64,000 nt of DNA, from contig BCIN01000007.1 of NCBI GenBank assembly GCA_039545335.1, positions 1,046,530 through 1,110,529 on the forward strand, given 5' to 3'. This document shows, piece by piece, positions 1-64,000 of this stretch. Position 1 is the first letter of the stretch, and each line of letters begins with the position of its first letter. The notes under the pieces were generated by a model. That model did no database searches, was not told the origin of the DNA, and worked only from the letters and a program-made list of their open reading frames with translations. The position numbers and the translations under genes were made by a program. The stretch comes from Kondoa subrosea. Taxonomy: Eukaryota.

Positions 1-2657
1 AGATCGCCTGAAGCAGGTGCGCCTCCAGCTTCTTCAAGCGCTGGTGGTTCATCATCATCTTCTGCTGCCGCTGAAGAAGGTTGATCGAGTTCAATACCGA
101 GACCGAGAGACAACATCTTGTAGATGCGGCCAGCGACTAAAGCAGGGATTGAGCATCATGTCAGCATACAGATAACGACTACTCACAGTTAGCAGGCTGT
201 TCGAGCGCGAATCCGGAAGTGAGAGCAGCAGTTTCGAAAAGAAGAACCGAAAGATCGCGAACGCTGTAGGAACGTGCGACATGTGAGCTTGATCGTAGCA
301 AAAACATCATCAAACGCAAGCGTACGTCTTATCTGCAGCATCTTCAGCGACCTTGTTCTTCAGCTCAATGATGATAGGGTGAGAAGCGTTGAGTTCAAGA
401 GTCTTCTTGCTTTGCATGTATGAACTCATTGAAGAGTCACGAAGAGCTTGAGCCTTCATGATACTATTGCGGAGAGACAAATAAGCTTCAAGAAGGAGCA
501 ATATAGAATCTCATGCACTTACCGTTCCATGTTACTCGACCAGCCGAATTGACCGGTTGTAAGAACAGCAGGAGAGTCGCTGAGCAAGTTTGAGATGACG
601 ACCTTCTCAACCTTGTCACCAAGGTTGTCCTTCATGACTTTGGTCAAGCTTTCGAAAGCAGCTTTCGATTCTTCGTTGGCTTTCTTCTCCTCATCGGTCT
701 CTTCCAATTCAAGACCGTCTTTGCTGATGCAAACAAGCTTCTTGCCTTCGAATTCTTTGAGCTGAGTGACAGCGTATTCATCAATGGCTTCAACCATCAA
801 CAAAACTTCAAAGCCTTTCTTTTTGAAAATTTCGAGGAAGGGAGAGTCTCTGACTTGAGCAAGTGATTCGCCAGTGAGGTAGTCTGTACGAGGCAGGGGC
901 TCTTTAGTATAAAATACAATGCAACGCCATCGGTAAACGCACAGATGTTCTTCTGGAGTTCAGGCATGCGGGTGATGTAGTCCTTGAAGCTGGTCATCTC
1001 TTCGCCAGACTTGGTGGAGTGGTAACGAAGGAACTCAGCCAACTTGGTTCTGTTGGTAGAGTCTTCGTGAATACCAAGCTTCAAGTTCTTTCCGAAAGCT
1101 TCGTAGAATTTCTATGAGTAAAGTCTTGTATCAGTATATTGAGTCATACACCTAACGAGCAACTCACAGCGTAATTCTCCTTGTCTTCTGCGATCTCGGT
1201 GAACATATCAAGTGATTTCTTGACCAAGTTCTTCTTGATAACTTTGAGAATCTTGTTTTGTTGGAGAGTCTCACGAGAAATGTTTAGAGGAAGATCTTCA
1301 GAATCAACAATACCCTGTCAAAGTGATACCCGAGAATCAGACTATAATCTAACTTTTGGCATGCGACAACTGACCTTTACGAAGTTCAAGTATTCGGGAA
1401 TGATATCTTCGCAGTCATCCATAATGAAAACACGACGAACATAAAGCTTGATGTTGTTGCGCTTCTTCTTTTGTTCGAAAAGATCGAAAGGAGCACGCTT
1501 GGGGACGAAAAGGATGGCACGGAATTCAAGTTGACCTTCAACTGAGAAGTGCTTGACGGACATGTGATCTTCCCAATCGTTGGTGAGGGACTTGTAGAAG
1601 GCACCATACTCCTCTTGTGAGATATCTTGAGGATTGCGGGTCCATAGAGGCTTGGTCTTGTTGAGCTCTTCAGTCTCGGTAGTTTTTTCCTTGATCTTCT
1701 TGGTCTTTTTCTGTCGGTCGTATATACCAAATCAGCTGGAGTAATCAAACAGACATGCATACGACCGACCTTCTTGTCAGCATCTTCATCAATCTCCTCA
1801 ATCTTGGACTCTTCCTTTGGTTCCTCTTCCTCTTCAACTTCCCTCTCGGTCTCTTTCTCAACGGTAAGCTGAATAGGGTAAGAGATGAATTCAGAGTGTT
1901 TCTTGACGATGTCCTTGATTCGGCGTTCTTCAAGGTATTCAAGCTGATCTTCCTTCATGTGGAGACGCAATTCGGTACCTCGACCAATTGATTCACCTTC
2001 ATCAACTCGGATGGTGAAAGTTCCTCCAGCAGCAGATTCCCAAATGTATTGCTCGTCATCGTTGTTTTTGGTAACGACTTGAACGGTGTTGGCAATCAAG
2101 AAAGCAGAGTAGAAACCGACACCGAATTGACCGACTGATCAATCTCTAATGTTAGATCATGTTAAGCAGAACAATGGAACTTGAAACTCACTCATGCTAA
2201 TGTCAGCACCTGATGAAAGGGCTTCCATGAAAGCTTTTGTGCCAGACTTGGCGATTGTTCCCAGCTGTGCGTCAACTACTGGGTCAGCATGTAATCAAGC
2301 GGACCAAGTTGGGCAAACGCACGTTGTTAACCAAATCAGCCTTGGTCATACCAATACCGGTATCCCTGATGCACAAGACTTTGTTCTCCTTATCGGGTGT
2401 CAAACGAACATAAAGATCTTTGCCGCTGTCCAATTGAGATGGGTCGGTCAAAGAAGCATAGCGAACTTTATCCAAAGCATCTGAAGCGTTGGAAATCAAT
2501 TCACGAATAGCAACTTCTTTGTTGCTGTAGAAAGTATCTGTCAAACCACCGCCCCATTAGTTCTCTATGTAACTGATAAAGGGATGAACTGACTGATGAT
2601 CAAATCCAACAACTGAGTGATCTCAGCTTGGAAACCGAAAGTCTCAACTTCAGCCAT
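1..2657 (-). CDS. HSP90: Heat shock protein 90 (multi-exon; C-terminus runs off the window start)
   Basis: Spliced translation [102 protein letters not shown] at 2657. Confidence 0.98.
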
Positions 2658-3021
2658 GTTGTCTTTTTAAAAGAGTAACTGTAACCATTCATAATCAATC
2701 AGCTTCCTTAGATCTCGAAGAAAATTTGGGCAATTGCAAGAATGCGCAAAGAATAGAAACCATTTGCTATGAGACCGCTACTGGCTGCTAGAGCTACCAG
2801 ATACAAGCTTGTCATTCATAGATGCAATGCAGTGCTCGCAGAAGGCCAGCAAGAAGCGAGGGTGAAAGGTATCAAGGCGCATGAAAAAGTTGACCAAGCA
2901 ATCCTACGAGAGCCAGACTGGTAGAGTAGAGCTTCAGCGACTCACGTTGTGTAGGTTTGTGCGAGGTTGTAGCAGCTAATTAAAGAGGCTAGGAGTCTCG
3001 AGGAAAGGGAAAGAAAGGATT

Positions 3022-3084
3022 GCGAATTCGCGAACGACACTTCGCAAAAAATGGCCACTTCTCAGAAACGTCTCGAAGGTTCGA
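3022..3084. promoter_or_regulatory. Heat shock elements upstream of HSP90
   Basis: GAAacGTCtcGAAggTTC at 3065-3082 (alternating nGAAn units, one mismatch) and TTCgcGAA at about 3027-3034, upstream of a probable 5'UTR intron (about 2679-2945). Confidence 0.7.
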
Positions 3085-3735
3085 TAAAAGACTTCAAAGT
3101 ACAAAGCAAGCTTGCATTTTGGGGTATATCTATTGACTTCATTCTGCTAATACTAGCTCAATATCGAGCTCCCATCTGCTCTGCCCACAGAAACACTTGA
3201 ATTCTTTTGATTGCGATGAAACTTCCCTTGAACTAGCTTGAGAAGAGCGATGATTGGAATAAATACAGCCTATGATTATCGACGTAGATGTGAATAGACA
3301 GAAAGAGATATTGCGAAAATTGCGTTACTTGATATCTTGACCGATCGAACGAAAAGATGTATAGACTGCTTGAAGGTAATTCACTGCAAGACTGCTGATA
3401 TGTTGACAAATTTGGTGAATAAATACTGAAAGACTTGGTGTATTGTACTGAATGTAAATAAGAGAAGGTGATCTTGAATGGATTGTTCTGTTCATAGTTG
3501 ACAATCTTGAAGATTTGTTTTGCCTGGCTTTTGACTATATTGCTTAGTCGTTGGAGTCTTTGATAATGGACGTGAGAATGAGAACGAGAGTGATGGTACA
3601 ACCCGAATCGAAGGGGAAGAGAAGGTAATACAAGATGAAGAGAGATTGATAAAACAGGTACCAAGCGATATCTGTGGATTGGCGATGTCTACATTAGCTG
3701 ACGCCAAAATAACCATCATCCTACTCACGATCAGC

Positions 3736-4926
3736 TTAGACGATGACAATCCTTTTCCTCGCCGGAGCAGGTAAATCGCTCGGTTTGGGAGAATTATGGA
3801 AATCCGGCCCAGCATACTTGATTTCTCCACTGAACAGGACCGTGCCCGAGGTTGAAGAAGGTACAACGGGTGATGAAACGCTCTTCTTTTGCATAAGAGG
3901 TTTCTTTGGTGAAGTTGCCAATGTCCTTGATGAAGTGAAAACATCTTCAATTGGTGTATCTTTGATGGTTAGTGAAGAGAGAGTAGGTATTGGTGAGGAA
4001 TCAGAGCCAGAACCTTCGTTTCTTGATCGACCTCTTTTGATGTGAGGCTGACGTTTAGTGGGCGAAGTCCGAGCTGGAGCTGATTTGGTAGGAGCGGGTT
4101 CACTCAACAAAGATTGCTGCCATGTTAGATTCGACTGAGCTGGAGGGGTGGGACGTGATTGAGGTGTTGTTTTCTTAAAAGTCAACGTTGGAGCGGGTTG
4201 AACTTGAGGAAACGTGGTTGTTGTTGAAGCTGAAACAGTTGAATCGTCCACTGAGCGACTACCAGCTAAGAGAGTCTGCTGCCATGTTAACGAGTCTTGT
4301 ATTGGTCTTTGACGAACGACAGGCATATCCCAATCTGAAGCCGTATTCTGGGCAGTGCGAGTATTTGAAGATGGCTGTACTTTAGGCGTCTGTTTGCGAT
4401 TCAAGAAAGAAGCCGTAGGGGCAGACTTGGAAAGGAGAGATAGAGGAGAAGCAGAAGAGTCTTCAACTTGAGCATCGCTTGACACCGCAAAACCAGGTGA
4501 GTTGGTAGAGAGCTGAGATCTGGCTCTTCTGCCTTTGCGAGTGTTCTTTATGGGCGAAGAACTTTGCTGAGACCTAGCTTCGTCTTGCTCTGAAGCTGAT
4601 CGGTCCATTGTTGTTGGGTTGTTGGCTTGATCGCTATCGCTTGCATTCCTCCTGCTCTGCCTAGCTCTCCGCTTGGCCTTGTCACTCCTTGGCTGCTGTT
4701 CTATCATATCCTGAGGTGCTGGCTCATTGCTTGAACGAGAGGCAGGTCGACTACCCGACGGAGACAAGTTTGGGCTAGGTCTGTTGTTCGGGAGTTGTAG
4801 TGATTTTCGCTTTGAGGCTTGCGGTTTAGGTGCACTGAGGGATCTCTGATGGCCTGACCCGTTCGGCCTTTGTTTGAGGGTCTTTGAGGGGAGTTTGATG
4901 GGGGACGAGTCAGACATTCTGGTCAT
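3736..4926 (-). CDS. PNRC/Edc1-like mRNA decapping activator (disordered, single exon)
   Basis: 396-aa S/P/R-rich ORF ending in KYAGPDFHNSPKPSDLPAP, matching the YAGxxF...SPxPxxLPxP Dcp1/Dcp2-activating motif of the PNRC2/Edc1 family. Confidence 0.8.
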   Translation of the reverse strand: MTRMSDSSPIKLPSKTLKQRPNGSGHQRSLSAPKPQASKRKSLQLPNNRPSPNLSPSGSRPASRSSNEPAPQDMIEQQPRSDKAKRRARQSRRNASDSDQANNPTTMDRSASEQDEARSQQSSSPIKNTRKGRRARSQLSTNSPGFAVSSDAQVEDSSASPLSLLSKSAPTASFLNRKQTPKVQPSSNTRTAQNTASDWDMPVVRQRPIQDSLTWQQTLLAGSRSVDDSTVSASTTTTFPQVQPAPTLTFKKTTPQSRPTPPAQSNLTWQQSLLSEPAPTKSAPARTSPTKRQPHIKRGRSRNEGSGSDSSPIPTLSSLTIKDTPIEDVFTSSRTLATSPKKPLMQKKSVSSPVVPSSTSGTVLFSGEIKYAGPDFHNSPKPSDLPAPARKRIVIV

Positions 4927-5142
4927 GCAGATTCAGCCTCAACACCATATGAGGGCCGTTGATTCGTTGCTCACTTTGTAATGTCTTGTATAGACTACCA
5001 AGCAGTTTTCTATGTCTTGACTTGCGAATGGTTTCGAACAAGAAGAGACCTCAAGAGGCGGATATGGCAGAATCGGCCTTGCCCGCCTGATTTTGTAAGC
5101 TTTCTTTCTTTCTCTTCCCTCTCTTTCCTCTGCATCCTGCGC

Positions 5143-6487
5143 ATGCTCAGATCGCTCATCAGATCTCCAATCGTATCCTCAGCAACTCAAGTACCTAAAC
5201 GAAACATGTCCAAAGCAGGAGCATTCACGCAAGCTGTCATAGGCATGCATGACTTCATTTGCTGAGCTGCCTTGTACTCACTCATAATGCAGACAGAAGG
5301 TCGCACTATAATCTGGGTAAGACAGACATGGGAGACCAGAAAGTAAGTCTTCCCTGTACACTTTGCGAAGAATTTGAGTGATCTCATTGATGAGCAAAGA
5401 TCATGGATGTAGTCAACACCTGCATCAAGTATGCCCGTAAGTACTCTCTTTTGCTCCTGCCTGAACTTGCTCTCCGTCGAAAATCGAGCTAATATTTTGT
5501 TGTTGACAGCATCTGCCTTCAACTCGCAAACTGCTAGAGTTCTCTGCCTTTTCGGAGATGATCACGAAGAGCTCTGTAGGCTCAAGACTCTGTCTTGTAT
5601 CTCATATGCTGATAAGAAACGAAGGGAGAGACATCATCAAACAAGTCCTTACTCCTTTGACACCAGATGAAGCCAAAGAAGGCATGATGAAGAAGATGGA
5701 TGGTTTCACTAACGCTCATGGAACTATTCTGTTCTTCGAGGACCGAAAAGCTGTTCAAGACCTGGAGAAGTGAGTTGACATTCGCCTAATTTTCTATCCT
5801 ATCTCTTCCCACGTCCGATTGACTTGTGCTTTTATCTCCTCCCGTCGATTTTCTACCGATTCCTCTTTCAACGCTTCTCTCAATATTATAGATGAGCTGA
5901 TGCTTCTCGGCTTGACAGCGGCTGTCCTGCTCAATTCAAAGGCCTTGTCGAATCTTGGTCCAGCCATTCTCACGGCTTGAACGTCAGTCTTCTGAACCAT
6001 TTCCACATTCCGAGCTTGACGTTCATCGCTACGTATATTTAGTCTTTCGCTGTATGGACCGCTTTGGACCAAGATCTAGATTTAGGGGTAAGTGACTGCT
6101 TTGAAGTCTCTTAGGACTCTTCACTGATTGTATCGCAGTGCAATCTCCAAGTAAGCAGAAATTCCTATTATCTTGCTAACAGGCTTTGACCATCTGCGTG
6201 ATCAGCATTACAACCCTATTGTTGACTCTCGTATCATTTCACGTTGGGAAGTACCTCAGACGTATGCTCTTTCCTCTCATTCTTCTGTCACTGTATCGAT
6301 TGACGTCGAGCAGGTGGGCATTACAAGCTCAACTCGTTTTCGGCACTAAGAAGGACACACCAAAAGAAAAGACTTTCAAGGTATGTAGATTGTTTCAGTG
6401 TAAGACTTTGTGCTTATGTCTATGCTTCTTCTATTACTATAGCCTTTAGAAGGCGATAGGGTTCGGGTCGCCGGTACCAAGATGTAG
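5143..6487 (+). CDS. Nitroreductase, Frm2/Hbn1 family (multi-exon)
   Basis: Spliced: MSKAGAFTQAVIDRRSHYNLGK..PSAFNSQTARVLCLFGDDHEEL..HGTILFFED..VWTALD..QHYNPIVD..WALQAQLVFG..KEKTFKPLEGDRVRVAGTKM*. Confidence 0.88.
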
Positions 6488-6934
6488 AAAGTCCGAGCTA
6501 TTAATCGAGGCTGAAGATGACGTTGTAAGGGCAAAAGAAGCAAGATATAGACATGTGCAATGCATAGACTTGTCTCACGTATTTAGCACGTCAGAATCGA
6601 GATTAGCACACGAAGTTTTACCGAAGGCTGATCGTGTCCTGAATCTAGCACAAAGGTCTCTAAGCTACAATCAATACCGCTTGCTTAATAGATATACCTC
6701 GGGTCTCGGCAGTACGTGTCAAAATAGCGTGCGCCGTGTACAGAGCGAGCAGTCAATCAGAAGACAGATTCTAAGTCCTTCGCAAACAAGGTCAAGACGA
6801 ATTAACTTCGAAAGTTTCGATACCGGACTACCTACCTTCAGCTACGCTCTCTTCCTCCCTTCTCTATACCATAACTACAAGCAGCAGATAGCTGGCGGCC
6901 CAAACTGGCGTCCTTTAACAATTCCAAGCAAGGA

Positions 6935-9375
6935 ATGAATTCCAGCTACACGCATCGACCTTTGCACACAACAGCACCTTCTTCTTCTATTGCTGGACCC
7001 TCAGGTGGTGCTGGTCCTTCCAATGTTGGGCCATCAGGAGGTCCTGGGAATCCTAGAATAGCAGATTTACTGGATTTCGTTAGACAAGAGTTTGATTTGG
7101 TCGCAAACGATGCTCATGCTATCAAAGTGCAAAACAACGAGTTTGAGACTCACAGTGCGTCGCGTTGCACTGTTGAGCTGTGTATGGCAGCTAACAGTTG
7201 CTCGGGAATGCACAGGTCATCAACATTTGAAGGAGATGCAAGCGCTTAGACACAATTTCATGGATCTAGAACGAGAGCACCTGAAGATCAAAGAGCAGTA
7301 CGTGTTTTACTTTATCCTCAGGTTCGGCATTGATCGCGCGAGAAGGTACGAAGAAGAAATACTTAGACTTAGAAGAGACTTAGAAGCAGCGTAAGCCTAC
7401 GCCCGTCTGCAAAGTAAGAGACTCGCTAATACGGAGCAACAGACAACATGGATCTGCAGGAGGACCTTCGCATCCAGCTCAACACTCGTTACCTCCTCCG
7501 CAGCAACAGCAACAACCTCTTTCGCAACCAGCTCATCAATCGCCTAGAGAGACTCGAAGCGGTTCAGGACCTACACCTGCTCCACCTCAAGTAGGTCATG
7601 GACCTGCCAACTTGTTCGGAGGGATTATGGCAGGACCACAATCAGCCAGAGAACCGGCAACAGGCAGAGAATTTCCACCTATGAATACTGATGCTCATAT
7701 GTCCTCCTCAGCAAGAGAATCTTATTCCAACGGATGGGATAGAAGTAGACCACCTCCAGCTGAAGATCCACACCCAGCTAAAAGGATGAGAAACGATGAT
7801 CCTCCTCCTCCTGCTAATTCGAATTATGCTGGAACTCCTCCTTATACTAGTTTGAAAACTTCTCAACCTTCCTCTAACCCTCAACAACAGCAACAAAGAC
7901 CTGCTGTTGGAACTCCTACTTCCGAAATGAACCCAGAAACGATACCGAAAGACATGAAAAAGGAAGGAGCGGATTGGGTGACTATGTATAATCCGAAAGT
8001 GCAGAAAACTTTGGATGTAGAGTTGGTGCATACTTTGAAGCATGATAGGTATGTTTGTTCATCAGAATAGCAAAGCAAATGCTCAATCTCCGTGGCAGTG
8101 TCGTTTGCTGTGTCAGGTTCTCTCCGAATGGCAAAGTATTAGCTACAGGCTGTAATCGCAATACCAACTTATACGATACCAAGACTGGCATGAAGCAATG
8201 GTAGATTTCTCGTTTGCCGCAGTGTTTGGCGCGGTGCTAATTCATTACTATAGTTCTCTAGCAGAAGAAGTACCAGGACCAAAAGAAGACAACTACATTC
8301 GAGCAGCTTGTTTCAGTCCAGATGGCAAGTCCATCGCAACCGGATCTGAAGATCGAACGATTCGAGTATGGGATATCGCAACGCAACGAGTCCGACATTC
8401 TTTCCATGGTCATCGAAGCGAGATCTATTCTCTAGCTTTCTCACCAGACGGAAGATTCCTCATGTCTGGATCTGGAGATAAATCAGCTCGGGTTTGGGAT
8501 ATGGAAACTACTACCCAACGATTCAATCTTTTGGTTGAAGATAACCCAACTGAAGGAGCTCCTGCTGTAGATGCTGGAGTAACAAGTGTTGCTGTATCAC
8601 CTGATGGCAAATTATTAGCTGCTGGAAGTTTGGATACGATTGTTCGACTATGGGATGCTACGACCGGAGCTCTTTTGGATAAACTGAGAGGTCACAAAGA
8701 TTCAGTCTACTCAGTCGCTTTCTCCCCAGATGGACAATGGCTCGTCAGTGGATCTCTGGATAAGACACTCAAGATTTGGGATTTGCAACCCTTGCAGAAA
8801 GCTCAAGCTGCTGGAGCTTCCGGTTCGGGTGTTACAAGTACTGCTTCTGGTAATGGAACGCCTGCTCCTGCTTCGGAAGGAGATGTTAAGAAAGAAGGGG
8901 AAGCCCAACCTGCAATTGATGAAGGCGGAGGAGCGAAAACATCGTGCATGGCTACTTTGAATGGTCATAAGGTCAGTAGTATCAATCTTCCATGTGTACT
9001 CTGCTGAGATATTGGTCAGGATTATGTACTTTCGGTCGCTGTTTCGCCAGATGGGAATTGGATCGTGTCGGGTTCGAAAGATCGGGGAGTATCGTTCTGG
9101 GATCCGAAAGCCACTTCAGCGGCTGTTGTGTTGCAAGGTCACAAGAATTCAGGTCAGTGACGCGTGCCGCTATCAGAATATACTGATCTGGAGCATTTCA
9201 TCACGACAGTCATTTCTATTGCTGTATCGGAAGCGATCTCAGAAGGGGCTGGTCTATTAGCTACTGGTAGCGGAGACTGGTCATGCAGGTGAGTAGACAT
9301 ATGCTGCGGTGTTGCTTTTTCAGCTCAACATGCTGTCTTTGCAGGATCTGGAAGTACGCACCTATTCAGAGCTAG
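6935..9375 (+). CDS. TUP1: General transcriptional corepressor Tup1 (WD40)
   Basis: N-terminal [32 protein letters not shown] coiled coil; WD40 repeats [63 protein letters not shown]; ends IWKYAPIQS*. Confidence 0.95.
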
Positions 9376-9540
9376 AACTGAGTAGATATGAAGTACATTA
9401 GGGGAATTGTAAGGCAGAAAGAGATGTAAAGGCTTTGCGCCGCGTGAAAGACGTCGTGTAGCGACGTGAAGCCTGTTTTCTGAGGCAGAGACACTTTTCG
9501 CTTGAGCTTCCTCTCCTTTCTCGAGACCACGATTTTCAGA

Positions 9541-12500
9541 ATGGTCGCGCCTCGTAGGTCTGCACGTATCAAGGTCGACACCGAGGAGCATGAACCTGTT
9601 GTTGATGAGCCAAATCAAGCAATCAGTGATGTTGAAATCCCAAGTCAGTCCTTCAATCCTTATGAGTTTTGTTCAGGGTTGTAATACCTCTAGTAGATGA
9701 CAGTGCTGGGTCTGTAGTCGAGGACAAGACATCTGTCGAGAAGAAGCCTGTAAAGAAAGCTGCTAAGTCTACTAAGAAGCCCGCTGCTAAGAAAGTCCGC
9801 AAAAGCGAAGGATCAGCGTCTTCTGATGAGGAAAACTTCGACGAGGAGCTCTCTGGTGCGTTGACAAAGTCTGCTTGCCACGGGCGTGCTCATGAGATAT
9901 GCAGGCGAAGAAGACGAGAAGAAGCCAGCCAAGAAGAAGAAGAAGGCTAAAGTCAGCGGAGGTGTGTCTGATCATGGTTGTCACGGGCATGAGCTGGCTG
10001 ACTCCAAGCGAGGCGGCACTTCCATCGCGCCTCTCAAACGCGGACCTTTGCGCGGTAGATTATCGCACATTAAGGATCTACCTGTTGAAGCGATGTACTT
10101 CTCCGGATATTCCTCTCTGTCTCTGTCACTGATTGTAATTCAGCATGATGATCCTATCCGAAATGGAGCCTCTTGAACTCGTCCGCCTTAGCAGAACCTC
10201 GAAATGGTTTAGAGGAAGTAAGCACGACTCTCGTACTCGTTGATCAGATGCTCATTATTTGCAGTTCTCTTCAATCGTCGTGACGGCGAACCAATTTGGT
10301 TGGCTGCTAAGCAGAACTTGGATTTCCCAGATAATCCGTACCTTTACTTCACTCAGATACGCTAAGATGCTTATGTACGTTCAGTGAGGACATGATTTTA
10401 CCCGCTTGGGCTGCTTTATGCTTCGAAAACGAATGTTCGGTCTGCGCCAAAAAGGGCGTCATGAAAGTTGATTGGGCTTTGCGAAAACGTCTCTGTGGCC
10501 CTTGCGCCAAAGCCAGTATGGATCGTTCAGTCCACCGCTAGTTCTGGATTTTCTCACTGTGAGTATAGATGTCGTGCTCACGTACAATCATGTCGCTTTT
10601 ATGGTGAATACACCTCGAGCTGATCTCATTCGATCAATGATTGCAACCCCGATCGGTACTTCCAAGAGTCGCTACAACTGGGGCATGTCAAGAGACGGCG
10701 TCAATTACCCTCACTTAGGCAGTAGTGCGTCGCACAGCTACTGTACGTAAAATGGCTATAAATCAACTCGAGTCTGACGTGAGTGCGCAGACGTATTCAA
10801 GCCTGACGTCGATGAAGCTTTGAAAATGGTCAAGGACTACAGCCCGCCGTAATTCAAGCTAGGCTACCACTGTATCCAGCGCTGATGCGATCTCTCCACA
10901 GGCAATTCATCAGCGATCCAAATCATTCTCGCTTCGTTGGCTATTCTGAGTGCAACAGGCTCAAAAATGCCTATCGTGAAAGTTTCATGAAGAGTCACCC
11001 TGACGTGGCTGCTCGTCTTGCTATGCGCGATCGACTTGACCGAGATCATCAAGTATGTAGATGACTCTTTCCTTCCAGCCATGCTGAAGTTTCGGTTGCT
11101 TAGCATATCTCGAAATGCAAGACTTGGATTGAAGGCCAGAAGGAGACCAAAAAGCAATCCAAGAATGATGTTATTGCTGACCGAAAGGCTGCCATCATCG
11201 CTAAACTTAAAGAAGATGGTGAAGACGTGGACAATCTGCCACCTGGATTCTTTGATCAGTGAGTGCACCGTATGCTGTGAAATTTGGCCATGCTCATGGG
11301 AAATAGTACGGTCTTCAATCAAGAGTCAGTGAGGTCAAGTGCTTACACTTTCTTCGCGCTAAGCCATGCCGACAGTCGCCCTCTAACGGGCGCTATCTGG
11401 AAGAACAGCAAACCCAAACTTGCTGAACACCTCGAGAAGTTGAAGACTCGTAAGCAGCTAGTCCGGAATTTTGCATGAAGTACTAAGTTGCTATGACCAG
11501 TTGAGCAATCTCAAGAGATTTTCAAAGACTGGACACAAAGCCGCTTGCCAGATTTCAAGGCCACCGACGCCTACGTCAAGGATCATGCCATCCCTGTCAA
11601 TCCGGCTGACGCAGCTAACTTGCCTTCGATTGCTGATCTCTTGAATTCTGCTTGCAAGGTAACATGGCCATTCTGCCATTGCTTGCTAATTGGATTTTCT
11701 GTTAGTGGGCGAAGTACCGACTGAAGAACAATGGACTGCGGCTATCGCTGCTCTCCCCGCTGAAATTGAGGAATGGCGCGAAGAGATCCAGTCTAACGCT
11801 CGCAAGCTCCTTCCTGCAAAGTATCGACAGAAAGGTGACATTCCTGCTCTTGAACGAGCCAGTGAGTGTTCAAAGCTGAATGCCTTCGTTATTCACGTAA
11901 TCTCATCATTTTCTTGATAGACGTCGTCTTCCGTTACAATCCGCAGGGAGAATTGGCAAAACAATCCAAGCAAAAGAAAGGTCTACGTAAATGGCAGAGA
12001 ATGACAGAACAAATGGCTGTATACCGGTGCGGGTCATCAATACAATTTTTAAGTGCAATTCCACTGACTCTCAGATTCGTAGTTCTGGTTTCAACTTTCA
12101 TGATATTCTGACTCATTCCTCGCAGAAAGCATTGAAAACCGAAGATTATCGTAAGCAATCGTTTGCTTAGCTTTTTCATATTTCATGCGCACTGAACTTT
12201 GGCTGCAGCCTACATGGAAGGCAGCTTACAAATACAGATGGACTTTGAGAATTTTGTCTTTGATGAAGAACGTGCAAATGCTCTTACATCTTTGCTCAAG
12301 AAAGGCGACATTGATCCTGCTGCTACAAGTGTGACTGACATCAATGCTTTGGGCGGTCGTTGGGTACGAACTACTTACCCAATCCCTGTGAATTACGAAC
12401 ACTTGGTAAGCGCTCGTGAAAGTCAGCCAGATGTTTCTCATAAGCGGTCCAGCGCTCCTTTGATCTGCTCGTAGTCAGTTGCAGCGAATTCAAGTGGTTT

Positions 12501-12709
12501 AGTCAGAAGGAGGAGAAGAAGCTCGAGGAGCAGTGAGTGAACTAGCTATTCAGACTCTTTCCAATTCTCATCGTAATGTTTCCACTTGCAGGAAGAAACC
12601 CATCGACGCCTGGTTGAAGAAGAGTCAGAAAGCGGCGAAGAAGAGAAAGAGAGTCGACTCAGACGAGGAGGAAGAGCTCGGCGCTGATGATGACGACTAT
12701 ACTGGATGA
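9541..12709 (+). CDS. F-box domain protein (many exons; exon structure approximate)
   Basis: K/E-rich N-terminus, then LSHIKDLPVE..MILSEMEPLELVRLSRTSKWFR (F-box-like) and ECSVCAK..VDWALRKRLCGPC. Acidic C-terminal end VDSDEEEELGADDDDYTG*. Confidence 0.72.
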
Positions 12710-13067
12710 AGTTTCGACACGAGAAATTGAGGAAGAGACAAAACGATGAACACAGAAAGAGAAGAAAATACCAAAACAACTATGCCAAATCACTTTCATT
12801 CTACATGCCATATTAACAACCTTGTATACTTTACCTAGCATTGAATCGTACTTTATCTTCACATTATCGAGTTCCTTGTCGACATCACCGACTGACAACG
12901 GTTGACGAGGGTTGCGAGGAGGGGGGTTGCCCTTAAACCACGCATTTCGCTAAAATCTTAGCTTCCTGTATACCACTCTGCGCTAGGACAAGGCTAGATC
13001 TACGTGACGCTTTGTGATATACCTACTTTAGGCTCGCTTTTTCTTTGGTCCACGTCGATACTTTGTC

Positions 13068-16000
13068 ATGGCGGATGCACAAGTGCCTGCAGCTCCTCCT
13101 CTACCAGAAGGCTGGTATGCTACATGGTCAGCCTATATGCTCAGTACATCCTTTGACAAGCAGCTGATGCTCTGCAATTGATAGGAACGCCGAACATTCG
13201 CGATATGTTTTTACAGGTCAGCCTTGTGTTATCGCTATCAGTGTAATCAGAGGCTCAGCTTGCGTTTCATTTTGCCAACAGAGATCGCAAGCGGCAGATC
13301 GCAATGGGAATATCCTGAAGTGCAGCCGCAGCCAGCTCAGACCAATGTCGCGCCTCCTCCTTCTCACCGCTCCAAGCGTCAGTACGCAGCAAACCAAGAT
13401 GAATACTATCTCGGAGGAGCTACAGGGAGCGGTTCAATGGGAACTTCAGGTCAAAGCATGGACTATAATTCTCAATTCGTTCAACCTGGCATGCAACAAC
13501 AGCAGCAACAACCTCAGCAACCTCAGTTCTTCTCACCTGCTGCTGGAGGCGCACCTGTAGCACCTTCATATCCTGGCATGCAAGCTCCCATGCAGCAACA
13601 AAATCAAGGAATTCCTGGTCCTGCACCTTACATGGATGGATCTCAGAACCTGTACGGTCAGCAACAGCATCAACCCTATGGACAGCAAGCTCCTGGTATG
13701 AATCAAATGACCAATCAATTCGGCCAAATGGGCATGGGAGGAGCGAAACCTGTTTGTTGCCAGACTGAAGCAACATTCAGACAACGCTCATTCTGCTGCG
13801 CCTCGATAGTTTCCTGTTCAGACCATCAATTTGATCAACCATCCTCTCAATCCTGCAGAGCTGAGGTCGCAAGCGCCCGAGATCAATTTACCTCCAAATG
13901 TTCGTATCGACCCTAGCAATGTAGCTGCGCTTTGCTAATGTTTATTTCAACTTGTACAGGCTTCTTTCTCCAACCATCCGCTGCGCAATTCGGACGTCTC
14001 CTTCCAACGTAGTACTCTCAATGCAGTGCCAATGAACAGCACCTTACTGAACAAATCGAAAATACCTTTTGCTCTGATTTGCACGCCTTATCGCAGCATC
14101 AAACCTGGAGATGTGCGTATTGAGGGTGCTGATCAGTATAAATCTGATCCTGCTCCCTATTTACGTACAGGCCGAAATCCCAGTGGTTTCGGATACTGTT
14201 ATTGCGAGGTGTAGACGGTGTCGGACATACATCAATCCTTATGTGTAAATCTTCCTGTCTTGTTCGCGACCTTTCCTGACGTTAGCTGCAGGACTTTCAT
14301 CGAAGGCGGCAACCGCTGGAAATGCTCAATGTGCAATCTCTCGAATGAAGTTCCTTCTCTCTTCGACTGGAATCAGCAAACGAATCAACCTGCTGATCGA
14401 TGGCAGCGAGCGGAGCTAAATCATGCTGTTGTCGATTTTGTCGCTCCAACCGAATATATGGTCCGACCACCTCAACCACCAATCTATGTCTTCTTGATCG
14501 ATGTCAGCTATGCTGCTATTCATTCTGGTCAGTTCAAGCGACGAGCGAGACGTCTGAGTCTTAATTCATCTTCTTTTGTGACAGGCATGGTCGCTACTGC
14601 TGCACGAACACTTCTAGAATGCTTAGATCGCCTACCAAATGAAGATAGTAGGACCAAAATCTGCATCATTGGCTTCGACACTGCTTTGCATTTCTTCTCT
14701 CTGACTGTAAGTATCGCGTTATGTCTTGCATGAGGTTCATGCTCACAGTCCACGCATCATCATTTACAGCCCGAATCTACTGAACCCAGCATGCTTGTTG
14801 TTGGCGATTTGGACGACGTTTTCTTACCTTCACCGAACGATCTGCTGTGCAACCTGACTGAATCTAGAGCTGGTATCGAATCACTTCTAGGAAGATTGAA
14901 TGATATGTTTAAGGATACCAATAATGTTGGAAATGCTCTGGGAGCTGGCTTACAAGCTGCTTTCAAACTTGTGGTGCGTGTAGAGCGGCATGTCATCAGC
15001 CTAATCTGATCAGTCTGGTTCTGCTGTGCAGTCCAACATCGGAGGCAAGATCTTCTGCCTTTCTTCTAGTTTACCAACTCTCGGTCCGGGCGCGCTGAAA
15101 AACAGAGATGATCCCAAACTTTTCGGTACTTCGAAAGTCAGTCTTCGTTTCGCGATTTGCTGCCAGCAAGCTAATCTAGTCTATGGCTGACAGGAATCTA
15201 CGCTATTACAACCTGCTACTGAATTCTACAAGAAGCTGGCTATCGAGTGCTCACGTCTTCAGGTTTCAGTCGACATGTGGCTCTTTGGTTCTTCTTATAC
15301 AGATGTAGCTACTCTCAGTGAGTCTCGCTCGAATAACGATATACTCTGGTCTAATAAGGCTGCAGGCGGTCTTCCTCGCTATACTGGTGGTCAAACTTTC
15401 CTCTATCCTGCTTTCGACGCCAGCAGATCGGAAGATGCTCTAAAATTCGCTCACGAATTCTCGGAAGTTGTCACATCGCCTATATTACTTGAAGCTGTCA
15501 TGCGAGTTCGTGCATCAAAAGGTTAGAAGCCGTTTCAGCCCAGCAGACATTCGCTCACTCCTCTTGCTTTCATGATAGGTCTGCGTATGTCTGCTTTCCA
15601 TGGCAACTTCTTTGTTCGCTCGACGGATCTCTTGGCTTTACCTGCTGTGCCGCTCGATCAGTCATATGCTGTTGAGATTCAGATTGAAGATGTACGGATC
15701 TCTCATTTTGCCATTCGCGCGGGACTGATCAGACCTCGGTAGCCCCTCTCTGTCCCATTTGTGGTTTTCCAAACCGCTGTTTTACATACTACGTCATTTG
15801 GTAAGCATCAGCCCTATCACTTAGTACGCTAGAGGCTTACTGGGGTCATCTGTCCTTACAGGCGAGCGTCGCATCCGAGTCGTAACTCTTGCACTGCCAA
15901 CCACAAGCACTATGTCAGAAGTCTTTGCTGGAGTCGATCAAATCGCTCTTGTTACTTTCCTCGCGAACAAAGCTGTCGAGCGTTCCTTGACTGCAAAACT

Positions 16001-17088
16001 AGAAGACGCAAGAGATGCGATAGTAAACAAGCTCGTCGAGATCTTTACTGTCTACAAGACCACCATGACTTCAGCTGGCCAAGGCGCTTCACCTCAATTA
16101 GTCACTTCAGATACCATGAAGTTCTTGCCTTTGCTATTGTTGGGCCTCTTGAAACATGTCAGTACGATGAGCATGTCTGTTCACTGTGCTGATGACAGCA
16201 ATCCTTCCTCCTGACAGGTCGGTCTCCGTCAAAGCGCTCAAATACCTTCCGATCTTCGAGCCTACGCGCAAGCTCTACTCACAACTCTACCATCTCAACT
16301 TCTGATACCTTACTTGCACCCTACTTTCTATGCATTACACAATATGCCTCGAGAGGTAAGTTCAACTGAGTATTCTCGCGGGCGAAACTGAATTCGGGGT
16401 AGTGCGGAACGGTTGGCGATGACGGTGTAGTGATGCCTCCTCCTCTTCCTTTGACCAGCGAAAGGCTAGAAAGGCACGGACTGCATCTCATCGAAGGTAA
16501 GTTCAGAGCTTCACAGCTGCAAATAACTGACTGGATCCGGGTTGCAGATGGTCAAAATATCTTCTTATGGGTTGGAAGGGATGCTGTACCGCAACTCATT
16601 CAAGATGTATTTGATCTGCCGTCAATCTCCGAACTACACGGCGGAAAGGTACATTCATTGGTTGCTTCCACAAGTCTGGATGCTCATTTCTCGTAGTCAA
16701 CCCTGCCGATACTCGAGAACTCTTTCTCCCAGAGAGTCAATGCCATTATTGGCAAAGTTCGAGAATCGAGACGAGGTCCTTATTGTATGTCTTCCGCTTC
16801 GATGCGTGTTCTCAAGCTTACGCCTTGTAGATCCGCATCTCTATATCGTCAAAGAAGATACAGACTCACCTTCCCTGCGTATGTGGGCTCTGTCCGCACT
16901 AATCGAAGGTATGCGGAATCCGCCAGACTATAGTCTGGCTCTGACACAGTGTACTACAGATCGTCAAGAACCTGCTCCTTCATACAATCAGTTCTTGCAG
17001 ACTATTAAGGGTGAGTTTCGGTTTTTGCGCAATCCCGCTGAAAGTCTATCGCTAATTACTTCCAATAGACAAAGTGAATGGCACATAG
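13068..17088 (+). CDS. SEC24: COPII coat subunit Sec24 with N-terminal WW-like domain
   Basis: Zinc finger [80 protein letters not shown]; gelsolin-like C-terminus ending KVNGT*. Confidence 0.96.
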
Positions 17089-17469
17089 AGGAATTTTAGG
17101 GGTTTGCTGTAGAAACGCATCGTAGTTATCATATTGGAACATGTTCTAGCATTCAATCGAAATTGCTTTCGATACTCGCTTGGTCTGATTCGTCTTGCGG
17201 CCGTTCAAATAGAAACCAGATATATATATTGCAGGCCTGCCCCTTAATCTTTGTGGTATATTATACTTGTACACGTATACGCGACTAATAGCTTTTGATG
17301 TAAACGAGTGTGGTTACTGATTTTTGCTACTACTTAAAAGCCCTAGAATAGATTAGAAAAGATTGTCCATCGAACCCAAATCTGCCAAGAAGATAAGCCT
17401 GTGATGCGAGTAGGATGTAGCACCGACACGTACAAATAAATTCGCTTGGAAAGTCAGAAAATTGATGAT

Positions 17470-20400
17470 TTAGTTGAACATGGTCGAGGAACCTTGAAGT
17501 TGAGGACGACTGATTGATACTTGTCCAGTCTTGAGACGTCTAGAGCCTTCTGCCCGAGCACTAACATCTGAATAGCCACTGAAACGACGATCGTCAGAGA
17601 AAGGATTTGGTTCAGAGTTTCTTGGACTGATAGAGATAGGTCGGGGTGAACCAGCGTTCTCGTCCGCATCGCCATCTTGCATGTAATGACCACTATACCA
17701 AGAGTATCCGCGGTTGTTAGGTACAGAAGAGCGAGAAGATCGATCGCTGTTGGAAGAAGCATCTGAATAGCTGCTTTGCGGTCTTGCGCCAGGTCGCGCT
17801 GATCCAGAGTAAGCTCCAGAAAAGCGACCAGGGGAATGAAGAGGCGAATTGGGCCCTCCTGAACCGAGTTGAAGTTGTCGCATTGGAGGAGCTGTAGCTG
17901 CTTCCGCTGCTTTCCTTTTCTTCAAGTAACGGAAACCAAGGAAAGCTGTCAGAAGAACAATGACCGAACCAAAAGAAGCGACCACGGCGATGATAGTAGT
18001 CTTGTTGCTGTCTTTATTGTCATCGGTTGAGAAAGCACCACTCTTTGCGTTGATTCCAGTTCCATAGGCATTCAAAGGTAAAGAAGGGTTGATTTGCAGC
18101 GCTAGTTGACCAGGCATATCGGTTTGATCGTAAAGAGGGGAAGTAGGGGTTGAGAGGTAAGCAGCCAATTGATCCACTTTATCAGTCGGCACATATCCAG
18201 TCCAAACAGTCAAGACCACCGCTTGAGCAGCTGAAGAGAAATCGGTGCTCTGATAACCCAAAAGGGCATTGTTAACGATTTCACTTTGATCGATGTCGAG
18301 AGCTCGGGAAAGAAGAGGTGGCATGTAAAGAAGAATTTGGCCAGCTGAGCTTTCGTTGGTGGAAACAAAAGACCAAGGTAGACCTTCATCGAAGAGAATA
18401 GAAATCAATGAAGAGCCTTCTGGAGCTGTAGTTGGTGCGCCAACAGGAACGATCTTCGCTGGTAAATCTGAAGGGAAAGAGATTTTAGCGGTAATGGTAG
18501 TGATGGGCTGTTCTGCCAAAGAGACGGAATCGGAAGTGGATGCAGCTTCAGTTGTCGTGGTCGTTGGTCGTCTTGTAGTTGAACCAGCCAAAAACAGACT
18601 GCTTGTTGGAACGAAGTCGTAGTTGCTGTAGTCCTGAAGCATTCAGTATGTTTGTAACAACCAGAAAAAATGGGACTTACGCAGAAGAAGTGGTCCTAGT
18701 AGCAGATGAGCGAGTATACGAGGATTCTGTTGCGCTCGAAGACTCCGCTTCCTGACTTTGCGAAGTCACGACAGATGAAGAAGTAGCAGCTGCATTCCCA
18801 CTGTTTGATCCAGATGAGACTTGCGCAGGTCGAGACGTTTCGCTAGTCTGCGAATCACCGCTGATTGTTTGGGATGCCACGAAAGATCTCGAATTGGTAA
18901 TTGAAGTAGCATTACCGACTACTGGAGGCAATCCGGTAGATAAGCTGAATGTGCCGGACGCAGGTGCTGATCTAGTGTTTGAGCTGGAAGGTGGTAATGG
19001 TCGCCCTGAAGAGAAGACAGGAGGAATACCGGTAGAGGATGTTTCGGGTTGACCGGAAGAAGAAACTTGAGGTTTTTCGGTGGAAGAAGACGAAGGAGCG
19101 CCTGCGCTTTGTGTTCGAGATCCAGATTGCGTCTCTGGGAGACCAGTCGTTGTCTGTAAGACGTGAAGGGCTTTGATCAGCTGCGTACTGAAACAAAAGC
19201 TACCACACTCACAGCAGAAGTAGAATCAGGTTCAGAGACTGGTTGAGATCGAGTAGACCGAACGCTTGAGCTGTCTTCACCTGGTGCAGCGTTGGAGGCA
19301 GTATTGACCGGTGGAGAAACAGTCGGATCAGCAGAGCCTTGAGAACGAGTAGGAGCCGGACGAGTTGCAGAAGAAGAAGAAGGAGATGGTTCATCATCAG
19401 TTGCCGCAGGTCTAGAAGGTTCTTGTGCCGATGATCTGGTTGTAGTTGTGAAAATGGGTAAAGCAGAAAGAGATAGATCAATTCCTCCAACCAGAGAAGT
19501 GCTTTGTCCAATCCGACTAGTAGTAGGACGACTGTCTTGCGAGTCGCGACTTGTAGTTGGTGTAGTTGGTTCTCCATTAGTGCTTGAAGTAGGTCGAACG
19601 GTTCTTGAAGTAGTTGCACTGTCTTCTGAACCAGGAACGGGAATAGTATTGACTGGTCTAGAAGTAGTGGTATCTTCTCCTTGTTCGCCTCGAGATGTAG
19701 TGAGTTCCAGTCCAGGAATGGAGATCAAAGTTGGCAGAGCTGCAACACTGGTAGTTCGAGATGTTCGAACTGATGTTGTCTCGTCTGCATCGGTATCACG
19801 GGTATTAGAGCGAGAGGCTAAACATTAACGAATCAGCACGTGAGATATGAACAGCTTATTCAAAACTTACTTGTTGGCTCAGCACCTCCGAGCGAAATAT
19901 CAATCAAACTAGGTAAAAGTCCAGCTGAGGTAGTTCTTCTACTACTAGTCGTCTCATCGTTGTCATTCACATCGCTAGTCCTGCTGGTAGCAACGCTCGA
20001 TCTGGTTGGTTCCTCTTGTTCGGCAGTAATTCGACTTGTAGTTGGCTGAGTTTCTTCGTCTGTTTGCGATCTGGTAGGACGAGCGGTCTCTTCTTCTTTC
20101 GAAGTATTACCAAGATCGATAGAAATGAGAGGAGGTAATCCAGCGGTAGCTAGTTGAATTTTCATCAGCGCGTATCTTTGAATAGGTCACTGAAAGAGAA
20201 AGCTCACTGCTTGACCCTGACTCTGGAGTAGGGGAAGGAACAGTATTGACCGGCTTCGAAGTCTGTCTTGAAGTTCTTGTGTCTTCATCACCCAGATCAG
20301 AAGTAGGAATAGCGATACTGATTGTAATGGGAAGAAGTGGTTCATCTTTGGAGGAAGTAGTAGCAGCTGACGCAGTGGGTTGATCTTCTGTAGAGCTTGT

Positions 20401-21015
20401 AGTCTGAGCAGCGGTTTGTTCTTCTTTTGCATTGGAAGAAGATGTAGGCTTGTTTTCTTCCTGTTGTGCCTGAGAGGTAGAAGTTTCAGCTGGAGGAGTA
20501 TAAGTTGAGCTTGATCGTTCGGCTTGAGTGCTTGAACTTGAAGTGGGCGTGTTTTCTTCTTCTTTCGAAGCAGTTGTTGGCTGCGCAGGTGAATCTGAAG
20601 ATGACGGAGATGTCTGACTTTGGGTGCCAGGATCTTCAGCAGCAGAAGAAGGATCAACAGGCGTTGTCACTGCAGCAGCATTCATTCGACCATTGTCATT
20701 TGACATGGAGGGAGGTAAAGCTGTTGCTGTACGAGAAGCAGTAGAAGAAGGAGCACTCTCGCTCGTGGTTGAGTTGGCCGACGTGCCAGCACTGAAGACA
20801 GATCCGTCTTCCTCTGCCGCTTCTTGTCTCTTCAATACCGGTACGGCAGTTGCTCGTTTTCGGCTGTACCGAGGAGCGACATTGCTGCCATGATCGAGGA
20901 AACCGCCAGATAGAGCTCGACGTTGATGTTTGGATAGAGTCTTTTCTGCATTGACAAGAGAAGTGGAAGCCGCGAGAAGAGCTATGAATAATCTTTGGAA
21001 GGTGATGGCAACCAT
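17470..21015 (-). CDS. MSB2: Signalling mucin, Msb2/Hkr1 family
   Basis: Signal peptide (MVAITFQRLFIALLAASTSLVNA), very long S/T-rich region over several exons, HMH-like domain (SLISILFDEGLPWSFVSTNESSAGQILLYMP..LSTPTSPLY), one TM helix, cytoplasmic tail ending ISRPQLQGSSTMFN. Confidence 0.85.
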
Positions 21016-21785
21016 TTCGCTGTGTCTTCAGCGCTTCTTGAACGTGGGAGTGGTGCAGGCAAGTAGCAGACAAGTCGAGAGACAGAGCTTGGACCAGGTG
21101 AGGTCAGCTTCTTTTTGAGATTCAAACGAGTGGATAGGTTTTGTTATGTGTGAGAATACCGTTGACGCGATATGCAGGGACGAATGTTGCTCTTGAGATA
21201 GTCTATGCAAGCACCAGGCCTACGACGTTGAACAAGAGCCTCAAATTTTGGCCAAAGAGAAGAGAAGCTGTGCTAGAAATCTGCTCTTCACGACAAATTG
21301 CTTGCTTTGTTTATGTAAGGGTTCTAAAAGAGCGTGGGGGTTATATAGAGAGCTGGGTAACAAGGTTGCAGGACTCCAGTTGACTGTCCAAGAGCAAAAG
21401 ACTTGCGAAAGAAATCAATTCTTCGTTGAGTGGAAGGAAGATTCGATTGAATCATGCATGCGCCCCTCTTTGATGGCGGGAGCAGATGAATACAGAAGGG
21501 GATTAAGCTCTATAGGTACACCTCATTCCCTGCCCTGTATGGTATTGCTATTCCTAGCGAACGTTACTGCCCGCTCGGTACGCGTCCTGCCTGTTGGTCG
21601 CGAATTGTCTCTGCATAACCAAAAGTGGATGTTGGTCAGTCAGAGAGCGGCATATAGTTGTAGTACCTACGCGAACCAACCGAGATCGGTCGCAATGCTC
21701 ATCACAGTCCAGTCCAGCCTTGGAACAATTTCAAGCCAAATTCAAACCGGATTTCTTGCGTTCGTCCATGGTTGCATGACTGGTG

Positions 21786-22716
21786 TTAGGTCTGCACCAC
21801 AAGCCTAAGCTTTGGACCGTCGAGATCGAGAGAATGTGGCTCACTCAATCAGATCCACAGCGAAACAGCCAATGAACAAAACCAAAGCCAACGCTACAGT
21901 CCACTGAACGCTCGCACAAGCGTCATACAGATCCAAATTCAGCAGAATGAGATAAGCTGGATCACCGACATGAGATTGTGAAGCTTAGTAAGCAAGAGAA
22001 GAGAAAGTTTCACCTATAGCTAAAATCCCACATAGAGCGCCAAAAACTGATTTGAGAATCAATGAAAGCCGTAACAGTGTGTCATATTTGTAGGCTTTGT
22101 GCAAGAGGGCCGAATGAGCTATGAAGAAGATTGCAGCTGTTAAATAACCGGTGCTAAAAGCGTGAATCATCATCCTCGCCAATTGATCAGATCGAGCGTT
22201 AGTGGAACTTACACGAAGGTAGATAGACAAGCTCCATGCGGTAATTCCTTCTGTTTTGTATCGAAGATCGTCAAGAGCACCAATCCAACACTTCCGCCTA
22301 GAGTGAAGAAAATGGCGATATCGAAAAGGACTTTTTGCGCAGTAGTAGTATGTGGTAATAATCGACCTGATCTTCTGAAGGATCGCTCGATTACAAGACT
22401 AGTATTGAAGAACAAAACCGTTATAATGCTTCCGGTGACGAAAAGAGGTTTGAGTCGGTCTGCACCCTGTCGAAATAGGTCAGAGGAGATGATGAATACA
22501 CAGTCAAAGCTCACGAGATCAGAAATGAAGCCTATCGACTGTTTATTATCCATCGAGGAGAAATGAGGTTGACCTCGAGAAACCCAATCGCCGATCAGCG
22601 CGACAAGAGTGACTATATCCAAGTCAGCAGAAGTACCGATGTAGACTACTGCTCTACTGACTGAGCCAAACTAAAGCAGCGCAGATCGGGAGAATCCAAT
22701 ATGAGATTTTGAGCAT
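21786..22716 (-). CDS. Sfk1/Frag1/DRAM family membrane protein (3' end approximate)
   Basis: MLKISYWILPICAALVWL..TLVALIGDWVSRGQPHF..IGFISD..GADRLKPLFVTGS..ERSFRRSGRLLP..GLVLLTIFDT; multiple hydrophobic helices. Confidence 0.8.
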
Positions 22717-23130
22717 ATTAGGACGAGCGCAAAGAAGATCAACAGCGGCGTTATAGTATGTATAGGTATGCGAACGAGAGAAGCATCTCGTGAACCAAGC
22801 CTAGCTGAAGCCCGGTCAGCTTCGTCGGCATTGCCAAGCACAACTCGAGTTGCTGAGTTGCTCGAGGATGGGAGTACAGAAAGATGACTAGGCCGAGAAA
22901 GCGAGCGGGGAGAAAAGGTAGTGTATGTCAGACATACGACTTGCAGACGTCATGAGACATGACTGTTCGCAGCAAGAACTGAATGTAATATGTTGTAGAC
23001 AATTAGTAATTTCTAGTTTCTCCACATTTCAGATGCTGACGCGCTTCAACGATATGCCATAGGCTATAGCGTCAGGTTGCAACTTGGCAAGCAGACATCT
23101 GGTCGCAGCATAACACTATCTCTCGCTTCC

Positions 23131-25442
23131 ATGTCTCCAAATATTGAGAGATGTGATGTCTTGATTTGCGGCTCAGGTAGTGTACGCTTCTGTAGCAGCA
23201 TCTACACTACTGGATTTGTGCTGATTCGTGCTGATCCATTCTATAGGCGGGCATCTTTGCTGCTGCCTGGTTAGCTCGCTATGGCGTCAAGTGTATTGTG
23301 CTCGAGAAACGAGATGGTCCACTTATGCAAGTCTCAAGCTTTACGTCTGCTTGACCAGGAAGCTGAAATTTAGTAGTATGGGCCAGGTAGTTTCGGCGCT
23401 AAACAGACGCAGCAGTGCATTAACAAATGAGGTTCGCTCAAGAGTTCAAGCTGTAGTTGTTCCAGTTTGCTGATCTGCGTGTTTTTTTTCTTGCTGTAGA
23501 TTAGGCAGATGGAGTACAATGCCGTACTGTCGAAATTTTCGAGTCGTTTGGCTTGTCAGAAGAACTGCTTCGTGAAGCTTACGTAAGCTCAACTATCAAC
23601 CGCTCTGCACGAAAGACTGAGAGCATTTACTCAGCATGTCAACGAAGTCGCATTCTGGGCAGACGAAGGCAACGGCATAGTCAGAACAGGTTAGCAAGAC
23701 AACAGCACAATTTAGCATAATGATAAACTGATGTCAATGACCAGGCAGAACAGCAGACACTCAGCCGGTATGTACAGCATTCATCCTATTACTTCACTGA
23801 TAATCTGGTCAGGGTCTATCTCACCTGCCTCACGTCATACTGAATCAAGCTCGGATTAATGGCTTGATGCTTGAAGCGATGAAGAGATGGAACAACCAAG
23901 GTATCACGTATTCTACGGAAGTTCATGATCTCAAGATCGATGAGGATGGTTGCTCGGATCCTTCTTCTTATCCTGTTACTGTTACGGCATTTCGAGATGG
24001 TCAAGATGTAACTTATCAAGCCAAATACGCGATCGCAAGCGAAGGCGCTCATAGTCAAGTCAGGAAAAGTCTGGGCTTTCAAATGATTGGGGACAGGACA
24101 GATGTAGTTTGGGCTGTTATTGATCTTTACCCACAAACCAATTTCCCCGATATACGCAAGAAAATCACTATACACAGCAAGAATGGAAGTCTACTCGTTA
24201 TACCTAGAGAGGGTGGATCTCTAGCCAGACTGTATATTGAACTTCCAGAAGGCACGGATCCGAAATCGGTTGAGAAGGATCAGATCATCAAGACTGCTCA
24301 ATGTATCTTTGCGCCGTATAGTCTGGAGGTAGCCGATGTCTTTTGGTACATCTATCATATTTCGTGATTACCCAGCTGACATGGGAAATTGTTCAGGTGG
24401 AGCTGTTATGCGATTGGCCAGCGTCTGATCGATCATATGCACGCGCATCAAAGAGTCTTCATGGCCGGCGATACTGCGCATTCGCACTCACCCAAAGCTG
24501 GACAAGGCATGAACGCTTCCTTGCAAGATGGCTACAATATAGGCTGGAAACTTGCTCTTATTCTGCAAGGTCGAGCCAAGCCGGAGTTAATAAATACTTA
24601 CGCTCAAGAACGCGGTCAAACGGCTAAGCAACTCATTGATTTCGATCGATATTGGTCGAAATTGTTCAAGCGAAAGAAAGAGGGAGAAGATCCGCAGGAC
24701 TTCAATCAGGCTTTCGTTCAAGCTGGTCGCTATACAGCTGGATTGACTGCAAAGTACGAACAGTCTTGTATCACCAATGTCGAACAAAGCCGGCAAAATC
24801 TAGCAAGCAAACTTACAGTTGGTATGCGATTACCTTCTACTCTCGTCGTGAGAGTATGCGACGTCAAGTCACTGCAACTAGTCAAAGCTTTCCCTAGCGA
24901 TGGTCGATTCAGGATTCTCATATTTGGCGGAAATATGCAAGATCAGAACAGCAAAGATCGATTGCACAACCTCGCTGACTATTTGAACTCGGCTGCTTCA
25001 CCTATAAGAAAGTATACTAGGAAAGGAGAAGACTTTGATAGCTTTATTGAAATCATCCTTGTCCTTGCTGGAGACCGTCTCAAGGTTGAGCAAGATCAAC
25101 TTCCCGACTGCTTCTGGCCGACTACTGGGAAATATAAGATGAGGGATCTACATAAGATGTGAGCACTTAGATATCTCCGCGATCGCTGTGCTGATAGTAT
25201 GTCAGATTTATCGATGATGTTGGAAACGATTTGACGCACGGGCATACATATAATTTCTATGGCGTTGATCCATCCAAAGGTGCTTTAGCAATCATTAGAC
25301 CTGATCAATGTGAGATCCCCGCTGTTCCTGCAATTGGTGCTGATCGAAACATTGATCTGCAGATGTGTCGGCTGTTTTCGATCTAGCTGAGCACGAGCTG
25401 CTCTTGGCCTTTTTCGATGGTTGGGCCATTCCTAATCAGTAA
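23131..25442 (+). CDS. Phenol 2-monooxygenase-like FAD-dependent aromatic hydroxylase
   Basis: DVLICGSGSAG FAD motif; GQADGVQCRTVEI; YAIASEGAHSQVRK; TNFPDIR; RVFMAGDTAHSHSPKAGQGMNASLQDGYNIGWKL; C-terminal SDGRFRILIFGG and IIRPDQ dimerisation domain. Confidence 0.93.
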
Positions 25443-26010
25443 TTCCCAAACCTGATAAGGTTAGGGTCTAGGATGGATTTTGTTCACGGGGCATCTCGGA
25501 AAATGCTTACTAATAGGGAATCATTCGGACCTTTCGTCTTTCTACACTATCAAGACCTGGTTCTCTGCTTTTGCACTGCTTCTCTCTCTTCAGCTGCATT
25601 ACATTCTCTGATAATTTTCTGTTATGGCTGTGATATTTCTACCTCTCTTCACTGGAAATCGAATGCGATCAGCCCTTATTTGAAGCTGTTTGTTGAATCT
25701 CTTTGTGATCTGGCTACATCTCATGCTGTCCACTTACTCTGTAGCAGTATCTCTTTCCTAGATTATTACTATGCTCTGGTTTTGTTCACTTTAGCACTTA
25801 TTGTTCAGCGGCTGCAGCTATACAAGTCTTGCCGACCTGATATCGCCTACTGTTCCTAGGAACCGCCTGGTATTAAGGATACCATGCTGGTGAGTTGGCG
25901 CACTCTTCTCTCTGTCGTGTTGTAATGTCTCTACCTCAAGTCCATTCATGTCTCTACCGCGTGGTCTATAGAACAGGTGAAGGACGGACTGCGCGGCAGA
26001 TTGAAGCGCA

Positions 26011-26046
26011 CAGCGCTGAGCTGTGCTGAGCTGAGCTGAGCTGAGC
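26011..26046. repeat. (GCTGA)n pentanucleotide microsatellite
   Basis: gcgctgagctgtgctgagctgagctgagctgagcg: about 6 units, one imperfect. Confidence 0.8.
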
Positions 26047-26452
26047 GTGCCGCGCATGCAGATTCGAAAACCGTTGCTTGACCTGTCAGAAGTTGCAAAT
26101 AGTAATTGTGAGTATTAGAAGTTATTGAGGCGATGCGAAACTGCTAGCTCAGCACATGTAACCTCAGCTTGAATTGATCATGAGCCAGAAGTATTTCCCG
26201 TGTAAGTATAGCCGCTGCAAGTGACTACATCATTTCCTTTACATCTTCCAAGCAGGTTTGGGATCTGCCGCAGAGTCGGCTTTCTCTCGACTCATATGAC
26301 CCAGACGATGTAGAAACAATGCGAGCAACGCAGACAACGGACACAATGCGACACAGAATTGCTGCTGCCCTTTTGTTATTTTGAAATGCTTTGTTCTTCA
26401 GTTGCCTGCGACATGGACATCAGATGTACGCCTTGTTCTGCTCATCACTAGC

Positions 26453-28337
26453 ATGCCTATACTTATGGCTTCTGAGCAAAGAAATACGTCCTCCAGCAGC
26501 GCTGTCGCTTCACTTTTGAGAACAAATGCAGCTTTAGAACGCAAGCTTAAACTCAGCCATGAAGCAATAGATCTCTACATGCAGAAGCACTCTCGTCTGG
26601 AGCGTCGTAATAAGGAGCTAAGGACTGATCGTAAGCGCGAGATTGTGCTTGCGTCAAGTCAATCTGATAAAATAGCTGCAGTGCGAAATAAGATGGCAGA
26701 AATCCAAGAGCTCTACGACGCATTTCGTGATGCTGAAGCAAATGGCGATTTTTGTCATGATGAATGCCTGCACAGAAGAGATTCCACTGATCCGCAGAGG
26801 GATCTTTATCAAGTTTCTATAGAGCTAGGTAAGTCATAGGCATTGTACTTGCGCAAGTCTGACACTTGCGCAGCTCATAGCCTGGAAAGTATTCGGATAC
26901 AGAAGCATGATGCAGAAGTTGTCTCTCGGGAGAAGGTATTGCTTTGCCATTACACATATGCACGAGACTAAGCACTGCACCAGTTTCGACTGCTTCATGA
27001 AGAGCTTCTAATCACAAAGGGGCAGCTACACCAAGCTAATCGCCAGTTGGACGCTGTCCGAGATCAGCATACAGCGAGCAGGGCAGCAGAAACAGCTCCG
27101 GAAGCTGCTCAAGCTTCAGTCGTGCAATCAGCTCAGCCTCCAGCCTCAAGACCTCTAAAACAAGTACAGCAGATGCAGCCTGAAGTGCCAGTATCGCATA
27201 CAATGGCAGCCCCCGCTGGTCCTCACGACGCGAGGCCAGTCATGGGAGAAATTGGGCCTCGTTCTGGTTCTGAACCGTACGATGGAAGGAGTGATATGCA
27301 AAGGCTGAGACAGGAGGTGAGACGTCTTGCTCCAAACCTATAGAGTGATGTATTAACGCCTAACCTGGTTTCAGATCCAGGCCTTACTCAATAGATTTGG
27401 GAATGCACCGCGTCACTATTCTGATGGAATGGCCTCCGCTGTTCCTCACAACGCGAGGCCAGAAACAGATCCGGAAGCTGCTCAAGCTTCAGTCGTACAA
27501 TCCCCTCAGCATATCCAAGATCCACCCTCACGAACTCTAGCACCAGTACAGCAGATGCAGCCTGAAGTGCCAGTCTCGCATACAGTGGCAGCGACTACAG
27601 CTCCCAATGCTCCTCGAGCTGAGACCGAGTCAGTGATGGAAGAAATTAGGCCTCGTGGACCGTACGATGGAAGGAGGGGTATGCAAAGGCTGAGACAGCA
27701 GGTGAGATGTCTTGCTACAAACCTAAAAGAGTGATGTAATATCGGCTAACCTGGATTCAGCTCGAGGCCTTATGCTACTCACCTCGGCATGCATCGCCAA
27801 ATATCTCTGATGAAAGGCGGCTTCATGAAATGCCAGCTGCGTACGTAGATGCTTAGAAGCATATCGTGATGGAAGCTAAATTTCTCAGCAGTACTGAACA
27901 ATCTTCTGCTCAAAATTCGGGTGCTACACGGCATCCTTTGACTGTTGTGAGTACATCTCTGACTTGACGGGTCGACATTGACCCTTTTTCTATTAGAACA
28001 CCACCATCGACATCCCAGAGATCGAAGGCACGATTCAAGACACTAGTCAGACCATAGCAGATGTGGCATTGCAAGTCGAAGCCACTCTTCTAGCTCAACA
28101 AGAACAGGTAAGACAAAGGCTTGCTCATATAACAGTTGACTAATCTCTTCTCAGTTGACAAGGACGTTGTCGACAATAGCGGAACTGAAATTCACTCTAT
28201 CACACGAACGCTCTATGTCTATGCAACAACAGCAGCAACCAACAGAATATCAAGGTATTGAAATCTTGATATCAGAATATCAAGATATCGATGATCAAGA
28301 TATCGAAACCCATCATCCTGCTTTTCCTTCATCCTGA
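26453..28337 (+). CDS. Hypothetical coiled-coil protein with internal tandem duplication (multi-exon; start uncertain)
   Basis: Chain of open exons with GT..CTRAY..AG introns; heptad-like N-terminus (LLRTNAALERKLKLSHEAIDLYMQKHSRLERRNKEL); no family recognised. Confidence 0.55.
27087..27815 (+). repeat. Imperfect tandem duplication, about 370 bp unit, including an intron
   Basis: cagaaacag(c/a)tccggaagctgctcaagcttcagtcgt at 27087 and 27460; cagcagatgcagcctgaagtgccagt, ccgtacgatggaaggag and atgcaaaggctgagacag occur in both copies. Confidence 0.92.
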
Positions 28338-28373
28338 TCAGATATGCAGCCAGCCGTAAATGGGTCTTCGGTA

Positions 28374-31300
28374 CTAAGAGAAAGCACCCCTTTCTTCCAA
28401 GGCTCGGGCGAGTCGCTTGTATTCAGAAAGCAGCAAGCCAATATCGCCCATCCGAAGTTCATCTTGCTCGCAAGACAAGAATCGCCGTACTGGTGGGTCC
28501 AGAACATCGACAGTCAAATTATCCGTAGAGCTTGGGGACTGAATACGAGAGAGCGATACTGCGGGAAGTGATGTGTTCGAGGAGTCGTTGATGAAACTTG
28601 TCGGCCGGCTAGACGAAGGAGAAAAGCTAGACAATGCCTGACCAAGCATCTATAATAGTCCGGTGAGTTCTTGCTGCCCGTCCACTATTCAACATGCTCA
28701 CTTTGGGTGGAGTTTTCGACCCAGATCCTGGATTACCACTTCCAGCTTTCTCTGCTCCAAATCGAGCCAAAGAAGCTAGGCGATCGCCTATCGACAGCTT
28801 CTCTGCGGCCGGAGAACCGCTTATGATATTGCTTAACGAATTGACACTTCGAACGCTAAAAGAGTCATCGACTGCTTCAGGTACGTCTGTAGCTCCGACT
28901 TCGACCAGTTCCTTATCGTTGACTGCTGACTTCAGTCCAGTGGCATCGCTCTTGCTTCGATTGCGGCCAACATCACTTGCTCGTGCAGTATTGAGGAATG
29001 GAGCTTCGCTTGCACGACGAAGTAAACCAGCTGCAAGACCTTCACGACCTTTTGCGCCACTTGACAGCACCTCGCGCACATCTTCTAGCGTTCTCGGTCT
29101 AGCGGCAATAGCTGATTTGGATAAGAAAGAGCCTAGCATCTTGTATCCTCCATCGACTACTCCTGATACGCTGTGGATAGTCGAGTTGACATGGCCCACA
29201 AGCTCTTCTGCCATCTTCGCGCGTGGACGGACAGGCATTGTGGGGGGTAGAGGGGAGTGTTCGTTTGCACTGCATACAAATGAATAGACAGGATCAGCTT
29301 GGCACTAATGACAGCCTGCCATCGAGACGTACGCTAGTATTCTATCACTTGAGAGACCCAACGCAGCCAAATCGACAGTAAGAAGAAATTCGAGCACAGC
29401 TTGAGCGTTGACGAGGCAGTACTGTCCTTCACCCTTAAAGAGACTTTCGGCCCGGAAACGCTGGATGAAGGCGAGTTGCGAAGCCAGCTGTTGTGGGTTT
29501 GCTTGTACAACGGAGTAGATGAGAATGGGTAAGATGAGGTCTGCGCTGCTGCTTGTTGGCCCAGACGATACTTCGGGTGATGTGGTGAGACTGGATGTCG
29601 AGGCTGGTCTGTCAAAGTAGCCTTGACCATCACTAGGATTCGGGGTTTTATTGTCCTCTTCGTCCATCGCAATGGCTGACTCGGGCAAAACGATCTCCGG
29701 CATTTCTTTGTGCGAAGAGTCGGACATAATACTTGCTGGACGAGAATCAGGCCGAGGCGTCGTCGTGAGATCGAGTGAAAGCGTTCGAGATCGACCGCCC
29801 AAGGATTTGCTATCGTCCGACATTTCGTGAACGCTACCCGAAGGTCCTACTGCCGGGCGTTCTGGTGCTTTGTCAGCTTTCATCGGTATCGGTGGAAGCT
29901 GTCCAAGGCGGTCTGCCGGACGACTGATCAGTATTCACATATTCTGATACATAAAGGAAGTCCGCTTACCAACGATGATCTTATGCATTTGTACAATAAC
30001 TTCAAGCTTAGCTTTAGGCGATCTTCGTTCTGGTTCTTCAAGCTTGCGCAGTTCGGTGCCGCAAGCTTTCGCGATCGCTTCTACTCCAGGTCTGATTAGC
30101 CTCAGATCTGCTTCCCTTTTCTTGCTGCGTTTCGGCGGACTTGACAGCTCGTCTGCGTGGTCTGAATCTATGTCAAGCCCTAGATTTTCAAGAGACAGCT
30201 GCAACAGGTTCAGACCAGCTATTCGAGCAGAAAGCGATTCGTCATCATCCTCGTCTGGCGAACTGCGAGAGCAAAAGAGTCTACACAGGAGCTCTCTTCA
30301 GCTAGCAATCATCTTATGCAAAAGATGGCGCACCGATCGTAAAGCAGATCAGTCAAAACCTCTTCAACGGCTTCCAAGACTTTCTCCACCTCAAGTTCAA
30401 AGCGATCAAACATCTCTTGATCCGTTTCTCCCTCATTCTGAATAGGAATCATGCACTCCCTTACTTCTTCATAGAATTCTTGCACCTCGTGTCCAACGTC
30501 GATCATCGAACTTTCAAACAATGCAATTCTACTTCCTGCATTGCCGCTGCTGCTGCTGCTACTTCGTCGAGATTTCTTTTTCTCCGGCTGGAAGCGAGCA
30601 AGAAGATTGGTACATTTCTCGATTACTTCATCTTCGCCTTTGATGCCCATTAAGAGCGGTCGTAGGCGAAGGCGTAGAGTGGATTCATTGGCTTTCCCAA
30701 TTACATGAACTACTTCAGCATATCGAATTGCTCTGTCGATGAAATAGACCGTGCAAGTCAAGGTGGGAGTAGTTGTCGTGGTTGTGAGAGGTGTAGGAAG
30801 CTCGACATCGTTTGTCGACGATGATGCAGAAGATGAACGTTCTCGGCCTGTACCGGCAAAGAGAGAAGCTAATCGAGAAGTAGTGGAATTGGTTGATATG
30901 TTAGGTCTAAGGGGTGGTTCTTGCCGAGGTATAGGTAGGTCCCTTCTTGAGCCTTGTACAGCGAAAGAAGGACAATTGGCTAGATGTGGAAGAGAGGCGT
31001 GACAAGGCGTTAATGTGGGCGAAGGGGAAGCGGGAAGAACAGATTGGAAGTAGACTGTATCGTCTTCTATATGACCTCTTAATCCAGACAGAGTTGTAAT
31101 CTCGTCTGATTGTGATGAACATATGACCAAGTGATCAGCAAGGAAAGCTGCAGTAGACGCTTCTTCTCTTGAAGCTGTAGGATCTTTCGGTAACAGTAAA
31201 ACCAACGAGGACGACATGTTCGATCCATTTTCCATCACACGAATCAAACGATCCCATTCTTCTTTCTCTTTCTCTTTACCTTTGAGTGAAGGAGGGGCCT

Positions 31301-31709
31301 CATTGATGATAGCGAGGAGCAAAGCGTAGCCATGCGAGTCTGGTCGCAAACCTTCGGCCTGAACTTCAGCTTGCAGATTCTGTATTGCTAATTTGGATGT
31401 AGCTGGCGATAATGAAATGGAAGATGAAGACGTGCTGGATCCAACACTAGACGAGAGAGCAGAGCTTCGAGTCGGACTGCTAGATGACGCAGACACTGTA
31501 CTTGATCTAGTCGAAGCCGTTCGAGAGGAGAGCCTCGGCGTGTAAGACACAGCATAACCCATACCTGACGATGGTGAGGTTGCCAGACTTGTGGAGGCAT
31601 TGGAAGGCGGTGATAGCAATGGATGCGCAGACTCTTGACCTGAGCTGGCCTGGATGTCCAGCTTCTTGCCTGCTGCTCTGCCTAGCGAACCACTCAGAGA
31701 GTTGAACAT
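28374..31709 (-). CDS. VPS9-domain Rab5/Vps21 guanine nucleotide exchange factor
   Basis: SPKAKLEVIVQMHKIIV..SSADLILPILIYSVVQANPQQLASQLAFIQRFRAESLFKGEGQYCLVNAQAVLEFL; C-terminal RFLSCEQDELRMGDIGLLLSEYKRLA. Start at 31709 or 31778. Confidence 0.9.
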
Positions 31710-31905
31710 TGTCCCTCTTGAAGAGATTTCAGCACGTTGTGAAGCTGGACGTTTGCTTCCAAGCCGGTCGAAGTGCATAAGCTTTGCTCACTGAAGGTCT
31801 ATGTGATATGCAAATGCTTTAAGGCGTGTTAGAAGGTCCCAACAAGTACCGCTCCACCTTTTCACTGCACTCGATTGTTTATATTATGATCGAGCGCGTC
31901 ACTGA

Positions 31906-33257
31906 TTACGTCCAGGTGCCCTGCGAGCAGACTTACGATCAGTGACGAGGACGCAATTTTAGGGATATAAGTACCTCCCAATGATGCCAAACTAGCGCTT
32001 TAGACTCCGCGTCTTCCCCGTAAGCACTGCCTGAATGTCTCTGTCCAGCTCCGAACTACTCGAACATTAGTGATAATATGGACACTAGACCAGATTGACT
32101 TACAGCGTCTATAGGTAAGATCAGTTGAGACCCTACAACCAGAGGTTCTTTCATCCGATGAAAGCTAGACCAGCGATCCAAATCTTCCTTGTAACCTAAT
32201 TCTTCATTCATGACATCCAATGAAGCTCTGCTCAAAGCTGGTGGTCCTGCAAAAGCGGGTCCTTTTTTTGTACCATCGTGTTCAGTGGTTAGGTATCAGC
32301 GCAAAGAGTTCTCTCACCTCTGGGATCAACCTCTACGAAGCGATTATGTTCCGTCTTCCTCATTTCGATATGAAGGTTTTTGATAATTCGTCGAATGGTC
32401 TCTTCCACCAATTTGGATCTCGGTTTGCTCATCATCGCATGGGATGCGAAGGTCGTAGACATCGCTATAGAAGAGCCAGAAGTCAGAACAGGCAGAAATC
32501 TAGACATGGTTCTTGAACTTACTCCACATCCAGGACCTAGCAATCTCCGGATCTATTTCATCGATCTCTATTCCTACTATCGATTCGATGTTTGGGTCCG
32601 AAAACTGCTCCGGCGTTGCCCAGTCACGAACCGGCACCACACAGTGAGTGTCGCCATCAGCATCTGAAACGCATACGTCAATCTTGCTATAGACGCGAAG
32701 GCTACCAACTGGACTGACAGACTCCACTACGAGATGATCAGGGAAGAACGACAAAATGAATACATGAGTTTCACTGACCCATATGCATACAATGCCAAAT
32801 ATCTATCCAGATCCGATCGATAGATGAAGACCGGAGATTCTTTGAGAAAGTGTACAATGTCAGGCATATGAGAATAAAAAGTCTTGAGCAACGCTTGTTC
32901 GAATTCATCTGTTATGATTCGGGTCTCGTATTCGGGATTCAAGTCTGACCAGGTCTTGTAGAGGGACTGATCTAGTTCCCAACCACTCAATGCAGTAGTC
33001 CAGATCAAGTTGGTCCAGTTTGTTGGCGATTCATCCCTTTCTGCCCGTAGTTTGACAAGATTGAACCCGGCCGTGATTCGCTCATCAACACCAGCTTCAT
33101 CGAGATACAAATCATATTGTCCGTATCGAAGAGCGACCAGACCAGAATAAGGTATTGATCGATGCAGTGAGAAGACAGCCAAAGTCAGAATCACGGAATA
33201 TAGACTAATCCTGATGTTGCTACGGAGCGCTTGACGCAAGGAGAAGCAAGATGTCAT
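31906..33257 (-). CDS. GT32 family alpha-1,6-mannosyltransferase (Och1-like)
   Basis: N-terminal TM, IWTT..TWSDLNPEY, YRSDLDRYLALYAYG, DxD motif near DADGDT, IVGIEID, C-terminal FGAGQRHSGS..LVWHHWEGTWT*. Confidence 0.85.
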
Positions 33258-33605
33258 GTACGAATCTATCGATGGCCGATACGAATGTGATGGTAAGAAC
33301 ATGTATAAACTACGTCGAGCGAAGACAGGTTCTCTTGAGCACAAAGGGAAACTAAAAACAGCAATTGATGAATACAGATAGATGATTTGGAGGCCGAAAG
33401 ACAGGCAACGGATGCCGTTTCCAAGAAGTGAGAAGCATGCATATGGGCGAAACGAAACAAAGCATCGCCAAATAGGCGCCAAATAATCAGCGATAGCAGA
33501 GCAGTGCACTATCGAGGTATATCTGTGCAGCTCGGGTGATGTCCAGACAGCTTGTTACCGTTCAAGACAAGATCAATCTCCTTAACAATTCGCAGCGACC
33601 TTCGA

Positions 33606-34669
33606 ATGTTTCACTTCAGCGCTCCAGCAGCGGACAGGGTCTCTTCCAGCTATGTACCGAGCAGGCCGCATCGAGGGTTATCCGAAATGGATCTGGACGA
33701 CGAAGATTTTCAAGCAACTGTCAAATATACTGTTCCAGGTGAAGAGATAGCAGATGCTAAGCAATGGATGCGGTTAGGCGTCTGTTCGTTGCATCGAAGT
33801 CTATAGGCTCATACTATACGAAATAGAGGACATTGGACATACTTGGATACAGCAAATAACGCAGTCTTGGCTGGAGTAGCTGGTAAAGTTGAAAGAGTTA
33901 ACAAGCTAGTCTCTGTCCGGCCAGTCAGAGGAAGATACAAGCCTGAAGTGGGTGACCTGGTCGTTGGCAGAATTGTGGAAGTGCAAGCGAGGAGATGGAA
34001 AGTCGATGTCGGCGCAAGACTGGATGCTGTCCTTATGCTTTCCTCTATCAACCTACCTGGAGGTGTTCAAGTTCGTCTTTCCTCTTACATTGTTGTCTGC
34101 AACTGTCTCATGTGGAATACTAGAGAAGAAAACTTGAATCCGATGAACTGCAAATGCGAACTTTCTTCACCGAAGGCGATCTAGTAGTATGCGAAGTTCA
34201 AGCATTCTTTCAAGATGGTTCCATATCTCTACATACTCGATCTCTGCGGTATGGTAAATTAAGAAACGGTCTACTCGTTCGATCGCCTTCTGCACTCATT
34301 TCTCGACTCAAATCACATTTCATCATCTTACCTTGCGGAGTTCAACTTATTGTCGGTCTCAACGGTTTCATTTGGGTCTCCATTGCTACTTCACCAGTTA
34401 AGGAAGAAGATGGGGATGAATCTGCTTTTTCGCTCTATTCGAACAAGAATGATGATTTGCCTTTGGAGAAACAAGAAGCCATTTCTCGAGTTGCCAAATG
34501 CATTGAGATCTTGGCCGAGTCGGGAGTAAGAATTACTGAAGCTAGAGTTGCTACTTTATGGGAGGCAAGTTTGGAAGGCGAAAGTATTTGGACTGTCAAG
34601 GATTTGTGCAAGGGTGGATTTGGAAGAGTCGAGCTAGTGCAGAAGCTGCCTGTGTTGTGTGAAGCTTGA
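33606..34669 (+). CDS. RRP4: Exosome complex S1/KH subunit Rrp4
   Basis: [97 protein letters not shown]. Confidence 0.96.
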
Positions 34670-35143
34670 GCAGACCGGGTAGATTGGCTGCAGGTTCGGT
34701 CCAGGCTCGGTACTTGTCCAAGTTCTTGGAAGGGGAAATTTGATTAGGCCTAAAGGTGGGCCAGCTTAACGGTTCGGAACGGCTATATGTCTTAATGCTG
34801 GTGAGCAGTGTTTCTTCTTATCACAACGAGTCTTCTCATCACCAAACAGGCGAATGACTTGTCTAAGATCTTCAAGAGCAAAACGGCTGACATCAACATT
34901 GCAATATCATATATTCCTATACCCCTGCTGTCTGTCTGCGTAAATGGCGGAACCTGACGAGTGTCATGTTTTCAATTTCTGTTCATTCTATTTCAATCTC
35001 AATGCTTTCAACTTGATACATATAATCCTCTTCCTACACCTTTTCTCCGTATCTATATTAAAGTACCCTCGAACTTTGAAGGGAAAGGGAGATACTACAA
35101 TAAATAGAATATATTCACAAGAAGCCGGAAATTTAGGTGTGTG

Positions 35144-36110
35144 TTACAAAAGCGATGCGGGCAGGATGTCATCTGAGACTAAATGCCTTGTAAGATCGGT
35201 AGGTGGTACTGTGATCAGATATCAGACCCAAATACTAATATGAGAAGTAATAGAACACACGCTGAGTGAATTGGCCAAATTCGAGCACTTCGAATTCGTC
35301 CGACACAACTTCCGCCAAGGTAGAAGAGCCCGGTTGGCTATTAGGTCTGCTCGATCAGCCTTGGTCTGGGAATGTTGAGCAAATGCACTGACGCTGCTGC
35401 CAAAACGAACTTCAGGCGATATCTTCCTGCAACTCTTACGCTCAAATCCCCAAACACGAAATAAGCGACTGCTTCTCCGCTTGATCCTTCAACGGTCTGC
35501 TTAACGTCAGACACTAGTCTGCCGACTAAAGCTTGTCTTTGCTGCTGCTGTTGAGGCAAGAAATCCATGTCTTGGTTTCCGTTGGCTCCTATCAGTGATG
35601 CGCTGCATATAAGAATGTTGGAATCCGTTCTGTTTTCGCGTACACATGGCAGAGTCAGCAAAACTTTTCTTCACTATTTGACCTTCATGGAGAAAGAGGA
35701 CATACATTTCTTCTAATTCTAGCTCTCTACCATCTTCTATGACAACGAGTTGCAAGACAGGAGGTGGTTGTATCGGAAGTCTACCAAGCAAGCGCAATTC
35801 TAGGCCTGCTGCCAGTCCTCTTTGCGGTTGTTGAACTATTCTGAGATCCATTCGTCTGTTTCGATGTCTCATCAGCACCGTCTCCTGTTGCTTAACAAGA
35901 GAAGAAGTCTTGCCTTTCTGGAGTAAGCGATAAAGATAATCTCTGTCTTCCGCCGCGGGATGAGGTTCGCGAAATGGAAGTAGTAGGCGAAGAAGAAGAG
36001 CCAGAGGATGAAGGTGGGTAAGCTGGTTGTTGGTGATGAGTAGTAAAAGCTGAGTCTTGCCCGACAGGATGGTTTGAGACCGGTTGTTGACCACGAGGAA
36101 AAGAGGCCAT
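35144..36110 (-). CDS. Velvet-domain regulatory protein
   Basis: DLRIVQQPQRGLAAG..LPIQPPPVLQL..LVGRLVS..AYFVFGDLSVRVAGRYRLKFVL..LAEVVSDEFEV..PTDLTRHL: the velvet fold signature. Exon 1 is joined via a GC-AG intron (35856-35913). Confidence 0.88.
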
Positions 36111-36645
36111 GATGTTCTTCTGGTAAAGTGGGATTCTTATCCTAATCTATCCACGCCTGGACACGAGGAGTCAGAGGCTAGAACTCTTGGGATGGCATGG
36201 CAAGAAGGGAACGCACCTTCTGTCTATTCAGTTGTCGGTAAGATTGGATTGAGATTAGTGATGCGCGAGAAGATTGACAAAAGATGAGTGAGTTGATACT
36301 GCTTTGTTATAAGCCGGGACGATAGCTGATGGGATCTGCCCGAACAGGTATCGATCAGTATTCCGAGCACCTTTGCGGGGGTGGAAACAACTCACTATTG
36401 AAATGCCAATACACAATCAGCCTCATTGCAGAACGCTGCAAAGATCCAATGAATGCAAGGTCAAATAAGCGGTCGAGAGTAGTTGTTTCAGCAGAAGGAG
36501 CGAGTGGACAGAAAGCGGACTCGGTGATGTAAGGGTATCTTCGTTTTGTCTGTTTTTACTTTTTTGCAGATCCTTTCTTGGTAATGGCGACGTAATCCAG
36601 CAGTGAAGTAAGCGGTAATTTTGAGTTTTCGCAAAAAGACGAATG

Positions 36646-36874
36646 CCGTTTTTGGGCGGCTAGACTAAGCAAAGTTTTGAAGGACCTGACCCTGATAATC
36701 CGGTCCTGATTCCACGTCAAGAAAGCAAAGAGTACTGGACCAAGGGAAGAAGACCGAACGAAGGGCCATTCGCCGAAAGGCGCAGCCAGCAAATCAAAGT
36801 GACGTTCAGAACCTGATAACAGAGCCGGAATCAGGGCGCGAAACTTTAAAACTTTCCCTAGTGCCCAAAAGCGG
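36646..36874 (+). other. Nested imperfect inverted repeat / candidate structured RNA
   Basis: Five nested complementary arms plus an internal CGCC-GAAA-GGCG hairpin; details under findings. Confidence 0.6.
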
Positions 36875-37733
36875 AAGATCAGCAATCGGCAACGCCAACA
36901 GCGTTTCCGGCTCTACGTCAGCTCTATGCACATTGTGATTTCTATCCTACGTGATGCTCAATGTTCTAATTCCCAACATCGTCAGCGAAATTTGCCAACG
37001 TCCCTTTAAATGAGTCTCTTGGCGGAAAGCACAATAAGGCCACGTGTGTTGAAGAAGAGAGACAAGTGATTATTACTACAGTCATGTAATTGCAAATCGG
37101 CAGAAATCCACGAAATCCATTGTTTCCGTTGCCGGCTGTGTCAATGTCTTCATGGCACCAACCAGTGTCTATCCTTCTCGTTGATCTTCCTCTTTGATCG
37201 CAAGCACGCGCATGCAATATCATAGCGAACCCATCAAGCAAGAAGGCAAGAAGAAGTAGCTAGCCCTTTGTATGCCGTAGTAGACTATCGCATGCAATAA
37301 TCGAACAGCAGCTGTCCGGCTATGACTACCTCAGGAGACAAGGGTGTGCTCAGGCTGTCAGACATAGCAAACAGCAGGATAATGAGCGCATGAGTCTCTT
37401 CGTCGCCTAGTCTGCAGCTGGTATACAGGACAAGGATAGATCACAATAGCGACAGACGGAAAAGCGTGCCAGCGCAAGGAAAGAGAAACAGACCCAAATC
37501 TGAGCCGGAAAGGAAAGGGATGCTGTAAGGAGTAGATTATAGATCAAAGCAGGTTGACCAAGTAGACACAGAAAGAGCTAGACCGATACCACGAGTGAAA
37601 GAGGTAATTCAAGTATCTGATGTTGTTGGTCAGAGAAGTGATGTGAAAATGCAACCAAAATCTTGAGCGCTAGAGTATTTACAGGAGTTCTTCTTCTTCT
37701 TGTCTCGATCTTCTCTTCTAAAGCTCCCGCACT

Positions 37734-38763
37734 TTACGTGATGTACGGTTTGACTGATGTCCAAGCACTGTATAAAGCAACAAGGCTCATCAGCCCCAAA
37801 ACCGATTGAGTATTGAACCGCTTCTTACGCTGCACCGGCAGTCATCAAACCACTAGCGATCAACATCGGCCTTACACCAGCTGCATCAACGGATATAAGT
37901 ATATAACATCTTCACTCGAAGTAAAGTCTACCTGTACTCCTCCAAATAGCACCTGTCCCAGCCCCAGCAGCCATGCTCCCCCAAATATCGTGCCTTCCTC
38001 TATATTTGTCTATACTCGAGTTGATTCCATTGTACAGTAAAGCTGTTCATGAAACAACACGTCAAAAACCATCACACAGTTTTTAAATGACATGATTCCA
38101 ACGAACCTAATACACCCGCATTGTTACCGACGAAAGATCCTCTACTCGTCATAGCGTTCAAAACGGTATTCAACCTCAACCTGAACGGTGCCGATTGTCT
38201 TATTGGTGCTTTAACTCCTCCTGGCTGACTACTTCCTGCCGCCGCCGCTGTAGCTTCTGAAGCAGCTGAAGCTTGATTTATAGGTAATCCATCCACTCCA
38301 AGTTTACCAGCAGCAGCTTGAGCAGAAGCGATTGGCGAAGGCATTGATTTAGAGTAGATTGGTCTGAAAAAACCTTCCCTTAAACCCCATAAACCACCTA
38401 GCGCCAGACCGGAAAGATAAGTAGAACCAGTTCCATAACATAGTTCATCACCAAAACCTGTGTCTCGCAACATCAGGCGCCATATTCTACATGTATATAG
38501 AGTTGTCTGATGTTGAGCACACCTCGGGATGGTAAAACTCCCTTTGTTCCTTCTAAAGTATTCAACTGTCCATCTTCTAATGTCAAGTAGTCGAGTTGGC
38601 CTGATTGAGCTTGAGCCAAAGGGTGAAAACGAGAGAAATCATTTGAATTTGAGAAAATGGCTTCAGTGCTTAGTGAGTCCCCCAAGACAGATGATGTAGA
38701 AGGTTTAGAAAATTGTGTGCCTCTCAGTATGGAAGAAGCAGTCTCTGGTTGCTGATCTGTCAT
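37734..38763 (-). CDS. TIM23: Mitochondrial inner membrane translocase Tim23
   Basis: HPLA..LDYLTLED..VLPSRGFGDELCYGTGSTYLSGLALGGLWGLREG..RLRLNTVLNAMTSRGSFVGNNAGVL..LYNGINSSI..RGRHDIWGSMAAGAGTGAIW. Confidence 0.95.
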
Positions 38764-38794
38764 TGTTCGGCTCCAACACAACATTTTATTCGCA

Positions 38795-39226
38795 ATGAAG
38801 GTTTCAAGCATGTGGCGACGTGTGTTGGCTCTACCTAAGCTCTGCAAGGGTACAATATCAAGTTCCCGACTACTTTCTACACAATTAGGTCAAATTACAC
38901 CCAAACTTCGAATTTCCTTCACTTGCGCTGCACCTTCATGCAATTCAGTCAGATCAACGCACGAATTCTCTAGACTAGCTTATGAAAAAGGAATTGTTCT
39001 GGTGAAATGTCCTGGTTGTGATACTAGACATTTGATTGCCGATCATTTGGGTTGGTTCGATTCGGATGATTTGACTAGTGGTGGCAAGTTTAAGGATATT
39101 GAAGCTATCATGAAGAACAAAGGAGAAGAAGTTAGGAGAGTTAGTACGGAACAGGAATTGCTTGGTGGTGATGCAGAGATTGAGCAAGGCAAAGTTGTCG
39201 AAATGGGTCAGGTAGTAGCGGATTAG
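38795..39226 (+). CDS. ZIM17: Mitochondrial DNL-type zinc finger chaperone Zim17/Tim15/Hep1
   Basis: Presequence-like N-terminus; ISFTCAAPSCNSVRSTHEFSRLAYEKGIVLVKCPGCDTRHLIADHLGWF. Confidence 0.94.
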   Translation: MKVSSMWRRVLALPKLCKGTISSSRLLSTQLGQITPKLRISFTCAAPSCNSVRSTHEFSRLAYEKGIVLVKCPGCDTRHLIADHLGWFDSDDLTSGGKFKDIEAIMKNKGEEVRRVSTEQELLGGDAEIEQGKVVEMGQVVAD

Positions 39227-39758
39227 TGAAGTAAGGTCTTTGAGCGAAAGACTGGGAACAAAGCTAATCCTTGCATCTAGCTGGAATATCTTCTGTATCT
39301 TCTGTCATTATCGGCCAGAAATCACCCTTGATGAAGGCTTATCGTTGGATATGGTCAAACCTTGGAATGCATTGATCGGTAGAGTACGAACCGAATTTAT
39401 CTAATATTGTATAGTAGAGGTGAGATTCCTTTCCTTTTGATTGCGAATCCATGAGCTGATCCTGATATCAAAGCTTGTACATGTTGGCATTGCATTAGCA
39501 CAACTCGTTCGATTGTCTGACTCTTTCCGACCTCATAGCGTGGCGCGGGTAGCCCTATCTCCCTGCTATATGCTCGAGGATGGGCAGCTTTGATCATGAA
39601 AATCCGTTCGTTGTAAGCAAGGAAATGCTCTAAAGTATGGCGTATGTACATTTTTCGCTCGTTCACAGCTCTAACTATCCTCCTTTTACTCTTCTCTGCC
39701 ATGCAGCTCCTCATACTCTAATCCTATACATCAGTCAATGGCGAAAGACAGAAAAGAT

Positions 39759-40687
39759 TTAGTAGTACATCTCTTCATCAGCTGAAGAATCGCTTAGATC
39801 GTCCCTACATTCTCTATAAGCTGAAGGATGACCGTATGATCTTGCTTGCGAATGTGAATAAGGTACAGCGGAGAATTCCCAATTCGAAGAATAGAAAGGT
39901 TGTGCTCTGTGAAATTGTTGTTGCTGATAAGCTTCAGGTCGAGCATGACGAGAGTACTGAGGAGGAAAAGGATGACGAGGGTGCTGGTGAGAGGGAAGAG
40001 AGTATGCCGATGCAAGGTAAGGATTGAATTGCTGATGCTGATGGAAGCGTTTTGCTGCCATCTGAAGGAGTATCAACAGAGAACCTTGGAAAGATGAGAC
40101 GAGGATCTACCTGCGATTGCACTGCGTGATGGTGTGCTTCTCTTTGCTGCATTTGAAGCATATGGTGCATTCTTTGATCCTGCAGAAATATCAGCTGTAC
40201 TCATATAATGATGACAGGTGTAAGACCCACCTGCTCTGCTCTTGTACGGTGCAGCTCTCGTTCTAAAATCTCAGCCTTTCTTCGGTACTGGTGTATCAGG
40301 CGACCATTGTCAGCTGCGCGAAAACATGGTGAGCACAGCCCACGCAAGCTATTGAAAGAAGGGACGCACAACCTGCGAACCTTTCGAGTTGAGCATACTC
40401 TTCGATGTTCCGATTGTCTAGCTGGCGTCTGCGCGAATTGAGGTTGATACTAGCGAAGACCTATTCACACAGCTGTCAAAGAAGCGATGTCGATACCAAA
40501 TGTGTACTCACACTTGATTGCATAGCAGCTAGACTCATCTCTAGTCTATCCAGCTCTCTTGTAGCTCTCAGTTCTTCAATGCGCATAAGGCGATCTTGAG
40601 CAGTAGGCGCATGCCTTGACAGAATATATCAGCGCAATCCTGAGAGCTGATAGGAGACAGAACGAACCAGACGTTTGCGCCAACCAT
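39759..40687 (-). CDS. Orphan family protein A (multi-exon)
   Basis: Spliced MVGANVW|HAPTAQDRLMRIEELRATRELDRLEMSLAAMQSS|..LERELHRTRAEQ|DQRMHHMLQMQQREA..|MAAKRFHQHQQFNPYLA..; supported by paralogy to the neighbouring gene. Confidence 0.7.
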
Positions 40688-41295
40688 TCTGAGGCAATTA
40701 TTTGAGTAGAAGTGAAATAAAGGTAGATGTGTGAAAGAGAAAGAAGATGTTCGTACGCTTAAACACATATTGTACACACACCTGATAAAGGATGCGAAGA
40801 GATAAGAAGACTGTGTAGCGGACTTGGACCCATCGGATTCTAAATCATCGGACACGAAGACTGCTTCGGGTTAAAATGAAAGATAAGAAACGGCAGTGAT
40901 AGCTCATCTGAATCACTATGCGAGTAGAAGAAACTCAAGATGTGTTCCCAACTGTCAGTATAGCAGTGAGAGAATTGTCATCGCTCATAACGGACAGAAG
41001 CACGGACAAGAACAGACCATGGATTTAGAGTTCAGAAGGACTCATCTAGCACTCTGACCGCGGACAACTCTATCTTCACTCCGAAGCAGCAAGAAGTGAA
41101 GTAAGCTTAGCGGATTATCGAATATCACAGTTTTGGAATGGAAATCGTTCTTTAGACAGTGGCGCACTTTTACTATATTTCAGAGTCAATGTCAGAAGAA
41201 AACAACATCTTCATATGACGGTATGTACTCACTATACAGTATGAAGAATTTTACAGCTCACATTGTCCTGACATTGAATTTCCCACAGCTGTCCG

Positions 41296-42064
41296 CTATC
41301 TCCTAACCCCCGAATGGTGTATTGCAGTGGCTGATGCTGGCCAAATGTGATCGTCTATGCGACGTGTCGGCTCGAAGCGCACAGCAGCCAGATACGGATT
41401 GTGTCGAGCTCTGGCGATTGCTTCCTGTAAGCGCCTCGTAGCCATCTTGAGTGAAGTGATTAGTCCACGGCGGCGAAGAGCACAAGATAGAGCATACCTC
41501 TGCTTGCCTAGCATGCGCTAGAGCCTCTTGATCTTGCATATGCAATAGATGTCTCAGTCTTATATCCTACACAGCTCTCAGCGGGCACAACGATAGTAAG
41601 CTAAGAACACACCTGCTCAGCTTGAGTCCTTAGTAAACGCTGTTCGAAAAGGCCAGCTTGCTGTCGATACATGTTCATCACGGGTCTGTGATGGTCTGTG
41701 AGAGACGCCTGAGTACAGCTACTGAAAGAGCGTAGCAGACTTACGACCTGCGAAACGATCCAGCATAGCAAATCCCTCCACATTACCGTTCTCCATTTGT
41801 GTAGCCCTAGCTTTCAGATTCATGTAGTAGAATACCTTTCGCACAACTTAGCTTCATCATATCCTGTTGGAGGTATCACTTACATTAGATTGCATCATGA
41901 TGAGACTCCATTCAAGTCTGTCCAGCTCGTCAGACGCTCGTCCTCTTTCTATCGCCATAAGCCGTTCTTGTGATGTAGGTGCATACCTACAAGCTCGGCA
42001 GCAATCAATGAGTTATTGATGGCAATACAGATGTTACGACTTACCACGCGTGCCCTCCGACCAT
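41296..42064 (-). CDS. Orphan family protein B (multi-exon)
   Basis: Spliced MVGGHAW|YAPTSQERLMAIERGRASDELDRLEWSLIMMQSN|..FEQRLLRTQAEQ|DIRLRHLLHMQDQEA..|MATRRLQEAIARARHNPYLAA.. Confidence 0.7.
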
Positions 42065-42533
42065 TGTTCAGTATTACAGCCTTAAATGAATTGGTTTAAA
42101 AGTGTCCGATGAAGATCAAAAGATTCTTATGAGGGGTAGCTTTCCAGCTAGGAAGCTAGGTGCAGTGTAGGTGGACGGTTATGAGAGAAAAGGAGAAGGC
42201 AAAAGCGAAAACAGGAGACAGAAGACTGGTTCTCGAAAAGTCAGATGACCTTATGTTCCGGGTGTGAACCCGTCTGACGGTCATCAGGCTTGATCAAACA
42301 GACTGCTCGGGCAGTGCAAAAAGCTTAAACCGCCAGTAGTGTAGAGAAGAAAGACGTATGTTCGATTTGCAAGAGAATCGAGCTGCAGTTCGGGAAGACA
42401 GTAGTACAGCTGAATAAACAATGCAACCCAAGCCATTTACAATTAAGCTAGTAGTATTAAGAGGAACCGAGGTAGTAGCGAATGTAGTCGAGAGTTGACT
42501 AAAATACTTGACAATTGAAAGAGTTGTGACAAA

Positions 42534-43811
42534 TCAGAATCGCTGACTTCCAGCTGGATAGATAGATTGAGATCGAACAGGAGTGCCATTTGCGAGAGCC
42601 ATTTGTTCTTGCATAGCCAGGATCCGAGCTGGTTCATTGAAGGAGACATTTCGACTTCGAGGGCTGTTGAGAAGTGGAACATCTCGCTGAGTATTATTGA
42701 ATAACGGAACCTCCATCTCATGCGAAGAGCGGCGCCTCGGTCGCATTCGTTGAAGAGGAGGACCAGATGTAGGAGGAGATCTATTAATTCGCGGTGAAGG
42801 CAGAGTGGCACTCCAGGGCGAAGGCGTAAGAGGTGCAACAACAGTACCAGGAGAAGGGAGATCAAACATCCATGGAGAAGGCGTTCGAGGAGACAGAGGC
42901 GTCCGAGGAAGTATAGGTTCAGATAAGCGACGTTGCCGCTGGGGTAGCGGTCGCATGCTAGAGAATGTCGTTTCTTCGTAGGGAGAAGCCGGAGTGAAAG
43001 GTACCCGCTGCACAAAAACACAGGTTAGTCCGCCGTTGGACATGATCAGAGGCAGGCCAGAGGCCCTCACCATGTTTGCGGCAGCTAATCGCTGCCTGTT
43101 CCTCTCGTCCTCTTGCCACGCTCGATTCCTTTCTCGCTCTTCCAGCATGTTTCTGGCTGCGTTGAGCTGTCTTTGAGCTTCTAGGCCCCTTTGTGCTTCC
43201 ATGGCTGCCCTTTCTGCCTGCCTGACCCTTCTATTCTCTATCTGAATAAGCTGAGCCTCCCTGGCACGTTTAGCTTCAGCATTCATGATCATCCTCTCTT
43301 GTACCATCTGTTGTTGCGCTCGCCCTCTCCGTTGCGCTAGCTGTTGTCGGCGCAAGAAGTCCTGCCGCAGAGCCAATTGGCGAGCTCGTTCAATCTCAGC
43401 GAGCCTATATTGCTCCCGTTGTCTGTGTAGAAGGAATTGATTTGGACGTTGTTGTCCGTTATGCCGACGAGCATTAGCATTAGCGAGATCTAAAGCTTGT
43501 AGCCGATGCAGCTTTGCATGCTGTAGACGGTTCTGCTCGAATGCAAACTCGTTTTGCCGACGGATTGCAGCCCGTCGACCTCTTTCTTCCAATTCCCTAA
43601 GTTCGCTGTTCTGTTCCGTGTGTTCAGGCAGAAGCGAATCATACACTGAGGATATACTCACACGTCTGTGTCGCTCTTCAGCATCTTCTTCTTGACGAGC
43701 TTGTATCTCTTCAATGCGCATCTTAGCAATCTTGAATTGCCTGGATTCTTCCGTGGGAGCAGACCACACTTTAGCCTTCGGCCCATCGCTGAAAGATCGC
43801 AGAAAAGGCAT
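42534..43811 (-). CDS. Orphan R/Q/E-rich coiled-coil protein C, distant member of the same family
   Basis: 425-aa ORF (probably one in-frame intron near 43008-43070); N-terminal KVWSAPTEESRQFKIAKMRIEEIQARQEED; SP/TP-rich tail. Confidence 0.7.
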   Translation of the reverse strand: MPFLRSFSDGPKAKVWSAPTEESRQFKIAKMRIEEIQARQEEDAEERHRRVSISSVYDSLLPEHTEQNSELRELEERGRRAAIRRQNEFAFEQNRLQHAKLHRLQALDLANANARRHNGQQRPNQFLLHRQREQYRLAEIERARQLALRQDFLRRQQLAQRRGRAQQQMVQERMIMNAEAKRAREAQLIQIENRRVRQAERAAMEAQRGLEAQRQLNAARNMLEERERNRAWQEDERNRQRLAAANMVRASGLPLIMSNGGLTCVFVQRVPFTPASPYEETTFSSMRPLPQRQRRLSEPILPRTPLSPRTPSPWMFDLPSPGTVVAPLTPSPWSATLPSPRINRSPPTSGPPLQRMRPRRRSSHEMEVPLFNNTQRDVPLLNSPRSRNVSFNEPARILAMQEQMALANGTPVRSQSIYPAGSQRF

Positions 43812-44276
43812 ATAGGTTATGAACTATAGCAAAGGCTACTGAAGGTGCAAGGGAAAAGGCCAGCTCTGAGCAATACGGACAAAGTCTTCCTGCCAGGGAC
43901 TTGAATGAACGAACTGCTTGGCAACGAAAGTTGCGATGCAGATGCTGTACCAAGACTCCTGAGGAGCGCACAAAGAAAGCAGAAGTCAGCAGACTGAGGG
44001 CTGTGTTGCCCGTCGGAGTCAAAGGATAGAAATTGGTCAGATGAGTTTGATTCAGCCTGATTTTGAGTCGGAATGCTTGAGAAGGTGCATTCGAAGTTCA
44101 GCGAGAGGCACGTCATTATAGAACGGAGTGGACCTATGCTGCAAACGGTTTGGCGCAACATGAAAGCCAAACCGGACCTGGGTCATAGTCAAGAGCAACC
44201 GCAGGCTCATTTTACAGAGATACTATACCCCTATACAGTGTGCAGATCACATCTACATATCTCTCGCCCGGTAGAC

Positions 44277-47200
44277 CTAATGCAGAAATCCTGACTTCTT
44301 CCACGCCTGTACAAACTTCGTAACCAGGTCTTGAGTGACCGGTCCAGCTTGCTGAAGACTACTGGAGCGTAATGCCTCTGTGGTATCGACCTTGCGACCA
44401 CTTTGTGGCTTCCCTGAGTACTGCTCTTACTGTTAGGCTGAGCTGAAATGATAGTGAAGCAGAACATACAGCTGATTTCCACAAATCAAGCAATGCGAGA
44501 CTCGGAACAGTGTCGGCACTCTCATTGATGTCCTCTAGTTTCTCCAGCCATTCTCTAGGTGGAGTAGATGTGAAGTTTAGGCCGGCAGTATGCAACTGAT
44601 TGAGGATCTGAAGCCAAGTTGTGCTGACATCCGGATTGTAAAGATGATAGAAAGCTGGACCAGGATGTTCCGCTTGCGCCAGCTCAAGCATAGACTTTGC
44701 TGCAAGATCCACAGGTAGCCATGAAGGACTCTGCTGTCGGATCAGACAGTGTGTCAAGAGATGCGGCAATCTACTTACATCTTCGATCTCAGGCAAACAG
44801 CCAGTAGGCTCGCAAGAGTTGATGAGCAGCGGCCAACCTTCAGTCTCGTTCCAAATTCCTTGTTGTGTATCACCGCACAGCTGACCCAAGCGATACACAA
44901 TCACATCCAAGCCTTTCTGAGCAGCTTTCGCACATAGTTGCTCAGCGACCCATTTCGACTGAGCTTAACCCATAACTGCTGAATCTTCCGGATGAGAGGA
45001 CAGTTCCTCGACTGCTGGACTTTCCCGGCTTGGATTCAATACGGAAGCGATCGATGAGCAGAAGAGAAACAGCGGGCTGCTTTCGGTTTGTTTGGTCATG
45101 CACAGGTTCAAGAGATGAACAAGACCTGTTCAGGCTATTAGCAACTAAAACTTAACCTCTGTAATGACGAGATGAACCTTTGACTTGACTACTTTCGAAA
45201 CTACGCAAAGTCCAGCTGAAATTAACTGCCCACGCGCACTGCTGAAGAATCAGATCACATATCAAAATGGGAAGCATGCTCTCACATGTATCACCACATC
45301 TATTCGTGTCAGCTTCCTATGAAATTCCTGCGATAAGCCAAGATTGTCTTTCGATAAGTCGCTTGCCAAGCAAGTAACTTTCGCCATATCAAGTTTCACG
45401 AGACTTCTCTGCTTGAGTGAGGAATTGACTCGTGCGATTGCATCTTGGTCATCTTTGGCACGACAAAGGCAATAAACTCGTTCAACTTGGGTATTTTGTG
45501 ACAGCTGGTTCAGTAGATGGGCACCCAAGGCACCAGTCGCGCCTGTCAGTAGCTACAGGGGAGATCAGCTTTTTGACTTGAAGCTCACAGTTTTTGTGTA
45601 CTTACTACTGTACCGCAGATTTTCCGCCGTTTTGAACGATTCCGGTCGAATGATGCATTCTTGATAAGATCAGAGTTTCTAGCAGCCATATCTCTCATCA
45701 AATCTAGAACATCCACTTGAGTAGCATTAGATTGATCATTCTCTTGCAAAGCATGAATATGAGATGTTAGACTGGTCGATACATACTCAGCGCCGTACGG
45801 CTGAACAGAATCCGGATACTTACGACTTCAGAGAGGGATATTCAAAGACAACATTGCTAGCCAAAGATTGATTATTCAGGTTAACGGAACACTGTATTTG
45901 ACTTCTTATTCTAGTCGCTTGTAAGGAGTTTACACCCAGAGCAAACAGATCGGTATCTTCCTCTATCGCTTCTGACTTGACGTGTGAGGAAGCAACAATG
46001 ATAGAGCGCAAATGATTCATCAAATCAACCTTCGAAAGTCGTTGCTGGCTTGAAGCCGACTCTGATTTCGCCAAAGGAGGATTGTATAGTTCTTCGATAA
46101 TCGCAGAGTAGACTTGCTCTGCTTTCTTTTTCTGCACTGTTCCTTTACTGGTCTTCGGTAGCATAGAAGCATCTTGCACGAAAGCAATCATTTCAGGACC
46201 TATCTGACCAAAACTAGGTGCCGCGGCATTGGCTCGCTGTAGTGTGTCTTTCAACGCTTTGAGCAACTCTTCTCTAGTCAAGTCGACATGGGATGGAGAA
46301 GGAAAGAGCAAGCAACAGACTGAAGGTCGGTTTTGACCATAAATGAGGCATTCGCTTATCCGAGAGTCTGCCTTCAAGATTGATTCCATAGGCGCAGGTG
46401 ACACTTTCTCTCCATTAATCTATAAATTGTATGAGCCCAGGCAGAATGCACTTTAGTTAAAGCTCACCAGTACGAGCAAGTCGTCCGCTCGACCGAAATA
46501 TCGCCAAGCGTGAGGTAGCGAAGAATGCTTCTCGTACAGATCTCCAGTAGCGTAAGATCCGTCCGGTCGATTTCGTGCGTTCTATAGCGCATGTCAGCCC
46601 GTTGTCGGGCGAATACTTAGCTCGCGCACCAAAGAAGGCCAGTCTTTGTCAACTACCAATTCGGCCAGATCTCCTCCGTCTTGGATCTCAAACTGAAGCA
46701 TATCTTGTTGACCGATATCACGAAGATAGCTCCATTCCTTGTCTTGATCGAATTCCCTCCAAGAACTCATCAGGACTACACACTCAGATTGAGCACCGTT
46801 TTGAGGATCTGAAAGAAAAAAAGGAAAGGGAGACGAACAACCACATTCGCTAGATCCCATCCTACTGACTAATTTCCAGCCATAAGCCTTGACCATCTCA
46901 TCTCCGATTTCTTCTGGTAAAGGAGCACCACCAACAGAAATCATTTCCATCTTCGCCAACAGTTCTTTAGTTTCTTGGTTTTCGGCAAGCATATTGAGTA
47001 TATATGGTACAGCTAAGAAATATTTCACATCTTTGCAAGCTTGTATTGACGCAAAGACATTGGAAGCGGTTATTGGTTTGCTTGGCGTAAAGAGGTAGAG
47101 CACGCTTTCAGACATCATTGCTCGAAGTAGATCAGCTAAACCACCGTGATAGAGGGGAGTTGTGGTGAATGCTGCTACACCTGCTTTGCGAGGTAATGCA

Positions 47201-47979
47201 GTTGTCCAAACTTGATGAGTTTGATAGATCGGTTTCGGCATGCCTGTTGAGCCAGAAGTATGGAAAGCTACTGCAAGTGTTTCTGCTTCTTGTTTATTTG
47301 ATAGAACCCGAGGGAAAGATTCGATGGACTTGGGTAAGGTAGACGTATCGAAGGAACGAGTTTTCATCGGTATCAGTGGTACATCAAGCTTGGCAGTTGC
47401 TTCTTTGGCTAGTGCGGAAGTACGCTCATCATAGATCATTGACAAAGCTTTTGTACTTTGCAGTAGATTAACGACTGCATCAGCAGAGCATTGAGGTCTA
47501 CCAGAAACTCAGATAAGTCACTAGCAGTGAGCATTCAGAGACTAACGCTATCAGAAGACCGGCATAGCCTAATCGAAGCAGAGCTAGCCAATGTATAAGA
47601 AAGTCCAGCGAACTTGACGCCAGGATAGCGACAATCAATTGACTGGTTCCTTGCTCCTTCGTTCGAGCAGTGACTAGCTTTTCTTCTACTAATCGTCTTG
47701 CCAGAGCGTTAGAAGCTTGGTGTAGCTGAGCATAAGCTGTAACACATGAGCTACCACTTTCACTTCATCTTGCACAGACTCACTCAGGTCGGTACACGCC
47801 CATTGCGGTCCTCCTTCTGAGGTAGGCTCAGGCATGCCAACAGCGACCTGATCAGGAAGTCTAGCAGCCAGATCATCTAAAAGTTGATTGATCGAAGTGA
47901 TATCATGCGGATGCTGGGTATTGAGCTGTGCTGCCAGTTCACCTGTAGCAACCACATAGGGTATATCTTCAGCCTTCAT
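44277..47979 (-). CDS. NRPS-like adenylation-thiolation-reductase (A-T-R, carboxylic acid reductase type) with an in-frame TAA at 44965-44967; possible pseudogene allele
   Basis: A domain: FHTSGSTGMPKPI, TTPLYHGG, VGGAPLP, RMGSSECG, YATGDLYE, YFGRADDLLVL, NGEKVSP, LPKTSKG. T domain: DLFALGVNSLQATRIR. R domain: LLTGATGALGAHLL, FCSSIAS, MG*AQSKWVAEQL, YRLGQLCGD, WNETEGWP. Confidence 0.9.
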
Positions 47980-48216
47980 GCTTGTGTCAGAATAAGATTT
48001 CACGCAGAATCGCACAAGAGAGGAAAAATTACGTAATCCGGAGTCTGCCATAGCGAACGATTTATCAGCGCAAATGCGACAGCACCGTCTTCGAAATCTC
48101 TAACATTTTCTATTGGACAAGGTTTTTCTTTCTATCTAAAAGCCTCTATATTTTGTCATCTTCTTGTGGCACCGCGGAAGCCCTTCTGCCTCGAAGGATG
48201 GTTCTGAAAGTTCAAG

Positions 48217-49941
48217 CTACGGGCACTCAAAGACTCTTGCAGTACTAGCATTGATCCGTACCCATTTCTTCTGCTTCCAGAACATTTGCTTGAGCAGAAT
48301 CTAAAGTTCAATTTAGCGACTATTCTCTTCCGAACACAATAGAACTCACCCATGTCCACTGGAAGTGATATAAGGCAAAGAAAGGTATAGGATCTTGTAA
48401 ATCAAATGTCGGGTCCAGCGTATCCAATTTCACATCTTCCCAAGCTAAACTTTCCCAATATGGATGGACAATTTCCGTCGCTGGTAAAACAGCGGCTAAG
48501 AAACATGCTGGTATATCATGACCTAACCAAGAACAAGGTTTCGTGCCTTGAGGTGGTTTAGCGATACCCATTTGTTGGGTTGAGAGGTAAGCATGAGCGA
48601 AAGTAGGATTCGAGCGGAGAAGACATATTGCTGTGTGAATGCGAGGATTGCATTCGATTGGATAAAGCTCGCCGTCATCGGAAAGAATGAAGTCCTGTGG
48701 CCATCTGTCAGCAATGCGCGTGCTGCTGAGAAGAAAGGCAGACCATCGAAAAATGACCCTGCAGTATCTCGCTTGGTCCTCGCTCACTTTTTGCCCAGCT
48801 GGAAAGAAATTGCTCTGTCCAAGCTTCTGCTTTGGTGCCAACTTCAGTTGCAGTGTGATCCTCATATCGCATTCTACTCGGATCGTCAGCTGAAGCTGTA
48901 CTGGGCAGCCTTGCACTTACAACATATCATTACTAGGACAACAAACGAATGCGACCAGTTTCCCATCTTTGACTGTAGCATGCGTGCACCATTCTGATCC
49001 TTTAACGAATTGCTGAAGGATATAAGGTGTTTGTTCCGTCATGGGCACACTCAAGCCCTTTTGTAATCTTTGTAAAGTCTTGGGATAATCAGGACCGACA
49101 TCTCCAGCTAAAGGGTAATTGGTCATATCGTTTCGTCCTAAATCATCCAATACAGCAGTAGCTTTGAGAATCATTGGAAATTTGGATTGCTTTATTAGTT
49201 CGAGAGCTTTGGAAGGAGAAGAGACGACGTGTGATTCCGGAGTAGGCAGACCCATATCTTTGCACAGTTCCATAAAGAGGTCCTGTAGGCCTTTTTAACT
49301 TTCCTGAATTGCCGCTACCTTCTGACGGGACAAACCTTTTCGTGTAATGTCTTAGTCAAGTCTGGAGACGGGATGAAGCATTGTATTCTGCCATCACTTT
49401 CCTTCTTCATCATTTCCGCAGCTTTAGCATCTTCGACAGTTGTACCGGCGCCAGAACAAGGTATAAAGAGGTCAAACTTCTCCATCTCAGCTATACTAGC
49501 TAATGCATCCACATAAGCGTCCAAAGAATCTTGATTGCCTGGAATAGCGATCGGTAGCTTGTAGTACTTTGAAGTATATTTCGAGAACCGAGTAGCGCTG
49601 AAAGCTCCGTCTCTACAGACACAACAGATTAGTCATCAACTTCCCATCTACTTTCATACGGTCTGCTGCACTCACAAGCCTGATTCAGCTACAATCACTC
49701 GACATCCAGCTTTCCCTAATGCTCTCACTATCCCTAGCGATTTGTACATCTTTGCTCCATTGACCAAGACAGTTCGTTGAGGTCGATCATTGCCAATGAT
49801 GCCATTCCGATTCAAGCGCTGGTAGGCCAAGGCAAGAAAACATGCAAGAGCTGAAAATGGAGCAAGGCAGAAGGACAAGCCCAAGAGAAGGGCAGTAGAC
49901 AGCAGGAATTGAGCCTGTGTAGGTAGAGGCTTATTGCCCAT
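48217..49941 (-). CDS. mysC: ATP-grasp ligase, MysC type (mycosporine synthase)
   Basis: Hydrophobic N-terminus then RTVLVNGAKMYKSLGIVRALGKAGCRVIVAE, RFSKY, YVDALASIAEMEKFDLFIP, YILQQFVKGSEWCTH, DFILSDDGELYPIECNPRIHTAI, FDLQDPIPFFALYHFQW, KKWVRINASTARVFECP*. Same motif order as cyanobacterial and fungal MysC, recalled from memory. Confidence 0.85.
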
Positions 49942-50192
49942 TCCTCACAAATCGCTGTCCAAGAAAGAGAGAGCGGCTCAAATTAGGCGATCATCGAATT
50001 TATGTCATGGCAAAGTACTCGCGTCAGACTAGGGCTGCAAGAGCCGAAGAACAAGCTCATGGAGCGCATAGATATAAGTCACGTAGCATGCAATTGATCG
50101 AACTAGTTTTCATACAAAAATACTGAAAGGAAAGATCCCAAACCTGTGCATAACAAAACGACATTGCCCTACGTCCAGCTTGGCCAATGCTT

Positions 50193-52038
50193 TTAAGTCG
50201 AGTCGTCGGAAATTTTGGGGGCCAAGTAGAAGCGCACAGCACCTCCACCGAACTCATAGGCGACCTGGAATGCCAAGTCAGTATCGATTTCAAAGCATTG
50301 AGTGAAGAAAGACGACTTACTAGCAAAGGTACTTCATTGCTCATGTGTAGGTTGACATACTTGGACAGCGGTGTGCTCTTTGCGAAGTTGATCAAGTACT
50401 TGATTGAGAAAGTAAGTGCTACTGATTGTGAAAGTGTGATGGTGACCTGTAGGCATCAAATCCAATCGCAATCAGACACAAGACTGATCCAGCGCTGCTC
50501 AACACCTACATCGCGAGCTTCCTCATCATCTTTCTTGCTCTTGCCTTTGCCTTTCTTAGCAGTTGTCTGTGCAATGGCGACCCCGAGTTAGTTTGACACA
50601 GTAAACTATTCGTCGACTGTACGCACCTTTGCAGCAGGCTTCTTCTTGATCAGGCCTCCATTCTTAGGTTTCGCTTTTGCTTTACCATTGGTCTTTTCCT
50701 TCTTTGCCGAAACTTCAGGCTTGACATCAGAATTTGCACGTTTGCGTTTGTTAGCTGGGGTGTTTGAGTTGCTGCCCGTGAACTCGACTTCATCGTCATC
50801 GTCTGACTCAGCGATCGTCTTCTTCTTGCTCTTAGCCTTGATGTCAGGTTTCACATCTTCCTCATCTTCAGATTTCGGTTCCTGTTCAAGCTGTCATAAC
50901 TCACTGCGCAAAGGTAGTGAATGAAAGCAGCGACGAACCTTGTCATCTTCATCCATAGCAGCTTTCTCAACCTCTTCTTCCTCTTCCTCAGATCCACTCC
51001 CTTCCTCACTTTCGCTCTCATCATCCGAATCTTTCTTAGTAGAAGTATTGGTAGGTCTAACAGTAACGGCAGCTGTTCCAATATCTCCTTCAGCGGAAAA
51101 CTTGATGCCTTCTTTCGTTACTTCAATTTTGACCGATTCACCCAATTCTTTAATGTCTCGAACGATGCGAAGGAATTCTCCTGATGGCATAGTGATTTGA
51201 GCGTCGTATTGAGTATCAGGAATCGAAAGGTGTTCTACGAAATCGATACAATCTTCTAAGCATTTGGCAGCATGCATAAAGAGATCGCACTCGCCTTGAT
51301 CAATGTCCATCAACTTCATCTCATACTCTCCCATCCGATCAGATTCTGTACGCGATGCATAATAAAGAAACGACCTAAATCGATGCTAGATGTGATCACG
51401 CACTTCTGTTTTGGAAAACCATGCTCAAAGAATCCGAATCGTCGTCTGCCCTAATAGTGACTTCATCATCATTTCCAGCACACTTGAGTATTTTCTGTAA
51501 AGAGTTCAAGTTCATTCCCAAAGACATGTTGCGATCGCAGCGGTAACCATCTTCGAACATGCTTGTTCCTAATTCCAGTGAAACCAAAGCGATGTGGGAG
51601 TTGTCCATAGCTTGCAATTTCTGTGAGTATTCAGAGTTCGTCAAGCTTTCCAGAAAGCAGTATGAACAGATGCTACGCACCATTCCTTCTTCTGAACAGT
51701 CCCAGTTGGCATCAGTGACCAATTCTTTGATAGCTGTAAGATTGAAAGGTGGCCTTAGACTCTGCTGCGGTCTGCTATGCACTTCGCGCTCACAATCGAG
51801 AATCTTTTTTAGCTGTTCAGCTTTATCAATCTTTGCTTCCTGTTATCGCGTCAGAAACCAATCAGCTACTGCCCGTCCATCACGAGTGAAAGCAGTGAAG
51901 GAATATGAATAAAGTCGCGTCGAATTGGCCAATGCAGCATAAAGCGCTTGCAAGTGGTACGCGCGTGAGGGAGCACAAGGCAATCCAAAGGTCTGGGAAG
52001 ACAGCATACAACATGAGAAGCGCGAGACTTACAAGCAT
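50193..52038 (-). CDS. PCNA: Proliferating cell nuclear antigen with long charged insertion
   Basis: [80 protein letters not shown]..[insert]..[31 protein letters not shown]. Confidence 0.97.
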
Positions 52039-52340
52039 CTTTGTCGAGTTTGAGAATCGATGGGAATCAAGTTGCTGTCGAAGCTGTCGAATAATGGCTT
52101 TCAGTACAGCGATCAATCATCGTATAGCTACAATCTACTTACTGTAGCAGGTGTAGAGAGATGGAGAACAAGAAAAAGAGAAAGTCACGGTTTGAGGTCG
52201 AAAGCGCGTCGTGAAATTGCAGAAGGCGAAAGTGAAGGCAAACTTGTAAAGTCAAGTTGTTACAATTCATTTCACTATTCTTACAGTCTATTACAATGTA
52301 CCCTAATATGTTCAAAACCCAAGATAATAACCACTTCCCT

Positions 52341-54199
52341 TCACATCTTCCTTCGAGCAAACTTGTGCAAGCTCGCTGTTCTCTTCACCATAGTCTTTTC
52401 TTTGCGCGCTTGGCGTAAGCGAGGGTTGGTGGTCTGATTTCTTGGTCCTTCGTACGCTTCAGAAAGGATGTTGTAATCGAGAGATCGTTTAGCATTGTTC
52501 TGGAAAGCGTTCCAAGCTGGTTCATCAGTCCAGATCTAATACATAATCAGTCAAATGTTCAAGACATGTCAAAGTGATTCAGAAAACTTACCTCGAAATC
52601 ACTAGCACCGGCACCAGGTTTCACAATTTCCCAAATCATGTTACTGATTCCAGCAGATTTCATTTGTGTGACGAAAGCTGAAATGACGTTGGCTTTGTTT
52701 GAACCAGAAGCTCCCCATTCTTGGAATTCAACTAAAACAATCTTTGGATCAGTACTTTTCTTGATGCGAAAGGGAAGGAATCTCTCACCTCTTTTATTGA
52801 CTGTCTGACCTCTTGCAATACCAGCTTGCAAAGCATTAACAGCAGAATAAGCATCCGTTCCATAATCATGTACCGAAACGATATCGATCGCAGGACAGTT
52901 GAAAGCCCAATCCGCTAAAGAAGTAGGGATAGTGATTCCTCCTCCTGTACCGACGAGAATACCCGTGTTGGCTGGCATATTTTCACGGATTCGACCAGCT
53001 CGATCGCAAGTCCACATAGTATCAACCATGTCCATATGACCCTGGTCAGAAACATCAGTAAAGTGTTGACTGTGGTAAGAAGATCGAGGCTCACCATTGG
53101 TTCGTTTTGAGGTTCAAAGGAGTAGACTACATCGTCCAATTGACCCCAAGGAGTGTTGCCCATCAAGGCGTTTTGATGATTTAGGATATGGTCAATTCGC
53201 TGATCGTAGAAAGTTTTCGCATCGTTGCTGAGGTAGAAATTGGCCGCATTAGCTACTCGTTGAGCTCCGGACCCGCCCTAGGTTATGTTGATCAGCTTTC
53301 TGTACTGCAGTGAAAGGAAACAATAACTCACGGAAACGATGCCGTATTTCAATGCATAAGCGTTGGTGTCCCAAAAACCAAGTGCGTATCGATCGCCCAA
53401 AGCAATAATGAGTTTCATGTCTGTCATCCAAGCAATTAGCTACTTCTCCGGGTGTCGGACAGACTTGAGAAACTCACTTCTAGCTTTCACTTCCACCATC
53501 AGTTGATCGACCATTTCCAGCATGGTATCATCATAAACTCCGACAGTATTTGGTTCAACTATAATTCCTGCATTAACGCTGTAAAACCATACTGAAGAAA
53601 AAGAGAAACTCACCATCATTCACTTGAGGGTTATTGCTACCTTTGTTGTTTTGCATAACAGCAGTAATGAAGATCCGAACAGTTTTCATTCCAACACTTT
53701 GCATGGCATCCAAGATAGTGTTGCGATCGCCTGAATTGATAGTATGGAGATAATAGCTGTTTGCACCAATAAAGTAAGAATTGAGATCGATAGGTGGTCG
53801 ACTTGTAGATGCAGAAGCGGATGGGGCTGAAGATGCTGAAGCCGAGACAATAGTGGATGTGCGTGGTCTAGGACCTCGAGTAACGGATGCTGCTGTTGGT
53901 GAAGCGATAGTTTGAGAAGGATTGACAGAAGAAGCAGAGGAAGCTTGAGCTGTTGAAGTGTCGGTGGAAGTGTCTTCTATGCTTGAAGTCGATGATGCAG
54001 TAGGTAGAGTCGAAGAAGTGCTATCATCGTAAATGGCTGAAGCAGAAACCATGATTGGTACTGGTACTGGACTATTGCGGTTCGCTCGATCAACGAGTTC
54101 TTGATGTGCAGCAGCAGCTCTTCGATCAACGAGAGGTGATGCTATGCATGTTGAAAGGAAAGCGGAAGCAACGACCAGCGAAGCAGATGTAATGCGCAT
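52341..54199 (-). CDS. Secreted glycoside hydrolase family 5 (mannanase-like)
   Basis: Signal peptide, S/T linker, FIGANSYYLH..GMKTVRIFI, LIIALGDRYALGFW, acid/base QNEP, IVSVHDYG, nucleophile region FQEWG. Confidence 0.85.
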
Positions 54200-54932
54200 G
54201 ACTTGTAGTATTTTGAGTGATTGTGCTGGGTAACGATAACAAGCAAAGGCTCAGCCGATGAGTGCTCGGAGGTATAGAGTGGATGCAAGTAGAGACCAGC
54301 TCTTGAGAACGATTAGCGGAAACGAGGGAATTGGACGAATGGGAAAGAAAGAGAAAGAGATGGCACTGCTGAAGGGTATCCTGGGACCTAATTACACATG
54401 ACGGCAGTGCTATGCCAGATATGGGCCTTAACAAGAGGGCAAGCGACAATGCCATCTTTTCCAAAAGATGGCTGAAAACTCTAAAAAGTAGGAGTGGCAG
54501 GTACGGGAGCCAGGAATGCTCTGCATCAGAGGTCTGTGTAGCATAAGTAGAGCGTGCAAGTTGGTTCATGTCGTGGTTGAGCAAGGAGAAGGGACATTTG
54601 CGGAAATTGACATGGAACATATGTAAAGGTAATACAATGCAATGTATACTGATGCTATATGCAGGTGTGACTCGCTTCAGGCCATAAATCACCTGCAGTG
54701 TGACGACCGCAGTCGCCTTTCATCTCGTAATACCCAGACTTCCGATGATTGCAAGTCAATAGACTTGGAGTATCCCTACTGCACTGCGAGGGCAGTAGTG
54801 CTACGTAGCCAAAGAACTGATCAGTTCACGTCAACAAGACGAATGGAGCAACGCACTTAATGTATAGCGAGACAGGGTTAGACGCGAATACATTCATCAA
54901 ACCGGATTGAGAGTCGAGCAGAGTCAACGAGT

Positions 54933-55841
54933 TTAGGTGGCAGTAGTAATACTTGTAGATCTGACTTGCTGCAAGATAGCGGAAATAGTTGTTGCAAATT
55001 CTTCCATCAATTTCTTTTCCTTTTCGTCAGGTGGTGAAAGTGCTTGATCTCGATTTCCAGTAAAAGCATGACATCTTCCTCTTCCTCTACCTCCTCTACT
55101 TCCTCGTCCACGATAGGAATCGGAATGACCTGGCATTCGAGGTAAATTCTTCTTCATGTGAGGCGCGACTTCAGCCAAATTCAGTAAATCAAGCAATCTT
55201 TGTTCAGGTGCGATAGTATCGGGTGAAGCAAAGATAGATTTAAGTACTTTACAGAGTTCAGGTTTGCTAGAAAGAACAGTTCGTAGTTCGGCATTTGTAG
55301 CTGCAATATGAATCAGCAGGCGAATGAAGGGGAAAGACAGCTAGAACAAGCTGACCTATAGCTTCGTACTCATGAGGCCGTAAAGGTTTCACCTCATGTT
55401 GAGTCAACGGATCATCCCACAACGAAGGATCTGGTTCGTCCTTACATAAACTTGATCAGACGAAGTCTTATCGTGAAGAAAACTGTACACACAGGCCATT
55501 GTAGATCTCGCAGTCGCTTAACGGGTCTTGGCTTGGCAAGAACACCAGTTTGATCGGACACTGTTAACAGAGGGGTAAGATATAAAGCCTCTCGGTATCC
55601 AAGCGAAATGGATTCGTGGGACTTACCTTGATCCTGCACATCCACAGTCACCACAGCAGATTGGTTAATACCCTCTTTCAGCACTTGATAACACTTGACC
55701 GAACAACTTATCAGATCAAATTAAAAATTGCGTCTTGGCTTTCTCTCAAGACTAGCCTCACTAGAAGATCTCTTGCTTGCTTCCTGGCAGCTTGTATTTG
55801 CCTTCACCAATACTACATGCTTGACAATGTTGCTTTGACAT
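54933..55841 (-). CDS. zf-HIT protein, Hit1/ZNHIT3-like (box C/D snoRNP assembly)
   Basis: MSKQHCQACSIGEGKYKLPGSKQEIFY|CSVKCYQVLKE; KRLRDLQWP..DPL..KPLRPHEYEAIATNAELR; RGG segment; MEEFATTISAIL. Confidence 0.7.
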
Positions 55842-56552
55842 TGGTCGGTCTTATGCAAAAGAGAGTTTTCTTTAGGAATCTTACTGCCAGCCAGCAACTT
55901 GCTGCTTCCCCTGACTGTACCTGCTGCATTGCCTTCAAGTCGCTCATTTGAGTTGGTACTGATTACTGCAGGATATGCTCATCGTTTCTTCTTCTTTTCA
56001 CGTCACGCTTTCGCCTAGTCATCAAATTTCGCTATCTTCTCAGTCGTTCCGTGTACTGCACCACGTTCACTTGGTGCTCTTCATCTTGGGAGGCGCTTGC
56101 CGTTTTGTTTATTCTGTCAGCAAGACAAATCACTTGCATTCACTACTCGTGCTATATAAGCTTCTATTAATCGATGCATCGGTCGTGACCTGATTCTCAG
56201 GATCCTACACGCGAGCTAGGCGCTGCTGGGCGTGTGACCGGGAAAACAAGCAAGATCTAGCACATGCTTCTTCGCGGTGGACCGCCCGCGGCATTTGGCA
56301 ACGGACACTGGATCGGATCAATAAATAAGCATTGGCTTGCCCTGGTTTCTGCCCCTCAATTTCTCTACACTACACACACAACAGAGTCTATTGCTCAGTT
56401 GAAATCAGAACAAAACACAGGCTTATTCGAAAGCTCCAAGAAAAAAGCTACAAGTACCGCAATTTGCGCATAAACATTGTCTCTTACCCCAGTTGCGATT
56501 TCTCAGCACTTTTTTTTACTTCTCAACAAGCAACCAAATCGTATAAAGAAGT

Positions 56553-58922
56553 ATGGCTTCTCACTATGAACCTCATCAGAATCTAGCAACACCTGTTCTT
56601 CCTACTTTGGCAGAACATGGCCAATATACTCAAACTCAACATCAACAAGAAACAGCTGGACCTTCTTATGAAGTCCACGCTCAAGACTACGCTACGACTG
56701 GCAGTGGAGCGGCTACTCCTCACCAGTCTCAGCACGGACATCATCATGAACATCACCACGAACAGCAAGCAGGATCGTACCCAGAAGGCGATCCATTACC
56801 TGTTGGACCCGGCGCACCTCTCAGCGCTACTAATCACCCAATGGGTATCGCTGACCCTTTAACTCCCTTCTATCCGTATGTATTCTTCGATTCAGCGAAA
56901 TTCATGTGCTTATTTTTTTCTTCTCTGTGTACAGAGGCGCTCGCCGAAGCAAGCAGCAAATGGTTACCGGTCTGGGCCGAGCTATGCCTACATATGAAGA
57001 GATGCAACTTAAGAAGGCAGCAGAAAAGAGACGCAAAGAAGGCGTGGATGCCGAAGGCATGTCAAGACAAACCACTAACCTTCATGGCGCTGGCACTGCT
57101 GCTGCTTTGGATTCACTCACTGATCCAAACTTGCGTGTCGTTTTGGCTGAAATCTTGCACGCTCTGGGTGGTCATCAAGGTGCAATGACACCTTACACTA
57201 TGTCTCCCCCTCTTTCTCGTATTCCTACCAAGACTGGTGCCCCCGTTGTCAGTTCTGGTCCTTTGAGTCGTGTTCAGACTGCGCGAACTGTTGCGACTGT
57301 CGCAGGTCCGTAGTGAATTTACCCGCTTCTTTCCCTGTCACTTACATGTGCTTACGTATTCAGCGGCCGAAGAAATTCTTGCTCCCTATGAAGAACCTTT
57401 GCCAAACCCTATCGCTCGATGGGCTGACTACATTCGTGAACCTGCCGCCGAGTTGATTGGTACTATGTTCTTGCTTATGTTCGGTAACGGTGTCAATCAA
57501 CAGTCAGTTGTCACTTGTGTGGTAGCAGTTCAGTCGCTTATACTACCAATACAGATTCTTCTTGTCTTACAACGAAGGTGTTTCTGGTATTTTGCGTGGT
57601 ACTTACCTTTCCGTCTCTTTCGGTACGTTTTGCTGCATTCGGCACGGTCGCGACCTTTTCTGATATATGTGAGCAGGTTGGGGTATCGGTGTCATGGTGT
57701 AAGTCGAAGATTCAAGCAAAAAGCGCTGTATTAGATGCTCACACCCCGAAATAGCGGTGTCTATATTGCTGGTGGTATTTCTGGTGCCCATCTCAACCCT
57801 GCGGTCACTCTTGCTCTGGCCGTCTACCGTAGATTTTCTTGGAAGAAAGTAATCCCTTACTGGATCGCTCAATTCCTCGGTGCCATGGCTGGTTCTGGAA
57901 TTATCCATCTCCTTTACTCACGAGCTACTTCGATGTCAGTCTGCACTGGAATGCAATAGCATACCTGTCGCTGAATGTTTATTGCAGCTATCAAGGTGGA
58001 CCAAACATTAGAACTGTTCTTGGTGCCGGAAGTACCGCTGGTCTTTACACCACATTCCCTCTCCCTTACATGAGCGTTGCCGCATCCTTCTTCAACGAAT
58101 TCACCGACACCGCTATTCTCATTGCTGTCATTTTCGCTATTGGTGATTCCAACAACACTCCTCCTCCCGATGGTGTTGCACCTTTGGTTCTTCTATTCTT
58201 GATTGTCGGTATTGGTGCTTGCTTGGGAAGTCAAACCGCCTATGCTATCAACCCTGCTCGTGATTTGGGTCAGTTTACAGGTTTACATTTGCTGCTCCTT
58301 CTCTGACCATATGTGCAGGCCCAAGAGTCATGTTGGCCATGTCAGGAGTGCGTGCAGTAGCTTACATGTAAGAAGTCGATTGCTAACAGCCTTGCAGTAT
58401 GGTCACGAATTGTGGACCGCTTACAACTACTAGTATGTCAATAATGTTTTCTTCTCTGCTGAAACTGATGCATCGTTGGCAGCTTCATCTGGTGCCCTAT
58501 CGCTGCGTGAGTACATTGAATTCTGCTCAGGTCTCGAGACTGATTTTCGATGCAGTCCCCTTTGCGGTGCTCTCGGTGTGTTTCTTTCGCCTCTTTCAAT
58601 GCTAGGCTAACCCGTCTACGTAGCCGGTGGACTCCTGTATGATTTAGTAGGGGAAAAGAAGAAAGAGCCTTACACTTTGCTAACTATCGTTCTCATCTTA
58701 CAGTTCTTGTACAAAGGCCTCGAATCTCCTTTGTATGCTACTGCTATACACTGCTTAGCTACCTGCTCATTGCTTCGACAGGAACGCTCGCTGGGAATGG
58801 TCTTCCAAGAAGAGGAGAGAACAAAACCAGCAAACTCAAATGATGGCACCAGTCTCAGCTGCCGATTCCAACGAGAAGCACAGCTCTGGCGAACATGTCT
58901 AATCAATACACACGGACTTTAA
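56553..58922 (+). CDS. Aquaglyceroporin (MIP family, Fps1/GlpF-like) with long N-terminus; 3' exons approximate
   Basis: IREPAAELIGTMFLLMFGNG; GGISGAHLNPAVT; YWIAQFLGA; TAGLYTTFP; TAYAINPARDLGP (two NPA boxes; the ARD context is typical of glycerol-type channels). Confidence 0.95.
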
Positions 58923-59187
58923 GCGCGTGTACATAAATCACTTCACTTGGGGGTTCAGTTTTTGGAAGGTTTATTATGTAATCGGGATATCTTTTGATTA
59001 TGCAGTTGTTATACAGCAAGACACTGGATTATTACTTGTACCTTGTTACAGCAGTTGAATGAAAGGCATTGTCTTGCTACTTCGTCAAAAACGGAACAGC
59101 GATAAATATGTAATGTACATTGGCAAAGTTTTCCGAAATTGAACAGATGATTTTACAAAGACGCATACTACTCTTCGACTAGACGCT

Positions 59188-61976
59188 TCAGTCGATCGAT
59201 GTATCACTTGCAGCTGAAGGAGTGACGCCTAGAGTCATAGCACTAGCCATTCGAGGCAATCCGTTACTCGCACAGGGTTGACAGAGACGTGAGGTCTGTA
59301 CTTTCACATCAGAGGAAACACGTTTGTGGCTAAATATAGCGCTCACCTGCCAGACTGCACTCCTTTGAACAGATTCGTCCACTTGACAACCACAATTTGA
59401 GCACTCAGCAGTATTAGCTGACGAATTTTCTCTGCTTCGCTTGCGTCTTTCAGACCGAACATGTTCAAGCTCTTCTTTGAGTCTTCTGTTCGTCTGCTTC
59501 AGCGCATGTAATTCAAATCTGCAACATGAATTTGTCAGAACTTGGTCATGTCTGAAAAAGAAAGGAGCAAAGAACGCACAGCCAACTCGTGTTTCGAGCA
59601 GTACCCAATTCTTCAAACACATTGTCACTCTCAAAGTCTCTGAAAGGACTGATTGCGCCATTGATGGAACCCGAACTGTTTGATCCTCCGCCAAAAGGTA
59701 AATCAATAGACATGCCATCCGTTGAAGAGAAAGGTGATTTGACATCTACATTCTCAGGTTTAGGTAAATGAGGTACAGTAGATTCTTTTCTTCTTCTTCG
59801 AAGTTCAGAAGAATATTCATTGATTTGGAGTAAGACGAAAGGATAGCGTGAACCAGACTTTGGTTCGCCAGAGGGGTAGAAATTGGTAAAGACTTCAACG
59901 GGTTGACCGCGACGGTTCTTGAGGAAATGTCTTAGTCCAACTGCTGATCCTGTCGTTGCTTGACTTAAAGCTTGACTAACAGCTTCCGCGTGTTGAGGTG
60001 CAATGAGCTGGAATAAACTGGTGCCCTTCATTTCGGAAGATGAGAAACCCAGAATGTCATGCGCTGAAGGAGTGGTGTAAAGGAAAAGACCATTCGAGCT
60101 GACTTTGCTCCAGCATTCAAGTTCACCAAGTCCTCCAGCCGAAGTAAGCAGACTCCAGTTGAGTGAGTAGACAGGTCTTGGTCTTCCAGCAAGAATCACG
60201 GCCTGTCATTTACAGCGCACTTTCAAGCTTGACCTTAGAAAGCTGAAGATACGCGGCCACTAACCTTTCTGTTCTTAGTGGGTTCCAGATGCAATTTTCC
60301 AGAAAACTCTAACCAAGCCCAACCAGATCTCTTCCTCTTCATCCGATAGAGCAAATTAGCAGTCGAAGTAGGAACAGCATTCAAATCCTTGAATTCGCGT
60401 AAAATGGAAGCGACATCGCTTGTACCGGAAAGTATTGACACGTTCTGGTTCAGAAGTTCTGCAGAGTCGTACTCCAAGAATCGTTCGGTTGCTGGTGAGA
60501 CGTATAAGAGAATGCCTTTGAGGGACATGACCATGATCAAGCCATCATTCTGCTCGGATTAGTCAGTCAAAATGAATTGAAGCAATGAATTGACGACTGA
60601 CTGCTGCTAATAACGCTTTATGCAAGGCAGCTTTGCCAGGCTCGACAGAATCAGATTCACTGTAGGAGGAATCAAAGCTTTTCGGATTATAGTTTTGAGC
60701 TTTCATAAGTGATTGCGCCAAACTTTCTGGATCGTTTGCATAATCCGTGACTGAAGGTGCACCAGTCTGAAGTGTATGATTGACAGTATAAGTACCAGCT
60801 TGCATCTGTAGACGACATACATCACTTTCTAAGCTATGATACAGCTAAAAGCAATGTTCCGCCTACATTACCGATAATCAAATTTGGCTGTTCAACCAAA
60901 TCCAATTGGAACCCAATAAAGTATGCAATCTCATCGGTATCCCAAGTAATAGGAATAATGGTAACCAAGTTGATAAAGGGAGTTCCATCTTTCTTATAAT
61001 TGACTAAAGAAGTTTGCATTTCTTTTCCAGCCAGAATATGAGTCTTCATATGAAACACTCCATTTCCATCTGTATGTTTTCTTTTATCGCCTTGAGAAAC
61101 CAATCCATCCGGTGCTTGCAAAAATCGACAATTTCGACCAATAACTTCAGCATTGGTATAACCGGTTAAACGAGTAAAGTTATCGCTAGCGAAAACAATC
61201 GGGAAATCATATTTTCTAGCGTCGACGACTAAGAAGGAGCATGAAGTATCTACTGGTCCAATATCAATTTGTGGGTAAGGTCGAGCTGCTACTCTTGCCA
61301 AAACGCCCATAAGATCAAAACCGGAAGATGAATAGAGACCAGGGAAGTTGCCTCCAATGACTCGAGGTAGGCCAAGAGCATGAGGGTTGAAATCGTCTTT
61401 ACCTCCAGAAGAACCGGATGCGTGAGGTTGAAAAGGTGCTGCGAAATCTTTGAGACCACTGATGTCTGCTGTTTTGGAAAAAGGTGTTAGATCTGGATTG
61501 ACTGCGACTACAGAAGAGCCATAAGGTGAGTAGACAGGTCGTTGAGGATCTGGGACGTAAGGCGCTGTAGAAGGTTTCGGATGCTGTTGAGCATGATCAC
61601 CAAATGGTCGTTCTTGGTTGCTTCGAGTATTCTGAGATACTGCAGACTGAGGAGACATGCCAGAAGACTGCTGAGGCTCTTGTTGAGATTGATTACCAAA
61701 TGCAGAAGCATAGTTTGGGCGGGAAGTCAAAGCACCGCCAGGAGCAGGAGCCAAGAATGAAGGAACTTGAAAAGTGATGTTGGAAGCAAAGGCATCATCA
61801 CTGAGACCGTATTGCGAATAGTCGTCTTTGCGGTTCGAAGCAGCGTTGTTGCTATTTGCAGTGGAGGCATTATTTTGGGTAGAAGTGCTGGCTTCAGGTT
61901 GACTACTAGGCTGGCCATTATGCAGAGGCGCAGGAGACAGCAGCCAAGAGGAAATATTGAATGGGCTAGCCATGGT
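59188..61976 (-). CDS. wc-1: White Collar-1 blue-light photoreceptor (LOV plus two PAS domains)
   Basis: LYSSSGFDLMGVLARVAARPYPQIDIGPVDTSCSFLVVD..LTGYTNAEVIGRNCRFLQAPDG..LVNYKKDGTPFINLVTIIPI..FIGFQLDLVEQP; PAS-B (VMSLKGILLYVSP), PAS-C (WSKVSSNGLFLY), ELGTARNTSW..ELHALKQTNRRLKEEL. Confidence 0.96.
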
Positions 61977-62106
61977 CAACTTGTTTGATTTGTGTAGATT
62001 TGTCTTTGATAGTCGGACAGAGGACAGAACTTTATAGCAATTGCTGAGGTGCGTCTTCTAATCCACTTACTCCTTAGCTGTGATGGCCTCAGGACGGGGA
62101 CGACTT

Positions 62107-64000
62107 TCAAAAGATGGTTGAGAACGGGAAAGCACGCAAAGGCATGTGAGTTGACCTAATCAATTTGACGGCGGGAGTCGGAGACGGCACGGGGAAGCAT
62201 TTGAAGATCACAACGCATTGAAATGAACTAACGAAATCTAAACCTGCATACATACACGCGAAAACATAAAAGGATGCCCTGGTAGTTGCTCTATTTGTCA
62301 TTCCTCGACCTCATGCTCGAAAAAGGTGTCGCTCCAGGCGTAGGACTGACAGCTCTTTCGAACTTGTCTCTCTGTTTCCAAACATCAGTATGAAGCGTGT
62401 ACACATTGAACTGGACATGCTGACCTTATCGAAAATTGACAACGACTTTCGAGGTTTGGCCTTCCTCGACAATGAAGCATCGTTGCTGGCCTTGATGACT
62501 CTTAGTGAAGGAGATGACGGTGGTGCGAGGGGCACATTCTCATCATTGGCTTGATGTTCATGCAGGTGATGGTGACTAAGAATGCCAATCAGCCATGACC
62601 ATTGTTCTCCCTTGGTATGACATACTGATGAGTCCTCTTCTTGTTAGCCAGTGAACCAACATCATGTTTCTCGCAGCAGATCCTGACCTAAACCAACAAA
62701 GTGAGTAAATCACTCCCGCAGTCGCAATGGAAATGCTCACATTGTCAAGATCGTCATAACCATCTCCGCCAGCAGTGTCCATACTGATATCATTCGCATC
62801 AACCATTTCCAAACTTTCATCACCCAAGAAATTATCTCCAGATTCTGATCGATAAGTTCTAATACTTCTCGGACTACCGTAATTAGCTGCATTGTCCAGA
62901 TATTCAGAAGCTGGTGTTCCGCTTCGTTTGTTATGGAAGGTATTGGTCGAAAGTCGACTTCGAGGTCGACGCATATTGAGGCGAGATTCCGAAGCAGAAG
63001 CGTTAGCGTAAAGTGGTTTGCTTGATCTACCGACTGTAGGTGTTGAGAATTTGCGGCGATGTTCACGAACTGTACCGCCGTGTTCAGGACTGGCTAATTC
63101 TACTATCGATTGAGAGCGAGGAGAATCATTCTTGATTGATGCTGCATCTCCTTGCGGCCGGGCTAGAAGATACTTGATGGCCTAAAGAGAGCTCTATTAG
63201 CCTAGTCAAGGTCCATATGATTTGAACATCTCTTACGCTATACCACATGTCATGTCTTTCGCGAGTCGGCGCAGTAATCTTGATCTCTCGATTCCTTGTC
63301 TGCACCATCAAGCTATGTTGAGATAGACCAGGAGGGAAAGAGTTGTTATCTATCACTTGGCGAACACCCTCAATGAAGACTGCGCAAATCGCGTCAGCAT
63401 GGCAGCACAGAATTGGGCCAAAAATGCTTGAATACGTACTGCTCTTTGAATTGGACTGGTTGACATTCTGCGCTCCTGGATCCTCTTCACCCCAGTATAG
63501 AGTCTTGGTATAAGGATGCATCCAGAAGAAACGCTTATGCCTGTTCTCTGAAATATTCTTGCCAAACTTGGATCGAGTGTATTTGAACAAGAACTCGCCA
63601 ATCATAGTTTGAGTTATTGCGTGAATGACTGCTGGATCGGTAGACTGGCCGGGCAAGCCAGTGTCGTTATGGGGTCGATCTGCAGGTAACCCGTCTTCTC
63701 GAAGACCAGTATCGCTTGTCGCTGTAGAATCGTACGATTGCTGCCGAGAATGTCCACTTTCCACACTAGATACCACTGAGGCAGCTGAGGATCCTCGTGG
63801 CCCTGTCCGACGCGAGCGAGCTGTACCAAACTCGGTGACGTTGTTGCGCAGATTCTGAGTAGACAGAGCGGTTCGAGGTGCATTCGACTTTCGCGATTCA
63901 AAGGCACTTGCAGGCATACTTGCACCCTGCTGGCGTACAGCTGATGCACGAGGCTTGAGATAATTCGATGTATCAGCAGAACTGTCCATCAATTCGTGTA
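62107..64000 (-). CDS. NUM1: Num1/ApsA/Mcp5-like cortical anchor, C-terminal PH region (5' part outside window; stop approximate)
   Basis: TDPAVIHAITQTMIGEFLFKYTR..SENRHKRFFWMHPYTKTLYW..REIKITAPTRERHDMW and ENVRQDLLRETHDVGSL-like segment downstream. Confidence 0.85.

Follow-up and report, generated by a model that had tools for sequence, protein, structure and literature searches.

In the fungal TPP riboswitch and in the APE2 splicing thermosensor of yeast an alternative pairing hides or frees splice sites, and U3 snoRNA carries its boxes in the order C', B, C and D. In basidiomycetes, structured RNAs are poorly charted, the group having been skipped by a published fungal covariation screen (as the available part of its account indicates) and its SRP RNAs being missed by standard models. 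The available part of PMC4605306 describes basidiomycete SRP RNAs as aberrant and as escaping the standard Rfam models, and its supplements hold 152 of them, which bear on any SRP verdict. Among box H/ACA RNAs the H box has the consensus ANANNA, and the pseudouridylation pocket, 3 nt or more per side, lies 15-16 nt from the box, as set out in the excerpt of PMC7991803 used here; excerpts of PMC8216456 and PMC8476143 place fungal H/ACA RNAs in introns, and an excerpt of PMC7601244 derives vertebrate U17 from introns of a non-coding host gene. An orphan fold beside a velvet gene would either fill a gap in the lineage's set of housekeeping-type RNAs or give access to control of velvet at the RNA level; in the literature searched on such control, no folded leader element was found.

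Here we describe such a fold in a 64,000-nt stretch of the Kondoa subrosea genome (the window, contig C7:1046530-1110529), and compare it with these systems. The genome is that of a basidiomycete, 18.9 Mb in 27 contigs; the proteins closest to its Rrp4 are 85% identical, and mushrooms, smuts and Phaffia are roughly equidistant from it at 55-75%, depending on the part of the protein. We find a stable, unique, non-coding fold that appears, on the sequence comparisons made, to match no known RNA family, and that is a prediction from a single genome. It is rod-shaped, some 230-290 bases long, and most likely part of an unannotated RNA. The features that define the locus are as follows.

36646-36874: structured element (the rod), between the velvet-domain gene and the Tim17-family gene, both on the minus strand
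35341-36110, minus strand: velvet-domain gene, with Pfam PF11754 in two ORFs
38072-38638, minus strand: Tim17-family gene
36646-57 with 36863-74, plus strand: rod helix
36660-63 with 36858-61, plus strand: rod helix
36671-82 with 36844-55, plus strand: rod helix
36690-36703 with 36825-36836, plus strand: rod helix, with the alternative register 36703-13 with 36827-37
36720-36799, plus strand: apical loop, A-rich and weakly folded (U-rich on the minus strand)
36764-36787, plus strand: apical hairpin GGC-CATT-CGCC-GAAA-GGCG-CA-GCC

The first ATGs of velvet are at 36110, opening a 72-codon ORF, and at 35872. The 72-codon ORF (35892-36110, minus strand) has its stop 20 nt ahead of the ATG of the velvet-domain frame, with no evident intron to join the two, and is possibly a long uORF or the product of an unusual splice.

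The original prediction of a nested stem-loop upstream of velvet is borne out: all six of its arm pairs lie where they had been placed, as does the CGCC-GAAA-GGCG hairpin at 36771-82. A fold z-score, the check it had proposed, finds the rod (36646-36874) better than all 200 shuffles on either strand. On the plus strand the MFE is -78.1 kcal/mol, the centroid -63.7 and z -4.93 (0/200 shuffles as good), and on the minus strand the MFE is -81.7, the centroid -77.3 and z -3.54 (again 0/200); these ends were picked post hoc, and looser ends give z -3.32 (plus) and -2.54 (minus), with minus folds at wider ends falling between -1.41 and -2.42. The background for these values consists of three hand-picked controls, namely two flanks and one other nested-repeat site. 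The flanking 231-nt controls give z +1.80 and +0.83, so that the flanks are unstructured; the other site, 25987-26277, consists of nested inverted repeats of GCTGA-type short repeats and at z -0.58 folds no better than shuffles. Folded as single-stranded DNA the rod is weaker (z -3.07). It contains the longest of the 83 inverted pairs in the window that are spaced at most 300 nt apart, and its helices are separated by internal loops of unrelated sequence.

The finer anatomy of the prediction fared less evenly. The predicted fold pairs CCCTGAT-AA-TCCGG (36690-36703) with CCGGA-ATCAGGG (36825-36836), a register mutually exclusive with 36703-13/36827-37 and favoured over it by the fold program; the complementarity of the proposed fourth arm, 36703-13/36827-37, is thus present but excluded by the predicted register. 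Copies of CCTGATAA, thought to be bulged on both sides, do occur at 36691 and 36812, but the 5' copy is paired in the best fold. Similarly, ACGTCA/TGACGT (36714-19/36800-05) exists in the DNA but is absent from the MFE and centroid of the plus RNA, and the alternative helix 36821-30/36905-14, of 10 bp, is likewise present but may be a chance pairing, the surrounding 1.2 kb holding 13 inverted pairs in all. The statement that all arm imperfections are plus-strand G-U pairs is right for the three that were listed, while other registers give G-U pairs on the minus strand. In a strand-neutral search the two longest helices have one central mismatch each, G-U on the plus strand and A-C on the minus. 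An alignment of one arm to its partner's reverse complement gives near-perfect blocks, differing by transitions, with unrelated loops between them, among these an ungapped 7-nt block that matches at 1/7; this blockwise similarity suggests a pattern of helices, not of even decay.

The apical hairpin is the sole perfectly paired one among the four all-GC-flanked GNRA sites on both strands of the window (128 kb), and is as stable on the minus strand, where it has a UUUC loop and tandem G-U pairs. The loop around it has the highest AT skew (0.565) among the 100-nt bins of 35300-38199, and the inner 92 nt fold like shuffles (z -0.21), the GNRA hairpin excepted.

Searches for relatives returned none. 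The 23-nt core pattern had 0 matches in metagenome contigs and a relaxed version 0 in viral contigs; an alignment search with Rrp4 yielded 188 candidate stretches, 0 of them confirmed, an Rrp4 search of GTDB gave an unrelated bacterial match (1/140), and a velvet exon search gave 0/893 candidates. A covariance model built from the single sequence (29 pairs, one mis-set) found only the element itself in the window, and in 17 loci (35.6 kb) one 26-nt match with an E of 2.7. Scans against Rfam, which had been proposed as a check, were blank, with 0 matches in the window at gathering and 0 at E<=10 in 36300-37300 and 36620-36945, a blank that is weak evidence in this genome because a C/D-snoRNA-like intron stretch likewise gave 0 at E<=1. 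No tRNA or tmRNA was found in the window.

We consider the rod a real, unusual, single-copy orphan fold and probably RNA. The original reading as a plus-strand structured RNA is still the best one, although the minus strand has a case of its own, and several further features bear on it.

36876-36881, plus strand: H-box-like ANANNA (AGATCA), one base past the rod
36882-36929, plus strand: second small hairpin, core 36887-36909, overlapping the alternative partner 36905-14
36930-36932, plus strand: candidate ACA box directly after the second hairpin; the RNA 3' end would be 36935
36608-36985, plus strand: candidate (putative) 378-nt host intron, GTAAGC...CTAAT (36966-70)...CAG

For the plus strand speak the z of -4.93, the unstructured flanks, the G-U pairs at the centres of the helices, the GAAA tetraloop and the A-rich loops. 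Against it, the minus fold is lower in energy, with a better-defined ensemble and G-U pairs of its own, and a plus host transcript would overlap the velvet leader head to head. We tentatively favour, at somewhat less than an even chance, the model in which selection maintains the rod as the secondary structure of a non-coding RNA, so far unannotated, that is transcribed on the plus strand and leads away from velvet. Such an RNA would presumably be a product of RNA polymerase II, polymerase III being disfavoured on this strand by the five T at 36650-54 and by the lack of a T run after the rod. In its likeliest form, an RNA of about 290 nt (36646-36935) would be trimmed from the 378-nt intron of a non-coding host transcript, H/ACA proteins would then cap or protect it at AGATCA and ACA, and the RNA could act as a scaffold that binds protein or RNA through a contact surface formed by the A-rich loop and the GNRA hairpin. 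A scaffold would fit better than a pseudouridylation guide, as no guide pocket lies 15-16 nt from either box in the two hairpins checked: the lower stem of the 5' hairpin is closed (12-13 bp), and in the 3' hairpin the loop, at 20 nt from ACA, has one strand of 2 nt and one of 17. This combination of intron release, H/ACA-protein protection and a snR30-like scaffold role, drawn by analogy, we regard as unlikely when taken as a whole.

Several of its elements carry limits of their own. The H and ACA boxes are short motifs spotted post hoc, and AGATCA could occur by chance; the closing GCA/TGC stem (3 bp) of the second hairpin is in the MFE and not in the centroid of the folded piece. The 378-nt host-intron span is predicted to fold almost end to end, 36638-45 pairing with 36977-83, and compares with introns of 53-64 nt (read by eye) in neighbouring genes; its bracketing signals may be due to chance, given that GTAAG occurs three times antisense within velvet or its leader (plus-strand copies at 35923, 36018 and 36238). 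The intron-like GTAAGG...TTTGCAG at 36529-36569 is where the original prediction had put it but is weak as an intron, with a length of 41 nt against 53-64 nt in the neighbours and with 133 copies of GTAAG in the window where chance would give 94; read on the opposite strand, it serves equally well as an A-rich exon of the velvet leader. Coding explanations have no frame to use: all three plus frames are closed over the element, open stretches of 77 and 67 residues have no usable Atlas match, and both an antizyme-like frameshift at TCC TGA and small plus ORFs were rejected.

The minus strand offers its own candidate features.

36706-36759, minus strand: candidate (putative) 54-nt intron, GTTCGG...TTGAC..., inside the loop
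36665-36769, minus strand: 34-codon uORF, its AUG in the apical hairpin, with the 54-nt intron candidate in frame within it
36520-36436, 36395-36336, 36299-36220 and 36216-36157, minus strand: candidate velvet leader introns, read by eye
36633-36919, minus strand: 287-nt fold in which five U follow a weak terminal stem; its 5' end lies close to a UGUUG loop (36901-36897)

The rod could also be a decayed MITE or other foldback transposon, or a DNA-level relic, with no RNA role, of a local inverted duplication in the velvet promoter. The inverted arms do flank a short spacer, as in a MITE, and the genome has 9 occurrences of the terminal 12-mer and 1 of a reversed control; 0/7 of the other 12-mer sites, however, have a partner arm or any further similarity. 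The genome-wide count that had been proposed as a check finds the rod single-copy in 18.9 Mb (one copy by DNA search and one for the core pattern), with no target-site duplication and with differing flanks, and we drop the suggestion of a MITE as barely credible. In a relic, the words ACGT, GATAA and CCTGAT would recur as transcription-factor sites or as by-products. In favour of this reading speak the arms, colinear for about 55 positions of the alignment and containing short tandem repeats (CCTGA, three copies), an inner loop that shuffles match in folding, the occurrence within 145 nt of four of the window's 14 CCTGATWM and, as the possible enhancer suggested earlier would also have it, four T(G/T)ACGT sites in 36590-36920 (331 nt). 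Yet ACGT clusters are as dense at 5981-6593 and 10745-11001, so that those here are not special, the GNRA hairpin lies outside the repeat, the mismatches cluster in loops and are transitions within helices, and the fold as single-stranded DNA is the weaker one (z -3.07). On this evidence an inverted-duplication relic at the DNA level is improbable, though far less so than a transposon.

Within RNA, the competing accounts read the minus strand. In one, which we judge possible if rather doubtful and which is compatible with the plus-strand RNA and not exclusive of it, velvet would have a long leader with several introns, starting near 36920-36930, and the rod would act in cis from the 5' end of this leader, modulating how the long velvet isoform is spliced and translated and how its uORF is used. 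One register would pair the branch point (36720-16) and the 3' splice site (36709-06) of the 54-nt intron, and the other would pair the next exon and so free branch point and acceptor. The 54-nt candidate resembles the Rrp4 and Tim23 introns of the same genome in size and signals (Rrp4 introns of 53 and 54 nt with donors GTTCGT and GTTAGG; a Tim23 intron with GTTCGT and a TTGAC branch), the pairing of ACGTCA with TGACGT covers its branch point, arm 4 covers its acceptor, beyond which lie two more, and the four further leader intron candidates downstream form a chain that reaches velvet. The minus fold has a well-defined ensemble, and in Histoplasma a velvet gene, VEA1, has a regulated long leader, according to the available part of bioRxiv 10.64898/2026.08.26.747414, which makes it a loose precedent, as are the structured yeast introns of PMC12350175. 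ATGs are scarce on the minus strand over the element region, as expected for a velvet leader: 3 of the 15 in 36114-36930 are on the minus strand (12 on the plus), the total being below 199/200 shuffles, against 11 of 27 in 36931-37700, a boundary chosen after looking. Against a leader role, the central mismatches of the two longest helices become A-C and the tetraloop UUUC on the minus strand, z is weaker there (-3.54, and -1.41 to -2.42 with wider ends), spans of the form GTTCG...YAG of such size number 31 against 23 by chance, and the start of velvet may lie near 36500 in a stretch rich in pyrimidines, in which case the mRNA would not include the rod. Quite improbable, in our estimate, is the sharper version, in which the velvet mRNA would carry at its 5' end a splicing switch with two states: one register would hide the branch point and the first acceptor, and the other would free both, or shift splicing to acceptors 14 and 20 nt on. 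About as improbable is a stand-alone minus-strand polymerase III RNA (36919-36633, 287 nt), perhaps split by the 54-nt spliceosomal intron and in its extreme form a highly divergent SRP RNA. Its start with G, the terminal stem followed by five U with internal U runs only four long, the UGUUG loop near the 5' end, the long rod with two apical hairpins and a length near the 280 nt given for the C. neoformans SRP RNA in the excerpt of PMC4605306 all suit it, and no SRP RNA was found in the genome, the element included, with RF01502, RF00169 and RF00017, in searches that scored 26/107, 52/1262 and 25/233 candidates respectively. The terminal stem is weak, however, and the whole minus fold reaches only z -2.42; by eye, the minus strand lacks both a GNAR/GNRA loop and the internal loop of helix 8, whether the intron is kept or removed. 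On the plus strand, C-A and A-C are apposed in the hairpin, but its 5' side is the longer by 2 nt, and helix 6, a 5' Alu hairpin and a U run are all absent.

If true, the velvet switch would change the frame and length of the uORF and hence the output of a master regulator of fungal development; it would also represent, in a basidiomycete, a new family of elements that resemble riboswitches or thermometers. Splice-site prediction is loose in this genome owing to degenerate signals in the Rrp4 introns (33773-33826 and 34071-34123, plus strand), which have GTTAGG and GTTCGT donors and CTCAT branch-like sites. Elsewhere on the minus strand, only AAG (36217-36219) separates the intron candidates 36299-36220 and 36216-36157, a possible micro-exon, and 37412-37650 holds intron candidates at 37589-37523 and 37493-37412 with short ORFs only (e.g. 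26 codons at 37365-37285), possibly a spliced non-coding transcript or a far-upstream velvet leader.

Known families were tried on the locus individually. As helix 8 of SRP RNA the plus strand has a GNRA loop and the C-A/A-C appositions but an internal loop of 4 by 2 nt, a U as neighbour and no lower helix, and the minus strand has UUUC; no stable hairpin lies 5' of the GNRA hairpin in the centroid folds to serve as helix 6, and UGUUG and the five U are on the minus strand while GNRA is on the plus, not the same strand. A loose SRP 5'-motif pattern was uninformative (1920 matches against 1420 in the control). The snR30/U17 elements m1 (up to 2 mismatches) and m2 (up to 1 mismatch) are absent from 36875-37060, so that the element works like the snR30/U17 architecture at best and is not a family member; nor, on the pocket test, is it a guide H/ACA RNA. 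U3 was rejected for lack of a CUGA box D past 36819 on the plus strand and of UGAUGA on either strand, and no convincing U3 gene was found in the genome with RF01846; the SRP RNA and U3 of this genome may be divergent or split by introns. No model of RNase MRP or RNase P RNA matched at the element, candidates for both being on other contigs, and nothing in 34000-38200 matches a template for the putative telomere repeat within 1 mismatch. Compared by eye with their consensus, neither the TPP aptamer nor the cores of the hammerhead, hairpin and twister ribozymes fitted, and a shortened search found no SSU rRNA in the assembly.

Some of these searches turned up candidates in their own right. Contig C2:861814-861863 (plus strand), after a ribosomal-protein-like gene, has an m1-like motif, a paired upper stem, an exact m2, a short lower stem and ACA, and is probably a snR30/U17 3' hairpin and a better candidate than the element; it has no Rfam U17 match, its pattern matches once against 3 times in a reversed control, and its MFE lacks this fold. 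An RNase MRP candidate (contig C2:990635-990785, minus strand, E 7.6e-6) and an RNase P candidate (contig C6:398888-399212, plus strand, E 9.1e-4) both fall below the Rfam cut-off with conserved regions recognisable. Four 10-base repeats in two variants at contig C1:1-40 are a possible non-canonical, variable telomere repeat.

Set against the described systems, the element shares something with each. Like basidiomycete SRP RNA, as presented in the excerpt of PMC4605306, it is about 280 nt long, forms a long rod with internal loops and is missed by Rfam, and it has a GNRA hairpin with an A-C apposition (plus strand) or a UGUNR motif with an oligo-U end (minus strand); unlike that RNA, its features are split over opposite strands, neither of which has helix 6, helix 8, the Alu part and a terminator together. 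With box H/ACA guides it shares, on the plus strand, a candidate hairpin-H-hairpin-ACA order and a possible intronic position, and it differs in having no pocket 15-16 nt from either box, a 229-nt 5' hairpin and no Rfam match, as judged by the excerpts of PMC7991803 and PMC8216456. The yeast zipper stems, in the available part of PMC12350175, resemble it as long stems that shorten an over-long intron or cover splice signals, although the host here would be non-coding or a 5' leader (a putative intron in either case); the linker is 133 nt with the rod alone, outside the 42-85 nt of that account, and about 80 nt with a weak 4-bp outer stem. On the leader reading, a pairing switch over leader-intron splice sites together with a uORF recalls the TPP riboswitch and the APE2 thermosensor, unlike which it has no Rfam match to TPP or another riboswitch. 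On the plus-strand reading that we favour, the likeness is to snR30/U17 as outlined in the excerpt of PMC7601244: a long pocketless 5' hairpin, an H-box-like motif, a further hairpin and a candidate ACA box.

What the first reader, a model, noticed from the sequence alone, without database searches (positions are those of the whole stretch)
44965..44967. In-frame TAA exactly at the catalytic tyrosine of the reductase domain
Seen: the minus strand reads ATG GGT TAA GCT CAG TCG AAA TGG GTC GCT GAG = M G * A Q S K W V A E. Established: the thioester-reductase/SDR consensus is GYxxSKWVAE, so the stop replaces the YxxxK Tyr (TAY to TAA, one base). The frame is open and conserved on both sides and I found no other lesion in the parts of the gene I translated. 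Inference: either a very recent nonsense allele (predicting an unreduced mycosporine chemotype), a single-base assembly error, or, least likely, readthrough or editing that gates activity.
Basis: partly seen in the sequence, partly recalled or inferred. Interest (0 to 1): 0.75.

Follow-up and report, generated by a model that had tools for sequence, protein, structure and literature searches.

The report
Nonsense codon in mycosporine-linked reductase gene
A fungal gene for a carboxylic-acid-reducing enzyme, sitting next to a sunscreen (mycosporine) ligase gene, carries one real premature stop codon exactly where its catalytic tyrosine should be. This most likely makes the strain a natural knock-out of an otherwise intact gene.

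Summary
On the minus strand, 44967..44965 is an in-frame TAA inside ...SAVMG*AQSKWVAEQL. All 44 distant homologs and all 9 closer fragments (up to 78% identical) have Tyr there.

The gene is a 12-exon A-T-R NRPS-like reductase (ATG 48051, stop 44279..44277). Its 1072 codons hold no other lesion, and it keeps 71 of 76 near-invariant family positions.

Independent contigs from two Illumina runs cover the site without difference at word depth 144.6 and 53.5. Both runs are from one sample, probably the source. An assembler error is therefore very unlikely. A minor or second allele cannot be excluded from contigs.

Readthrough, editing and an altered code lack support. The stop is TAA-G, there is no downstream structure, relatives have Tyr, and A-to-I editing cannot give Tyr.

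The upstream neighbour is an apparently intact MysC/ATPG-type ATP-grasp ligase. A-T-R homologs lie beside DDGS and O-methyltransferase genes in four distinct metagenome contigs, and three genes from the ATP-grasp gene in Tilletia. The window itself holds no DDGS or O-MT gene.

Best reading: a recent loss-of-function nonsense allele. The allele is ordinary. The by-product is a candidate for the undescribed reductase that makes fungal mycosporine amino-alcohols.

The parts
44965..44967 (-). In-frame TAA, codon 876 of the A-T-R gene, at the place of the catalytic Tyr of the YxxxK pair
   Evidence: Tyr in 44 of 44 homologs and 9 of 9 closer fragments. No difference in the contigs of runs X1 and X2.
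44277..48051 (-). A-T-R NRPS-like (adenylate-forming reductase) gene. It has 12 exons and 11 GT-AG introns of 47-63 nt at 47783-47737, 47546-47498, 46838-46776, 46629-46582, 46467-46420, 45823-45772, 45605-45553, 45285-45239, 45177-45126, 44778-44731 and 44469-44421. The natural stop TAG is at 44279..44277.
   Evidence: Spliced model, guided by tblastn of homologs. Pfam AMP-binding, AMP-binding_C_3, PP-binding and NAD_binding_4. 71 of 76 near-invariant columns kept.
44779..45125 (-). Exon 10, the part of the R domain holding the conserved FCSSIAS serine stretch, the stop in place of Tyr, and the Lys four residues later
45826..46011 (-). Carrier (T) domain with the phosphopantetheine serine (..LGVNSLQATR..)
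   Evidence: PF00550 at 31.6 bits on residues 137-198 of ORF 45820-46419. Translation.
48217..49941 (-). MysC/ATPG-type ATP-grasp ligase gene directly upstream on the same strand. The hand-built model has 6 exons (49941-49676, 49612-49336, 49282-48921, 48873-48744, 48694-48350, 48300-48217), 487 codons and a TAG stop at 48219..48217. No lesion was seen.
   Evidence: Sequence. Exons 4-6 translate open and fit the family consensus. NF005315-like. 41% identity to the Phaffia rhodozyma ATP grasp ligase, E 1e-20. Exons 1-3 rest on the open frames and my reading of the splice sites only.
48052..48216 (.). Spacer of 165 bp between the ATP-grasp stop and the A-T-R start codon
   Evidence: Coordinates

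Best explanation
The TAA is a genuine, evolutionarily recent single-base nonsense mutation (TAC or TAT to TAA) in the DNA that was sequenced. It lies in the thioester-reductase (R) domain of an A-T-R NRPS-like carboxylate reductase. Translation should end after residue 875. The product would keep the adenylation and carrier domains and the first part of the Rossmann fold. It would lack the Tyr-Lys proton relay and the whole C-terminal substrate-binding part, so it cannot release its thioester by reduction (inferred). The stop lies 186 nt upstream of the next exon junction and two introns follow, so the mRNA is probably also a target of nonsense-mediated decay (inferred). The gene sits 165 bp downstream of an apparently intact MysC/ATPG-type ATP-grasp ligase. 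It belongs to a group of A-T-R genes found beside DDGS and O-methyltransferase genes elsewhere. Its most likely normal job is therefore the reduction of the amino-acid carboxyl group that gives fungal mycosporines their amino-alcohol side chain (glutaminol, glutamicol, serinol). This could act on mycosporine-glutamine or on the free amino acid before ligation (inferred from gene neighbourhood only). In this strain that step is predicted to be lost.
For: - Sequence and frame.
- Tyr is invariant: 44 of 44 homologs and 9 of 9 closer fragments, the closest at 75% and 78% identity.
- The Tyr is essential in a fungal relative. In NcCAR, Tyr844 and Lys848 form the proton relay, both are 100% conserved, and Y844A is inactive (PMC10168641, passages read).
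- The gene is otherwise intact: 11 GT-AG introns, 1072 codons, one internal stop.
- It is not decayed: 71 of 76 near-invariant columns are kept, against 0-11 misses in the 34 homologs compared.
- The base is real. The Logan contigs of X1 (75,110 nt, word depth 144.6) and X2 (9,670 nt, depth 53.5) cover the site with 0 other letters and 0 gaps.
- The neighbour is MysC/ATPG-like. HMMER hits include the Phaffia rhodozyma 'ATP grasp ligase' and Aspergillus O-MT/ATP-grasp fusions. In 8 of 8 bacterial loci examined, out of 80 kept, the relative sits beside a DHQ_synthase-like and/or Methyltransf_3 gene.
- The A-T-R is linked to the pathway. Among the 23 best metagenome loci, 5 (4 distinct: L089, L091, L098=L099, L101) have DDGS and O-MT hits next to the A-T-R. 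L101 has the same order as the window, ATP-grasp then A-T-R on one strand.
- In Tilletia horrida the two genes carry locus tags three apart on the same contigs.
Against: - Only contigs could be laid, not raw reads, and both runs come from one sample that is probably the window's own source. A minor or second allele with Tyr would be dropped from contigs (text). The mutation cannot be said to be fixed in the species.
- No RNA data exist.
- The window has no DDGS or O-MT gene. None was found in ORFs of 110 aa or more over the whole 64 kb, nor in ORFs of 55-109 aa in 36-44.3 kb and 50-60 kb. The pathway may be split or already lost, and the genome could not be searched.
- 18 of the 23 metagenome loci showed no DDGS or O-MT beside the A-T-R. 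Two of these have 10 kb on both sides (L082, L083), though many others are short. Not every family member is cluster-linked, and I built no tree to place the window's gene.
- The published Phaffia cluster has only DDGS, O-MT and ATPG. Its abstract reports mycosporine glutaminol from these three genes in S. cerevisiae (PMC10057719). This argues that a dedicated reductase may not be needed, or that the host supplies one.
Confidence: 0.8

Rival explanations
1. The site is heterozygous or polymorphic in the sequenced culture. An intact TAY allele coexists with TAA (diploid, dikaryon or mixed population) and was collapsed out of both the assembly and Logan's contigs.
For: The output itself warns that contigs drop rare variants and show presence, not absence. 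No raw reads were available.
Against: Both runs give long unbroken contigs through the site (75 kb in X1, 9.7 kb in X2) with no alternative letters listed. X1's 18.8 million letters lie in 6,171 records, with the longest at 250 kb. This looks like a haploid or highly homozygous small genome (inference).
Confidence: 0.1
2. Single-base sequencing or assembly error; the true codon is TAC or TAT.
For: Nothing found. It was a fair prior for a lone stop in an otherwise perfect gene.
Against: Two runs assembled by a different pipeline reproduce the window exactly over 4.5 kb, at word depth 144.6 and 53.5. The TAA is not in a homopolymer.
Confidence: 0.03
3. Leaky or programmed stop-codon readthrough. 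A fraction of ribosomes decode UAA with a near-cognate tRNA. In yeast about half of such events insert Tyr, which would recreate the native enzyme at a low, possibly regulated, level.
For: In S. cerevisiae, readthrough of UAA inserts Tyr at 54%, Gln at 42-44% and Lys at about 4% (PMC4150775, abstract and section 18). Basal leak would therefore give some wild-type protein. The gene shows no second lesion.
Against: - UAA followed by G is not a known leaky context (recalled: leaky sites favour C at +4 or stop-CARYYA; here it is TAA GCT CAG).
- The 120 nt downstream fold no better than shuffles (z -0.99, 35 of 200 shuffles as good).
- The stop is not conserved: 9 of 9 closer relatives encode Tyr.
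- No tRNA gene lies in the window.
- Basal leak is usually well below 1% (recalled), and decay of the mRNA would lower it further.
Confidence: 0.04
4. RNA editing, or a variant genetic code in which TAA is read as an amino acid, restores an open frame.
For: None found.
Against: A-to-I editing of UAA can only give UAG, UGA or UGG (Trp), never Tyr (established chemistry). The gene uses TAC 7 times and TAT 17 times for Tyr, and TAA once. Stops including TAA fall in its introns. All three stop codons close long frames in the window (weak evidence).
Confidence: 0.01

Closest known systems
Fungal carboxylic acid reductase NcCAR (Neurospora crassa), A-T-R architecture, R-domain structure (PMC10168641)
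   Same: Adenylation, carrier and SDR-type reductase domains. Ser, Tyr and Lys active-site residues with Tyr and Lys four apart. Loss of the Tyr (Y844A) abolishes reduction.
   Different: The window's gene belongs to a different, uncharacterised clade. Its best named hits are annotated 'L-aminoadipate-semialdehyde dehydrogenase' or 'related to LYS2' at 34-44% identity. Its substrate is unknown, and its Tyr codon is a stop.
Phaffia rhodozyma MYC cluster (DDGS, OMT, ATPG) for mycosporine glutaminol (PMC10057719; PMC5103461)
   Same: The window's ATP-grasp gene is a homolog of the genetically tested ATPG (41% identity over 122 aligned residues, E 1e-20). There is a precedent for strain-level loss of the pathway: strain CBS 6938 lacks the cluster and makes no mycosporine (PMC5103461).
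   Different: The published cluster contains no A-T-R or any reductase. The window has the ATP-grasp plus A-T-R but no DDGS or O-MT.
Cyanobacterial mysA-mysB-mysC clusters with mysE (NRPS-like) or mysD (D-Ala-D-Ala-ligase-like)
   Same: A MysC-type ATP-grasp followed on the same strand by a second carboxylate-activating enzyme. L053 reads DHQS-like, O-MT, ATP-grasp, NRPS. L066, L001, L002 and L005 have a Ddl-like gene after the ATP-grasp.
   Different: MysE in L053 is C-A-T-TE and adds a second amino acid. The fungal partner is A-T-R, with no condensation or thioesterase domain, so a reductive release is expected.
Four-gene eukaryote-like cluster on metagenome contig L101 (ATP-grasp, A-T-R, DDGS, O-MT)
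   Same: Same order and strand for ATP-grasp then A-T-R. The A-T-R is 42% identical in the compared exon, and Pfam domains are confirmed.
   Different: L101 also has DDGS and O-MT within 5 kb, and its A-T-R was picked up through the GY[SA]QSKW or R[LI]GQLCGD patterns and aligned across the site. The organism is unknown.

Membership tests
SDR-type thioester reductase (R) domain, Pfam PF07993 NAD_binding_4 | Profile match above the curated cut-off | tested here: met
   80.8 bits (exon 45262-45552) and 47.3 bits (P0001), against a cut-off of 20.1
SDR-type thioester reductase (R) domain, Pfam PF07993 NAD_binding_4 | Glycine-rich NAD(P)H-binding motif at the start of the domain (TGxTGxxG; the motif form is recalled) | tested here: met
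   ..LLTGATGALGAHL.. in the spliced translation
SDR-type thioester reductase (R) domain, Pfam PF07993 NAD_binding_4 | Catalytic Tyr of the YxxxK pair | tested here: not met
   The codon is TAA. Tyr is present in 44 of 44 and 9 of 9 relatives.
SDR-type thioester reductase (R) domain, Pfam PF07993 NAD_binding_4 | Lys four residues after the Tyr, and the upstream active-site Ser | tested here: met
   K at +4. A Ser of the conserved FCSSIAS stretch lies 29 residues before the stop, the same spacing as Ser815 to Tyr844 in NcCAR. This is by position only, with no structural alignment.
A-T-R NRPS-like adenylate-forming reductase | AMP-binding, AMP-binding_C_3, PP-binding with its serine, and a terminal R domain in one gene, without a condensation domain | tested here: met
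   (PF00501 69.3 bits, PF23562 108.5 bits, PF00550 31.6 bits, PF07993). Collinear tblastn to full-length homologs. One open spliced frame apart from codon 876.
MysC / ATPG mycosporine ATP-grasp ligase (the neighbouring gene) | Homology to a genetically tested member, and relatives that sit in DDGS/O-MT clusters | tested here: met
   Phaffia ATPG at E 1e-20. O-MT fusions in Aspergillus. 8 of 8 bacterial loci examined have DHQ_synthase-like and/or Methyltransf_3 neighbours.
Mycosporine biosynthetic gene cluster (DDGS, O-MT, ATP-grasp) | A DDGS/EEVS-type sugar-phosphate cyclase (PF01761) in the locus | tested here: not met
   No PF01761 hit in 90 ORFs of 110 aa or more over the whole window outside the two genes (the pieces of the two genes themselves are), nor in 116 ORFs of 55-109 aa near the pair. 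The rest of the genome was not searchable.
Mycosporine biosynthetic gene cluster (DDGS, O-MT, ATP-grasp) | A Methyltransf_3 O-methyltransferase in the locus | tested here: not met
   The same scans gave no PF01596 hit
Mycosporine biosynthetic gene cluster (DDGS, O-MT, ATP-grasp) | Physical linkage of this A-T-R family to the core genes in other genomes | tested here: met
   5 of 23 metagenome loci examined (4 distinct) carry DDGS and O-MT beside the A-T-R. Tilletia horrida locus tags are three apart. 18 of 23 loci showed none.
Programmed stop-codon readthrough site | Leaky context, stimulatory downstream structure, and a stop conserved in relatives | tested here: not met
   TAA GCT CAG. Fold z -0.99. 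Relatives encode Tyr.

The most novel reading that the evidence does not exclude
The A-T-R enzyme family found here next to the MysC-type ligase is the long-missing carboxylate reductase that makes the amino-alcohol side chains (glutaminol, glutamicol, serinol) of fungal mycosporines. The sequenced strain is a natural null for it. If DDGS and O-MT exist elsewhere in its genome, it should accumulate the acid form (mycosporine-glutamine) instead of glutaminol. Rare UAA readthrough, which in yeast inserts Tyr about half the time, would be the only source of active enzyme.
Probability: 0.35. Interest if true: 0.7.

Novelty: new member of a known kind. Interest (0 to 1): 0.38.

Why it matters
A lone nonsense mutation is ordinary gene decay and would not matter much on its own. 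It matters here for two reasons.

First, it flags a gene pair (MysC-type ligase plus A-T-R reductase). The comparisons made here connect that pair to mycosporine core genes in several fungi and eukaryote-like metagenome contigs. The papers found in my searches describe the fungal cluster as only three genes and leave the origin of the reduced side chain unexplained.

Second, a strain with a clean single-codon knock-out of the reductase is a ready-made experiment. Comparing its UV-absorbing compounds with those of a relative that keeps the Tyr would test the proposed function without any genetic engineering.

Tried and rejected
- **Whole-genome search:** not possible. One search reports that no genome is held, so DDGS or O-MT elsewhere in the genome could not be checked.
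- **RNA evidence:** no RNA holder was listed, so there is no evidence on expression, splicing or editing.
- **Raw reads:** only Logan contigs were served, so allele fractions are unknown.
- **Earlier notes of this scan:** nothing for this genome, this sequence or fungal mycosporine reductases. The 8 of 17 'mycosporine' notes shown were all bacterial and unrelated.
- **Word-based search with the ATP-grasp C-terminal ORF:** only 3 weak Ustilago hits. The PDB sequence search gave 0 hits. The protein atlas gave only generic ATP-grasp clusters. The exhaustive HMMER search was what placed the family.
- **Literature:** searches on mycosporine with glutaminol, NRPS-like, reductase, thioester and adenylation, and passages in PMC10057719, PMC5103461, PMC10666671, PMC10512386 and PMC11303440, found no paper assigning the reduction to an A-T-R enzyme. 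This library misses most subscription journals.
- **An intron removing the TAA:** rejected by reading. The only in-frame GT..AG pair I saw (GTATTG to the CAG just before TCG AAA) would delete 28 codons including the Tyr position and has no branch-site-like sequence. This is reading only, not tested.
- **Stop-codon usage at the ends of long frames:** uninformative, because frames were defined by the same stops.
- **HSP90 C-terminus as a stop-codon check:** the motif is not in the window.
- **Script for the ATP-grasp gene model and a conservation count:** Exons 1-3 of that model therefore rest on my reading and the open frames. No conservation count exists for that gene.
- **Phylogeny:** no tree was built to show whether the window's A-T-R falls inside the cluster-linked clade. 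Identities in the 117-residue exon do not separate linked loci (37-46%) from unlinked ones (40-45%).
- **Pfam on L091 frames:** gave nothing for the DDGS and O-MT region because I picked the wrong frames. The tblastn hits stand (E 6e-59 and 1.7e-11).
Full report
**1. The observation**

The minus strand at 44973..44941 reads ATG GGT TAA GCT CAG TCG AAA TGG GTC GCT GAG. TAA occupies 44967..44965, as reported. With TAA read as X, the frame runs open on both sides...EELSSHPEDSAVMGXAQSKWVAEQLCAKAAQKGLDVIVYRLGQLCGDT....

Pfam places this stretch in NAD_binding_4 (PF07993), the family of thioester-reductase domains. The scores are 47.3 bits here and 80.8 bits for the preceding exon, against a cut-off of 20.1.

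A search of the large protein collection for longer proteins gave 44 hits with E up to 0.001. All 44 carry G-Y at the aligned place, in the motif GY[ASG]xSK. A second search for short fragments gave 9 hits. All 9 have Tyr there, including the two closest relatives at 75% and 78% identity.

**2. The gene**

The window is eukaryotic. Coding frames are broken every few hundred bases by short stretches bounded by GT and AG. I built a spliced model guided by tblastn alignments of four homologs:

- The start is ATG at 48051.
- There are 12 exons and 11 introns of 47-63 nt, all GT-AG.
- There are 1072 codons, with the natural stop TAG at 44279..44277.
- There is a single internal stop, codon 876.

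Each chosen junction reproduces the homologs' local sequence, for example SSECG|FLMSS, DDLLVL|INGEKVSP and VIH|CAWAVNF.

The domains are AMP-binding, AMP-binding_C_3, PP-binding and NAD_binding_4. This is an A-T-R NRPS-like adenylate-forming reductase. Named relatives are mostly annotated as L-aminoadipate-semialdehyde dehydrogenase or 'related to LYS2'. Identity in the R domain is only 34-44%.

The gene is not a decayed pseudogene. I aligned it with 34 homologs longer than 900 residues, after dropping 4 shorter ones of the 38 fungal hits. It keeps 71 of 76 columns that are at least 95% conserved. Its misses are V339I, G494C, R556K, A871S and the stop. The homologs themselves miss 0 to 11 each.

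**3. Is the base real?**

No whole genome is held for this window. One search for public runs found two DNA runs of one sample and one study, both holding all sampled words. They are marked as the possible source of this DNA, and no RNA run was found.

Both runs are kept as Logan contigs, which come from an assembly independent of the window's. Laid on 43900-48400:

- X1 covers the whole stretch with one 75,110-nt contig at word depth 144.6.
- X2 covers 44207-48400 with a 9,670-nt contig at depth 53.5.
- Both show 0 other letters and 0 gaps.

An adapter-like loose end in X2 at 44236 is consistent with short-read Illumina data. An assembler or consensus error is therefore very unlikely.

Three things cannot be said. 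A minority or second allele may exist, because contigs drop variants. The runs are not independent of the strain. And it is unknown whether the mutation is fixed in the species.

**4. Readthrough, editing, altered code**

*Altered code.* The gene encodes Tyr 24 times with TAC (7) or TAT (17), and has TAA once. Stops including TAA fall in its introns. An altered code is not supported.

*Editing.* A-to-I editing of UAA can give only UAG, UGA or UGG, never a Tyr codon.

*Readthrough.* In S. cerevisiae, near-cognate decoding of UAA inserts Tyr (54%), Gln (42-44%) and Lys (about 4%) (PMC4150775, abstract and section 18). Basal leak would therefore recreate some native enzyme. Nothing suggests more than basal leak:

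- The context is TAA GCT CAG, with G at +4. From memory, leaky sites favour C at +4 or the motif stop-CARYYA.
- The 120 nt downstream fold no better than shuffles (z -0.99).
- The stop is not conserved in relatives.
- The window holds no tRNA gene.

*Splicing.* I also looked by eye for an intron that could remove the codon. The only in-frame candidate would delete 28 codons including the Tyr position, so splicing cannot restore the active site.

**5. Consequence**

In the fungal carboxylic acid reductase NcCAR, Tyr844 and Lys848 form the proton relay. Both are 100% conserved, and the Y844A enzyme reduces neither thioester nor aldehyde (PMC10168641, passages read).

Here translation should stop after residue 875. 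That removes the Tyr, the Lys and the whole C-terminal part of the R domain. The product could at best adenylate and load its substrate. The stop lies 186 nt before the next exon junction and two introns follow. Nonsense-mediated decay is likely (inference).

**6. The neighbourhood and the mycosporine claim**

*The neighbouring gene.* Directly upstream on the same strand, 165 bp from the A-T-R start, lies an ATP-grasp gene. I read its model by hand: 6 exons from 49941 to 48217, 487 codons, stop TAG at 48219..48217. Exons 4-6 translate open. They fit the family consensus ...LTGxxSFDFIxxxxGxLYPIECNPRxHTAV... and the C-terminal WxRxNVSTxxxFE. I saw no lesion. Exons 1-3 rest on open frames and my reading of the splice sites.

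*Its family.* Pfam barely recognises the gene, and NCBIfam gives NF005315. An exhaustive HMMER search gave 113 hits. They include:

- the cluster of the Phaffia rhodozyma 'ATP grasp ligase', which a direct comparison puts at 41% identity over 122 aligned residues, E 1e-20;
- two Aspergillus proteins that fuse a Methyltransf_3 O-methyltransferase to this ATP-grasp.

A scan of prokaryote genomes found 598 relatives among 602 pattern matches. The best 80 are mostly cyanobacteria and actinobacteria. In all 8 loci I examined, the relative sits beside a DHQ_synthase-like gene (6 of 8) and/or a Methyltransf_3 gene (7 of 8). L053 shows the classic DHQS-like, O-MT, ATP-grasp, NRPS row. The neighbour is therefore a MysC/ATPG-type mycosporine ligase.

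*Linkage of the A-T-R to the pathway.* This goes beyond the window:

- In Tilletia horrida, A-T-R homologs OC844_005084 and OC842_006536 and ATP-grasp homologs OC844_005087 and OC842_006539 lie on the same contigs, three locus tags apart.
- A scan of metagenome contigs with the R-domain exon alignment kept 80 loci. Among the best 23, five carry DDGS and O-MT hits next to the A-T-R. Four are distinct, because L098 and L099 look like the same sequence. These are L089 and L091 (intron-rich), L098/L099 and L101.
- L101 has ATP-grasp, A-T-R, DDGS and O-MT within 10.5 kb. The ATP-grasp precedes the A-T-R on one strand, as in the window. Pfam confirms AMP-binding, NAD_binding_4, DHQ_synthase and Methyltransf_3 there.

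*Evidence against.*

- 18 of the 23 loci showed no such neighbours. Many are short, but L082 and L083 have 10 kb on both sides.
- The window itself has no DDGS or O-MT in any ORF of 110 aa or more, nor in ORFs of 55-109 aa within 36-44.3 kb and 50-60 kb.
- The published Phaffia cluster has only DDGS, OMT and ATPG. Its abstract reports mycosporine glutaminol from those three genes in S. cerevisiae (PMC10057719).

Three literature searches and the passages read found no paper that assigns the reduction step to an A-T-R enzyme. The library lacks most subscription journals.

**7. Verdict**

The finding is real and is best explained as a recent loss-of-function nonsense allele in an otherwise intact gene (confidence 0.8). 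That is an ordinary kind of event. Natural loss of mycosporine synthesis among strains is already documented for Phaffia rhodozyma CBS 6938 (PMC5103461).

The placement of the stop on the catalytic Tyr is a coincidence: 2 of about 433 single-base routes to a stop in this gene.

The added value is contextual. The A-T-R family is a credible, apparently undescribed candidate for the enzyme that makes the amino-alcohol moiety of fungal mycosporines, and this strain would be a natural null for it. Whether the strain still has the rest of the pathway is unknown.

The organism was not identified. The homolog ranges, the many introns of about 50 nt and the roughly 19 million letters of contigs per run suggest a small-genome fungus, probably a basidiomycete yeast (inference).

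Noticed in passing
window 50057-51842 (minus strand): The PCNA gene seems to carry a long, highly charged insert. The PCNA_C profile breaks between positions 67 and 69. Between the two pieces lie an acidic run (..[33 protein letters not shown]..) and a 95-codon open frame rich in K, E and D (50606-50893). PCNA is normally very constant in length.
   Followed up: no
L101 3258-15516 (metagenome contig): A compact eukaryote-like locus with an aldo/keto reductase, a MysC-like ATP-grasp, an A-T-R, a DDGS (one intron) and an O-MT. This four-gene mycosporine-type cluster includes a reductase that the fungal literature I read does not list.
   Followed up: partly
P0073 (791 aa) and P0082 (745 aa), Aspergillus species: Single proteins that fuse a Methyltransf_3 O-methyltransferase to a MysC-type ATP-grasp domain.
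   Followed up: no
P0002 (1228 aa, Cylindrobasidium torrendii): This A-T-R homolog shows the GYAQSKWVVEKL motif twice, 194 residues apart. This suggests a duplicated part of the R domain.
   Followed up: no
window 59188-62057 and 35507-36136 (minus strand): A PAS/LOV-type (PAS_9) gene resembling a white-collar photoreceptor and a velvet-domain gene lie in the same 64 kb as the sunscreen-related pair. No link was tested.
   Followed up: no
P0183 (Logan fragment, 75% identical to exon 10): The closest relative's open frame runs straight from the CAWAVNF exon into the exon homologous to exon 10. Either that species lacks the window's intron 9 or the fragment comes from RNA.
   Followed up: no
window 44207-44236: In run X2 the contigs break here, with a 19-letter adapter-like loose end. 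This is a library artefact 40 nt downstream of the gene's stop codon and is unrelated to the TAA.
   Followed up: no
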